The translations under genes and the position numbers were made by a program. Below are positions 1-64,000 of a DNA stretch of 64,000 nt, piece after piece. The stretch comes from Monocercomonoides exilis PA203 (Eukaryota > Protista > Preaxostyla), in assembly GCA_001643675.2 (NCBI GenBank), contig LSRY02000042.1, positions 496,001-560,000 on the forward strand, given 5' to 3'. Under the pieces are notes generated by a model. That model was not told the origin of the DNA, did not search any database, and saw only the letters and a list, made by a program, of their open reading frames with translations. Every line of letters starts with the position of its first letter. Positions within the stretch are counted from its first letter, which is position 1.

Positions 1-189
1 AAGAGAATGAAAAAACGAGTCCGAATCGACTTATATGAATCAGACATTGTTTAATAACCTTTCTTTACCCTCAAATGTTTCTCCATTGCCTTCACCAGAT
101 CCATTCAGAGATGAGTCAAGCGCGCTTTCTACTTCCATATTTCCTTTAAATCCGCATCTTCTTCATCAGTAAGTCCAACAGCAGGTGTC

Positions 190-2233
<2,044 letters not shown>

Positions 2234-3059
2234 TTTTTTGTCTTTCATTGAAACTGTTAATTAACACAAAGAATAAAAAAATAATATATGATAAACAAAA
2301 AAGATAAAGGAAGAGAAAAAAGATGGCGTTGAAAAAAGGAGAATGTTGTTAAACAGCGTGGAGACGAATACAAAGAAAAAGAAGAAAAATAATCCAAAAA
2401 GCATTGTATCAAAAATCCACTCTTTTTGTGTCTAAATGACGAAATTGAATTTTTTGAAAAAGAAAAATTTCCGCTTCAAAGGCGATAAAATGGAGGATGG
2501 CAACGAACAGCAGGGAAAAAATTGTGAAAACTTCGGTAGAAATAAAAGCAATCTAACAGAAAGAGATACAATTTATTTCATCTTGTTGTTGATTATTTTG
2601 ATCCTGGTGAATTTAAACAACTTTGACGAGCAAAGTGGAACAATTCAGATGAAAAGAAGAAATACATTACAAAAAGTTCAACCACAAGAAATGATTCGAT
2701 GGTGAACGGGGGAAAGCACTTTGATGCCTCACAATAAAGAATTGATAGAGTACATGGAGAGAATTCACAAAAAGAGATCAGACTCAAATAGAAAGTCATA
2801 TTTCATATTCAGTTTTGGGCAGAAATGAAAAGGAAGAGGAAAAATGCTGAAAGGATATGAATTGAGAGAAAAACAATCGCAAATACATGCGTTGTGAAGT
2901 GATCAGATGAATTTCATTCGTCAAATGAAAATTTACTTTTGGACATCTTACAGTCAAGTTACATTAAGTGTTTTTCCAATAATCAAAACACTCCAACATC
3001 AAAGAGACAGCGAATTCAAAATATCAGCAGCTGTTTCTGCTGCATGTGCATGTGCGCAA

Positions 3060-3385
3060 TCATTCACAAGCTGCTGTTTCTGCCTGCACCGGGTTCTGCT
3101 CTTCAACCATCTTTGCCGCCTCGTCCTTTGTCAGTCCATTCATCTTTTTCATCTGGTTCTGCAGAATCTAAAAATCAGAACATGAACCAAAACAGCACAA
3201 AGCCAAATGCAAGCTTCCACAGCCGGCTTCCCCAAAAGAAACCTAGCTCCACATCTTGACAGATGTCACTTTTACGTTCGTCTCATCCACTTTGTTCAGC
3301 GTCTGGAACAGCAGCTCGTCCAAAAGGATGTCTGGGCTCTTCTACTCGTCCATCTTCCTGCTCCACCGCTCTGGCAATCTTCAGC
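3060..3385 (-). pseudogene. Decayed gene fragment, unknown product
   Basis: GC-richer block reading KMDE*KSPDILLDELLFQTLNKVDETNVKVTSVKMWS*, a probable intron, then ILQNQMKKMNGLTKDEAAKMVEEQNPVQAETAACE*; contains in-frame TAG stops. Confidence 0.3.
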
Positions 3386-4395
3386 CAGTTAAAAAATTTT
3401 TTGCCTTCAAAAGCCAAATGGGGCAAAATTTTTTTATTTATGAAAAAAACCATGTTATGTTCCAAACTTATTCTGCACACATATCACAATGCAAATAACA
3501 TTATTATGCAAAAAAAATATTTGCAACGAAATCCATAATAATAATTTATTTTCATTTTTGAAAGCAAATGTGTTTTTTTAAGAAATATCAGGAGAATATT
3601 CATGAAAGGTGTGATTTGAATATTGTTTGCATTATAATATTATTTGAACAGGAATAGAAGTTTCACTGAATAGTCATTGCTTTTTTCATTGATTTCATAT
3701 TAACAGGAACTATCTGCGTTTAATTATTGTAACAGAATGTGGAAATTTTGTTCATTCGAGCTGATAATTGGATGAAGACACGATAATATGAGGATTTATT
3801 GAATTCTCAAAATTTTCAAGAAATATTTAAAAGAAAAAGAATAATCACTATCTGTATGGAAATAGCTTCCTTTCTTTCTTTATCATTATCTTCTTTTTTT
3901 CCCTCTTCCTCTTTCTCCTGTTCTTTTCACTCCTTTCAAACACATCCGTCCCTCCCTTCTATCTTATGTGTTTGTTGTTCACTTTTGTTTATTATCATCG
4001 AGAAGTTTGCATTTTTCATCGTCTTCTCCGTCCTCGCCTCAATCTCAAGCATCGCTGTTCAGTCGGCGAGGTTCTGCGCAAAAGATTTCTGCTTTTTGAT
4101 GATCATTTTTATAGGAATTGGTGTTTCCTTGCATGGCTTGTGTGCTATTGTGTAAGCAAAACACTACAAGCTCAACAGAAAAATGGAAAGTGCTACTGAT
4201 GCACTCTTCGGCTGAGGGAAAGATGAAGTGCGCAAAAGTGTGGAAGGAGATTGGGCTGTTGAAGGATGAAATAAAAGATATCAAGAGTGGAAGAATTATG
4301 AAATTTAGGTTTAAACAAAAAGGTTTGTTATTTTTTGATTGATTTTGTTTTTTTTAACAATTATTTTTAAAAATGAAATAGCTTCACGACTTCAT

Positions 4396-7300
4396 TCAAT
4401 ACTCATTAATATTTACATTTATGTGTATCATCAACATCTTCTTATTCTTATTCTTTCTCTCCATCATCTTTAACATTTTCTTCATCAAAGTCAACACATC
4501 ACCCAATTCATTCCTCCACCCTCTCCAATTGCAACACTTAAGCCACCAGCAACGTCTGCTACTTCGCCTTTGCCTCTTCTTTTCGAGCACACTTTTGCTC
4601 CCCCGTTGCTTCTCTCCTCTCTCCCTGCCTTCCCTCGCTCTCAAAGATATCTGCCTTTGCAGAATGCACTTGCTCTTCTCTCACAAGTTCAGCACTTCCA
4701 TTAGATGTGTTTGTGGAGTATGTCTCGCTCCATTTAATAGATTAGAAGAACGTCAACATAATATTGCTTCTGATTTCACTTGGAAGTTTCATCGTGTTGA
4801 ATGGGCTTGGCTGTTTGCAGTGGGGAAGAAGGCGTTTTGGAAGAAGAAGATTGAGAAGAGAAAAGTTAGTATTGGTGGCCGACTCCGAGTGATCAAGCTG
4901 ATCAGAAGAAGGAGATCGTTGAAGAGTGAAAGGTTCCTTTAAAAAAAGATTGAATCACACAGAGCGCAGCGGAGAGCGAGAGAAAGAGAGAGAAAGAGGA
5001 TTGCGCTTGTGATAAACAGAGGCGACACACTTGCAAAAGAAGCACAGATGATGTAATGATAGAGAACCCGCTTCTTACCTGCATTCTGATGAAGATGGAG
5101 AAGAAGAACGGAAATCAAGATGATCAACCCGAAGAAAAAGTCTGGGGCTGTTGGAGAGAAAAATAAAGGGACAATTTCATTTGAGACAAAAAAGAAAAAC
5201 AAACTATTTTATACAGATAACTTCTCAGTGTAATCCATTTCATCTGCTTCTCTTCAGTTTGATTATCCTTCTTCTTCAATTCTCAGGCAGTCTGTTTTTT
5301 CTTCGGAACTTATATCGAATTATCCTTCTCCTTCTCCTTCGTCTTCACCCTCGTCTTCGTCTTTCCATTCTTCTTTACCATTTTTTGCTTCTTTTTCTTC
5401 TCCTCTATCACTGTTTTATCATTTTTCGTCTTTTTCTCATATTCTTGTATTTTGTCTGTTTCAACTCCTTCAACTCCTTCTTCATCTTCATTTTTTTCTT
5501 CATCTTCATCTTCACTTCCTCCTGCTCCACTTCATTCTTCTTATTCTTCTTCCTTCTCCTCTCCTTCTTCTCCACTTTGCATAACCGCTCCACCATCTGT
5601 TCGTTATCCTCATTCTTCAACATTTGTTCACTCTTCACTTCGACCTTCAATGTTTATTTTTTCTCCTTCTCTTATTTCTGATTCATCACACTCATCATCA
5701 TCGTCTTCTCCTCATCCTCCTCCTCCTTCTTCTTCTTCCATTCCAATAACTTCCTTTGCAGTTTTCCTTCTTCTTCTTCTTCTTTCCTCACATCTTGCCC
5801 TTTGTTTCGATGTTTGTGAGCCATCTCATCGAAAACGATAGGACAAATGATAGACAATAATTATCTGAGAAGCTTGTTGTGTGTGCTTCGTTATGAATGT
5901 TTCAACAAAGACAACGCTTATTTCATTTTAAGACTCGTTCTGAAGCGGAGACGATGGAGACTGAAGCACATACCTCTGGAAATGTTGCATCTGATGCTAG
6001 AAAGACAGATCTGAATAGGGTGTTCCACATAGCTCCTTCATTGCAAAAGGCACACCGAAATCTTGTGATGCTTGGAGCGATTGTGGGTGTTGCTGCACTT
6101 CCCTGTTGCTGAAGAGTGCAGAGTTAACATGCGCATAATGTGTGGAGACAAATTCATCAGTCCGTACAACGAGGATTTATGAGCAAGTGTTTCATCAACA
6201 TCTGCTTTATGAACTGCTGGATGATGAAATCAGCTTTGAAAGCCTGAGTGCTTTGCTGTGAAGAAGCAGGCAGCGAAGGAACAGTTAAAGTTGGTTAAAG
6301 AGAAATAGAAAGAAATAGAGAGAGAAAGAAAAAGGGAGAGGAAGGGAGAGAGAGGGGGGGAGGGGGAGAGAACAGGATAGAAGGCAAATTGAATGAGCAT
6401 TTTGAATTTTTCGTAACGAAAACACATTTCCATAATTATATTTGGTTGGCTCACCGTTATTAAGTTTGTGTTCATCAGATACTGTTAGGCAACACTTGTG
6501 CTCGCTGGTTCGGGATCATCCACAGATTTGTCAGTGGAAAGCGTTCAGGCGGAAAAAGTTGGAAAAGAAAAAGAATAAGTATTAGACGAAGAAGAAGCAA
6601 AAGAAGGAGAAGGAGGAGGAGGAGGAGAAGAAGAAGAAGCATCAACATTAGCTAATGTTGAGTAATTTGCAGTATTTGGACGAGCTATCATTGGAGAAAG
6701 AGTACTGATTGGAAAAAGAGTAGCTGAATTGCAAAGAAATTGCATTTCCTCTCCTTCTCTTTCTTCTCCTTCTTCTTTTTCATTCCCTTTCTCTTCTTTT
6801 TCTTCTTCTTCTTCTTTTCCCCTATTTTCTTCTTTCACATCTTCTTATTTCTTCTTCTTCATTTACTTCATCATCATCATCTTCTTCTTCTCTTCTTTTT
6901 TTTCTTTGTATTCATCGGCAGAACACAAACCATCTACCAAAGGCTTCAACACAATCATTTTATTCGCATTAGAAAAAGAAGAGAAACGAGAAGAATGAAG
7001 AGAATGGAATGGTTGATAAGATTGGCGGGAAGAAAGAGAAAAAGAAGAAGAAGAAGAAGAAGAAGAAGAAGAAGAAGAAGAAGAAGAAGAAGAAGAAGAA
7101 GAAGAAGAAGAAGAAGAAGAAGAAGAAGAAGAAGAAAAGAAGAAGAAGAAGAAGAAGAAGAAGAAGAAGAAAAGAAGAAGAAGAAGAAGAAGAAGAAGAA
7201 GAAAAGAAGAAGAAGAAGAAGAAGAAAAGAAGAAGAAGAAGAAGAAGAAGAAGAAGAAGAAAAGAAGAAGAGAAAGAATACGATGACGATGAAGATAAAG

Positions 7301-8670
7301 GCATCAACAAACATGGCAGCATCGCTTATTATGTCTCTTCGAGAATAAGTCCGAGTGCTTCGCAGCTCCTCCATTCCTTTGCAGCCATCCTTCCAAAGCT
7401 CCACCTTTCCAAAGCTTTCTTACACAACCCATTCAACCTTTTCTCTCTCGTTTTTCTTCCTCCCTCTGAAAGGCCTCACAACATTTCTGCGCATTGTCAT
7501 CATTATGCTTGGAATCGCCTTCCGCATTGTCTCCTTCTCCATTTCTCATTCAGCTTTCCCTCTTTATCAGCATCATTTCTTTCCCTTGTCTAGCGCTCAA
7601 AAAGTTTTCAACCTCTGCTTCCTCCATTTCCGCCTACCATTTCTCGAAAGATGCTATCAAAACAAACAAACAAACAAATCAACAAATAAAAATTAACAAA
7701 ATAAATAAAATATAAAACAAAAAATAACACATGCTTCTTATAGCAAATTTTCTTCGCAATTAATCTTTGTTATTCGCTCTTTTTTCAAAAATATCTTTCA
7801 TTCCATCATATTTTCAGCAAGTTTCATATTCGTTATTAATATAATTTGCCTTTAAGGTGCTTCTCCAAATATTCTCAAATCGCACCAAATCAAATATGCA
7901 TCGTTCATGACATAACTTTAGTTTTAAAAAATATAACTAAAAATTTTAAATTCATCAATTTTGCTTCCAAATTTTGTAAATCAATCAATCATTCATTTTC
8001 ATATGAAAGTTAATTCGAAGCTTTTAAAAAAGAAGTGTCATTAAATCATATTCAAATTATAATTATCTGCAAACAATAATTGGACTTGTTAGTTGTTGTG
8101 ATTCCACATAATTCAAATAAAAGAAATTACTCAAAAATTAAATGTAATAATGGAATTTATAAGAAATTCTCAAATTAACTTGATTTTCAAAAATTCAATC
8201 AAGATTCTTTTTCTATTTATTTATTAACATGTATTTTTGCCTTTTTCATTTCATACCACAATTACAAAAAAAAAAGATCTTTCTTCGAACAAAGTTACTA
8301 TATGAAAAATAATGACCCATATGGAAAAATCTTATATTGTGGGTGGAACGATTGTCTGAAAATGAAAATTTCTCCCCAAATATAAAAAGAGAAAGCGCAA
8401 ACTCCAGTGCTCCAGGTGGAACCGCCACGAACCCAGCTCCCTGCTTTTCGTTAATATCCGTCATAGAATTGAGCATCATTTTGTCGAGAACCCCACGCAT
8501 CCCAGAGCAGATGGGCTCAAGCAACATGAAGGCGAAATTCATTCAAAAAAGAAATAATCCAAGTGGCTGGAACACATCTTTGTAATCTGAACATCAGACA
8601 AGAAGAACTGATACTGCTCCATCATTTTCAGCACCTCAATGAATGTGACATACGAACGCTCCAACAAATT
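4396..8670 (-). pseudogene. Degenerate low-complexity (Glu/Lys- and Ser-rich) gene region, product unknown
   Basis: Coding-like composition on the minus strand in several short, frameshifted or stopped ORFs; no recognisable domain; boundaries uncertain. Confidence 0.25.
7042..7270. repeat. (AAG)n microsatellite
   Basis: About 230 bp trinucleotide run with a few AAAAG interruptions. Confidence 0.95.
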
Positions 8671-9008
8671 GAAAGAAAATTCAATCTCTCTTTAATTTTC
8701 ATTTTTTGGGATATTTTCTATCCTTCTCTATTTTTTTCTGTTTTTGTTGATGGCATGATTGATTGGGATAAATAAAATATGTGATTGCTTTTGTAATTTG
8801 GCAATTTCTATTCTTTTCCAAAATAAAGAAAATCAAAAAATCTGAAAATTTTGAAACTTTTCAATTAGATTTTTGCTTCAAATATAATAAATGCATGCGA
8901 TTGACAAAAAAAAAATACAGAAATACAATCCAAAATATAGATACCATAACTAATTTATTTCTGAGAAAAGTGAAGAAGAAAGATTGAGTTTTAGAGAGCA
9001 GCGCGGGA

Positions 9009-9812
9009 ATGATGTCAACTGGGCCTGTTTCATTAAAGGTTATTGCACTTGGCGAATATGGAGTCGGGAAAACATCTTTGTTTTATCAATTTATTCATGA
9101 TAAATTTGATAATAGATCCTTGACAATCCATGATGATGCAGTGAAAAAGGTTTGCCTTATTTGTTTGAAATTTGCTTCAAATGCATAGGATGAATGGATT
9201 TTCATTCATTGATTTGTCGAAATTTTGATTGATGTTTGCAATGTGCAGGAAGTCGTTGTTGATGGAAGGAATGTGATCCTCAAAATATATGATACATGTT
9301 TGCTTATTCTTTTATCATGAATTCAAGGCAAATGATTTATTCTTTTTTTCAAAATGTCTGTGCGAAATTTTATTATTTTGAACTCTGTAGCCCAAGCGGA
9401 ACTATTTAATTCTCTTGGATTTTATTTTTACCGGAAGGTGGATGTGTGCATCCTTGTTTACGACGTGACTGCACCAAAATCGTTTGACAAATTAGAACAT
9501 TGGAGAGACAGATTTCTGCGCCGAAGTCAGACTCCAGTTCCGAAGCATTTTCCATTTTTTGTTATCGGTAACAAGACTGATCTCGAAGAATCGAGAGCCG
9601 TGTCCTCAAGGAAAGCTGAGGAGTGGTGCGAATCAAAGGGCAACACGACGCATTTCGAAATTTCAGCGAAAGACAACGTGATCGTCAAACAAGTATTTCT
9701 TGATATTATTCGAACGGTTTTAAGAAGAAAAGCCATTGAAGATGATGACGGACAACAGGTTGTGAAAATTCAAGCTGATGCCAAACCCAACAGAATTATG
9801 TGTTGGAGTTGA
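9009..9812 (+). CDS. Rab-family small GTPase, divergent Rab7-like (exons 9009-9149, 9249-9297, 9391-9812)
   Basis: LKVIALGEYGVGKTS (G1), IYDTSQAELFNSLGFYFYRKVDVCILVYDVT (resembles Rab7 [23 protein letters not shown]), FPFFVIGNKTD (G4), FEISAKD (G5), C-terminal CWS; both introns are GT-AG and keep the frame. Confidence 0.9.
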
Positions 9813-10132
9813 AGCTTATCGTTTATGTTTCTCTGCAGCAAAGAATTTGCTTTTGCGCAATCCAATAATTCATCTTTTTTGCCTTCAGTTTTCTGTTCAT
9901 GGTTTTATTTACGAGTGCTTTTTTTTTCTGTTTTGTGTGTTTTATTTTTATTCGAATTTGTTTTATTTTTGCCCTATTGTTTTTTTATTTTTAACGTTAA
10001 GTTGATAATTTTGAACAAATGAGAGAATTGAGCAAAATACTGGTTGATCTGGCAAGCAACATTGCGGGAATTAATTTCAATAATAATTGAATATTTATGT
10101 AGCCAAACTCTAATTTTCAAATTGCTTCGTTT

Positions 10133-10133
<1 letters not shown>

Positions 10134-10186
<53 letters not shown>
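10134..10186. repeat. poly(A) tract
   Basis: About 53 consecutive A between two convergent genes. Confidence 0.9.
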
Positions 10187-10195
<9 letters not shown>

Positions 10196-10472
10196 AATAT
10201 TTTTAAGAATGAGTGTTTTTATTTTATAAAATTCTGTTAATTCTGTATTTTTCAAATATGATTTTTGCAGGTGAAGCTCAATAAAATTATCTGAAACAAA
10301 AATTAAGTGAAATGAATCTGGTCGTTTCAATGATTAAAACATAAAGAAATTGGTTAAAAATTTTTCCAAATTCAAAAGATAATACAAATGGGTAAAAAAC
10401 AATCAAGGTCATGAATAAAACCAGTCAATGAATTTAGTTAAATTCAATATTTGGCTTTCGAATTGCTAAATA

Positions 10473-11069
10473 TCAACAAGGCGAAATGTAAATCAATTTT
10501 TCCAAGGCTTTCAATAATTTTACAGGATTTTTATACCAACGACCTCCATCTAAAAGTATTTCGCATAATCGTTGAAGTGTTATTGGTGGTCTTGTATTTT
10601 GATTCAAAAATTACAAAATGAATTTTTTGGAAATGAAAAATTTGTTTCATACTCTTGAAACGTGAATAACTGGGCTAATAATTCCGCTTTTTTTTCGTCA
10701 TCCTTTTCAATGTCAGTCGACCCGGATAATTCATTTATTTTTTGTTGGCATTCTTCTATTGACTAAAGAAAAAAATTTCAAATCATTTAAATTTTCATTG
10801 TAGCATACTTGTTTCAAATAAACAGCAAGTACCGCTCTTAATAAAGTCCAATCAACTTGTGTTTTTCCGCATCGTGCAACTGAATTAACCAGTTCTACAA
10901 TTTCTGGCGGTATTTTTACTAAATCTGTATCAATCCAATCTAGATGAAAAGAAATATCAATAAGAAGAATAAGCAACATTTTCCAACAATATTGTACACT
11001 CGAAAATAAATATACACTCACGATACCTCGAATGGATTGCTCAATTTTTAATATATTATCTTCAGACAT
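10473..11069 (-). CDS. PPP4R2: Protein phosphatase 4 regulatory subunit 2-like (PPP4R2/Psy4), 4 exons, ~133 aa
   Basis: Spliced product MSEDNILKIEQSIR|DWID...VNSVARCGKTQVDWTLLRAVL...|SIEECQ...LFTFQE|PPITLQRLCEILLDGGRWYKNPVKLLKALEKLIYI matches the PPP4R2 signature PFTIQRLCELL.DP.R.Y....KFLR..EK and the N-terminal A.TG.T...W motif. Confidence 0.8.
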
Positions 11070-11238
11070 TCTTTTAAAAATGGGAACCAATTTTTCTTTT
11101 ATTCATGGAATTTTTGCAGAAGAAAATTGAATAATACAAGCACTACATTTTCAGCTGGTATTTGATCGATTTTTTGTTGTGAGAGATGGGATGTGGATGA
11201 TCTAAATTGGATTATTCTTCGTTTATTTGGGGAAGAGA
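11070..11238. promoter_or_regulatory. Probable compact bidirectional promoter
   Basis: Only ~170 bp between the divergent ATGs at 11069 (-) and 11239 (+). Confidence 0.45.
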
Positions 11239-12656
11239 ATGCCTACAAAATCCAAATCAATTCTTGGACCACTTCCAAAAGCATCCATTCAACAACCTTC
11301 TCCAGGATTGTTACCTGATCCTGTTACTCCTCCAAGACGCGACAATCAAATTTCAGCAGCTTTTTTACCGACTCCACCTTCACCTTCCGTAACATATACA
11401 ACGGCATTGTCTTCTGCAGCGCCTTATGAAAGAGGTACACCTGCTCAATATACAAGAAAAACATTTAGAGATAAAAATTCCGAACATTCGACTTTTGCTT
11501 TACCTCAGAAAAAATCAAATGAAAAGCCAGAAAAGGGGGAACAACAAAAAAAGCGCGAAATATCGATTTCTCAACCAACAGACATGAAAAAAAGTGGTCC
11601 ATTAAATACAGGAGAAAACCCAACTTCTTTCATTTCTTTTGGAAGAACTCTTCCATCTCACGACAGTGTACTTATTGAAAAGAAATTGCCTCTTATGATC
11701 AGCAAACTAAAATCAAAGTTTCCAAATGCTGCAATGGAGTCAGAAGTTGATTTTTCAGAAAAGAATCGCATTGTTCAACAAGTTCGTGATGTGAAACAAT
11801 CATTTTTTCCTTATAAATCATCAGATCATAGTCAATCTCAAACTCAACCTTCAAAGAAAAAAAGGAGAAAGAAAGCTAACGAGAAAGAGTTGACAGAAAC
11901 ATTACAAGGTACTTCATCAGAGACTTCGCATCAGTTGAAGGAACTTTGTTTTTCACTTAAACATCTTATGATGGCTTCAGAAAAATCATCAGAAAAAGGA
12001 ACATCACCCCAAACTCAGCAACACACCGATCCACTAACATCTTCAGGACCAACACAAATAGGAAGAGGAAAAGGAAGAGGGGGAAGAGGGGGAAGAGGGG
12101 GAAGAGGAGGAGGAGCAACCGCTACAGCAACAGCATCAGTTTCAACATCAGCCATCATTGGAGAAATTTCTACTCCAAATCAAAGCCGCTCTCTTGAGCC
12201 CACCAAGAACTCATCTCCCAGCACCAGTCCTGCAGCCTTTAGAGTCGAATCAAAGCCACTTCTGCCCATCCCATCGCCACGCATTCAGCCCAGCCAGCCA
12301 TCTTCTGCTGGAGTTGGAGTTAGCATTGGAGTTGGACTTGGCGTTGGAATTGGTGTTGGAATTGGAGCTACGAATGTTTCAACACCTGGATCTATATCAA
12401 CAACAATAACAGGTTCTGTGCCTGGAACTATTTCTGGAACAGGAACAGGAACAGGAACATTTACAGAAACAGAATCAACAAGTGGTACTAACCTTCCCAT
12501 TCCGTATGGAACACCCACAAGCACAGCCAGTGAAGCAACTCAGGCCATTTCCTCTCATCCGCTTCTGTCTTCTGCTCCAGGGGCAGCTGTGCTGATGGCA
12601 CCAGTTTCGACAGAGTCGCTGCTGCCAATGCCTGAATGTCCTCAGCAGCTGTTTCT

Positions 12657-12701
<45 letters not shown>

Positions 12702-13944
12702 TTCTTCTTCTTCTTCTTCTTCTCTTGACGAATCTTCTTCCTCTTCCTCTTTCACAGCCAGTCCCCACAGACGAGGAGAGAGTGGCCTTCCAACTAGTTC
12801 AAGCGCAGAATCAACTGCACAACAACAGCAAATGCAAACAAAACAACAAACACAACAACAACAACAGAAACAACAGAAGCAACAGAAGCAGAAGCAGAAG
12901 AAGACAGCATTTCCCTCACAGACAGAACAGATGGCTCAAAATACACAGCCACTTTTGCAGCAGCCTGTGACAATGCAGATGATGGGACAAGCAATGGGAC
13001 AAACAATGGAGAAAGCGAAGGGGCAAATGATTGGGCAGAATAATAGAGAGAGTAAAAGAGAGGATGTTAGACAGGGAGTGAGTCAACAGCAAGGGAAGCA
13101 GAAGCAACAGAAGCAGACGAAACAACAACAACAACAACAACCAGAAAAGCAGCAGCAGCAGATGAAGCAGAAGGAAGAAGGAAAAGAGAAAGCGAAAGAG
13201 AAGAGGAAGAAGCGAAAGCGCAAGGAAAGAGAAGGAGACAAAGAAAACAGCAAAGCAGAAGATGGATCAGTTGCAATAGATTTTGATAAGACAAGAATAG
13301 TTTCAGATTCATTTGCTAGTGCAGATGGGAGCAATGAGAGAAGAAGAGAAGGAGAAAGTTGTGAAGGAAAGATGAAATTATGGAAAGAAGAAAAAGAAAA
13401 AGAAAAAGAAGAAAAAGAAGAAGAACAAAAAAAGCAACAGCAACAGCAACAGATGCGAATGAAGGAGAAGAAAAATGATTGGGAGAAAGAAAAAGGAAAG
13501 GAAAAAGGAAAAGAGAAGGAAAAGGAAAAGGAAAAAGAGAAAGAGAAAGAGAAGCAGAAAAGCAAGACATTTGGTTTTGTGTTCAACGATGAGGAAGAAG
13601 GAGAAGAAGACGAAAAAACTCAAAAGACACAACAAAACTTGAAGAATAAAACGAAAATGACTCAAAAAAAGCAGCAAAATTCAACTGGACAACACAAAAC
13701 AATGCAAAATACACAAAAAACAGCAGAAACAACGGAAATTTCATCATCATCATCATTAACATTAACTTCTTCTTCTTCCTCTCCTTCTCCTTCATCATCA
13801 TCATCATCATCTTCTTCTTCTTCTTCAAATGGAGCAAAGAAACCTTTTATAGATCGTTATATTCCCTCTAAACTGACACAGAATGTGCAAAAGGCAGACA
13901 ATAAACAACAAAAACAACAACAAAAAATGAAGATCAATCAAACA

Positions 13945-13976
<32 letters not shown>

Positions 13977-16908
13977 TTCCTCTTCATCATCTTCTTCTTC
14001 TTCCTCTTCTACTTCATATTCTTCAATGAACGTTGAATCAACAGCAGCAGAAGAAGAATCCAACACTTTACCACAAACTCAATCAAACATTAAACCACAA
14101 AGCCAATCTTTGCTTCCTTCTTCTTCTTCTTCTTCTCCCTCATCATCATCTTCCTCTTCTTCCTCCTCCTCCTCTTCTTCAAAGTCAGCAAAGCCCACAA
14201 AACCAGTTCTTACTCTTGCTGATCTTTCTCCTCTGCTTTTACAACAGCAGCATCAGCAGCAACAACAACAAACAGGACAGCTTCAGCCTTCTTCTTCTTC
14301 TTCTGCAAATACTTATTCTTCATTGAATTCATCCTCATCTTCATTAACTTCTTCTTCTTCTTCTTCTTCTTTGCCTCAATCACAATCACAATCACAATCT
14401 CAACCATTGCTCCAATCACTACCATCACAACCATCACAACCATCACAACCACAGCCTTGTCCTCTTCCTTCTTCTCTTCCTCTCTCTTCTTCTCTTCCTC
14501 TTCCTCTCCCTCTTTCTCTCTCTCTCCAATCAATGCCTGTGATACAAGCCGTGCAGTCGTTCAACCCATTCCAACAGCAATTGCTGGCAACACTTGTGCA
14601 GCTGTCACAACAAGGGCAGCTGTATCTGCAGCAGAATCAAATACAACAGAGTCAACAAAATCAACAGCAAAATCAACAAAATCAACAAAATCAACAAAAT
14701 CAACAAAATCAACAAAATCAACAGCAACAAAACCAACAGAATCAGTTACAGACTCAACAATCACAGCAAACATTGCAAACATTGCAAACATTGCAACCAA
14801 CATTACAGCAGAATCAACAACAGACACAGCAACAAACATTGCAAGGACAATCACAACAGCAAATATCGAATCTAACATTACAACAGCAGCAACAGCAACA
14901 GCAGCAACAACAACAGAATCAACAATTTAGCACTCAACAATCACAAAATCAACAGACATTGCAACAACAACCACAGACTCAACAACCACAGACATTGCAA
15001 CAACTTTCACAACAGGCTCAAGCTTCATCACTTTCTTCTTTGCCATCATCTTCCTCTCCTTCTCCTTCTCCTTCTCCTTCCCCTTCCTCCTCTCCTCCAC
15101 CTCCACCTCCACCTCTTCCCTCTTCTTCTCTCCTTCCGCCACCACCTTCTTCACAATTTTCTTCTTCTTCTTCTTCTTCTTCATCTTCTCCTTTGCCATT
15201 CCAATCACAACCACAACCACAACCACAATCTCAACCACAACCACAATCTCAACCACAACCACAACCTCAACAACATAACAAACAACAGCAATTTAGTCAA
15301 TATCCTCAATACAATCAACATAATCCTCATAATCCTCATAATCCTCGTCAAAATCTTCACAATCAGCATTATAATCAACCGCAACGTCCATATAATCAAC
15401 ACATTTACAATCACAATCAACATCTTAATCCACAACAAAATCAACAAAGTCAACAGAATGAACAACTGAATCAACAACTGAATCAACAACAAAATCAACA
15501 AAATCAACAGCATTACAAACAAAACCAACAAAACCATCAATTTTCTCCTCCTCGCCAATATTCCAGTCAGCCTTTGTCTGCTTTCTCTCAGCCATTCACT
15601 CCTCGCCTCATGAACATCACAAATACCACCAATCAACATAACAATAGAGGTGATAACAGACAAATTTCTTCGGGTTCTTCTTCTTCTTCTTCTCTTTCTT
15701 CTTCTCTTTCTTCTTCTCTTTCTTCTTCTCTTTCTTCTCCTTCTCAATCTTCTCCTTCTTCTTCTCCTTCTTATCCTTCTATGAGTTCACTTCCACAAAA
15801 CTCTTCTCTCTCGTCTCCATCGCATTCTGCTTCATTCCCTTCAAATCAAATGTATTCTGTTCAGCCACAACAACAACAAACAAAGCAGCAGCAGCAGCAA
15901 CAACAACAAACACGTATTCAAACACAAACACAAACACAATTGCAATCACAACACAACCAGCAGCAAGAAATTCAACAGCAAATACAACTGCAACAAATGC
16001 AACAACCACAACCACAACCACAACCACAACCACAGCAAGTGGGGCAGATCAACCCAACAGCATTGCTTCTTCTCTATTCACTCCTTCAACAACAACAAAA
16101 TCAACAACAAAATCAACAAACCCAACAGTATCAGACACAACCTGTTAATTCTCATTCTCCTTCTCCTTCTCCTTCTCCATCTCCTTCTTCTTCTCCTCCG
16201 ATCTTGCCTCCTCCTCCTCAATCTTCTTCTTCTTCTTCTTTTCCGTCCACTTCTTCTTCCTCTTCCTCTTCTCCTTCTCCTTCTTCATACCCTTCAAACT
16301 TTTCCCATCTTCCATCTTCTCCACTAATTGCAGCTCAATCATCATCATCTTCCTCCTCCTTCTCTTCTTCTTCTGTTACATCTCAACCTTTTCCTCAACA
16401 GCAACGGAGCAACACACACATAAACACACAGATGAATATGCACTCACAACCACAACCACAAACACAAGCACAATCACAATTACAGACACATCCACAACAA
16501 TACCCCAATCCTCATTCAATGTCCCATCCAATAACTCATCCAAAACATTATCCCAATCCTAATTCTTATCCAAATTCTCATCCTTCTTCTCATCCTTCTT
16601 CTAATCCCCGCCCTTCTTCTTCTTCTCTCCATCTCATCTCTCCAACAGACACACAACCAGACTCCATTCAATCACAAAAGATGCCTTCTTCTTCTTCTTC
16701 CTCTTCTTCTTTCTCTCTGAAAGATCGATCTTGTTTGCCTTCTCTTTTGCCAACTCCAGTTGAAATACCAGCAGTTGGATTGCATTCAGTGCAGATGAAA
16801 GGGAAGGAGGAGAAAATGAAGGAGAAAATGAAGGAGAAGGAGAAAGAAAAAGAAAAAGAGAAGGAAAAAGAAAAAGGGAAAACTAATGTTCAAAGACACG
16901 ATGTTTGA
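11239..16908 (+). CDS. Very large intronless low-complexity (Ser/Gln/Pro-rich, disordered) protein, ~1889 aa; frame reopens after the TGA to 17358
   Basis: Single 5.7 kb open frame from ATG 11239; poly-S, poly-Q and QNQ repeats, RGG boxes; no globular domain recognised. Confidence 0.7.
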
Positions 16909-17629
16909 AGCGAAGGAAGTGATGAAGGAAGAAGGAAAGCGAGTGGGAGTGGAAGAGGAGAGGGAGAGAAAGAGGAAGAGGGAGAAAGAGAAGGAGATGG
17001 ATTGATTTCAATGAAACAGATGGGAAAGACACAGGCTCAACCGCAGATGCAAGTTAGCAATACAGCAGCAGTAACTACAACTGCTTCTTCTTCTTCAATT
17101 TCTCCTTCTTCTCCTTCTCCTTTTCCTCTTTCTTCTTCTTCTTCTCTTCTTTCTTCTTCAAATACATCCAGCCATGCAATGCCAATCAATCGTAATTCAT
17201 CAAAGAAGCAGCAACAACAGCAACAACAACAGAATCAACAGAATCAACATCAAATGAATCAAATGAATCAAATGAATCAAATGAATCAAATGAGCCAACA
17301 ACGACATCTTTTGTCTGCACCACAAACACTTCCGCATCACACAAAGCAGATGAAATAGAGTTAAATAAATAAAAAAGCTATCTGCTTAATGCATTTCTTT
17401 CGATTTTTGGGATCTTTTTTTAAATATTTTTTTAGCTTCCTTCTCATTTTCTTTCTGTTTCTGTTTCTGTTTCTATTTCTCTTTCTCTTATTCTTTCTTT
17501 TATGCTCTTTCTTCTTTCTTCTATTGTCTATTGTCTTTCCTCTTTCATGTTTCTATCTTTATTTTGATTGTTTATTTATAAGAATTTATGTTTTAAGCCA
17601 TCGTATACTCACTCATTTTACATAACTGT

Positions 17630-17704
17630 TTAATTTTTTCTTTTTCTTTTTCTTTCTCTCTCTCTTTCTTTCTCTTTCTCTTTCTTTTTCTCTTTCTTTC
17701 TCTT

Positions 17705-17741
<37 letters not shown>

Positions 17742-17800
17742 TTCTCTTTCTTTTTCTTTTTCTCTTTCTTTTTCTTTCTCTCTCTTTCTCTTTTTTCATT
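17630..17800. repeat. (CTTTCT)n-like pyrimidine microsatellite
   Basis: Direct observation. Confidence 0.85.
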
Positions 17801-19048
17801 CTGTTAATGTTTATGTTATCTTTCTTTCTTATTTTTAAAATTTATGCTAATTTTTTACACACTCCACACATTTACATATTTACTCACCTCATCTCCATAC
17901 AAAGTTTTGCCTTCTCTGTTTAAATTATAAAATAAACTGTTTTTACAAAATTTCAATAAAAATAAATGATGTTTCACAAACTTTAAAATCTTTCTTTTTC
18001 TTTTATTTTTGAAAACCAACTTTCTTTTTTCCTTTTCCTTTTTCTTTAATTTTTTTCAAAAGAATGAAAAAAAAAATAAAAAATGATCATTAAACTCAGT
18101 TCGAATGTTGTTAAGCCAAATGTTACGCAAACTGTAAAGAATGCTTTGTTGTTCAAAAATAAACAGATAAAAAAAAAAAAAAATGGAAAAGAAAAGAAAA
18201 GAAAAGTAAAAAAGAATAAACTTCTTCAAATTATGATTAAAATGAAATAAATAAACGATTGAGTAATGATAAATGATAAACGATAACTGATAACTGATTA
18301 TTGATATTATTATTATTAAAATAATAATAATAACAAAAAGAAAAAAAAAGGAAACAATCTCGAAAACGAAAGAGACAGCTGAATCAAGCAACAAGAGGGC
18401 TGCGTTGCTTGGCTCTCAAAAAAGACGTTCAGACAAATCGATTTAATTGATGGCATATAAAATACTGTTGCTATTCGAATTGATATTGCTGTTGTGATGA
18501 ATAAGATATCTATGAAGATAATGATGATAATGATGATTTTAATGAATATGATGATGATGATGACATCAAAGACAACAATGATTTTAATCTGTTCAATAGA
18601 AATTTATACAGAAAGTTCAGTTAAAATGTGAAGCTGATAAAAATGACAAAAGCAATAAAATGCACAAAGATGAAAGAGAAAACGTAATGAAAGTTTCTTC
18701 TTCAATCCAAAAGGAAAAATTATGCATAAGGATCCAATGCAAATGATTGAATGCGACATAACTTTATTGAAAGAAGAAGAAAGAAAGAGAAATAGAAGGA
18801 ACAGAAGAAGAAGAAGAAGAAGAAAAGGATGAAAAAGAGTGAAAATATTAATGCAATAACATTTGCAACAACGATGATGTTGCTGCAACTGAAGACAAGA
18901 ACAGGAAAAATTATATGTTTTTTAAAATCAAAAAATTAAAACCAACAAATCCTCAAAAACACCTCCATCTCTTTCTCTCTCTCTTCCTCCCTTCCACTTC
19001 ATCTCCTTCTCATTTCCCTCTCATCCTTCCTCCTCCTTCTCCTCCTCA

Positions 19049-21194
19049 CTACCACGAGCTCCCCTTCCCGCTCCCTCCCCTCGAATTCCCTCCTCCAAAG
19101 CTTCCCCCACTCGAGAAATCCGACGACACACTGGCTGTGCTCGCCACCTCCCTCAGCACCCTCGTCACCTCCCTCAGCGGCCTTCGGTACGTCCTCTCGT
19201 AATACAGCGTATCCATCACATCCCTCCAGAACATCCGCTGCCTCATCCTCTCCACCTCCTGCAGCGTCATCGGCGCCGGCCGCACAAAGCCGAATGGCCC
19301 AAATCCTCCCACTCTGCCGTATCCATAGCGCGGTGTCCTCACCCCGCTCATCTTGAAACCACTGCCGTGATGATGCTCACCCGGATGCTGGCCCCAGTCG
19401 TCCTCTGAGTCGCTGTCCATAAAGTCGTCTCCTCCATTGCCATCTCCATGCTCATTTCCTCCTTCATTCCCTCTGTCCATTCTCGTCCCTCTGCTTCCTC
19501 TGCCTCCTCTTCCTCCTCTCGGCCCATTGAGCGGCTGGCGCGGGTTCTTCACGCGGCAAAGCGGACAGCAGTCGTTTTTGGCGAGCCAGACATTAATACA
19601 GTCACGATGGAACTGATGCCCACACGCAGGCAGTGTTTCCACGCCCGTGTCGATTGACCAGTCGATTGTGGCTTCTTCTTCGGGGGAGGCGGAGAAGTGG
19701 GGGCAGGAGGAAGAGGAAGAGGAAGAGGAGGAAGAAGAAGAAGAAGAGGAAGAGGAAGAAGAGGAAGAAGAGGAGGAAGAGGAAGAAGAGGAGGAAGGAG
19801 GGTAAGTGGGATATTCAGGTGGAGCTGATGGTTTAATTTCTTCTTTCTCTTCGTCTTTTTCGATGTCTGGTGGTGGATCCATGTGCAAAATGTTAGCCTG
19901 ATGCAAAGAATTTTGATAAAATAAGAAATGAAAAGTTTATAAAAATCAAATAAAAGAACAAATGCATATCAAAAACCATAACATAAAATATAAATGAAAT
20001 TTAATAAAAATCAACATTTTTCAATTTAATTATAAATAAATAAACAAATAAACTACACACATAAGCTTCCATTCTGGCAATGTGTTCTTCAGGGAACCTT
20101 TCCATGCAGATTGGGCAGACTGTGGTGAAGATTGGCTTCTTTGCAGATTCTGGATTTTCAAGATGCGCCCTCATTCCATCCTGTGGGACAGTTCGGTTGG
20201 AAATGCGGTTTTGTTTGTTTCATTCAGTGTATTTATTTATTTTTATATATGATTGTCATTTGTTCAGGCAAAGGCAATATTTTTCAAAGCAATATATTTG
20301 AAACCATAGAATTATTTGTGGGCATAAAAAACAAATAAATAACATACCATTTCTCGTTCAAAAGCTTCTTGAACTTCTCTTTCTTTCTTCTTCTTTTTCC
20401 TGTCATGCACTTTCCATACACCCCAGCATATGGCACCAATTATTGCCAAAGTTAATAATTTGTGATCAACGAAAAAGTCTAATATACGCATAGGCAATGG
20501 AGGTTTGTGATAAAACGGGTAGATAATAGAGTCTACTGCTAAGATAAGCGCTTTGTCATAATCTTTATTCCTAAGATATGGTTTTAATGAAGTGAATAAA
20601 GCACTGCTCATTCGGCCTCTAAAAATTCTCTTTGTTCCTTTTCCTGTTTGTATGTACATCTGCCTATCTTCAATGCTAAACAAAATTTAAAGATGATACA
20701 TTACAACAACATTAAAAAAATGCTATTCAAACATTAATGTAAAAACAATTCCATTCTTTTCTGAAGCATCTCCAACACCCCATCTATCGAAAACATTTCT
20801 TGTAAATTCACCAGGAGATTCAGAAGAGCTAATTTTCTATTCAAAGAAAATAAAATATTTAAATTACAATTTGAAAAACATATCTTTGCAAATAAAAATA
20901 CAATACATTTACAACAACAATCCCAATTTCTGCATCGGTTTCCTTATGGAAGGTATCTATTCTCTCATTCACACTTTTAATAACACGAGGAGACAAATAT
21001 CCATTTGGGTCGCAAATCCACGAAGGTGGAAGTCGCTGATGATTCGGATACATAGCTTTCAGTTGCTCTATCTGATAATCACTGAAGCACAAAGGAGAAT
21101 TTGCTCGCGGATTTGGAACCTTATTAGATCGCCATGCCGCCGACATGAGCGAAATTAAAAAACAACAAATATGCAAAAAGCTAAATATTTTCAT
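19049..21194 (-). CDS. Signal peptide + TPM (DUF477/MOLO-1) domain + TM helix + RING-H2 finger + Gly-rich GGSFGGG...SW tail (5 exons)
   Basis: VPNPR...WICDPNGYLS...EIGIVVVN|...VFDRWGVGDASEKNGIVF..IEDRQMYIQTGKG...LKPYLRNKDYDKAL (TPM); TM LLTLAIIGAICWGVW; CPIC ... CGHQFHRDC...WL...CPLCR (RING-H2); all joins are GT-AG and in frame. Confidence 0.8.
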
Positions 21195-21870
21195 TTCACA
21201 AATTATTTGTTATGGGCATTAAGAAAAAAAAGGTCCGTTTTCAAAATAAGTTTTTCACGAAATCTATCGTTGTTAATGTGATTTTCATCAAGTTTTTTTC
21301 GATGCATAATTTTCCGATGGAAGATTAACAAACTTGGAAACAATTTCAACATTGATAATTCCTCAGCGTAAACTTCGTGATTCAGAATTGAAAATAAAAA
21401 GAAGATTTTTGAATATAATGAAAGTTTGAAATAATTGCATTTTATTCATACAATTATGTTTCATTTCCTTCCGATTGATTCGGAAATTTTCTATATGATT
21501 TGTTTATTTATTTTCTCATTCAAAAAATTGATAGTTTTTGAATTCGATAAGAGATAGTTGTTATTGATGTGTAATGCGTTACGAAAAAAGATGTTTCAAT
21601 AATAAAAACACATAAAAGAGCAATCGGGAAAAAATTTTTTGCGTTATTAATTTTGTTCCACTTAATTATTTTTTGTGTTTTTCACAAATTTTTTAATTTT
21701 TTTTTTCATTATTGTGCATTGGAATGTTTGACTTGTGATGAGATGATGGAGAAAAAGTTTGGAACAAAATAAAGTTTTTTTTATTAAAGAAAAAATTTTG
21801 CAACAATTCACAAATAAGAGTTCAAAAAAATATTATATATTCAACAAAAAAAATTTTTTTTTGTTATTTC

Positions 21871-22913
21871 ATGGGAAATGCGGTTGACGGAAATGCGATA
21901 AAGGATGAGAAATTTCCAGAGTTGTGTACGTTTGATCAAGTTGGTTCGGATTGGGTTTGCATCATTTCATGGTTGTTAAATGCAATAAAATTTTTTAGTG
22001 CTTTGTGCAAACTTCGTCGCATTATTTTGCTTCAGATGGTTATGGCTTTACGTCCCAAAGAGTTCAATTACCACTTGAAACAATAACACGTTCGTCAATT
22101 TCTTTCTTTTATTTTTTGCCACAAATTATATGAAAAAACAAAAATATTGAATATTTAATAAAATAGAATTCTTTGACCAAATGAAAACAGAGGATGAAAC
22201 AGCAAAAATTGAAGCAATAAAATCTGTCGAAATGATGGCGAATCAACTCGATGCAGATGAATTGAACGAGATTGTTACAAAAGAAAATGTGATTACTCTT
22301 GTTGGATTCATTGCAAATGGAAAGAAAGAAAGTGAAATTTCATCTTTGCGCCTTCTTGGAAAGCTTGCACAAGTGGGAGCCATGCTTACCGACAACTTCT
22401 CAATGAATCTTTTTAGTTCAACGCTAACAGATTTTGACTGTATTCAATCCATTTTTCGTTTATTTCAACGACCAGATAACAATCATGAAGTTCTTTCATT
22501 GATCGCTCGCTTCTTGGCTTTTGGCTTCAAATACCAGAAGATCCCAGACGAGTATTTGTGCAAAGTTGTGAGCGTGCTGATGAAAGACCTGTCGATGCAA
22601 AGAATAATTGACGACCCCACACAACTGCACGACACTTTGAAGGCATTGGGAACTATTGCTCTCTTTTTTGGTTTGTATTTTTCTTTCTTTCTTCCTTCCT
22701 TCCATATCTTTCATTTTCTTAATATTATTAATCTTTCTCATTCTTTTTGTTAATGATCAAAATTCACACTCATAACTCAAACACACATAAAATGGAAATT
22801 TATCTTTAAAAATATAATTCCTCTTCCATATAACTTCTTCCATTCAAAACCACATTCACTGTTATATTTTCCTTCTTCTTCTTCTTCTTCTTCTTCTTCT
22901 TCTCTCTCTCTCT

Positions 22914-22966
<53 letters not shown>

Positions 22967-25719
22967 TAAATATTTAATAATTTCCAATCTTATTTATTTT
23001 TTATATATATTTCAAAGGTAACCGAGATCTCCTCCTCTCCGCCAACGTCCATCTCTTCGCTGCCTCTTACATCGTCAATCGCTACGTGCCTATTTCCAGT
23101 GCCTCTTTGCAGCTTCTTTCTCTTCTCTCGTCCACACAGCTGTCAATCAAACATTTCCTGATGAGAGAGTGCGATATATTCCATTTAGCATCAATGCTGC
23201 TGTCTTTAGCGGTGTCTGCTATTAGAGCCATTTGGAGGATTGGGTTGGAAGGGCAGAGGAGGAGGTGGAGAGGAGGTGGAGAAGGAGAAGGAGAAGAGAA
23301 TGAAGGAAGAGGAAGAGGAGGAAGAGGAGGAAGAGGAGAAGAGGTGGATGAGAATAATTATATATTCACAGAGAAAGAGGATTATTGCGAGGAAGAAGAA
23401 GAAGAAGAAGATGATGATGATGATGAAGAGGAAGAGGAAGAGGAAGGAGAGGAAGAAGAAGAAAAAAGCAAAAAAGCAGTTAAGGAGAAAGAAAAGAAAA
23501 AGAACAAAAAGAAAGATAAAAAGAAGAAGATAAAGAAGAAAGGAAATGACATAAATGACAATGAAATCAATGACGACCTCTGCATAGAAGAAGATTGGGT
23601 TGAAGTTGAGCTTGATGAAAGTGATTCAGATAGAGAAACGAAGCAAAAAACAATTGAAAAACAAAGTATTGACAATAATAATAATAAAGACAATGATACA
23701 GACAATACAATGAGCAATAGAAGAATTAATAATAATAATAATAATAGCCAAAGGGATGTTAAATATGATGGTGATCGGAATAATAATAACAATAACAGTA
23801 ACAACAGTAATAACATTAATATTAATAATAATCATATTGCTTGTGATGTTAGCACAGGTGATGCTGCTTATGTAAGCAGCGTGAATGAAAAATGTGAGGG
23901 TAATCAAAAAAACATAAGTAATTGTGAAAGAAAAGATAATAACAAAGACAATTACAATATCAATGATAATTATAAAGACAATGAAAACAGCTTTAATAAT
24001 CAAACTGAACAAGAAAGTGGTGACACACAAATTGAATATTACTCAACTCTTTCTGCATATACACCTCCTCTCCAAAACAATTCATCTTCTTTTTCTTCCT
24101 ACTCTTCTTCCTCCTTCTCTTCTTCTTCCTCTTCCTCCTCCTCCTCCTCCTCTTCTTCTTCCTTCGAATCATTTCTTGATTCCCAGCGTCTTCTCCTCTT
24201 CTCCCCTTCCTCCATTTTTGCTCCTCCCTTCCGAAAATTCTCTTCCAACTCACAAAAACATCCTTATCATTCTTCTTCTTCTTCAAATTCTTCTTCTCCC
24301 TTTTCCTCTTCCTCTTCTTCTTCCCCTTCCTCTTCTTCTTTCCCCTTCTCACTCACCCCATCTCCTCCACCACCACCACCTTGTTCTTCTTCTTCTTCTC
24401 TTTCATCATCACCACCACCATCATCATCATCTTCCTCTTCTTCCTCCTCTCCTTCTTTCATTTCACGTAACAGACACAGCCACCCCCACCTCTTTTCCTC
24501 TCAATTGCATACACCTTCTCCTCCCCCTTCTTCTCCATTCACTCCTCCTCTTCCTTCTTCTCTTCCTTCTTCTTCCTCTTCTTCTCCTTCAATTCCATCC
24601 AATTCTTCTGAATCTTTCACATCTTCTCCTACTCCTCCACCTCCACCACCACCTCCTCCTCCTTCCTCTTCTCCTCCTTCTCCTTCATCTTCTCCTTCTC
24701 TTCCTTCTTCTCCTCATCAGAATCAATTGAAACCTCCTTCGCCTCCTCCTCCTCTTTCTTCATCTTCTTCCTCCTCCTCCTTCTCATCATCATCATCATC
24801 TTCTTCTTCTTCTTCTCCTTCTCTTTCTTCTTCGAATTTATCTTCATCGTCTTCTTCTCCATCCAATCTTCAATCACAAGCAGATCAACAGACTTCTTCT
24901 CAAATTTCTCAAAATGAATCAAATTTAGATGACATTTCAAACACACACACAACAATTGAAAATGATTCTATCACTTCATCTTCTTCTTCTTCCACTTCCT
25001 CCTCCTCTTCCACATCTTCTTCATCATCACCACAATCACAATCACAACCACTTTCATCAGCATCATCATCATCTTCTTCCTCTTCCTCTTCCTCTTCCTC
25101 TTCCTCTTCCTCTTCCTCTTCTTCTTCTTCTTCACATCATCTCAAACAATCTTCTCTAATTTCATTGCGTTCCTCTCCATTCGGTCTTCGCTCTTCTTCT
25201 TGTTCTTCTTTCTCCTCCTCCTCCTCCTCTTCCTCTACCTCTCCTTCTTCTTCTCCTTCTTCCTCTTCCTCTTCTTCTCCTTCATCATCATCATCATCTT
25301 CTTCTTCACCTTCCTCTTCTTCCAACATTCTTCCTCACAAACGTCTTTCTTCTCGCTCTCTTTCTCTTTCCGTTCCTTCTTCTTCTTCTCTTAAACCTTC
25401 TGCTCCTCAGCCAATCTCTTCATTCCAATGGATGGAATCTTCTCCCACTAAGTCTTCACTTTCTCCTGTTTCGACTGCTGTCAATTCTTCTTCTTTATCT
25501 TCTTCTTCACTTGAATCTTCATCTCCCTCATCATCATCATTATCTTCTTCTTCCTCTTCTTCTCCTTCTCCTTCTTCTTTGCACATTGTCCGCTCAGCCA
25601 CAACTGTTTCTTCTCCTCTTTCCTCCTTTTCTGCCTCATATCATTCATCATCATCATCATCTTCTTCTTCTTCTTCATTTAATCCATTGTCTCCTAAATC
25701 ACCTTCTTTTTCTTCCTCC

Positions 25720-25754
<35 letters not shown>

Positions 25755-26253
25755 CTCTTCTTCTTCTTCCTCCTCCTCTTCTTCCTCTTCCTCCTCTTCT
25801 TCCTCTTCCTCTTCTTCCTCCTCTTCCTCCTCCTCCTCCAACCCTCCCACACCTCTTCCTCTTTCCTCTCGTTCCTTAACCATTTCTTCTCCTCCTTCCC
25901 ACATTCCATTCATTTCTCCTTCCATTTATCCACCACAAAACACACAAAACACTCAAAATGGATATCTTAATGCTCCTGCTATTAACAGCTTTCTCAGACA
26001 TACGTTTGAGAAGGAAGTGAATTCTGCTAATGCTTCTTCTGCTTCTGTTTCTTCTTCTTCTGATGCTTCTTCTTCTTCTTCCTCCTCCTCTTCTCCTTCA
26101 CCTTCTTCTTCTTCATTATCAACTGCCCAATCTTCTTTTTCTTCCTCTTCTGCTTCTGTCTCTTTCTCTCTCTCGCCTCACAACCTCATCCTGACCCTTC
26201 CTACTTCTTCTTCTCGCTCAAAAAAGAAGAAAAGAAAGAATTTTAATTCTTCT

Positions 26254-26286
<33 letters not shown>

Positions 26287-27942
26287 CTCTCCTTCTCCTC
26301 TTCTCATCTTTCTTCTCTTTTTGACTGGATTTCTTCCATTTTGCAGCTTGTTCATTCAATCATCTATTGCAACTCCCCTTCCATTCACCATATTCTTCAT
26401 CATCCTTCTTATTCTTCATCTTCTTCCTCCTCCTCCTCCTCTTCTTCTTCTTCTCTTTCCTCTTCTTCCTCTTCTCTTTCTTCTTCTCTTTCTTCTCTTT
26501 CTCCTTCTTCTCTTTCTTCTTCTCCCGTTTCTTTCTTCCCTTCTTCTTCTATTGCTTCTTTTTCTTCCTATTTTTCTTCTTTTCCTTCTTCTTCTTCTTC
26601 TTCTTCTACTTCTTCTTCTTTTCCTTCTTTTCCTCCTTCTCTTTCCTCCTTCTTTTCTCCTCTTCTCTATCAAATTGTTGCTTTGTCTTCTTCGTCTGCT
26701 TTCGATTTGTTTCAAAACGTCTTCTTCGAAAGACAACAACTTTCAAACACTCAACCTCTTCCTCAAAAGAATTGCTCTTCAAATACAAATGATATGTCAT
26801 CATCATCATCATCTTCTTCTTCTCCTTCTCTTTCTCCTCTTTCATCATTATCGTGGTCATCTTCACCTACTTCTTCTTCTTCTCTTTCATCCTCCTCCTC
26901 CTCCTCTTCTTCTTCTCATTCAACATTTTCTTCCTCTTCCTCCTCCTCCTCTTCTCCTTCTCCTTCTTCTTCTCTTCCATTTCCTCGCTTCTATTTCCAT
27001 CCACCAAGAGAACTGAGATATCGAAGTGTTGTTGTCCTCAGACTTATTCTTCCTTCCTCTTTTCTCTACATCCCTCACAATACATCATCTGTAGCTCATT
27101 CATCATCATCATCATCATCTTCTTCTTCTTCTTCTTCTTCTTCACATTCTTCTCTTTCCCCTTCCTCCTCCTCCTCCTCTTCCCACTCACAAATGCACCT
27201 CCTCATCCAGACACGTGTCTTCTCCTCGTTCTCTTCCATTCTCTCTGCTTTTGCTGAGACTGACACACAAATCTTGTTCCACGTACTCCTCTCCCTCACA
27301 GACGTCGTCAAACAAGCCGCTTTCCGCCCTGCTTCTTCTGCTTTTGTGCAGAGAAGAAAAGAGAAGGAAAGAAGTGAAACACATGAGACTGCTCCTGGAT
27401 GTTCTTCTTCTGCTTCTTTGTCTTCTTCTTCTTCTTCTTCTGATCAATCTTCATCGGCAACATCTCCATCCTCAACAACAACAACAACAACAACTTCTTC
27501 TTCTTCTTCTTCTTCTCTTTCTCCTTCATCATCATCATCACTTTCTTCTTCTTCTTCTCCTCTTCCCCCTCAAAATGTCGTTATTTCTCCTCTTTTGTCA
27601 TCCAAACTTGATTCTTCTTTCTCTTCTTTGTCTTCCACAGCCACTTCATCATCATCATCATCTTCTTCTTCTTCTTCTTCTGATGCACTTGCTTCAGATA
27701 CAAATGAATTGAATTCCTCTCTTCATATAGACACATCAACACCTTCTTCTTCTTCTTCTTCTTCTTCCTCTTCCTCTTCTTCCTCTTCTTCTTCCGCTCC
27801 TCTTTCTCGTCTCAGCAGATCCCTCACTTCTCATCAGAAGGTTCCTCAACCTCCTCCTCCTCGTCTCCTTCCTCGCTTTTCTCGTTCTTTCTCTTCTGAC
27901 TTCAAATTGAGCAATCAATTTTCTTCTTCTTCTTCTTCTTCC

Positions 27943-27973
<31 letters not shown>

Positions 27974-28329
27974 TGGAAATAGATTCTTCGAAACATGCAC
28001 GTTCAAACGGAAGTTCTTTGTCTCCTTTCCTTTCTGCAAAAGCTTCTGCTTCCTCTCCCTCTTCTCATTCTTCTTCTTCCTCCTCCCCTTCCTCTTCCTC
28101 CTTATCATCTTCTCCCTCTTCTTCTTCTTCCTCTTCTTCTTCTTCTCCCTCTTCTTCTTCCTCTTCTTCCTCTTCCTCCTTCTATACTCTCCCTCCTCTC
28201 TTATTCCCTGTCTTGTGGTCTCTCGAAGAAGAAGGCTTTTTGGATGCGCTGTTTGCACACTGTCACCACTGCGACTTGAGAATAACGTCTTCTTCAGCCA
28301 CGCTGCTGGCAATGATTGGAAGGCATTGA
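21871..28329 (+). CDS. Large multi-exon protein: helical (ARM-like) segments separated by very long Ser-, Asn- and Glu-rich insertions
   Basis: Exons ~21871-21943, 22036-22089, 22167-22670 and 23018-28329 can be joined through GT-AG introns in frame; hydrophobic helical blocks are interspersed among poly-Ser tracts; ends LWSLEEEGFLDALFAH. Confidence 0.65.
22917..22963. repeat. poly(T) tract in intron
   Basis: About 47 T, preceded by (TCT)n and (TC)n. Confidence 0.9.
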
Positions 28330-28519
28330 AGGAGAAAGGAAGAGAAGGAGAAGAAGGGGAAAGAAAGAAGAAGAAGAAGATTATGAAGAAGAAGGGAAAG
28401 GGGGGAAAGGGGAAAGTGGAAAGGAGAAAGGTATATTTGTTAATTTATAAATGAAGAGGAAGAGAGAGTAAAGGAGAGAGTCATAAAGAGAGAGATTAAT
28501 AGAGGAAGAGAGGAAGAGA

Positions 28520-28654
<135 letters not shown>

Positions 28655-29115
28655 AATGGAGAACTGTAAATCGAATTGTGAAACTTATATATGATTTAGA
28701 TTGTTTATTGGATTTGATTGAGTTATTTTATTAATGTAATAAAAAATTGTTTGTTATTTTTTTCTTCAACTTTAAATTCTTTTGTGTAAGGACAATTCTT
28801 AAAATAATATAAATAATAATTCAAAGCAAAATAAAAAGTTATTTCTAAAATCAATTTTTGAATTGGTGCAAAATATATGTGATGAAGGAAATAATAATTA
28901 ATTGATTTTTTCCCTTATCGAGAAATATTCCAAAGTTCGAATAAAGGCACAAAGATCAAAATTTAATTCAACAAAAAGATGATGAGTTTTATCAAATATT
29001 TCAAGTGTCACTTATTTGAAGGCTTGCTAATTTTTTGCGTAAATGCAGCTTTGAGAAGAGAAACTTCGAGTGGAAGCGTTTAATTTTTTGAAGGAATGGA
29101 TTCTTTTGACAGTTG

Positions 29116-29570
29116 TCACAGTGAAAACCGGATATAATCACATCTGTTTTTGTACAACTTTTTGTGACTATATCCGATTGTGATTATACACGATGATGCT
29201 TTACACAGAAGTAATTAATAATGAATTATAGAAACAATTAGGTTTGGGTCGATTTATTTATTTTTGGAAATTCTTCACAAATTCACATTTTTCACTTGTT
29301 TGAACAATTTTGATCATAAATACATATAATTTTTTACATATATGAGCACATTATTGAAAAAGAGAAAAATTGAAAATTTTGATCAAAAAATCGATTTTTC
29401 ATTGAAAAAATCAAAAATTATAAAAAAAATGAGAATATATATTTACAGCCCTGTGATTATATGGGATGGAAATTGAATGAAAAAAAGGAAAAAATGTTAT
29501 TGCACAGAAAAATGTGACTATTGACGAATGCGATTATATTCGATGTGATCATTTCCGGTTTTGACTGTGA
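29116..29570. mobile_element. MITE-like element or transposon end with 29-bp imperfect TIRs (pogo/Tc1-type CAGT near the termini)
   Basis: 29116-29144 tcacagtgaaaaccggatataatcacatc vs reverse complement of 29542-29570 tcacagtcaaaaccggaaatgatcacatc (26/29 identical); repeated TGTGA(T/C)TAT...CG motifs internally. Confidence 0.6.
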
Positions 29571-29579
29571 AGTCAATCA

Positions 29580-30700
29580 ACTCTCTCTTGATTATTTTTC
29601 TGGAATTTTCTTGTTTTCTTTCATCTCCAGAATAATCATCAAAAAACACAATTTTTCGTGGAATTCTCCTTTTCTTTGGTTTTTCATCCTCAAACAAATT
29701 AATAGCCATTGTTTTTTCATTATCATCATTCATTATCTTCTCTTCTTTCATTTTCATTTGATTTCTTCAATTATCCAAAAAATCTTTGTCGGTTGTAATT
29801 TTTCCATGAAAAACAAATCTGTAGTTCTTTTTCTCAAGTGTGACAGAAGGTTCATCTGGCAACGTGGAAAGAACAGCATGCCATTGATTTGATATCACTC
29901 CACTTTTGACAAAGGAAGAAACAATTGTTTCATGCAATAATGCTGTTTGAAAAGCCTGAGGAAGGGCATCAGCTATTGCTTTTCTTCGAAGAGAGACAGA
30001 TGAAAAAGAAGGAATTTCATATTTTGTGTTAATTCTTTTTTTGAAGATGGAAAATATTCCTCGGTTGAGAGGCTGAGTGAGGTGTGTACTGTGAGGGATG
30101 AAAGTCACAACGTAGATAGAGGAATCAGCTTATTTTTACCAAATTTCGAGCTGAAACCTTGATGGATGAGAGTCAAGCAGAAGGATGTATCTTTCTTCAT
30201 CAAAGATAGAAAGAGTTCGTATTTTCACGATTCCTGGAAGGAGAACATCTTCTTCATATCTTCTTAATATTGCGTTGGTCATCCAGCCATCGTTGTCATC
30301 CCAAATATTTATTGAAGAGCTGAGCATCACACGCAGTTCGGCTGGTATTTTCTTTAAAGGCCACAAAACGATGCTTGGCAAAGAATATCCATCAGTTGCA
30401 ACTACAATATACAATGTGGCATCTGGCATGTTCACTGGTGTTTTGTTGAATCCGGCTGGTGAATCGGAAGGATGCACAACAAGTTTTTTGGTTGTATCTG
30501 AGAGAAGATGATAAAATTAGCAGGTATTGAATATCAATGAAGAAGAATAATTTTTGGCATTGTGAAGATGTCGAAGAAGTTCACAAAAAAAGCATGAAAA
30601 CATGCACATTTCGAATAGCTAATTGTTGAATATCAACTTTTTGTGGAAGAGATTCTTTTTGGTGTGGATTCATTTTTATTAATGATGAGTGCGATGATTT
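29580..30700 (-). mobile_element. pogo/Fot1-like DDE_1 transposase pseudogene
   Basis: ATDG..LP...NDGWMT...ILLLDSHPSR...*K*...FIPHSTHLTQPLNRGIFSIFKK corresponds to the DDE_1 motifs (NGWM, LLLD.H.SH, LPPH.SH.LQPLD.GVF..FK); two in-frame TAA at 30130-30138 and QPLD changed to QPLN. Confidence 0.85.
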
Positions 30701-31074
30701 CGATTTGTGTGATTATTTTTGAAAGCATAAATTTTCATTCAAAAATTTCGGTCAAAAAAATAAATCTTGATCATCAATAAAAAAAAAATAATTGAAAAGT
30801 TAAAAGGCTTATTGAATACATTTTTATAATTGATTCTTTATAACTTTTTGTTTTTATAAACAATTATCATGCTTTTTCTCTTTTGAATTTTAAATTTTCT
30901 TACAAAAAACTAACAATCTTTGAAAAATCAATTCCCCGAAAAAAGATATGATTTCAAAAATAATTACCCATATATAAACTTTTTCTCTTTCTTCTTTAAA
31001 TAGATTTTTTTGTCTTAAAGAAACGACAGATTTCATTTGGAATAAGATAACAATTAATAAATGTTTGTTAATTC

Positions 31075-31350
31075 GGTAGAAAATTCAGACTTTCTTGTAT
31101 TTTTTTTTCCATCAAGGCTTTGAAAAAATGCTTCACTAATAAATGCATTTCGCTTTCTCAGATTTCAAAAACAAGTTTGATTTTCATATCTGTGAACAGG
31201 CATCATTGAAATCAAAACATCAAGTTTTCCTTCATTTCAAGAATGATAAAAAAAAAATGGAACCATTTTTATTGTGTTTTTTGATCTCAAAAAAATCAAT
31301 GAAAAGTGCATAATTTGTTAATGAAAATACCTGAAGTTAAATATAAGGTC
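31075..31350. repeat. Dispersed intergenic repeat, paralogous to ~47980-48247 + 50669-50700
   Basis: Shared blocks cagatttcaaaa..., catcattga, aaaaa(a/g)tcaatgaaaagtgcataattt, tgaaaat(a/g)cctgaagt(t/g)aaata. Confidence 0.7.
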
Positions 31351-31983
31351 CAGTGTGACAAAATGATAATGAATTATGTTTTCTGAATTTTCGAATATAT
31401 TTGTTCTTCATTTTCGATGCATTTAACATTAAGCGCCAAACACAAAAGGAAACTTGTTCAGATTAATGAACGACCGAAGGTTTCAGATTGCATCTTCAAT
31501 AAAAAAATGTTCATTGAAGCGATACGTGAGAGAAAATGAAAACTTGTTTTTCTGGGTTAAATTGTAAGTTTTTGAGTCGCTTAAAGTGATTAAAGTCTTT
31601 TTTTCTTGTTTTGGTGAAAATCTTGGAAACTGTCAAAAATGTAGCACATCAAGCTATTTTTTTTTCCGAAACATGTTTTTTTCATTTATATTTTATATTC
31701 TTAGTATTTTTCTTTTCTTTTTCTTTTTCTTTTTATTACTTTTTTTGCAGAGAACGATATTTCGTTCATTTTTTGATTTTTCCCCTTTTTATCTCTATTC
31801 CCTTGCTCGCCAAAACAATCCAAAACGCAAACGTTCATAATAATATGCAAATATATTAATGGAGATAAATCATGTTATGGCAACGGAATGCCATACACAA
31901 AGCAATTGTGGGTTTCATTTTGATCAAAACAGTCATTTTTTCAAAAAGGCGCACAAGTTCTCTCTTCGAAAGCAGATAAAGAA

Positions 31984-34900
31984 ATGAAAGACGATATCAA
32001 ATCGAGGAGTTCAATTTCAAACGGATTATCAATTGGCTATTCCCAATCTGAAGGACTGAACAAATTCGAAACAATTCTGTTCTCCATTTTTTCGCCACTT
32101 TACAATCAGCCAAAACACACAAGCAGGAAATGGGAAATATTCGTTTGGGCAGTGACAATGCTCCAGATGATGACGATCAGCCTTTTTCGAATTGACATTC
32201 CTGCACAATCAGTGAACCATTTTTCTTATGTATGAATTTTTTTAACAAATAATTAGTAAAAAAATTTTTTTTCGAAAAATATTTATTATACTATTTTTTC
32301 TTTTGCTCTTTCGGATGGTTTATTTTTTTGAATTTTTGAATGAAAATGTTTCAGTATTTGTGCTTTCTGGACGGGACGTCGATTGGGTTAGTAGCAGGAA
32401 AAATGAATTCGTATGTGATTATGGGATGTGCAGGATATCTGATCTTGCTTGATGTGTATCTGCTGGCTGTGGCTGCTTTTCAGGGCGTTATTGCTGGGAC
32501 GCAGCCGTGGGTAATATCGTTTTTGCGATGGATAACACATTTGACATTTACCATTTTATTTATTCCGTTTATTTCTTTGTGTATCACTGGTTTTGATTGT
32601 TATCACTCGGGAAAGCAAATGCTTCACCGAGGATATGAGGGTGTTTGTCTGGGTGATTTGCTTTCGATTTTGGGGTTTTGTTTTGGAATAGTTACAGTTT
32701 TTTATTTGTTGTTGATGTGTTTCATGGTGAACAATATGATTTTCAATAACAATCAGAAATATGGAGGATTGATGTCGTCGTCGAGTGGGCTATGGAAGGG
32801 AGTGGATTCGTGTATTGCTTTTGGGTGTGTGTTTGCGATGAGGATGCTGTATGGGTGGCCGTTCTGGAGAGGAGCTGTGACGATTGGCTCTTCTCTGGCG
32901 ATGGCCGTGTATTTTGTGTGTGTCCAGCCGATATACAAGCTGGAGGGGAATCTACTCATGGGCGCGAAATGGTGCATGTTTGGGTGCTTGAGGCTGTTTA
33001 GTGAAGTAGGATATGCAGTCGAAGGGGCAACACATAACTGGATTATCACAGTTGTGTTTCAAGCTGTTGGGTTGATTGGTGGAATTGTTGTGTGCGCAGT
33101 GGTGCTTCCGAAGATAGGCCGAAAAACGAGAGAGAAAAAGTATCTTTTGTTGGCTTTTGGGAGTCAGGTTTCTGAGATTAGCAGCGATAATCCGTCTTTG
33201 CCTTTGACTTTGCCTTCGCTGAAAAGGCCCGAAAGAATCGAGCCGTCGCTGCGATTTGTGCAAAAGGAGGAGTATCAGACGATGGAGCATCTGACGTTTG
33301 CAGATTATGTGTACACACAGGGGCTGAAGACGAACAAGAGCAGCAGCATGCTGTGCTTCCAGTATGCGTCGTTTCTGTCGGCATATCGAAAAAACCACAT
33401 GAAAGCGAGCATGCTCATTCGGAAGGCGCGGACGCTGTCTCCGAGTCTGTTTCTGAGCTTTGTGCTGTTCTGCAAGGCGAAGGAGAACGGCGGGAGAGCG
33501 GGTGGAGAAAACAGCCAGAACGGAGCCAGCGACCTGAATTCGTTTGCCTTCACTTCTCTTTTGGCAAAAGCGGAGAAGCACCATGAGATGGCTGTGAGTG
33601 CGATGAAGGACTTTTTCGAGAACGTGACAGCAATCCAGCCAGACTACAAGTCGATTCCAGTTCATCTGAATTTGATTGTGAAGAATGAAGACATTGCCAG
33701 AAAGAGCTATGAGGAGCTGATATCATCTCACGGACAGAACACGGCGGTGCTGCGGAGCTATGCGCGCCTGCTGCTGGACATCTACAACGACGAGGACGAG
33801 GCAGAGATGATTTTGAACAGAGCGGATCGGATTGAGGAGGAGTCGACTTCCGTCAGCGAGACGACAATGACACAGACACATACAGCAGCCACAACATCGA
33901 CTGACACGCTTCCAGATTTCCCGCTGGGTGCAGTTGATACAGAATACATGGGCAGCAAGAAAAGCGAGAGAAGCAAGAAAACAGGAGCTGAAGGAGAGGC
34001 CAATGCTGAATGTGAATCTCATTCTGTTCGTGTTGCGATGTACAGGAGATTTGAGGTGCAGACAGGGAGAGGAGACGAAAGCACAAGCACACAAAGAGGG
34101 TTGGAAGGCAAATTGGGAGCAAACCAATCGTTGTCCGAAATGGCGAATTTGGAGAGAAGTGAGGCGCAACTGCAGAAAGCGCTAAATGATACAGAAAAGA
34201 ACAAAAGAGAGAGCGAAAGGAAGAAGAAGAAGAAGAAGAAGAAGAAAAAGAAGAAGAAGAAGAGGAAAGACATGATGATTATTGATCTGATGATGGGAGG
34301 GCGCAACAAGAGCATGAGTGGAGGCACCAGGCTGGGAATAATGAAGTGTGCGGTGGTTTCTCTGCATCTGGTGGGGATAGCAGCGCTGGCAGCGGGACTG
34401 GTTGTGTATGTGGTGATGTCGAATACGTATCAGAACAACCTGGACACGCTGCGGAATGTGTGCGACTTGTCGTACCACACAGCGCGCTCTGCGGCGATCG
34501 CGTATAACTTCTTTGTGTACGATGTGCGGTTCAAGTTTGAGAACCAGGAAGCTGTGGACGAGTGGACGCCGACGATGGTGCGCAAGACGCAGCTGCTGGA
34601 GATGCTGCGGGAGACATCGGAGAGCCTGGCATCGATGCTGGGGAGGGTGCATGAGACGACATCAAACACGGAGCCGTGGGAGACAGCAGACGTGGACACG
34701 TATGTGTTCATATTCACCACGAAGAACGAGACGCAGGCAGACGGCAGCACAGAGGAGGTGGTGGACACGAAAAAGCAGATCCTCCACCCGACGTCGATGA
34801 TCGACATCCTGTCTACGCTGTCGCAGATGATCCACCACCTCTCGATTTCAGACATGGAAGCACGCCCGGAGGATCCAGACTATCTGCCGAGCATGCAGTA

Positions 34901-37829
34901 TTTGGTGTTCAACTGCCCTGTGCCGATCTTGGACGGGGCGAAACGGGTGATCATGTCGTATTTCGAGCTGATGAACACAGACTGCGACAAGATCGTTGCA
35001 GTGTTTGTGCTGATCATCGTGCTGTTCCTGGGTCCTCTGACAGCTGGGCAGCTGGTGCTGTTTGTGAAGGTGACGAGGATAGCAGTGGAGAACAGGGAAA
35101 GAGCGCTGCATGCAATGCTGGATGTGCCGAAGAGCAAGATGCAGAGTGTGATCCGGCGGCTGCTGAGGGCCGACGATGTTGATTCGGAGGATTGTTTTTC
35201 TGTGACAGCGTTGCTTCGGGAGAACGAGGACTCGAAACGTTCAGAAAGCTGTGGGAGCAACCGAGACGAGCAGTGGGAGGAGGCTGGGTCGCTGCTTATG
35301 GAGGAAGGGAAGGACGAGAGCATGCAGTGTTCGCATCGAAAGAGAAGCAAGCAGAGTTCTGTTCAGCCGTTCCATCTGGCTGAGGAGAAGCTCACAGACA
35401 GGAGCAGCAGTTGGAACAACATCAACAGCAACAGTACAAGTTCATTGCCTGGAGTGCAGATGATGAATACATCACAGCAGCAGAAGAAGTATCTGCCAGC
35501 TCTGAGCTTATCTGAAGGAGAACTTGGAGTGACTGGATCGTCACCTTCAATGCTTCCTGGGGCAGAGCCACTGTGCGAGTCCAACAACGACACCTCGCTT
35601 TCGTATTCTTCTTCGAAATCGCTTTTTGGAGAGCAGACTTCGACAGCACTGACTTTTGGTGCATCGCATTTTATGTCTCCGAGAATGGGCGAAGAGAGCG
35701 CGAAAGGCACACAGAAATATGAGCCTCATTTTGAATCTCCAAAATCACTCAGATCGATTCCATCAGATGTCATGTCTTCTTTGAGCAAGTCGAAAAGTGT
35801 GTGTGGTGGGGCAACAGGCGAACTTCCTTCATGTCTGTCGAGAAACGATGCTCTGCTTGTGGAGCATCAGAATTTCAAGACAAGCGTCAATGGAAATGTT
35901 GGCCAGGAGATGGGATTTGAGAAGGATTTCAAAGAAATTGGCGGAACAGATGTGTCGAAGCCAACAAACATTGGAAGTGTATTGAAGCCTCAGCCGGTGC
36001 CTTTGTTTGATGGAAGTGGATATTCACTGCTTCCGATGAGCAAACATCAGATGAACACAAACAGCCAGGGGGTTGATCTGACCAGAGATGCACAGTCGAT
36101 TCAGTTTTTTCCTGCTCTTTCGACTGGAAGCAGATATTCAAATGGCTATGGCATTGGAAGCACCAATGTTGATGGAAATGGAAGTCAGTTTCATTCCGCT
36201 GCGTCTGCAAACGGGTTGTTCTCCACTCAATCTTCGAGCATGGAATATGAAAACAGCCCTGCTTTCAGCACGATGAAGCTGTTGTCTCCTGCAGCATCGC
36301 CTGTTCTGTTCCGTCAGAGCCAATTATCTTCGAATGAGCAAAGTGGGCTGCTTCCAGAAACAGTGCCTTTGGCTCCAGTTCAGCCAAAAGGAATGTCAGA
36401 AGCCAAATGCAGCTTGGATGAGGAAGACACTGAAGAAGCAGAGAAGAGCAGGCAGATGGGACTGATAAGAAATGCCGTTGAGGATGCAGCTTGGGAAGAA
36501 GGAATGGAAAAGGAGATGGAAAAACTGGAAGCAGCATACAAGCAGCTGCCGAGTCCTGTCACGCCAACAATTCTTGTCACCACAATTCTTTCAGCAGTGC
36601 TTGGTGTTGTGACGATTGGAACAACGATTGCTTTGGTGTGCATTTTTGTGAATAGTTTCAAACCTACCTCTGCGAACATCATCCTGTCTGGGATGCGTGC
36701 ATCGATATTGTTCCAGATCCAGTATCTGCTGCTGACTGTGCTTCAGCCGCTGGCTCTGCTGAAGACAGACCAGTCCGTCACGTTTGCCACATCGCACAAT
36801 CCCATTTTGAACAGCTCTTCGCACTGCTCAGGCTCACCGGCTGTGTCCCGCGACTTGCTTGTTCCGATGTCGCGCTATTTCGAAGCGGTGCATCTGGGCT
36901 GCCATTTTGGCGATTCGAAGTATTCGCACTCGGGAGACTACACTTACGACTCGGTGTCTGTGAAGCGCATGGACAGCGCCATCAACCGTGATATGCTTCT
37001 GAAGGAGGCAAAGTGCTATCTTGCTGACTCTGACGACTGCTCGGAGGCTGACCCCTTTCGGATGTACGGGGTGAAAGGAACGATATACGGGCTGACGACG
37101 CTGCTGGCGCGGCTGAGAGTGAATCTGGAGAGGATCTCGAAGATGGATGTTGAGGAGGTGAATGTGATGAATGCTGAGGCGCGTTTTGCTCTGATGTCGC
37201 TGAGGAACGACATCGTGGCTGGGATGAACAAGATGACGAACATGATTCTGGCTACAGGGAAGGAGGAGGTGCAGGAGTCGATAACGATCCTGACGGTTGC
37301 TGTGGTGTGCTTCTGTGTGCTGTATTTTGTGTCGATGTTTGTGAACGGGATGAGGTGGATCGGAGAGATTGGGTTTGTGGAGAATGTGTCGAGCAAGCTG
37401 TTTGAGCTGCTTCCGACTAGAGAAGGCGAGAAGGAGGTTGAGTTTCTGCAATCGATGGCGACAGGGCAGGGCTCGTTTGACAGAGGAAGAGAGGCTGTTC
37501 TGGATGCGGTGCAGCAGCTGCTGGTGTGTGTGAAGCAGAACGAGCATATTGATCTGGTGACTTCGGAGTTTTATCAGTTGACGTCGACTGTGGAGAAGGT
37601 GTTTGGGGAGGAGGAAAAGGAGATGGATGAGAGGAGCTATGTTGGGGCAGAGAAGCATCAGAAGGAGCACACGCTGATCAGACAGAGGCTGACACTGATT
37701 GGAGACCAGCTGCGCTCAAAGAACGAGGTGGCGAAAGCAGTCGGGAGGAGAAAGCTTGCATCGCTGTTTGACATCCACTTCAGTGACGAGGACATCACGT
37801 TTGCTGAGGCTGCATTTGGGCTGAATTAG
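31984..37829 (+). CDS. TmcB/TmcC (tiny macrocysts)-like polytopic membrane protein with C-terminal hemerythrin-like domain (2 exons; intron ~32230-32354)
   Basis: N-terminal multi-TM region, TmcB-type TPR segment (ARKSYEELISSHGQNTAVLRSYARLLLDIYND), two further TM-flanked loops, and C-terminal TG...D...VFGEEEKEM...Y...H.KEH...HFSDED. Confidence 0.75.
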
Positions 37830-39135
37830 AATCATTGCAGCATCAATAGCAATCTTCATAGAAATAATAAAATGAAAATGCTGATAGCAGCAGGTGGGAG
37901 GGGGTTAGAATATGTGATAGAATATGTAGCTTGTCTGTATGCATGAGGTATCTTTTATTTTCACTGAAGTTTATTACAAAAATGGTGATTGCAAAGTTGC
38001 ATTGGAGACTTAATGTGAAAACATTTAAAGAGCTTGCATTGTTTTCTATTTATTTCCTTTCAGTTATTTTATATCCATCATCATTATCTTCATTTTGTTG
38101 GGGTGTTTTATCGTCTTAATTTTGAATAAACCATTTCTTTTTTTTTCTTTCATTCTTTCTCTTTTCTAATCGGATGCATGTGCCTTTCTGACAGCGTAAG
38201 CACATATTTTTGTGAAGTTTTTATTTCTTTTTTATAAGTCATTTGGATGTTAATATGTTTGATGTTGACATTTATTAGTATGTTGTTTGCATGTAGTTGT
38301 GTCAAATTTTGATATTTCTCAACACCCAATCATTCTTGGTCTGTGTTTCTTTTCATTTCTTTGAAAAATGATACTCAGATTGTATATTTAGCTCATTTGC
38401 TTTCTGACTCCAGCTTTCAGCTATTTTTTCTTTCATATTTTTTTTAGAAATTATTTTTGCTGTTTGAAAAAAGTCAGTTTTTTATTTTCCATATTAATTT
38501 GATTTCAAAGTTTAACTGACGAAATGCATGCAACATCAATGTTGTTTTATTGTTTAATCATGTGATAAAAATTTTAAATTTTTTTTCAAAAAGTCCTCTG
38601 AAATTTGTTAATTGTTTTGTTTTGTTTTTATTTCCCTGTTGAAATGAATGTTCAACTTGAATGTTTTGATTTGGGGGTGAAAAATGAAAAATATCTCCAA
38701 ATCCTTTTTTTTCATTTTGATTGAATTTTATTTTCATTCTGTAAGTTTTCAGATTTGTTCATTTAAAATTAAGATTATTTTTAACACGCAATTGATGGCT
38801 GATCTACCAACAATAAAAAAAAACAAAATTGTTCAAGTGTGCATAAACTATTTTTGCAATTGCTTTGATTCACTCTTGACTTTGGAAGTTTGTGTGAGAT
38901 TGTGCAAACATAGAAATGAGAAATGAATCATTTATTCATTTTCACATTGAAAATCAAAAAATTGCAATTATTTCATTGTTTTATTTTTATCAAGATTAAA
39001 AAAAAAAGTCATTTGTTTATCAGCACCTTTTTTTTATGCATTTTGCATTTTGTATTTTGCATTTTGCGAAATGATGAAAAAAGAAAAAGACAAACAAAAA
39101 TAATAGGAAACAAAATTCAAATTCATTTCATTTCC

Positions 39136-40560
39136 TCAAACATTTACAAAATAGTCTGAAATGTTCAACGATAAATCATAACCAAATTCATCGTCAAGAT
39201 CACTCAATCTTTTATAAAAGCTTGCAGCGATATCTTCATATCCTTCCTCTTCCATCTTGTCGAACATCATTCTTTTCAACTTCATCCATTCTTCACAATC
39301 ATTCCCTTCCATTCCATTTTTTCCCAATATCTTCCTAAGTTTTGAAAAGAAATTCAAGAAATGATATGCCATGTAGTTTTTGAACGAAGAGTTCTTAATT
39401 TCTTCCAAAAAGAAATCAACTGCTCCTCCTTTCAGTAAATCATAAACAACAGTAAAAATTGATTGGTCATTCACCAAACCCTCAAAATAAATGCAACACC
39501 TTAAGACAATTTCTTTGTGTGCATCTCTTGCTTCTCTGCATATTCTGATTATGCAACCAAATAAACCAACAAACTCTTCATCATGAGACTTATAGCACAA
39601 AAGGAAACAGAAAATATCGTCCAGCCATCTTTCAATCATCATAATATCTTTCCTTTCTTCTTCTTCAATTTCCTCTTCTTTTCTCTTCCAATCAACACAT
39701 TCTCTCAGCACTTCCAGTTCTCTTGCTGCCTCTCTTGCAAAATGAAGTTCATTGACAATAATTCTTTCCAAAGCATTATCATATATCACCCGATACATCA
39801 AAAACTTCCAAGCAGACTGATATGCTGGACTAGTCAAATTGCGATGCTCCTGATGATATTTGATGATTTCTTTGATCTCATTCAGATACAGTTCTTTTGG
39901 CACTTTCTAACAAAAAAACAAGAAAAAAAGTTAAAAAATATCAAAATGGGAAAAATGTTCTCAAACCTGATATCCAGCATTGCCCAAGGCAAGAAGAACC
40001 ATTTCCACTTCTTTTTGAGCTTCCTCGTTTTCCTCTTTGCTCAAAGCTACTTTCAGAAGGCAAGAAACACATATTTTTACCGGTCATCACTGATAGCACA
40101 ACCTTTTTTGTGCAAGAATAAATAGCATTCGCTAAGATCAGCTAGCAGCTTTTCGTTCTCATTTTCTTTTTTCTTCTCTTCTTCAATTATCATCTCACAA
40201 AATCTTCCGCTCAATCCAGAAAAGCGAAAGCAATTTCTCCACACATCTTTCGATGCTTTGAAATAACCGACATAAAACAACAACAAAATTGCATTCTCCA
40301 TCGAAAGTTTCTTTTCTTCAATCATTTGATCGATTCTGTTGAACAGCTCAACCGTGAAAACGGATTTAAATTCTCCATCATTCATCCCATCAATAATTTC
40401 ATTCATATCATCAATTATTTTTTTCTGTTCAATTTCTGTGCAGCCTTCCAGCTCATTAAACAATTCTTCAATAAAAAACAAAGAAAGAAATCCAATCAAA
40501 AAGAATTCAATGAAACAGTGAATATAAACCATTGAACTTTTTTGTGTTGTCTATCTCCTG
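39136..40560 (-). pseudogene. Lineage-specific helical family copy 1, frameshifted
   Basis: EELFNELEGC...MENAILLL...EKLLADLSECYL, then a frameshift near 40085 to CVSCLLKVALSKEENEEAQKEVEMVLLAL, intron, VPKELYLNEIKEIIKYHQEHRNLT...KMEEEGYED...ISDYFVNV; no in-frame ATG found in the first exon. Confidence 0.75.
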
Positions 40561-41059
40561 AATTTTTGAAAATTTATTGCATTCAGAAAACAAAGCGATT
40601 TAAATCATTCATATTGAAAGAGCGTGTGTGTGGATAAAAGAAGTTTATGAAAAACAAAAAACTCAAAAAGACCAGAGATAAATATGAGTTTATACTGTTT
40701 TTTCTTTGGTTGACATTCTGGCAAAGGATTATGAAGATAAACAATGCTTTTTCTATTTCTCGTTTTTTGTAATGGATTCATTGATCATCAGATTTGAAAG
40801 AACAAAAATATTCCATTCACAGAATGAGAATGCCGTAAATGAACATTACCTGTGGAACTAGGAATATTATTTCCTGTGGAGATAACAAGAAATGGTGGAG
40901 ATGCAATATTTTTGGAATTCTATCTGATGATTATTGGAAATTGGAAGGCCAAGGGGAATACAACAATTTCATCAATAACACAAAAAGACTAAATGTATGC
41001 AATTTTTATTGTTCTGTTGATTGTGAAGATATTTCCATCTATATCCTCTCCAAAGTGCA

Positions 41060-41633
41060 GGAATATGAGTTATTGTTGAAATGGCCAATCCACGCTTTGG
41101 AGAGCAATGCGATGAGAACAGAGCTGATTATTATATAGACATTGGGAAATAAATGAAGTTACGGAAGATACATGATTTTTATTTGGTGAAAGAGGTGAAA
41201 ACAAATTCAACTGATGTTTTATTGAATGATGATTTATGGATGGAATTCTGTGAAGGACAAAATCTGCACAATATTATATAGCATTTTGGAACATAAGGTA
41301 AAGGAGAAGCTTTTTGGGCAAGGAAAGTGGCTTGTAATATCGAGGGAAGGATATTCATCACAAAAACAAGCAAGAATTCAATGGAAAAAAGGAGAGAAAC
41401 AAAATATCAGTTTTATTTATAAGACTTTCCTGCTTCTCGGACTGTGCCAGGCAGACATGGAAGGCTGCGAAATTCTGTTTCTGATTCCGCTTTTGCTTCA
41501 AAAGAGTGGAGAAACGCCAACTACGAGACATCCAATTATCGAATATTTGTTGGCAGTCGAACAACATTCAGACCAAACGCTTTTGGATTTCATTCTCCGA
41601 AGGGACAGCCATCTTGAGAAAGCAAGACGATAA
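41060..41633 (+). pseudogene. Possible degenerate protein kinase fragment
   Basis: ...NDDLWMEFCEGQNLHNII* resembles kinase subdomain V (MEYC.GG.L); downstream PTTRHPII; multiple stops and frameshifts. Confidence 0.3.
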
Positions 41634-42125
41634 TTTTTCGAGGCTTTCTTTTTTTTAATCACAGCCAATGAAAGGGAATTTGTATGTTTTTGTTTTCTTT
41701 ATTTGTTTTTCAACAAAGCTGTTGTTTCGCTCAGATTCTATGTTTGTGCATGGTCCTTTGAATTTTGTGCCTTGAGCGTCAGAGAATGCATTTCAGATGC
41801 ATTGTCATCTGCATCATGAGAATTGATGAATGAATGCCAACTTTTTCCATTCATCTTCCTCCTCGTTGTTGAAGCAAAGCCAACTCATTCGATTCATTTT
41901 CGTCAGTGGTCATCCTCACATTCAGCAACCTGGTTGACATTTGATGCTTTTCAATCACACAGGCTGAAGGGTCATATTCCTCAAACACAGAAAGATGAAT
42001 ATTTCTTTCTTCTTCAGTTGCTCCACTTCGTTTGCTTCAATTATCAAATCATCACCCTCTTCACCTTCTTCCTCCTCCTCTTTCTCCTTCTCTTCCTCAT
42101 CCTCATCCTTTTCCTCTTCCTATTA

Positions 42126-42156
<31 letters not shown>

Positions 42157-43800
42157 AATTCATCATCGTCTTCTTCTTCTTCAATTGGTTCTGCGCTTTT
42201 CATTTTCTTTGAACAATTTCAGAAAAAAAACTGCACACAAAATCAATTCCCACTTTTGCGATTGTTTGAAACTTTGCAGAGAACAGACAAGTTATGGAAG
42301 TGACAAGATTCATGACAAATTTAAAGAAGAAGAACAAACAAAGGCACTAAATGCGAAGATGAATGAGGAGAACAAGAAGAATATAAAGAAGAAACAAATG
42401 CTGAATGATCAGAGTTCAATACAATGATTGTTTTCGCAAACAAAATACTTAATTCAGTAGATACAAAGAAAGAACGAAAGAAGAAAATGAAGAAAAAGAA
42501 TTCAAAAGAGAAATGAAATGAAATGAGTTCGACCATGCTCTTTGGGCGAGCTGGGAGACAAAGGCGAACAAGGCTCATCTAAAGAAAATGCAAACAAAAT
42601 GAACAGATTTGAATTTCATAACAGTCAATAGCAGCAAGAGAAGGCAGATTTATTTAATGTTGCAACATAAAAATTTGATGGCAATTCAAACAACAATTTC
42701 TCAAAGACGAAGAAGATGTTCTTTCCTTCAGCCAAATTACAAAAAAATATGTCCAATGAAGAGATCTTGGGAGAAGGAGAAGAAATCACATAAGCTGCAA
42801 AAATGTTGCTTGAAATAGATTGTCTCTGAGAATTACGTTCACATAAAGAATGCTGTTATCTGTTAGAAAAAATGATGGAAAATAAAACAAAAATTTGCTT
42901 TGCATTGGTTTTAAAAATTTTTGAAAAGAACACACCTCACAATCCAATCGCAAATGCAGAGGATTGTTGATCTCTGATGCTACCATTCTCCTTTTCCCGT
43001 ATTTCTCGGTGCTCCTTTCTCCATCATACTTTCCCCCCCAAATATCCTGCTTTCGATGTTATCATCCACTTTTTTTTCCGAAAAAAAAATATCTTTTCAT
43101 TTTTTCTTTACAAGTGCTGTTCAATTGCTTTCATTCCTTTTCGCTTTCATCCAAATGCTTTGAAATCGAATTTCTTTTCTTCCCCTGTTCCAATTGAATA
43201 CAAAAAAAATATGCAATTCCCATCTTCTGCTTGTATCTCGACATCCAGCCCTCTTCTGATGCTCTCCTCAGAAAGACAAAGGAATTGGCCATTTTTAAAA
43301 TTTATCAGATTCTTGGACTCTGAAAAGATGGTTTATAAAAGTATCTTCTCAACAAACAGGAACGATAAAAAACGCATACACTTAAACATTTTCATTCAAC
43401 AACCAAATTGCTGCATTTCCTTTCAAGATGTTTTTTTAAAAATCATCTCTCTCAATTCCAAAATCAATTCTCAGCCTTCGCTCTCTCGTGCAACCATACA
43501 AAATAATATAACCTATTTCACAATATATTTTTCCTAACCAACACTCATCTTGCAAAATTTCCATTCATTTTCAAAGATTATCGTCAGATCAAAATATCCA
43601 TAACAACAAACCAACAAGGATAAAGCGTTCTTTTTCTCTTTCATATCTTATCAAAAGTACTTTCATTAAAAGCACGGTATGAGGAAAGGCATTTTTCAGA
43701 TTATTTTGTAAATTTAACATTTGTTATTTTTTCTTTTCATTTGGATTGATGAAAATGTTGATGTATTCCGAATGATGCGTTTTGCAAAAAAACTAAGGAA

Positions 43801-45251
43801 ATGAGCTTCACTGAAAAATTCAATGGTGTGCATTAACTGTAGTATGCGAATTCTTATTGATTGGATTTCTTTCTTTCTTTCTTTCTTTGTTTTTTATTGA
43901 AGAATTGTTTTCCCAGTTGAATAAATCAGTTGATGAACAAAAACAGAAAATTGAAGATATGAGTGGACTAATGGAAGAGATGGGTAAAGAAGAATTCATT
44001 TCTGTTTTCACGGAAGAGTTGTTCGATGCATTGAGCAAAATGATTGAAGAAAAGAAACTTTCGATGGAAAATGCAATTTTGTTGTTGAAGCGCATTGGAT
44101 ATTTGAAAACGTTGAAAAGAATACATTATTTTGGCTTTGAAAAAATTTCTTTGAGTGAAAGAATTGAGAAGATGATTATAAATGAAGAAGAGAAGAAAGA
44201 AGAAAAGAATGAAAAGCTTCTTGTTGGTCTTTGTGAATGCTATCTTTTGTTTTACAGCAGAGTTCCATCTTCGGAATTTCTTTCAATTTGCGTGCCTTGT
44301 CTCCTGAAAGCTGCATTGAAGAAAGAGGAAAGCGAGAAGGCTCAGAAGGAAGTGGAAATGGCTTTGCTGGCTTTGAGTAATATCTATATGTGGACGGTAT
44401 GATTAATTTGCTGTTTATTTATTAAATTTTCTTTATTTCATATTTTGATATTTATTCTATTATTATTTTTTTTTTATTAGAATGTTCCAAAAGAATTGTA
44501 TCTGAGTGAGATCAAAGAGGTTATCCAATATCACCAGGAACATCACAACCTCACTCATCTTGCCTATCAATCGGTTTGGGCCTTTTTCACAGACAGGATG
44601 TTCTTTGAAAAAAGTTTGGAAGAAGTTGGTGTGAATGAACTGCATTTAGTGAGAGAGGCAGTGAGAGAATTGGAAGAGCTGACAAAGAATGTGATTTGGA
44701 TGAGAGAAAAAAAAGATGAAAGAGGAAAAGAAACGAATGAAGAGCTTCTTTTGATAAGATGGTTCATGACAATGAAGATATATTTACGCCATTGTCAATT
44801 GCAGAATGAAGAATTTGTTGGTCTTTTCAACAGCATTGTTCAGATGTTTCGAGCAGCAAAGGACAATTTCAGAAAAATTAGCAATGAGTGCATGTACATA
44901 TTTTTGGTTGCAAAGGGTAATTTATCAATCGAAATTGAAGACTTGTTAAATGGGGGAGTTGTTGATGTTGCTTTGGAGGAGATGCAGCAACCAACATTAG
45001 GTTACAAAATGATGTGTTATAACTTGGAAATTATAAATTCTATTTCATGGCAATTGAAAGGAAAGAAGAAAGATGAAAAGGAAGAAGCGAAAAGAAAGGC
45101 AACGAAAAGGAAAGTGCTTGAAAAGATGGAAGAAAAAGGATACGAAGATGACATTTTTTGTTTCAATGAAATATTGGATATTCTTAATGAAGTGAATTTT
45201 TATGACGAAGCGTTATCGTTGGATATTTCGGATTATTTTGTAAATGTTTAG
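43801..45251 (+). CDS. Lineage-specific helical family copy 2, apparently intact (3 exons)
   Basis: MSFTEKFN|ELFSQL...MENAILLLK...AQKEVEMALLALSNIYMWT|NVPKELYLSEIK...KMEEKGYED...ISDYFVNV; introns 43826-43902 and ~44397-44480 are GT-AG and in frame. Confidence 0.8.
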
Positions 45252-45572
45252 TGAAAAAAAATGTTTAATATTTTGTAACTCAAAAGTTTCTTTCTTTCTT
45301 TTTTTTATTTATTTCTCAATTCTAAACCTTTTTGTCATATAAACGTTTCGTATTCACGCATGTCTGTGTTGTCCCACAGTTTTTCGCATATATGAGAAAT
45401 TGGTATTTCTAAATTTATTGCAAAATTTATTCTTTTTTGAATATTTTTAAAATATTTTTTAAGTCAAAAAAAAATTGTAAAAATTCAAAAGAAACATTTC
45501 TGAAATGAATTAACTTGATATCCTCATCCAAGATGAATTAATTGAATTTATCTGGTTTTCCCATAATAATAT

Positions 45573-46559
45573 ATAGGTGAGTATTTTTATTGGCACCAGT
45601 TTTTTTATTGGCACCAAAAATTATTTTCATTATCTTCATTTCATCAAAGCTCATAAATCTGTTTCATAACTTAAGAACAATAAACAAATAAAAATTGAGC
45701 TGTACGTCAAATATTTTTTTAAAAAACTTTCTCAGAAAAACGATCTAATAATTTTTAACTTTTATATTTCGATCAATGTTTTGCTCGTATTTTCTTGACT
45801 GATTGCTGTTGCGAGTTTTTATCACGGAATACACAAAAACAATTGTATTTTCCGTATTTGTTACTTATTCGTTATATTTTGAACTATTTATTTAAGTGTA
45901 TTTTTGCATTTCACCACTTTTGTTTAAACATGCAAAATCAAGTGAATATGTTTGTTTTATCGATTTTCATGAAGTGTATTATATTTAATAAGTTTTTTAA
46001 CAACAAATTATTGATATTGGATAACTTCCAATTTGTCAATACTTTGATAAATTCAATTCTTTCAAAAGCATGATCCTTTGATTTCTTTTTAATTTTAAAT
46101 AAAAGTTTATTTTCAAAACATGCATAATATACAAAAAAGATTATTCTGTCGATATCTTTTGACCATTTATAACAAAACAAACACATTCACTTGATTTTGC
46201 ATGTTTAAACAAAAGTGGTGAAATGCAAAAATACACTTAAATAAATAGTTCAAAATATAACGAATAAGTAACAAATACGGAAAATACAATTGTTTTTGTG
46301 TATTCCGTGATAAAAACTCGCAACAGCAATCAGTCAAGAAAATACGAGCAAAACATTGATCGAAATATAAAAGTTAAAAATTATTAGATCGTTTTTCTGA
46401 GAAAGTTTTTTAAAAAAATATTTGACGTACAGCTCAATTTTTATTTGTTTATTGTTCTTAAGTTATGAAACAGATTTATGAGCTTTGATGAAATGAAGAT
46501 AATGAAAATAATTTTTGGTGCCAATAAAAAAACTGGTGCCAATAAAAATACTCACCTAT
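45573..46559. mobile_element. Foldback/MITE element: ~386-bp near-perfect inverted arms, 215-bp spacer
   Basis: 45573-45958 is the reverse complement of 46174-46559 (one mismatch seen near the inner end); each end carries two direct TTTTTATTGGCACC repeats; ends read TA|GGTGAG...CTCACC|TA. Confidence 0.9.
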
Positions 46560-48247
46560 GAGACAAAGTTTTATGTTTTATGAATTTTGTTCCACTCTAC
46601 ACTTTCATATACAACTCTCAATTTTAAATTTTTTTGTATTTTTTAGAATTGTAATGAAAATTTTGCAATGATATAATTGCAGTATAAGTTTGCAACAAAC
46701 CTCTATTTTTTTATAATTGCAAAAATTTTGTCCCATTTGAGTGCATTCTCACAAGTCTGAGAAGTCAAGCGTTTTAAACTTTCATGAACCTTTTTATCAA
46801 TAACTTTAATAAAATAAACTTTCAAAGAAAATGAAATTTATTTACAAAGACAAAAAGCTGATTACCGAAAATTTTCAAATTCATTTCAGATATATTGTTA
46901 AAAAGAAAAAAAAGCAAAATAAATCATTGTCGTCAGTATTCGTTCCATTCAGTTTGCTCCTATCTTTTTGCATCCTCAAAATGATCTATCTGAAGTAAAG
47001 CAAGCTGAATGATGCAAGAAAGCAACAATTTTACATCGTTAGTGCATATAAAGGACAATTGGAAGATTTATATCTGTTGTTAAATTGATTAAAAATAGGG
47101 CTATAATTTTATCTTGACCTTTTTTCTATATCACGACCTTTTTCTTTTTTGCCATGCGCTCTGCTTTATGCAAGCAATTAGCAAATAAAAAATAACCAGA
47201 AATGTTTGAAATGTTTTAATTTCCTAATTCTGTATTTTTTTGTCAATATTTCATGTTTTGCAAAAAGATCGAGGATTATAATAATTTTATGTTTTGATCA
47301 TTGACTTACCACTTTTCCAGCGAATATTTTTCACTAGAAGTTTGAAGCTTTCATATCATAATACATTATTTCTTTTTTTTTACAAGTTGAACTTGTTTTA
47401 AACTTTTTCAACTTGTTTTTTTTTTTTCATTTTTTCTCAGTTCACACATTTTTCAAAAAAACATGATTTTCGAATTAAATGAACTTTTGTTTTTTTATTC
47501 TTTGAAGTAAAATAAAAACAAATCTGTAATGAAATTTTATATTAAAGAAAAAACAACGAAACATTTATCAATGGCAAACATTTATCATATCAAAATTTTC
47601 ATATTTTCTACTATTTCGTATTAAATTCTTATTCAATTCTTTTTCATTTCAAAATTAAACAAAAATATATATAATAAGAAACTCCCAGTTTTAATTTCAT
47701 TTATCCTTAAAAATAATGCACATTCATATTTATTCCGAAAAACGTGTTTTTGTTGAAACAGTGAAATGAGAAAAAAAAGCAAAAAATTAAATTAAAAAAA
47801 TAAAAACAAGTTATTATAATAATATAGGAATGTTGTATTAAGATGTTGAGGATAAAAACGTTGTGTATGAAATATTCGCTTCACTGCCAGCAAGTCTTTA
47901 ATCTATGTCCTACAATAAAAAAAAAAAAAAAAAATTGAATATTTTTTTGAAAATTAAAATTTCAAAATTTTTTTCAACAGAATTCTGAAAAAATAAAAAT
48001 AAGGGGGAAAATATGAACTTTCAAGCTTTTTGTGTACAAAGCATGAAAAAATAGTTTCACTTTTAACATTATTAAACTTTATCAGATTTCAAAATAAATT
48101 GGATTTTCATTGCTGCAAACAAACATCATTGATAAAATTACAAAATGTTTTGTGAACTCACATATATTTCTAATCATAAACCCATTTATTTCAATTTTTT
48201 AATCACAAAAAAGTCAATGAAAAGTGCATAATTTTTCAATGAAAATG

Positions 48248-50668
48248 GGCATAGGTCTAAATTGTACCAGTAGCGAATTTGACGTTTTTTAATTATATTT
48301 CACTGTATTATTAATAAACGTAATTAATTAACTCTATATTATCGAGAAAATCTATGAAATTTAACTTTGAAAAACAATAATAAAAATTAATGATCGGACC
48401 CATTAAATATTTATATATTTTTCCTTTTTTGTTTTTGGGGTGTAATGGAGAAATTTAGTTGTTATCAGCAAAGATAATGATTGTCAAACATATAATTCTT
48501 TGTATATCTATTATTTATTTAAATTGATATGTGTAATATTTTTCGTAATCAAAATCTATTCGAAATATGATTCTTGCTTTATGATATAGAATTTTTGTCT
48601 GAAGCGAAACATCCGTTGAATTGAATTCTTTATTTTGGCATTAGAGGAATGGATCAAAAACAAATTTTACAAATTATTCAGTTTCAGATGGAATAACAAA
48701 TGGAGGAGCGATTTACATGCAAAGCCTGGGTTCGGGAACACTTTCAGTGAAATTTTGTTCGTTCAACAACTGCACTGCATATTATGCTGGGGGAGGAATT
48801 TTGTGTGTTTCAATCAATTCTATCAAGATCGAAAATAACTCATTCAATGCATGCACTGCTCAAAAAGATGAAGGAGGAGAGATTATGGCTTATCCGTTTC
48901 AGGAGTGTGTCAGGATCAGTGGTTGAGAATTTTTAAAATACAAAGCAGATAGAATAGGAGGAGGGCCTTATCTTAATTCTTTTCAGGTTTCAAGTTCTGG
49001 ATGTATCGGAGCAGAAAGTGGGAAAGGGGAGAGTGCTTGTGTGTTTGAATGCTCATTTACTTCTTTCTCACTAGCAAGAAATTTTGGTGGAGGATTGAAT
49101 TGCTCATATATTCCAGTCACATTGAAAATGAGGAGAATACAGTTCATTTCATGTTCAACAGTATCACATGGCCGAGGACCGTACTTTTACACCTTTCAAC
49201 AAACAACTCCAAGCTACAGCGTTTATTGCTATTTTTTATTCTTTCATGAATGCAAATGCTCTGCAGCCACTCCATATGGGCGTGATGTGATGTATTATAA
49301 TCGATATAATGTTTTTAAGTCTTCAAACAATCCGTTCGATGAATGCTACACAACAAACGCAGATGACCAGAGAGTGTGCTACAGATATTGGACAAGTGAC
49401 TGGGCATATCAGCTCACGGACAAGAAGGAGTGGCTGAACGAATGGACAAAGGTTCTGTTTGTGGGGGTAAATGGAAGCGACTCGAGTGGGCTGTGTGGAA
49501 TGGGCGAGTCGGCTCCATGCCAGACGGTGGGGCATGCAGTGGAGACGGGCTTGGAAGAGCTGAGCTCATCAGTCACACTGATGGGCGGTTATCACACAAG
49601 CGAGACAGCAACGATTGAGATTGGAACAAAGAAGATTTCAGTCATTGGGAAAGGGAGGACAAAGAGTTCGATCGAAACAGGAGCCCTTTCATTATCAGGT
49701 GCGCTGTTCAGTGTGTCAGCAGGTCATCTTGGAATGAATCATTTGAAAGTCGATTGTAACTCAAATATAAATCCTTCGCCGAGCGTGGTTGTGGTGTCTG
49801 ATGGGGGTGGGTCACTCTCATTGGAGGATGTTGTGATCACCACGAGTAAAACAGGAGACTATGTGATATTGTCGTCAGTGTTTGTGGTGGCGCTGTCGCA
49901 GCTGTCGATGGTTGATGTGGAGATCATAAATATGAATGTCTCAAAATCATTGTTCTCTGAGCCGAATCAATCTTCTTCTTCATTATCGTCATCTGCACTG
50001 TATCTGACAGCCACAGCATCAGGAGATAGCGAGCTGGCGAATGTGAAGGTGACAAATGTGAAGTTGACTGAAGGAGATGGGGTGGTTGTGGCAAAGAGTG
50101 TGAAGGCTGGAAAGATATTTACTGTTCAGTATGTGACTATTGACGATTGAAGGTGTGTGAATGGCAGTGGTGGAGGGATCAAGGTTGAGTTGGAAACTGA
50201 TTCAAGAATATTTTGCACTGGAACATCCACATCGCAAGATGGAGAACAATGAAGGTTTGCAGATGAATTTTTCTCAATTAAATTGCAATGTTTTTCAAAC
50301 GGTTTTTATTAAAAATTTTTTATTCTATGCATTCTTTTCAAAATGCGCAGAATGTTTATATAAAAAAAAAGAAAACAAAACATAAACCAGTCCATTCTTT
50401 TTGATTAGAAGTCATGCAAAAACAGAAAAACAAGACAATTGCAAAATTTTATATTCAAAATATAGAGCGAATAAGTACATAAAACAAAAAAGGAAAAATA
50501 TATAAATATTTAATGGGTCCGATCATTAATTTTTATTATTGTTTTTCAAAGTTAAATTTCATAGATTTTCTCGATAATATAGAGTTAATTAATTACGTTT
50601 ATTAATAATACAGTGAAATATAATTAAAAAACGTCAAATTCGCTACTGGTACAATTTAGACCTATGCC
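48248..50668. mobile_element. Non-autonomous TIR DNA transposon carrying a host gene fragment (Pack-MULE-like)
   Basis: Identical 188-bp TIRs (48248-48435, 50481-50668) with GGC...GCC termini; 8-bp direct repeat TGAAAATG at 48240-48247 and 50669-50676; no transposase inside. Confidence 0.9.
48648..50252 (+). pseudogene. Captured fragment of a GGA/GGG-repeat (beta-helix, POMP-like) surface-protein gene
   Basis: One frame: GGAIYM...FCSFNNCTA..GGGI...ISG*EF...FGGGLNC...LFVGVNGSDSSGLCGMGESAPCQTVGHAVE...TIDD*RCVNGSGGGIKVELE; TGA at 48924-48926 and 50148-50150; no signal peptide or TM anchor. Confidence 0.75.
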
Positions 50669-51775
50669 TGAAAATGCCTGAAGTGAAATATTTTGTCCCA
50701 TATCAAGAAGTCTCTTTCTTTTGTTTTTGCTTTTAACCTTTTCACAAATCTAAAAAGGAAAAACAAGTATCAAAAATAGGGTTGAGATTATTTTTTGAGT
50801 TCAAGATAAAATATGTTCCCTATTCAATGTTGTGCATTAGTCTATTCTTTCGGTTCCGCTGTGTTCACCTCTTCATCGCTTGCAGCATCAGTGGTGAAAT
50901 TAGTTGGTAAGCAGATTTTTTCTGCAGCTTCGGATGTGAATTCGCTCCCATCAGCCAACGATCAACTTGACCCATTGCAGCTGCCGTTTTTCGATTGTGA
51001 AGCTTGTGTCGCAATCGCTGCACCAGAGGAATGTGATGGAGAAGCTGAAAAACGAAATGATGGAGTGAGAGCTGTGGCGTGTGAAGCAGGGGGGATTGGA
51101 GAGAAGAGTTTCGAGGTGTAAGAGCTGAGGATGGAGGATGCAGTTCTATCGGATGAAGCTATGCGTTTGCCGTTCTGAAAGAGTGAGAAGAGAAGAAGAA
51201 ATTGAGATGTGGAGGAAAATAAAAAAAGTGGAAGAGGTGATAGTTGATGGACAGGTTACAGAAGGAGCATAATCAAGGTTTGACTGTGAGGAGAAAAAGA
51301 TAAAGTGGAGGAGGAGGAAGAAGAAGTTTCGAATGAATAAGGAAAAATAAAAGAAAGGGAAGAAAGGGAAGAAGACAAAGAAGAGACGAAAGAAGAGACG
51401 AAAGAGCAATGAATAGAAAATTTAAAAAGAGAAAAAGAATGAGAGAGAAAAAGATTTGAATTTGTCGAAGACTGATACGAAATATGGGCATTCTTCTTGC
51501 TTGAACAATGAAGAATCCAACAAGATGAAGAGATGTTACATGTTCTTGTTAACTTTTTTGTTAGATTTTTTTTTCAATAAAAAAGATTTTTTTCAGTTTT
51601 CTTTTCTTTATAATCAGTCATTTTCGGATTTATAAAAAGTTCTTATTTTTCATTGAACAATCAAATTTTTTCCATTAACTTTCGTTTCAAGATTTTTTTA
51701 AGAATATGTTATCAATTTTCATTTTATACAAATATTGATCAAAATTAAAATTTGAAAAAAGTGTTTTTTTTAAGA

Positions 51776-54700
51776 ATGTTTTGGGGATTAATTCTTTTCC
51801 AAATTGTAATATCGATTTACTCGCTAGACGATCCATCACAGCCAATTACAACAGTATTTGTCAAGCAAAGCGGGAACAATAGCAACAATGGATTGGATAT
51901 TGGCCAGGAAAGGCAATCTTTGTTATTGGCATACATTCTTCTGAGCAATGAAGCTGTTTGCAACATAAAATTTGTTGAAGATGAAAATCCATTTCCTGCG
52001 GAAGTCTTGACAGCTAACAAAAAGACAAAAATTACACTTGAAGGATGGAAAAGTGATGGAAGTGGGAACGCCGAAGTGGAAATAGACTGTGAAGTGCATG
52101 AAGGTTTAGTTCTATTTAATTGCTATTGCGATGCGGAATTCAAATGGTTGGCATTTCACATTCCAACAACATTGGATAAAAAAGGAGTTGAAAAATTTGG
52201 ACCATTATCTTTGATAAACGCACAACGTACAAGCTTGACAATAAGCAACTGTAGATTTATTCGGCCAGCAGGGGGAAGCGTGGTTGATTATAGACTTGTT
52301 GATGCAAATGGTGGATCGTTGACGATGGAATCAGTTGAATGCGCAGATGAAGAAAATACATTTTCAACGATGAGAGAAGTGTTTTTTGCAAGTGATTGCG
52401 AAACGGTGATATTGTCCAATTTGAATTTGAAGAAAATTGATATAGTTCGTCCAAACGAAAAGATTTTTGCAGAAGCCGTTGTTGATGTCTATAGTTACAG
52501 CACAGACATCAAAACTGATCTTACATTGAAAGGGAGCACATTTTCGGAGATAAAAAGCGCAAGCATGGTATTTGTATTTAAAACTTATAACAAAGATAGT
52601 ACATTTACTGTTGGAGATGGAGGTGTCACAACATTTTCGTCATGCCATACTGATTATCAATATGGCTCTGGGGTATTATGTCTACGAATGACTGCTATTA
52701 CATCAGTAAGTCAGATTAAATGGCCCGAAGATGGGAGGAATCTGATATTTGACAAATGCACATTCGGAGCAGGTAAGTCAAAAAGAAGCACTGGACTATT
52801 ATTGATAATGGCGAATGACTCATTATTTGAAGACCTCGCAGCAGAAATGAAGAAAAGTTTTGCAGCTAATTATAACAGAAGAGATAATTTGTGGAATATT
52901 GTTGGGACCGACAACAATATGATATATGAATGTGATTTTGTGTCCACGTATTATGATCCCCCTCTTTCAAAGCCAGAAAACATGACAAAGGCCTTCGTAA
53001 AGAATGGAGGAAAAGGAAATGGAATCAGTGTTGAATTAGCAGCCTACAGTTTAAAGGATGCATACAACTTTTTAGAAAAGAGTGTGAAATGCATCATCGA
53101 AACTGTCAAAACAGAAGATCCTCTTCCAGCTGAAGCTATCACATTTGATGTTGGCAACGGAATAATTATTGAAGGAGTTAACAGTGACGGAAAGGGAAAC
53201 GCAGAAGTTGCTATCGATTGTGATGTTAGCGCATCATCTGCTTTATTTACATGTGAAAAAGAGGTTGAATTCAAGTCTTTGGCATTTAACTTTCCCACTT
53301 CTGGGAAAAAATGGGATTCTTTAATTTTTGGAAATGAATTGTCAACGTCGCTTTCCATCAGCAATTGCCGATTTGTCAGAATTGGAGCACAATCATCAAC
53401 AGGTGGAGGAATTGGCACCTGTGTTGATGGAGACGGTTCTGTTGCAGGCAATCTTGTGAAGGTTGTAAGTGGGAAAGTTACATTGAACAATGTTTCATGT
53501 GCAGATGATTCAATTTGTGTTTCGTTTTCGATTTCGCCATTTTATTTTGAAGGGGTCAATGAAATTTCGTTGAATGGAGTAGAAGTGAGCAATGTGAATG
53601 TCCAAAATGGAGCAGCGATTACAATTGAAGATGGAGAAAGCACACCTACAACAGTAAGCATTGAAGGGCTGAGCATGAAGGAGGTGAACTCAGAGAATGG
53701 AGACGTGGCTGGCTTGGAGATTTCTTTGGTTTCGGAAGAATCAACAGTTGCGATTGGAAGAAACGACAAATGCTCATTCAAATCTTGTTCAGCACCGAAT
53801 GGGAAAGTTGGGGCAATATTCATTGAGATGCCAAAGGCAGCATCGAACATTCAGCTTCCCGCAGCAAACAATCTGGAGATAGACAGCTCAAACACAGCTG
53901 GCTCGCAATCATCTTCTCTGTTCATCATTGCGCCAGATTTTGATGAGTTCTGCAAAAGAGAAGATGCATTTGAGTTTGCGAATGATTATGGCAATTCAAC
54001 AGCTGGGTGGATTGCGGGAGCAAAAGATGAAGAATCAGAGCCAGAAGATGCGTATGAAAAGTATTTGAAAGAGCAAAAAGATAAGCCGAAGGAAGATGAG
54101 TCAAAAGAAGAGAAGGAATCAGAAGGAAGAGAAGGAAATGGAGAAGAAAAGAAGCCATTTGCTTGGTGGATTATTGTGATTGTTGTTGGAGTTGTGGCAG
54201 TTGTGGCAGTTGTTTGTGTCATTTTGATTGTGACGACGACGAAGAAGAGGAAGAAGAAGACATTCTCAAAGAAGCAGCAGATACTTGTGGAGGAGGAAGA
54301 AGATGGATATGAAGGAAAAGAAGGAGGAGAAGAAGAAAGAGAAAGAGAAAGAGAAAGAGAAGAAGGGGAAAACAAAATAGCAAAGAATCGAGTGAAAGAA
54401 GATAATTCGAATTCAAACGAAAATGCATCTTTCATTCAACATTTGAACAATACAACACACGAAAATAACAAATCTAACAGACATTTACAGAAAGATGAAA
54501 GAAAAGAAGGAATAAGCAGTGAATTCATTGAAGAAGCTGTGAATCAGATTTTGTCTTCTTCTTCTTCTGTGTTGAATGAAGAAGAATTACAAGCAAACAA
54601 AATGAATGCGAATTTGAAAGAATTTGTGACAGAAGCAAACACATTTTCATTGCAATCAAACAAACAAAATGAAGAAACAAGAATGAAAGATGAAGAAATC

Positions 54701-54946
54701 AATGAAAATGAATATGAAGAAGAAGAAGAAAGAGAGAAAGAGAAGAAGAAAGGGAAAAAAAGAAAGAAAGCGAAAAAATCAACACATTTAAAAGAGAATG
54801 ATGAATTGGAAAGTGAAAAAGAAGAAGAAGAGAAGGAAGAAAATGAAGAAGAAGAAGAAGAAAAGCAGGAAAAAAAGAAGAAGAAAAAGAAAAAGAAGAA
54901 GAAATCAAAGAAGAATGAAGGAAATGAGGAGGAAGAAGAAAAATGA
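51776..54946 (+). CDS. Type I membrane/surface protein with two ~375-aa beta-rich repeats, TM helix and highly charged cytoplasmic tail
   Basis: Signal peptide MFWGLILFQIVISIYS; repeats begin VFVKQSG (~51855) and AFVKNGG (~52991) and share EG..SDG.GNAEV.IDC.V, EFK.LAF..PT and SL.ISNCRF.R; TM WWIIVIVVGVVAVVAVVCVILIV followed by KKRKKK. Confidence 0.8.
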   Translation: MFWGLILFQIVISIYSLDDPSQPITTVFVKQSGNNSNNGLDIGQERQSLLLAYILLSNEAVCNIKFVEDENPFPAEVLTANKKTKITLEGWKSDGSGNAEVEIDCEVHEGLVLFNCYCDAEFKWLAFHIPTTLDKKGVEKFGPLSLINAQRTSLTISNCRFIRPAGGSVVDYRLVDANGGSLTMESVECADEENTFSTMREVFFASDCETVILSNLNLKKIDIVRPNEKIFAEAVVDVYSYSTDIKTDLTLKGSTFSEIKSASMVFVFKTYNKDSTFTVGDGGVTTFSSCHTDYQYGSGVLCLRMTAITSVSQIKWPEDGRNLIFDKCTFGAGKSKRSTGLLLIMANDSLFEDLAAEMKKSFAANYNRRDNLWNIVGTDNNMIYECDFVSTYYDPPLSKPENMTKAFVKNGGKGNGISVELAAYSLKDAYNFLEKSVKCIIETVKTEDPLPAEAITFDVGNGIIIEGVNSDGKGNAEVAIDCDVSASSALFTCEKEVEFKSLAFNFPTSGKKWDSLIFGNELSTSLSISNCRFVRIGAQSSTGGGIGTCVDGDGSVAGNLVKVVSGKVTLNNVSCADDSICVSFSISPFYFEGVNEISLNGVEVSNVNVQNGAAITIEDGESTPTTVSIEGLSMKEVNSENGDVAGLEISLVSEESTVAIGRNDKCSFKSCSAPNGKVGAIFIEMPKAASNIQLPAANNLEIDSSNTAGSQSSSLFIIAPDFDEFCKREDAFEFANDYGNSTAGWIAGAKDEESEPEDAYEKYLKEQKDKPKEDESKEEKESEGREGNGEEKKPFAWWIIVIVVGVVAVVAVVCVILIVTTTKKRKKKTFSKKQQILVEEEEDGYEGKEGGEEEREREREREEGENKIAKNRVKEDNSNSNENASFIQHLNNTTHENNKSNRHLQKDERKEGISSEFIEEAVNQILSSSSSVLNEEELQANKMNANLKEFVTEANTFSLQSNKQNEETRMKDEEINENEYEEEEEREKEKKKGKKRKKAKKSTHLKENDELESEKEEEEKEENEEEEEEKQEKKKKKKKKKKKSKKNEGNEEEEEK

Positions 54947-55057
54947 AGAGCAAAATGGCAAAATTTTTGAACAAAAACAAATTGAATGAGATGGAATAAG
55001 AAAGAAAGAAAGAAGGAGAAAGAGAGAAAGAGAGAAAGACAAAGAGAGAAGAGAGAA

Positions 55058-55060
<3 letters not shown>

Positions 55061-55138
<78 letters not shown>

Positions 55139-55140
55139 AA
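55061..55140. repeat. (GAAA)n microsatellite
   Basis: Direct observation. Confidence 0.9.
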
Positions 55141-56349
55141 AATAGAGAAAGATTTGAAGAAAAGATGATTTTTCTGGAAATTAATAAAGAAATTGATAGA
55201 AATTGAAAGATTCCATAAAAAGAAGGGAAGAAGAGAAGAAAAGAAAAGAAAAATGTTAGAAGAATTGAATTTATATTGAAAAAAGGCATAAATCAGAAGA
55301 AATTTCATCTGAAGAACAAAAACAAGAATAAACACACACACAAAAAATAGATTATTGTTATTATTATCTTATCACACTATCTTTCTTATCTTATCTTATC
55401 TTATCTTATCTTAATTTTATTTCATAATTTTATTTAAACATTTTCTTTCTGAGAATACGTGATGCTTCTCCTTTTTGATTATTTTCTTATTTTCAAAAGA
55501 AAACATCAACTTCTTCTTTTTCTTTTTCTTTTTCTTCTTCTTTTCTTCCATTTTTTTTCTAAATGATTTTTCTCATTGAAATATCAACTGATTTTCTTTG
55601 AGGAATCTCTTCATTATGCTTGTATTGAAACGAATAATTTTTTTGAGTTTTAATTTCTTTTTCTTCTTTTTCTTATTCTTTTTCTTATTCTTTTTCTTCT
55701 CTCTTCGTGCTTTTTAAAACTAATTAGCACCTTTATGCTTCCATTTTTTAATGAAAGTTGAGAATTATTTTCTCAATTAATTTGTTTGAAATTGCACTTT
55801 TTTTTAAAAAAAATCCATTGAATGACTTTCTTAATTATCCTTCTGTGTAATTCGTCTATTTCTTTTTGTTTTATGTTTTTTGGTCTTTTCTTTTCTTTTT
55901 GAAATTCATTGAATTTTTAAAAAAGAAAATAACAAAGGTTATTTTTCACCACTATTACTATTTATTCAATTAAAGAAAAGTTTTCTTTGATTGTTGAATA
56001 AGTTGTGAAGCAACTTTCTTGAAGATAATTGGAAAATAGAGATGTTTATCGTGTTGTTTTTCATTGCCTTAGTTCAATAATATTAAAAACTGTTTGTATT
56101 TTATTGTCATTCTTTCGTTTTGGAGTTTCTTTTAAATAATAAAAGACTGTAAATCTTGAAATTTCATTAAAGTATATATTTTTATTTTATTTTCTCCAAT
56201 TGAAAAAAAAATGGAACAGAATTAAAACAAAAAGAGTTAGATTTTTCTTTTTCTTGTGAAAAGCGCTTATTTTATGATATTTAATTTAGAAATAATCAAA
56301 TATATTCCCCGCTTCCTCCTGATTCTCCCAATAAAAAAACCCTTTCTCT

Positions 56350-57840
56350 CATTCTTTCTTCCATTTCTTTGGATCCTTTAGATGCACCTCCCCTTCTCCT
56401 TCTGAATGAAATCTGTTGTTTGTCTCATCCAAAATAGCATTTCCACTGTTCTTTTGTGTAATTCTTTTGATTCTTTCTTCCTTCGTCTTTGCGTTATTCT
56501 TTCTTTTTATCCTCATTTCTTTCTCTTTCTTCTTCTTCTTCTCCAATTTCTTTCTTTCTCTGTTCATCAAAAGAGAACGCAAAGCTTATTTTCCTATTTT
56601 TCGAATGAAATTCCTCAGATTTTTTCTTCAGCTTATCAAAATGACATATTTCTTTCCTCTTCTCTTCAGCTTCTATTTGAAGAATTAAAAGACAGTTCAA
56701 TTAGAAGAAGAAGAAGAAGAAGAAGAAGAAGAAGAAGAAGAAGAAGAAGAAGAAGAAGAATTTTTGAATGTTGTTTTCGATGCCTGCAAGGTGTTCATCA
56801 CAAAGCAGCTCAAATGCAGAAAAGCTGTGAATTTTTCATCTGAAAACGATGTTGATATAAAAATGATGGATTGTTGAGACATTCGAAAAGAGGTCCTTTC
56901 ATTCTTTAACACATTTTCATCACACTTATATTGCTGAAGCAAAGGGGGAGAGTCTCTGAATAGCCTGATGAACTCCTCATTTCCACAAGAGCATCTTCCT
57001 TGAGAAAACAAATGTTTTTGCCATTCATCTTCGTTCTGATGGAGCAGAAGCTGAAATGTCGGCCAATTCCTTTCATATCGATAATATCAAAGCTTTTGGT
57101 CTCTGAATAATAATAATTATTATTTATGTATTTTTTTCATTGCTCCTTTGCAACAGAGTCGTCTTTGAAAAATTCCTTTTCCAATCTCTTTTCATCCGAA
57201 GCAAATGTATTTTGCAACCAATAATGCTCAATCATTCAAATTGAAAAGGATGAGCAAAACGCATTGTTGAACTCTTATCAACCGCAAAGCCAGGCAGCTT
57301 GGCCAGTGCGAAACCAATTTTAATCGTGTTGCTTCAAATAATCCATTTTTTGATGGCCCATGATGCTTTTGCAATTGAACCGTCCAACCTTGTTCCTTCG
57401 TCATTCGATTGGCTTTTTTGTAAAGAATTGTAAATTATTTTTTGCTTGTATTGTCCATTTCTATTTTGGCATTTTACACTTCTTTTGTCTTCAGCAATCA
57501 CTTCAATCCTTTTCAATGAAATCAGAAACTGTAAAATAAAACAACAAACGAGACCCTTCAGGAATGAAAACATTAGCTGTTCTTTGGTTTTTGACAAAAG
57601 AATCAATAACTCAAAAAAGTCATGAAACTCTTCTTCACAATCCTTTTGCTTGATTGCAGTTATTTTCTTCCATCGATTTTCATTTCCATATCATAAATTA
57701 ATTCTGTTCCAAAAGGGGAAGAAATCAATTTCATGGAGCATCATGAATCGAATAACAATTCTCCATTTGTTTTTGATGAATTTCTGTTGGTTTGATCAAC
57801 AAAAAACAAAAAACTGGTTTTTCTTGCCTCACTCAGCCAT
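56350..57840 (-). pseudogene. Decayed gene of unknown family, containing a (GAA)n tract at 56703-56759
   Basis: Coding-like segments (NWPTFQLLLHQNEDEWQKHLFSQGRCSCGNEEFIRLFRD...) broken by stops and frameshifts. Confidence 0.3.
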
Positions 57841-58015
57841 ATCAGGCTGCTTTCATAGAAATCGTTTCCAAATCTTTATTTAAAAGGTAAAACAATTGGG
57901 ATAGATACAGTAACCTTCTCAATTTGTGGATCATCATCGATGTTTGATATTTATTTGATTTTACTTTATTATAAGGGATATTCTTTGCTAATAGATTGCA
58001 CTTTAAATAAACAGA

Positions 58016-59443
58016 ATGGAAGAATTCATTGATGGTAAAACCGAAGACGGAAATCGAGAGATGGCCCCAAATGAAAAGTTTTCAAGTTTGTTCATTTTAA
58101 CAGACTTTTTTTGAAAGCACAATGGCTTTTATCATTGGAATAAAATTTTTTTCTTTAGAATTACTTGAGGAATTGAAAAATTGCAGCGTTACAGAACAAA
58201 AAATGAAAATTGAAGAAATGAACAGATTGATTGATGAAATGAATAAAGAGGAAATTGAACATGTTTACACAACAGAACTGTTCAACAAAATCTATCAAAT
58301 GATTGAAGAAGAGAAACTGACGATGGAAAATGCAATCTTGCTGTTGAAACACATGGGATATTGCAACATTTTGAAAAGCATATACGTTGAGGACTTTTTC
58401 TTTTCTTCATTAAGCGGAAGATTTGAGGAGATGATTGTTGATGAAGAACAGAAAAAAGAAGGAAATGACGAAAAGCTTTTTATCGACCTCGTTGAATGTT
58501 ATCTTTTGCTTGGTAACCGGATGTCTGTGGATCTACATCACATCTGTGTTCCTTGCCTTATAAAAGTTGCATTTAAGAAAGAGGAAGATGAGGAAACGCA
58601 AAAAGAAGTGGAAATGGCGCTGCTGGCTTTGAGCAATGCTGGATATGAGGTTTGAGAACCTTTTTCGATTTTGATATTAATGCATATTTTTCTGATTTTT
58701 ATAAGGCAGTTGAACAAAAATTGCATCTGAATGAGATCAAAACGATCATCGAATATCATCAGGAGCATCACAACCTCACCCGACTTGCCTATCAATTAGC
58801 TTGGTCATATTTGATATGCAAATCTAATAACTACAAAAATCTGGAAGATGTTGTTGTAAATGAACTGCATTTCGCAAGAGAAGCAGCAAAAGAACTGGAA
58901 GAACTGTCAAAGTGTGTGGATTGGAAGAGAAAAGAAGAAAGGACGGGGAAAACAGAAAGGAAAACAATGGATATTATTTCGAGGTGGATCGGCTTTATTC
59001 ATCATTTCTTTTACAGATTTCATTTGGAGAATGAAGAAAATGTTGGACTTTTTAGCTGCCTTGTTAATGTGTTTCGAGCATCAAGAGATAATCACGATGA
59101 AATAGGCAAGAAATGCGTGATTTTATTTTATGAATCAGCAAATAATTTGACCGTGGAAGTTGATGACTTGCTGAAAAGTGGTGCCATTGATGTAATTTTG
59201 GAGGAGTTACATCGACCAACGTTGAATAAAGGTTTGGCATTTGAAAGCTTGAAATTTTTTTATAGGCTTTCATTGCGTTTCAAAGGAAAGGAAGATGATG
59301 AAATAAAAGAAGCGAAAAGAAAAGAGTTGAAAAGGAAAATGCTTGAAAAAATGGAAGAAAAGGGAGTTGAAGATAACATTATTAACTTTCAAAAATCGTT
59401 GAAATTCTTATATGCTAAAGATGACGGATTCTTTCATGTTTGA
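58016..59443 (+). CDS. Lineage-specific helical family copy 3 (3 exons)
   Basis: MEEFIDG...NEKFS|KLLEELKNCS...MENAILLLKH...EVEMALLALSNAGYE|AVEQKLHLNEIK..IEYHQEHHNLT...KMEEKGVED; same two intron positions as copy 2; C-terminus slightly divergent. Confidence 0.75.
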
Positions 59444-60019
59444 ATATTTCACACCTTCTTTTAAAGGCTTGAGGAAACGAAAAGCTTTGTATTTTGCAAC
59501 ACAAAAAAATTTTTTTTCTTTCTTCAACATTTCATAAATAACTGAAAACAACCGAATATTATTTTCTCCGTATACACACATTATTGTTTGTTCGTTTCTT
59601 GTCATTTAATTGACAAATATCTCAAAAAGTGAAAAAATTAACAATAAAATTGGAAGTTCATTAATCCATTTTTAAATGATAAATTTAAAGGTTATTTTTT
59701 TTTTTCACGATTTATTGTTTTTTCAGGATGAAAATGAAATTTGTCTTTTCATCTTGAAAAAAATGTTTCTGATAAAAAGAAGAATGAATTAACTAAAATT
59801 CCTAATTCATATTGCACTAATATTTTATCCCTTTGACATATTTTTCAAACAAAAGCCAATTCTTTTGAAAATTATTAACGGTTGTTTCATTCCCTTTTGC
59901 AGAATTCTCTGTTAAAAAAAGCCACATAAAGTTCTTCAAAAGATAGTATTCCATTTTGCGAAATGATGAAAAAATATTAAAACACATTTGAGTTGCAAAA
60001 TAAATAACAAATCATTTTC

Positions 60020-61341
60020 TCAAACATAAACAAAATAATCAAAAATACTCAACGAAAGTTGATAACCAATATTTAAAAAAAACAATTTTTTATGAAAGCT
60101 ATTGAAGATATCTTCGTATCCTTCTTCTTCCATCTTTTCAAAAACCTTCTTTTTCATTGACTTTCTTTCCTCTTCTTCCCTTTCATCTTTATTCTTTTGT
60201 TTCAATTTCCTTGAAACATTCATAAAGAAGTGAAAGCATTCATTTGTCCTGCCTTCATTCAATGTTTGTTGCTGAAATTCCTCCAAAACAGCATCAATTG
60301 CTCCTCCTTTGAACAATTCTTCAACTTTCACAACTCTATTTTCTGCTGCATTTCTCAAGGGATGAATGCATTGATTGCTAATTTCTTTGTTATTTTCTCT
60401 TGCTGCTCGACACACATGAGCAACGCTGCCTATAAGCTCAGCAAAGTCTTCATTCCACAATTTGCAATGGCGAAAATAAAGCCACAATGTTTTTATCCAT
60501 TTCATTAAAAGAAGTTCTTCTTTCGTTTCTTTTCCTCCTTTCCATCCTTCTTTTCTCTTCCCATCAACACATTTCGAGAGTTCTTCCAGTTCTTTTGCTG
60601 CCTCCCTACAGAAATGCAGTTCATTCACAATAACATGTTCAAGACTATGATCGAAGAAAAATCGGTCTATCAAAAACTCCCAAGCTGATTGATTGGAAAG
60701 TTGAGTGAGATTGTGATGCTCCTGATGATATTCGATGATCTCCTTGATCTCATTGATATACAGTTCTTTTAGCATATTCTAATAAGAATTAAAAAAATAA
60801 CAAATAACACTAAAAAGGAAATAGCAATGCCCATACGATACTCCAAAAATTGCCCAAAGCCAGTAAAGCCATTTCCACTTCTTTTTGTGATTCCTCACTT
60901 TCTTCTTTCTTCAAGTCAACTTTCAGAAGAAATGGTACAATTATTGAAGACATTTCAGATGAAGGCCATCTGTTCAACAACAAATAGCATTCGCAGAGAT
61001 CAACCAGAAGCTTTTCCTTCCTTTTTTTCTATCATCATCTTTTCTTCAATGATCATTTCCTGAAATCGATCGCTCAAAAAAGAATAATTAAATGCAAAAT
61101 CACAAAAGTAATTCAGCATTTGGCAATATCCAACATGTTTCAACAACAAAATTGCATTTTCCCATGATAATATCTTTTCTTCAATCATTTTGTCCATTTC
61201 ATTGAACCACTCTTTTGTGAAAACAGACTTGAATTCTTCTTTGCCCATCTCTTCCATTAGTTCATTCATTTCTTCAATTTTCTCTCTTTGCTCATCTGTT
61301 GAGCAATGTTCAAGCTCACAAAGCAATTCTTCAAAAGGCAT
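60020..61341 (-). pseudogene. Lineage-specific helical family copy 4, frameshifted
   Basis: EELLCELEHCS...WENAILLLKHVGY; frameshift in an A-rich run near 61020 before EKLLVDLCECYLLL...EVEMALLAL; last exon ends KMEEEGYED...IFDYFVYV. Confidence 0.75.
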
Positions 61342-61577
61342 TCAAAAAATTCAAAAATTTGTTCAAAATTTGTTTTTATCTCAAAAAAATAAAAATGATA
61401 TGCAAGAATCGATGATGATGGAGCAAAACAAAAAGTCTTCATACAAACGATTTAATTTTTGCTTAATAAAAAGAAATGAAAAAGATATTGCGAAGAAGCC
61501 TCAAGGATTAGCTTGTGAAAGCAAAAAAGAAAAGCCTTTGTTTTTTGATCATAACCAACATATTATTTATATTATAT

Positions 61578-61579
<2 letters not shown>

Positions 61580-61633
<54 letters not shown>
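61580..61633. repeat. poly(T) tract
   Basis: About 54 consecutive T. Confidence 0.9.
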
Positions 61634-61635
<2 letters not shown>

Positions 61636-62173
61636 GCTGTTGAAAGAGCCAGGGATAAGATATTTTTGAAGAAGAAAAAGAAAAGCAGGGAAGGAAAAAT
61701 AAAGACTGACAGATGAAATTCAAGATAATTCAAAGATGACTGGGATTAGGGTTTGATGATGAAAAATTTCGAGGAAAGAAGATTCTTGTGAAAAAAGGAA
61801 ATTGAAGGCTAGAAATGTGGAAAGAGAGAAAAAGAAAAGACAATTTGACACATGTTCTCTCACTTTTTGTTGGAAAGATAAAGAGGATAGAGTTGAAAGA
61901 GAAAGGGATTTTGAGGCAATTGCCCAGTGGAAAAAGGCACAGAATGAAAATGCAAAAGCCTGAAAGAGAGATCTTCAACAAAGCTATCTGTTTTCAATAA
62001 TTATTACTCATTTTCGTTAATTTCTTCCTTCAATCATCTCATTCAATTCAAATATCATTAATACCATCATCATCTGTTTCTTCTTCAATTCTTTCTCTTC
62101 CATTTCTTTTATTTATCCATTTTCAGCTTCTTCAACATAGTCCGCGCTCCGAACAGCTCCATTTTCCCTATCT

Positions 62174-63238
62174 TTGAGAAAGCTAGAGAAGAAAACATCA
62201 AGGGATGAGTTGTATTCATTGCCAACATCACCTGCGATTGACTCTTCTGATGCGTCAGCGGAAGAGGAGTCATACACGTCTTCATCAATGATGGGCGGCG
62301 TCGAGAGGTGGATGCGTATTGTGGTGCTTGAGGCGGCTGGTGAGTATGCACGGCACATGCTGCTGTCTCTGCAGCTGCTGCGGGGATATGATGTGGCGCT
62401 TTCAGCGATGCTTTCGGTTTCGCTGGTGGAGCCGCTTCATTCACTTGTAGCGTCGGTGTGCACGAAGTCGTGGAGAAAGCGAACCTTTGCGGAAGCAGAT
62501 GTGACTGCGTTCCAACCGATCTTAGATCTGTTTGACCCGTCGCTGCAGATATGGCGATCGCTGCAGTCGAGACGTGAAGTGGTGAAGTTGGAAGAGAAAG
62601 TGATGGAGTGAGGGGTTGCAGTGTGCGAAGTTTGGTAGATTGTGGAGAAGGTGCTGGAGGCTGTGAGATTGAGGATGGAGGATGCGGTTCTGTCTCCAGC
62701 AGCGATTGCGCTGGCTGTGTTGGAGGAACGGGAAGAAGCAGAGGCAGGAAAAGGGGGAGGCAAAGAGGGAGAAGAAAAGGGAGAAAAAGAGGGAAAAGAA
62801 GATGAAGCGAGAGAAGGAGGTGATAGGAACGAGGAGAAAGGCGGGTTTCTGACAGCGCACAGAGAGTTTGTTGAGAGAATCAAAGAGAACCAGGGGAATC
62901 TGAAAGAAGCAATGGTTCAGCCGGTTGTGGAGGAGCTTGGGCTGAGTGGGCTGAGGTTTGTGAAGGTTGACGCTGAGGTGGGTGTAGACAAGTTGCATTC
63001 AGTTGAACCAGAAGTGTGCAGCACTTCTCCATCCACTGGCATTCAACAGGAAAACAGGAGAGCAGAAGAAGAAATAGCAGATGGGTCTTTGGGCATTACT
63101 TCAGATGGAAGCGCAGGTGGAGTGTGGAAAGATGTGGAAAAGGTGCAAATGAAGACAAATGGTTTTGCAATAAACGAGGAACAATACATAACCGTTGAAG
63201 AAGCAGAGGGAGAATATTGTTTGATTTGTATGGAGTGA
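62174..63238 (+). pseudogene. Disrupted gene, unknown helical product ending in an aborted CxxC (possible RING start)
   Basis: ORFs 62174-62611 and 62642-63238 are in the same frame, separated by TGA and TAG; GC-rich coding-like composition; ends YCLICME*. Confidence 0.45.
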
Positions 63239-63352
63239 TAAGAAGAGGAAGAGGAAAAGAAAGAGGAAAAAAAAGAAGAAACAGAAGAGGAGAAGAAGGA
63301 AATGAAAGAAATTTTGGATGGGATGAAGAAGACGCTAAAGAGAATAGAAGAA

Positions 63353-63383
<31 letters not shown>

Positions 63384-64000
63384 AAGATAAGGGTTATGAA
63401 GGTGGAGCAATTGAGAATTGTGAAATGAATTTAATCCTTTTTTAAAGATGTTGATGATAGCTTGAGTGATGTCGATTGATATAAATATATCATTCGATGA
63501 GTTGATTTCAGAAGAAATAAATAATCTTTATCACAAAATTGGTGAAAGGGAGAGAGATACAAACAGATGAAGAAGGAAGTCCACAAATCATCGACTGCCT
63601 TTGTGTGGTTGAACAGCTTTTCCCTCAGAAAAAGGATGATTGTGTTTGTCCAATGATGTCAACAATTCAAGTGAACTTCATGTATGATGAGGATTTTGGC
63701 AGAGAAGAAGACGTTGACGATTGAAGAAGTTGACTTCAATTGCAAAATTTTCAAAGGCAAGGAGAAGAAAATAAAGAATTTCATGATTATGTGATTGATG
63801 TGTCGATTCTGGCAATGAACATCATTTATTGAAGTGAGACTGTTGAGAAAGATAAGGAAGGTGAAGAAAAATAGAAGATGTCAGCTTTTCCAAGTCACGT
63901 AGGGCGAAAGAAAAAGATGAATTTGTTGTGGATGAAAATGCTCAGAAAGCTCATCAGCTTTGGTGAAAGAGTCGCTTCTGCGGAATACTCTCAACAAATA

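Follow-up and report, generated by a model that had tools for sequence, protein, structure and literature searches.

What kind of mobile element has brought a piece of a surface-protein gene to this locus of the protist Monocercomonoides exilis PA203, and what has become of that piece since it was taken up? The window, by which we mean the whole 64,000-nucleotide stretch analyzed (contig LSRY02000042.1, positions 496,001 to 560,000), contains at 48240-50676 an insertion that a sequence-only reading had described as a recently moved, Pack-MULE-like transposon with a captured gene fragment. Here we show that this insertion, which we refer to as W, is a real mobile DNA element that has no transposase of its own and carries a piece of a surface-protein gene. 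It belongs, as a non-autonomous element, to the Merlin superfamily and not to Mutator. Merlin itself has been published from this organism, although the gene-carrying forms are unpublished in the literature that we searched.

The element is about 2.4 kb long, with termini GGC...GCC that read GGCATAGG...CCTATGCC and an exact flanking 8-bp duplication. Its two long arms mirror each other perfectly, and a search for transposase remnants returned no similarity at E<=10 beyond noise. The arms, the ends, the duplication and the missing transposase were all part of the earlier description and are confirmed on the sequence of W. The parts of the element and of its target are the following.

47990..48247, resuming at 50669-50710, unstranded: target, an unrelated and very abundant dispersed repeat, recognized from its genome copies and uninterrupted paralogs
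48240..48247, unstranded: left copy of the target-site duplication TGAAAATG; the octamer is single in uninterrupted paralogous target repeats
48248..48435, plus strand: left arm (terminal inverted repeat) of 188 nt, beginning GGCATAGGTCTAAATTGTACCAG; pairs with the right arm at 100% complementarity and is homologous to the arms of the larger element L052
48436..48623, plus strand: 5′ subterminal backbone, AT-rich and non-coding; kept among sister copies and without homology to the parent gene
48624..50258, plus strand: cargo, 1,635 bp in one frame, with TGA at 48924 and 50148; matches parent residues 256-807
50259..50480, plus strand: 3′ subterminal backbone, likewise AT-rich and non-coding; identity to the four closest copies 94-99%
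50481..50668, minus strand: right terminal inverted repeat, 188 nt; 100% complementary to the left arm
50669..50676, unstranded: right copy of the target-site duplication TGAAAATG, single in uninterrupted target repeats as for the left copy

As had been noted, two stops interrupt the single frame of the cargo of roughly 1.6 kb (TGA at 48924-48926 and 50148-50150), though in a nanopore-based assembly (PMC8767320) an individual stop or frameshift could be an error. The sequence preceding the cargo, previously called intron-like, proves to be 188 bp of element backbone conserved in sister copies, with 90-97% identity to the four closest copies and 75-79% to L035, L039 and L040; in the remaining copies the 5′ backbone cannot be aligned with that of W. 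Nor does this stretch represent a parental intron: in the one parent paralog examined on this point, on contig C91, the open frame continues without a break through the whole region.

Searching the genome with the arms, pairing the hits and tabulating the duplications revealed at least 23 full-length copies of 2.3-2.6 kb that are homologous to one another over their whole length. Perfect 8-bp duplications, differing in sequence from copy to copy, flank 17 of these 23, the duplications of 2 further copies are explained by inversion between neighboring copies, and related families likewise make 8-bp duplications. Nearly all copies have termini reading GGCATAGGTCT... Genome-wide there are 144 occurrences of the 23-nt end motif and 0 of the reversed control, which, together with the pairing of ends with 8-bp duplications, places the structure far beyond chance. 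Three copies that are 99-100% identical sit in unrelated flanks. Two pairs of hits, L048/L050 and L049/L051, had been considered as solo arms or as ends of longer autonomous elements and are truncated copies of the 2.4-kb family.

The insertion can also be seen from its absence. The target repeat of W has at least 1,223 first-look candidates genome-wide, the best of them 83-89% identical, and three paralogous copies of it run unbroken across the insertion point with the octamer present once. Given a nanopore-based assembly, one might suspect an artefact, or else a resident gene bracketed by two independent insertions. Either is vanishingly improbable, considering these empty sites, the recurrence of ends, backbone and cargo together at no fewer than 23 loci spread over many contigs, each with an 8-bp duplication of its own, and the unrelatedness of the cargo to the genes that flank W; the neighboring gene for a 1,064-residue membrane protein shows no BLAST similarity to it. 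The central claim of the sequence-only reading, a non-autonomous transposon with terminal inverted repeats and part of a surface-protein gene of its host, is supported.

The assignment to Merlin comes from transposase-bearing relatives, for which a search had been proposed. Elements of 6.9-8.4 kb that code for Merlin transposases, in one case an intact one, share their ends with W. The 7.8-kb element L052 (arms 168 nt, duplication CATTTTTT) is identical to W in its first 23 nt, and 104-181 nt of the arms align at 70-76%. A reading frame in its relative L053 scores 38 bits on PF12762 (DDE_Tnp_IS1595, Merlin; cut-off 27), and the C10 copy of the transposase-bearing family has a nearly whole transposase. 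The closest transposase-bearing relatives (three copies, 7.8-8.4 kb) have transposase genes broken by stop codons; a more distant one, on contig C40 (arms 208 nt, duplication CACAAGAA), retains an intact open frame of 518 residues that scores 56.5 bits on PF12762 against the same cut-off of 27. Neither L052 nor C40 has nested or inner inverted repeats, and hence the transposase belongs to the outer element. With an internal-deletion origin in mind, we also compared the short family with the 7.8-kb family and found no backbone similarity beyond the arms; the only cargo stretch common to both is a region conserved across the entire gene family.

Merlin elements as published have GG ends and 8-9-bp duplications, and more than 100 Merlin copies with 8-bp duplications have been reported from Monocercomonoides sp. 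PA203 (PMC8101967). The W family shows 5′-GG arm starts, a duplication of 8 bp and ends homologous to those of elements coding for DDE_Tnp_IS1595. Long arms, G-starting ends and a duplication at the edge of the Mutator-like range would also suit a Pack-MULE, that is, a non-autonomous Mutator-like element moved by a MULE transposase. That reading is nevertheless extremely unlikely: the 82-Mb genome yields no candidate for the MULE transposase domain PF10551 at E<=1e-5 and at least 575 candidates for PF12762, the arms of W have homologs that flank genes for Merlin transposases, and its GG ends and 8-bp duplication match the published Merlin description (PMC8101967). The label MULE-like is therefore wrong, and Merlin, formerly a side option, takes its place. 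Duplications of 8 bp are made by hAT elements too, but the arms of W are tied directly to Merlin-coding elements. Being without a transposase, W must be moved in trans, as had been proposed on the same ground, probably by a Merlin transposase that recognizes the common ends; the three near-identical copies at unrelated sites lend this circumstantial support.

The cargo aligns with residues 256-807 in a family of membrane proteins that are about 2,850-3,100 residues long and have hundreds of genomic copies; a first look at the genome gives about 1,800 candidates for this family. At the protein level it is 60-71% identical to more than 100 scored paralogs, whose open frames span 2,700-3,700 residues. 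The search for an intact parent gene succeeded in part. It yielded the uninterrupted paralog C91, which matches the cargo of W at 74% nucleotide identity over 1,543 nt and encodes a protein with a membrane span at the C terminus and with a cytoplasmic tail; it yielded no unique parent, the best non-element paralogs reaching 69-71% in protein and 74% in DNA. The capture is old and the cargo mosaic. The age of the capture follows from the breakpoints of the cargo, which are identical in all family copies, at 23 loci or more, and indicate a single old event after which the fragment moved to new loci with the element. There was accordingly no fresh capture at W. No Pfam family scored above its cut-off on the cargo, on a 502-residue open frame of the copy L034 or on a 2,905-residue parent, and the GGx-repeat region reached 18.2 bits on Beta_helix, below the cut-off of 25.9. 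An AlphaFold model of the parent region has a mean pLDDT of 45.6 and regular short strands at residues 30-190; with this low-confidence model, Foldseek gave no match at E<=0.001, and its weak matches are mostly to beta-helix enzymes and tailspikes.

Since its capture the cargo has diverged far more than the sequence around it. Sister copies differ from one another by 1.9-6.9% in their backbone and by 10-23% in their cargo (Fisher p 1e-10 to 1e-41), and the cargo has terminal branches about 10 times as long as those of the backbone. W and L032 have a Ks of 0.26 against a backbone divergence of about 2.7%; for W and L031 the Ks is 0.42 against 1.9% over 786 non-coding nt. The transposase-bearing family follows the same trend, with backbone and transposase 89-93% identical and cargo 80.5%. 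The pattern of these differences is mosaic: divergent blocks are specific to a pair of copies and differ from pair to pair, with switches of topology, 39% of the informative pairs of sites fail the four-gamete test, and the significance in a PHI-type permutation is p<0.001. In the cargo tree, host genes are interspersed among element cargos. For a 300-nt patch specific to W the best match is a non-element paralog at 87%; the four closest siblings are all missing from the 40 best matches, and where aligned the siblings reach about 45-83% per 60-nt window. For a second, 200-nt patch the best matches are again non-element paralogs (84-87%), with the siblings L031 and L032 at 81%.

From this mosaic we infer recombination of the cargo with genomic paralogs. 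No donor at least 95% identical was found for either the 300-nt or the 200-nt patch, so that recombination is recognized from patterns rather than caught directly, and short tracts from many donors, or donors since lost, have to be assumed. The idea that the cargo takes part in shuffling sequence with the surface-protein family is supported.

One might instead suppose that selection for transposition conserves the backbone while the cargo drifts neutrally and never recombines with paralogs. Arms and subterminal regions bind the transposase, and some constraint on them is to be expected. Drift would, however, require near-complete constraint on the 786 non-coding nt, which cannot even be aligned between subfamilies, and it accounts poorly for differences clustered in pair-specific blocks with topology switches, for a Ka/Ks of 0.4-0.5 rather than 1 among the cargo differences and for host genes nested among the element cargos. 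Transitions make up 51-56% of the mutations, a mixed spectrum that rules out deaminase-like hypermutation of the GC-richer cargo as well. We regard neutral drift as very unlikely.

The arms behave differently from the cargo. Within one copy the two arms are 92.6-100% alike, whereas between subfamilies arms are merely 71-84% alike, which points to homogenization of the arms inside each lineage. The three clearly recent movers, the copies that are 99-100% identical, have arms just 92.7% alike. Recent movement of W, previously deduced from its pristine arms, is hence not established, as the two arms of each copy co-evolve and the closest sibling of W is just 88% identical overall. More generally, where arms are homogenized, neither perfect long arms nor perfect duplications date an insertion well.

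Taken together, the evidence argues for a Merlin family with one old capture, mobilization in trans, recombination between cargo and paralogs, and homogenization of arms within each copy, a history to which we assign a probability of roughly 80%. W would belong to a Merlin clade in which all ends start GGCATAGGT, 8-bp target duplications are made and movement is by cut and paste. The ancestor of the family would have taken up, once, an internal fragment of about 1.65 kb of a giant multi-copy gene for a type-I membrane (surface) protein, and the element would then have spread to the present 23 or more full-length copies while diverging into subfamilies. Recombination with hundreds of paralogs, by gene conversion or by template switching in the repair of excision gaps and presumably in the direction from host gene to element, would make the cargo turn over 3-10 times faster than the backbone and render it mosaic, and homogenization within each copy would keep both arms alike.

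The cargo might alternatively be a long-standing accessory module, retained for the benefit of the element rather than a passive host fragment; possible benefits are a homology handle for repair, camouflage against silencing or an expressed protein. In its favor, fragments of 4.4-5.1 kb from one and the same gene family, arranged in an identical convergent layout, occur in two Merlin lineages with no more than 46-49% identity between their transposases. Moreover, the short copies stay within 2.31-2.45 kb in all 23 cases except C41 (2,582 bp), although their arms diverge by up to 29%, and Ka/Ks is below 1. Set against this are the several stops and frameshifts in the cargo of most copies, the lack of the parent's N-terminus and membrane anchor in the fragments, and fragment limits that vary among the three element types (residues 256-807, 661-2352 and 816-2278); a Ka/Ks below 1 would be expected anyway if the differences were imported from selected host genes. 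We consider a retained module improbable. Also unlikely, if a little less so, is that the elements of this clade are mobile recombination cassettes that exchange tracts with chromosomal genes of the giant surface-protein family in both directions, so that transposition and gene conversion together make the variable N-terminal region of that family diversify and spread. Were this true, it would resemble the silent cassette archives behind surface variation in some parasites, with an archive that is itself mobile.

Documented cases of systematic gene capture by cut-and-paste transposons come almost exclusively from plants, and for Merlin we found none in the literature searched. Here a Merlin clade, with or without transposase, carries kilobase pieces of what looks like the largest surface-protein family of its host. 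Such elements can account in a concrete way for some of the 35% of the Monocercomonoides exilis genome classed as "unclassified repeat" (PMC8767320) and for gene models that are transposon cargo, and they provide a natural system in which transposition and gene conversion may jointly shuffle a surface-protein family.

Among the nearest known systems are the Merlin families F1-F7 of Monocercomonoides sp. PA203 (PMC8101967), which are alike in their GG ends, their 8-bp duplications without consensus, their many diverged families within one genome and their DDE_Tnp_IS1595 transposases, as in the autonomous-type relatives of W. They bear transposases between arms of 23-29 bp, whereas the W clade has arms of 168-208 nt and W has no transposase; and, unlike F1-F7 as described, the W clade holds 1.6-5.1 kb of host gene-family sequence in its short as well as its transposase-bearing forms. 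The terms "non-autonomous" and "MITE" are absent from that paper, and "capture" occurs solely in a cited title. The right-end motif of the W clade is present in its supplementary contigs, so transposase-bearing relatives of W were probably sampled there. Host coding fragments inside non-plant transposons, as in W, are also described in the accounts of Turmoil-1 of C. elegans and of transduplication by fungal DNA transposons (PMC2572040, PMC3538342); there the superfamilies are other than that of W and, in Turmoil-1, unlike W, the fragments lie inside the inverted repeats.

Another parallel is with the Pack-TYPE elements of plants (Pack-MULE, Pack-CACTA and Pack-hAT/PIF/Mariner), non-autonomous elements with terminal inverted repeats and target-site duplications that spread host coding fragments by transduplication and for which acquisition of DNA by gap repair with template switching has been proposed (PMC8903248, PMC6379663). 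Like them, W has no transposase, holds a host gene fragment between its arms and has moved that fragment to new loci. Pack-TYPE elements are described as plant elements (PMC8903248, PMC6379663), whereas W is a Merlin element in a metamonad protist; they comprise many unique captures, whereas the family of W is uniform and descends from one old capture. In the W clade, moreover, transposase-bearing relatives carry cargo as well, and after capture the cargo appears to go on recombining with a huge family of paralogs.

The 2.4-kb element in the window (48248-50668; hereafter the window copy) begins and ends with GGCATAGG...CCTATGCC and is flanked on both sides by the 8-bp sequence TGAAAATG. Its parts are as follows.

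48248-48435: left arm, 188 nt, 100% complementary to the right arm
48624-50258: cargo, a 1,635-bp surface-protein gene fragment
48645-50249: single cargo frame, with internal TGA stops at 48924 and 50148
50481-50668: right arm, 188 nt, 100% complementary to the left arm

The arms, ends, duplication and two cargo stops described by the sequence-only reading are all present in the window. The 188-bp stretch separating left arm and cargo, which it had called intron-like, is not an intron and belongs to the element backbone, that is, the arms together with the AT-rich non-coding subterminal regions flanking the cargo. Joined through one TGAAAATG, the flanks give a continuous alignment to each of three paralogs of an abundant dispersed repeat. 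These empty-site paralogs rule out both an artefact and two insertions around a resident gene. The host repeat (~250 bp; window 47990-48247 and 50669-50710) is very abundant, with at least 1,223 first-look candidates in the genome, the best of them 83-89% identical. It frequently occurs as inverted pairs 0.4-2.2 kb apart and is therefore probably the long arm of another transposon family. Downstream of the element, at a distance of 1.1 kb, is an open frame of 1,064 residues (51752-54946) that contains two internal repeats and a membrane span and has a highly charged tail; it showed no BLAST similarity to the family of the cargo and no Pfam domain above cut-off.

Searching the arm against its own genome (82.3 Mb, 101 contigs) gave 40 scored matches, mainly inverted pairs 2.3-2.45 kb apart. 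With up to 3 mismatches allowed, the 23-nt start of the arm is present at 144 sites, compared with 0 for its reversed control. Pairing inverted matches and tabulating duplications, the check proposed from the sequence, showed that paired elements with 8-bp duplications do recur. All 18 further full-length copies extracted align end to end to the window copy at 64-88% identity, and this short family has at least 23 full-length members, a count that takes in four copies examined at their ends only, plus truncated ones. Seventeen copies carry a perfect direct 8-bp duplication, different in sequence in each. Three copies (L045-L047) are 99-100% identical to one another in unrelated flanks, so the short family has transposed recently.

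Two short-family copies lie 2.2 kb apart with swapped flanks (L039:1001-7848; contig C9:702423-709270), the left flanks being mutual reverse complements and the right flanks likewise (7/8 bases); this is the signature expected of inversion by recombination between two inverted copies. Both ends of another copy (L038:1000-3399; contig C20:278130-280529) start with A rather than G, and in place of a direct duplication this copy is flanked by sequences that are each other's reverse complement over at least 11 nt. Merlin transposase genes of other families, at C27:196137-196634 and C25:26572-26985, lie ~1 kb from copies L035 and L045 and suggest transposon-rich neighbourhoods.

The superfamily is revealed by larger elements of 7.8-8.4 kb with the identical first 23 nt (L052 on contig C21, L053 on C69 and a third on C10). 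In L052 the two 168-nt arms match each other at 99% and share 70-76% identity with short-family arms over 104-181 nt; its 8-bp duplication is CATTTTTT, and no inner inverted repeat was found in it. Inside these elements lies a decayed transposase gene, whose longest open piece scores 38 bits on DDE_Tnp_IS1595 (PF12762; cut-off 27) and which in the C10 element is almost whole, interrupted by two or three stops. C40 carries a more distant relative (ends GGCATAGGTGT..., 6,874 bp, 208-nt arms, duplication CACAAGAA) that contains an intact 518-residue transposase frame scoring 56.5 bits on PF12762. The Merlin transposases of this clade (L055:328-1881 on contig C40, and L056) have a long C-terminal extension past the DDE domain, of ~230 residues and rich in acidic runs and KKRKRK motifs. 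The search for a transposase-encoding copy yielded Merlin transposases in end-sharing elements. Profile searches of the genome returned at least 575 candidates for PF12762 but not one for the MULE domain PF10551. In the published description, Merlin is recognised by GG ends and duplications of 8-9 bp (PMC8101967). The label "MULE-like" has to be given up, since the ends are common to Merlin-encoding elements and PF10551 has no candidate; the short family consists of genuine non-autonomous, gene-carrying Merlin transposons, not Mutator elements. The 2.4-kb copies retain no trace of a transposase, so they are non-autonomous and must be moved in trans.

Arms within one copy are 92.6-100% alike, against 71-84% between subfamilies. 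Such an excess of likeness within copies is unreachable without homogenisation, so the two arms co-evolve within each copy, implying conversion between the arms of one element. Perfect arms do not date an insertion, because those of the recently active L045-L047 trio are only 92.7% alike. The pristine arms consequently lose their force as evidence that the window copy moved recently, and no sibling exceeds 88% overall identity to it; a recent move is possible.

More than 100 scored genomic paralogs share 55-71% identity with the 369-residue open frame of the cargo, among 1,781 first-look candidates whose open frames are mostly 2,700-3,700 residues long. The open frame of one paralog, on C91, spans 2,905 residues and includes a membrane span at the C-terminal end plus a charged tail. 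Residues 256-807 of this paralog are the part represented in the cargo, with identical limits in every family copy, which indicates a single ancestral capture of an internal gene fragment. The cargo repeat region may well fold as a beta-helix. Transposase-bearing relatives hold other, longer pieces of the same gene family (residues 661-2352 in L052, 816-2278 in C40), convergent with the transposase gene in both.

The cargo is a mosaic with a far quicker turnover than the backbone. Compared with its closest relatives, the window copy is 93-98% identical in arms and subterminal regions and 77-85% in the cargo. Among the five closest copies, the cargo diverges more than the backbone in each of the 10 pairs (10-23% against 1.9-6.9%; Fisher p 1e-10 to 1e-41), and the excess sits in blocks whose position varies from pair to pair. 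For the window copy and L032, similarity is 97-98% at element positions 661-840 and 50-63% at 1141-1320; for L033 and L034 it is 92-100% as far as position 1140 and 59-63% right after; for L036 and L038 it is 93-100% in most windows, with milder dips besides the two deepest drops (52-63% at 421-660, 67-77% at 1681-1800). Different siblings are nearest in different parts of the cargo. Of the informative site pairs, 39% violate the four-gamete test; a PHI-type permutation yields p<0.001. Local decay or hypermutation as the source of these differences is countered by their Ka/Ks of 0.4-0.5 and mixed mutation spectrum; they look imported from sequences evolved under selection.

Two cargo patches specific to the window copy have their best matches in paralogs outside elements. 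One, of 300 nt, matches at 87% on C80, where the matching sequences are truncated N-terminal gene copies that lack element ends, and its 40 best matches include none of the four closest siblings; the other, of 200 nt, matches C42 and C41 at 84-87%, whereas siblings L031 and L032 reach 81%. In the giant family, truncated N-terminal copies with frames of 500-820 residues form large arrays in which they lie as inverted pairs (L057; C80:1327000-1333500), with many further hits at C80:1.15-1.70 Mb, on C42 and on C71. The array copies on C80, C42 and C71 lack GGCATAGGT ends, and patches of the window cargo find their best matches in them. In a cargo-region tree, the three host sequences included scatter among element cargos, and terminal branches are ~10x longer than in the backbone tree. 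The 7.8-kb family behaves likewise, with 80.5% identity in the cargo and 89-93% in the backbone and transposase. These patterns lead us to conclude that the cargo recombines with genomic paralogs, through either gene conversion or template switching when excision gaps are repaired. A near-identical donor was sought for the two patches and none was found, so the individual events, tract lengths and direction are inferred.

The nanopore assembly of Monocercomonoides exilis PA203 is 46% repeat and 35% "unclassified" (PMC8767320). Merlin is reported in this species with more than 100 copies, seven families, 8-bp duplications and 23-29-bp arms, and non-autonomous or gene-carrying forms are not mentioned (PMC8101967); the right-end motif of the window copy's clade is present in the supplementary contigs of that study. 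A full-text literature search returned no paper linking Merlin and gene capture. As we read these elements, their unexpected and well-supported feature is that the cargo continues to recombine with a giant surface-protein gene family. Pack-TYPE elements are described from plants in their papers, whereas the gene-carrying Merlin elements reported here come from a protist.
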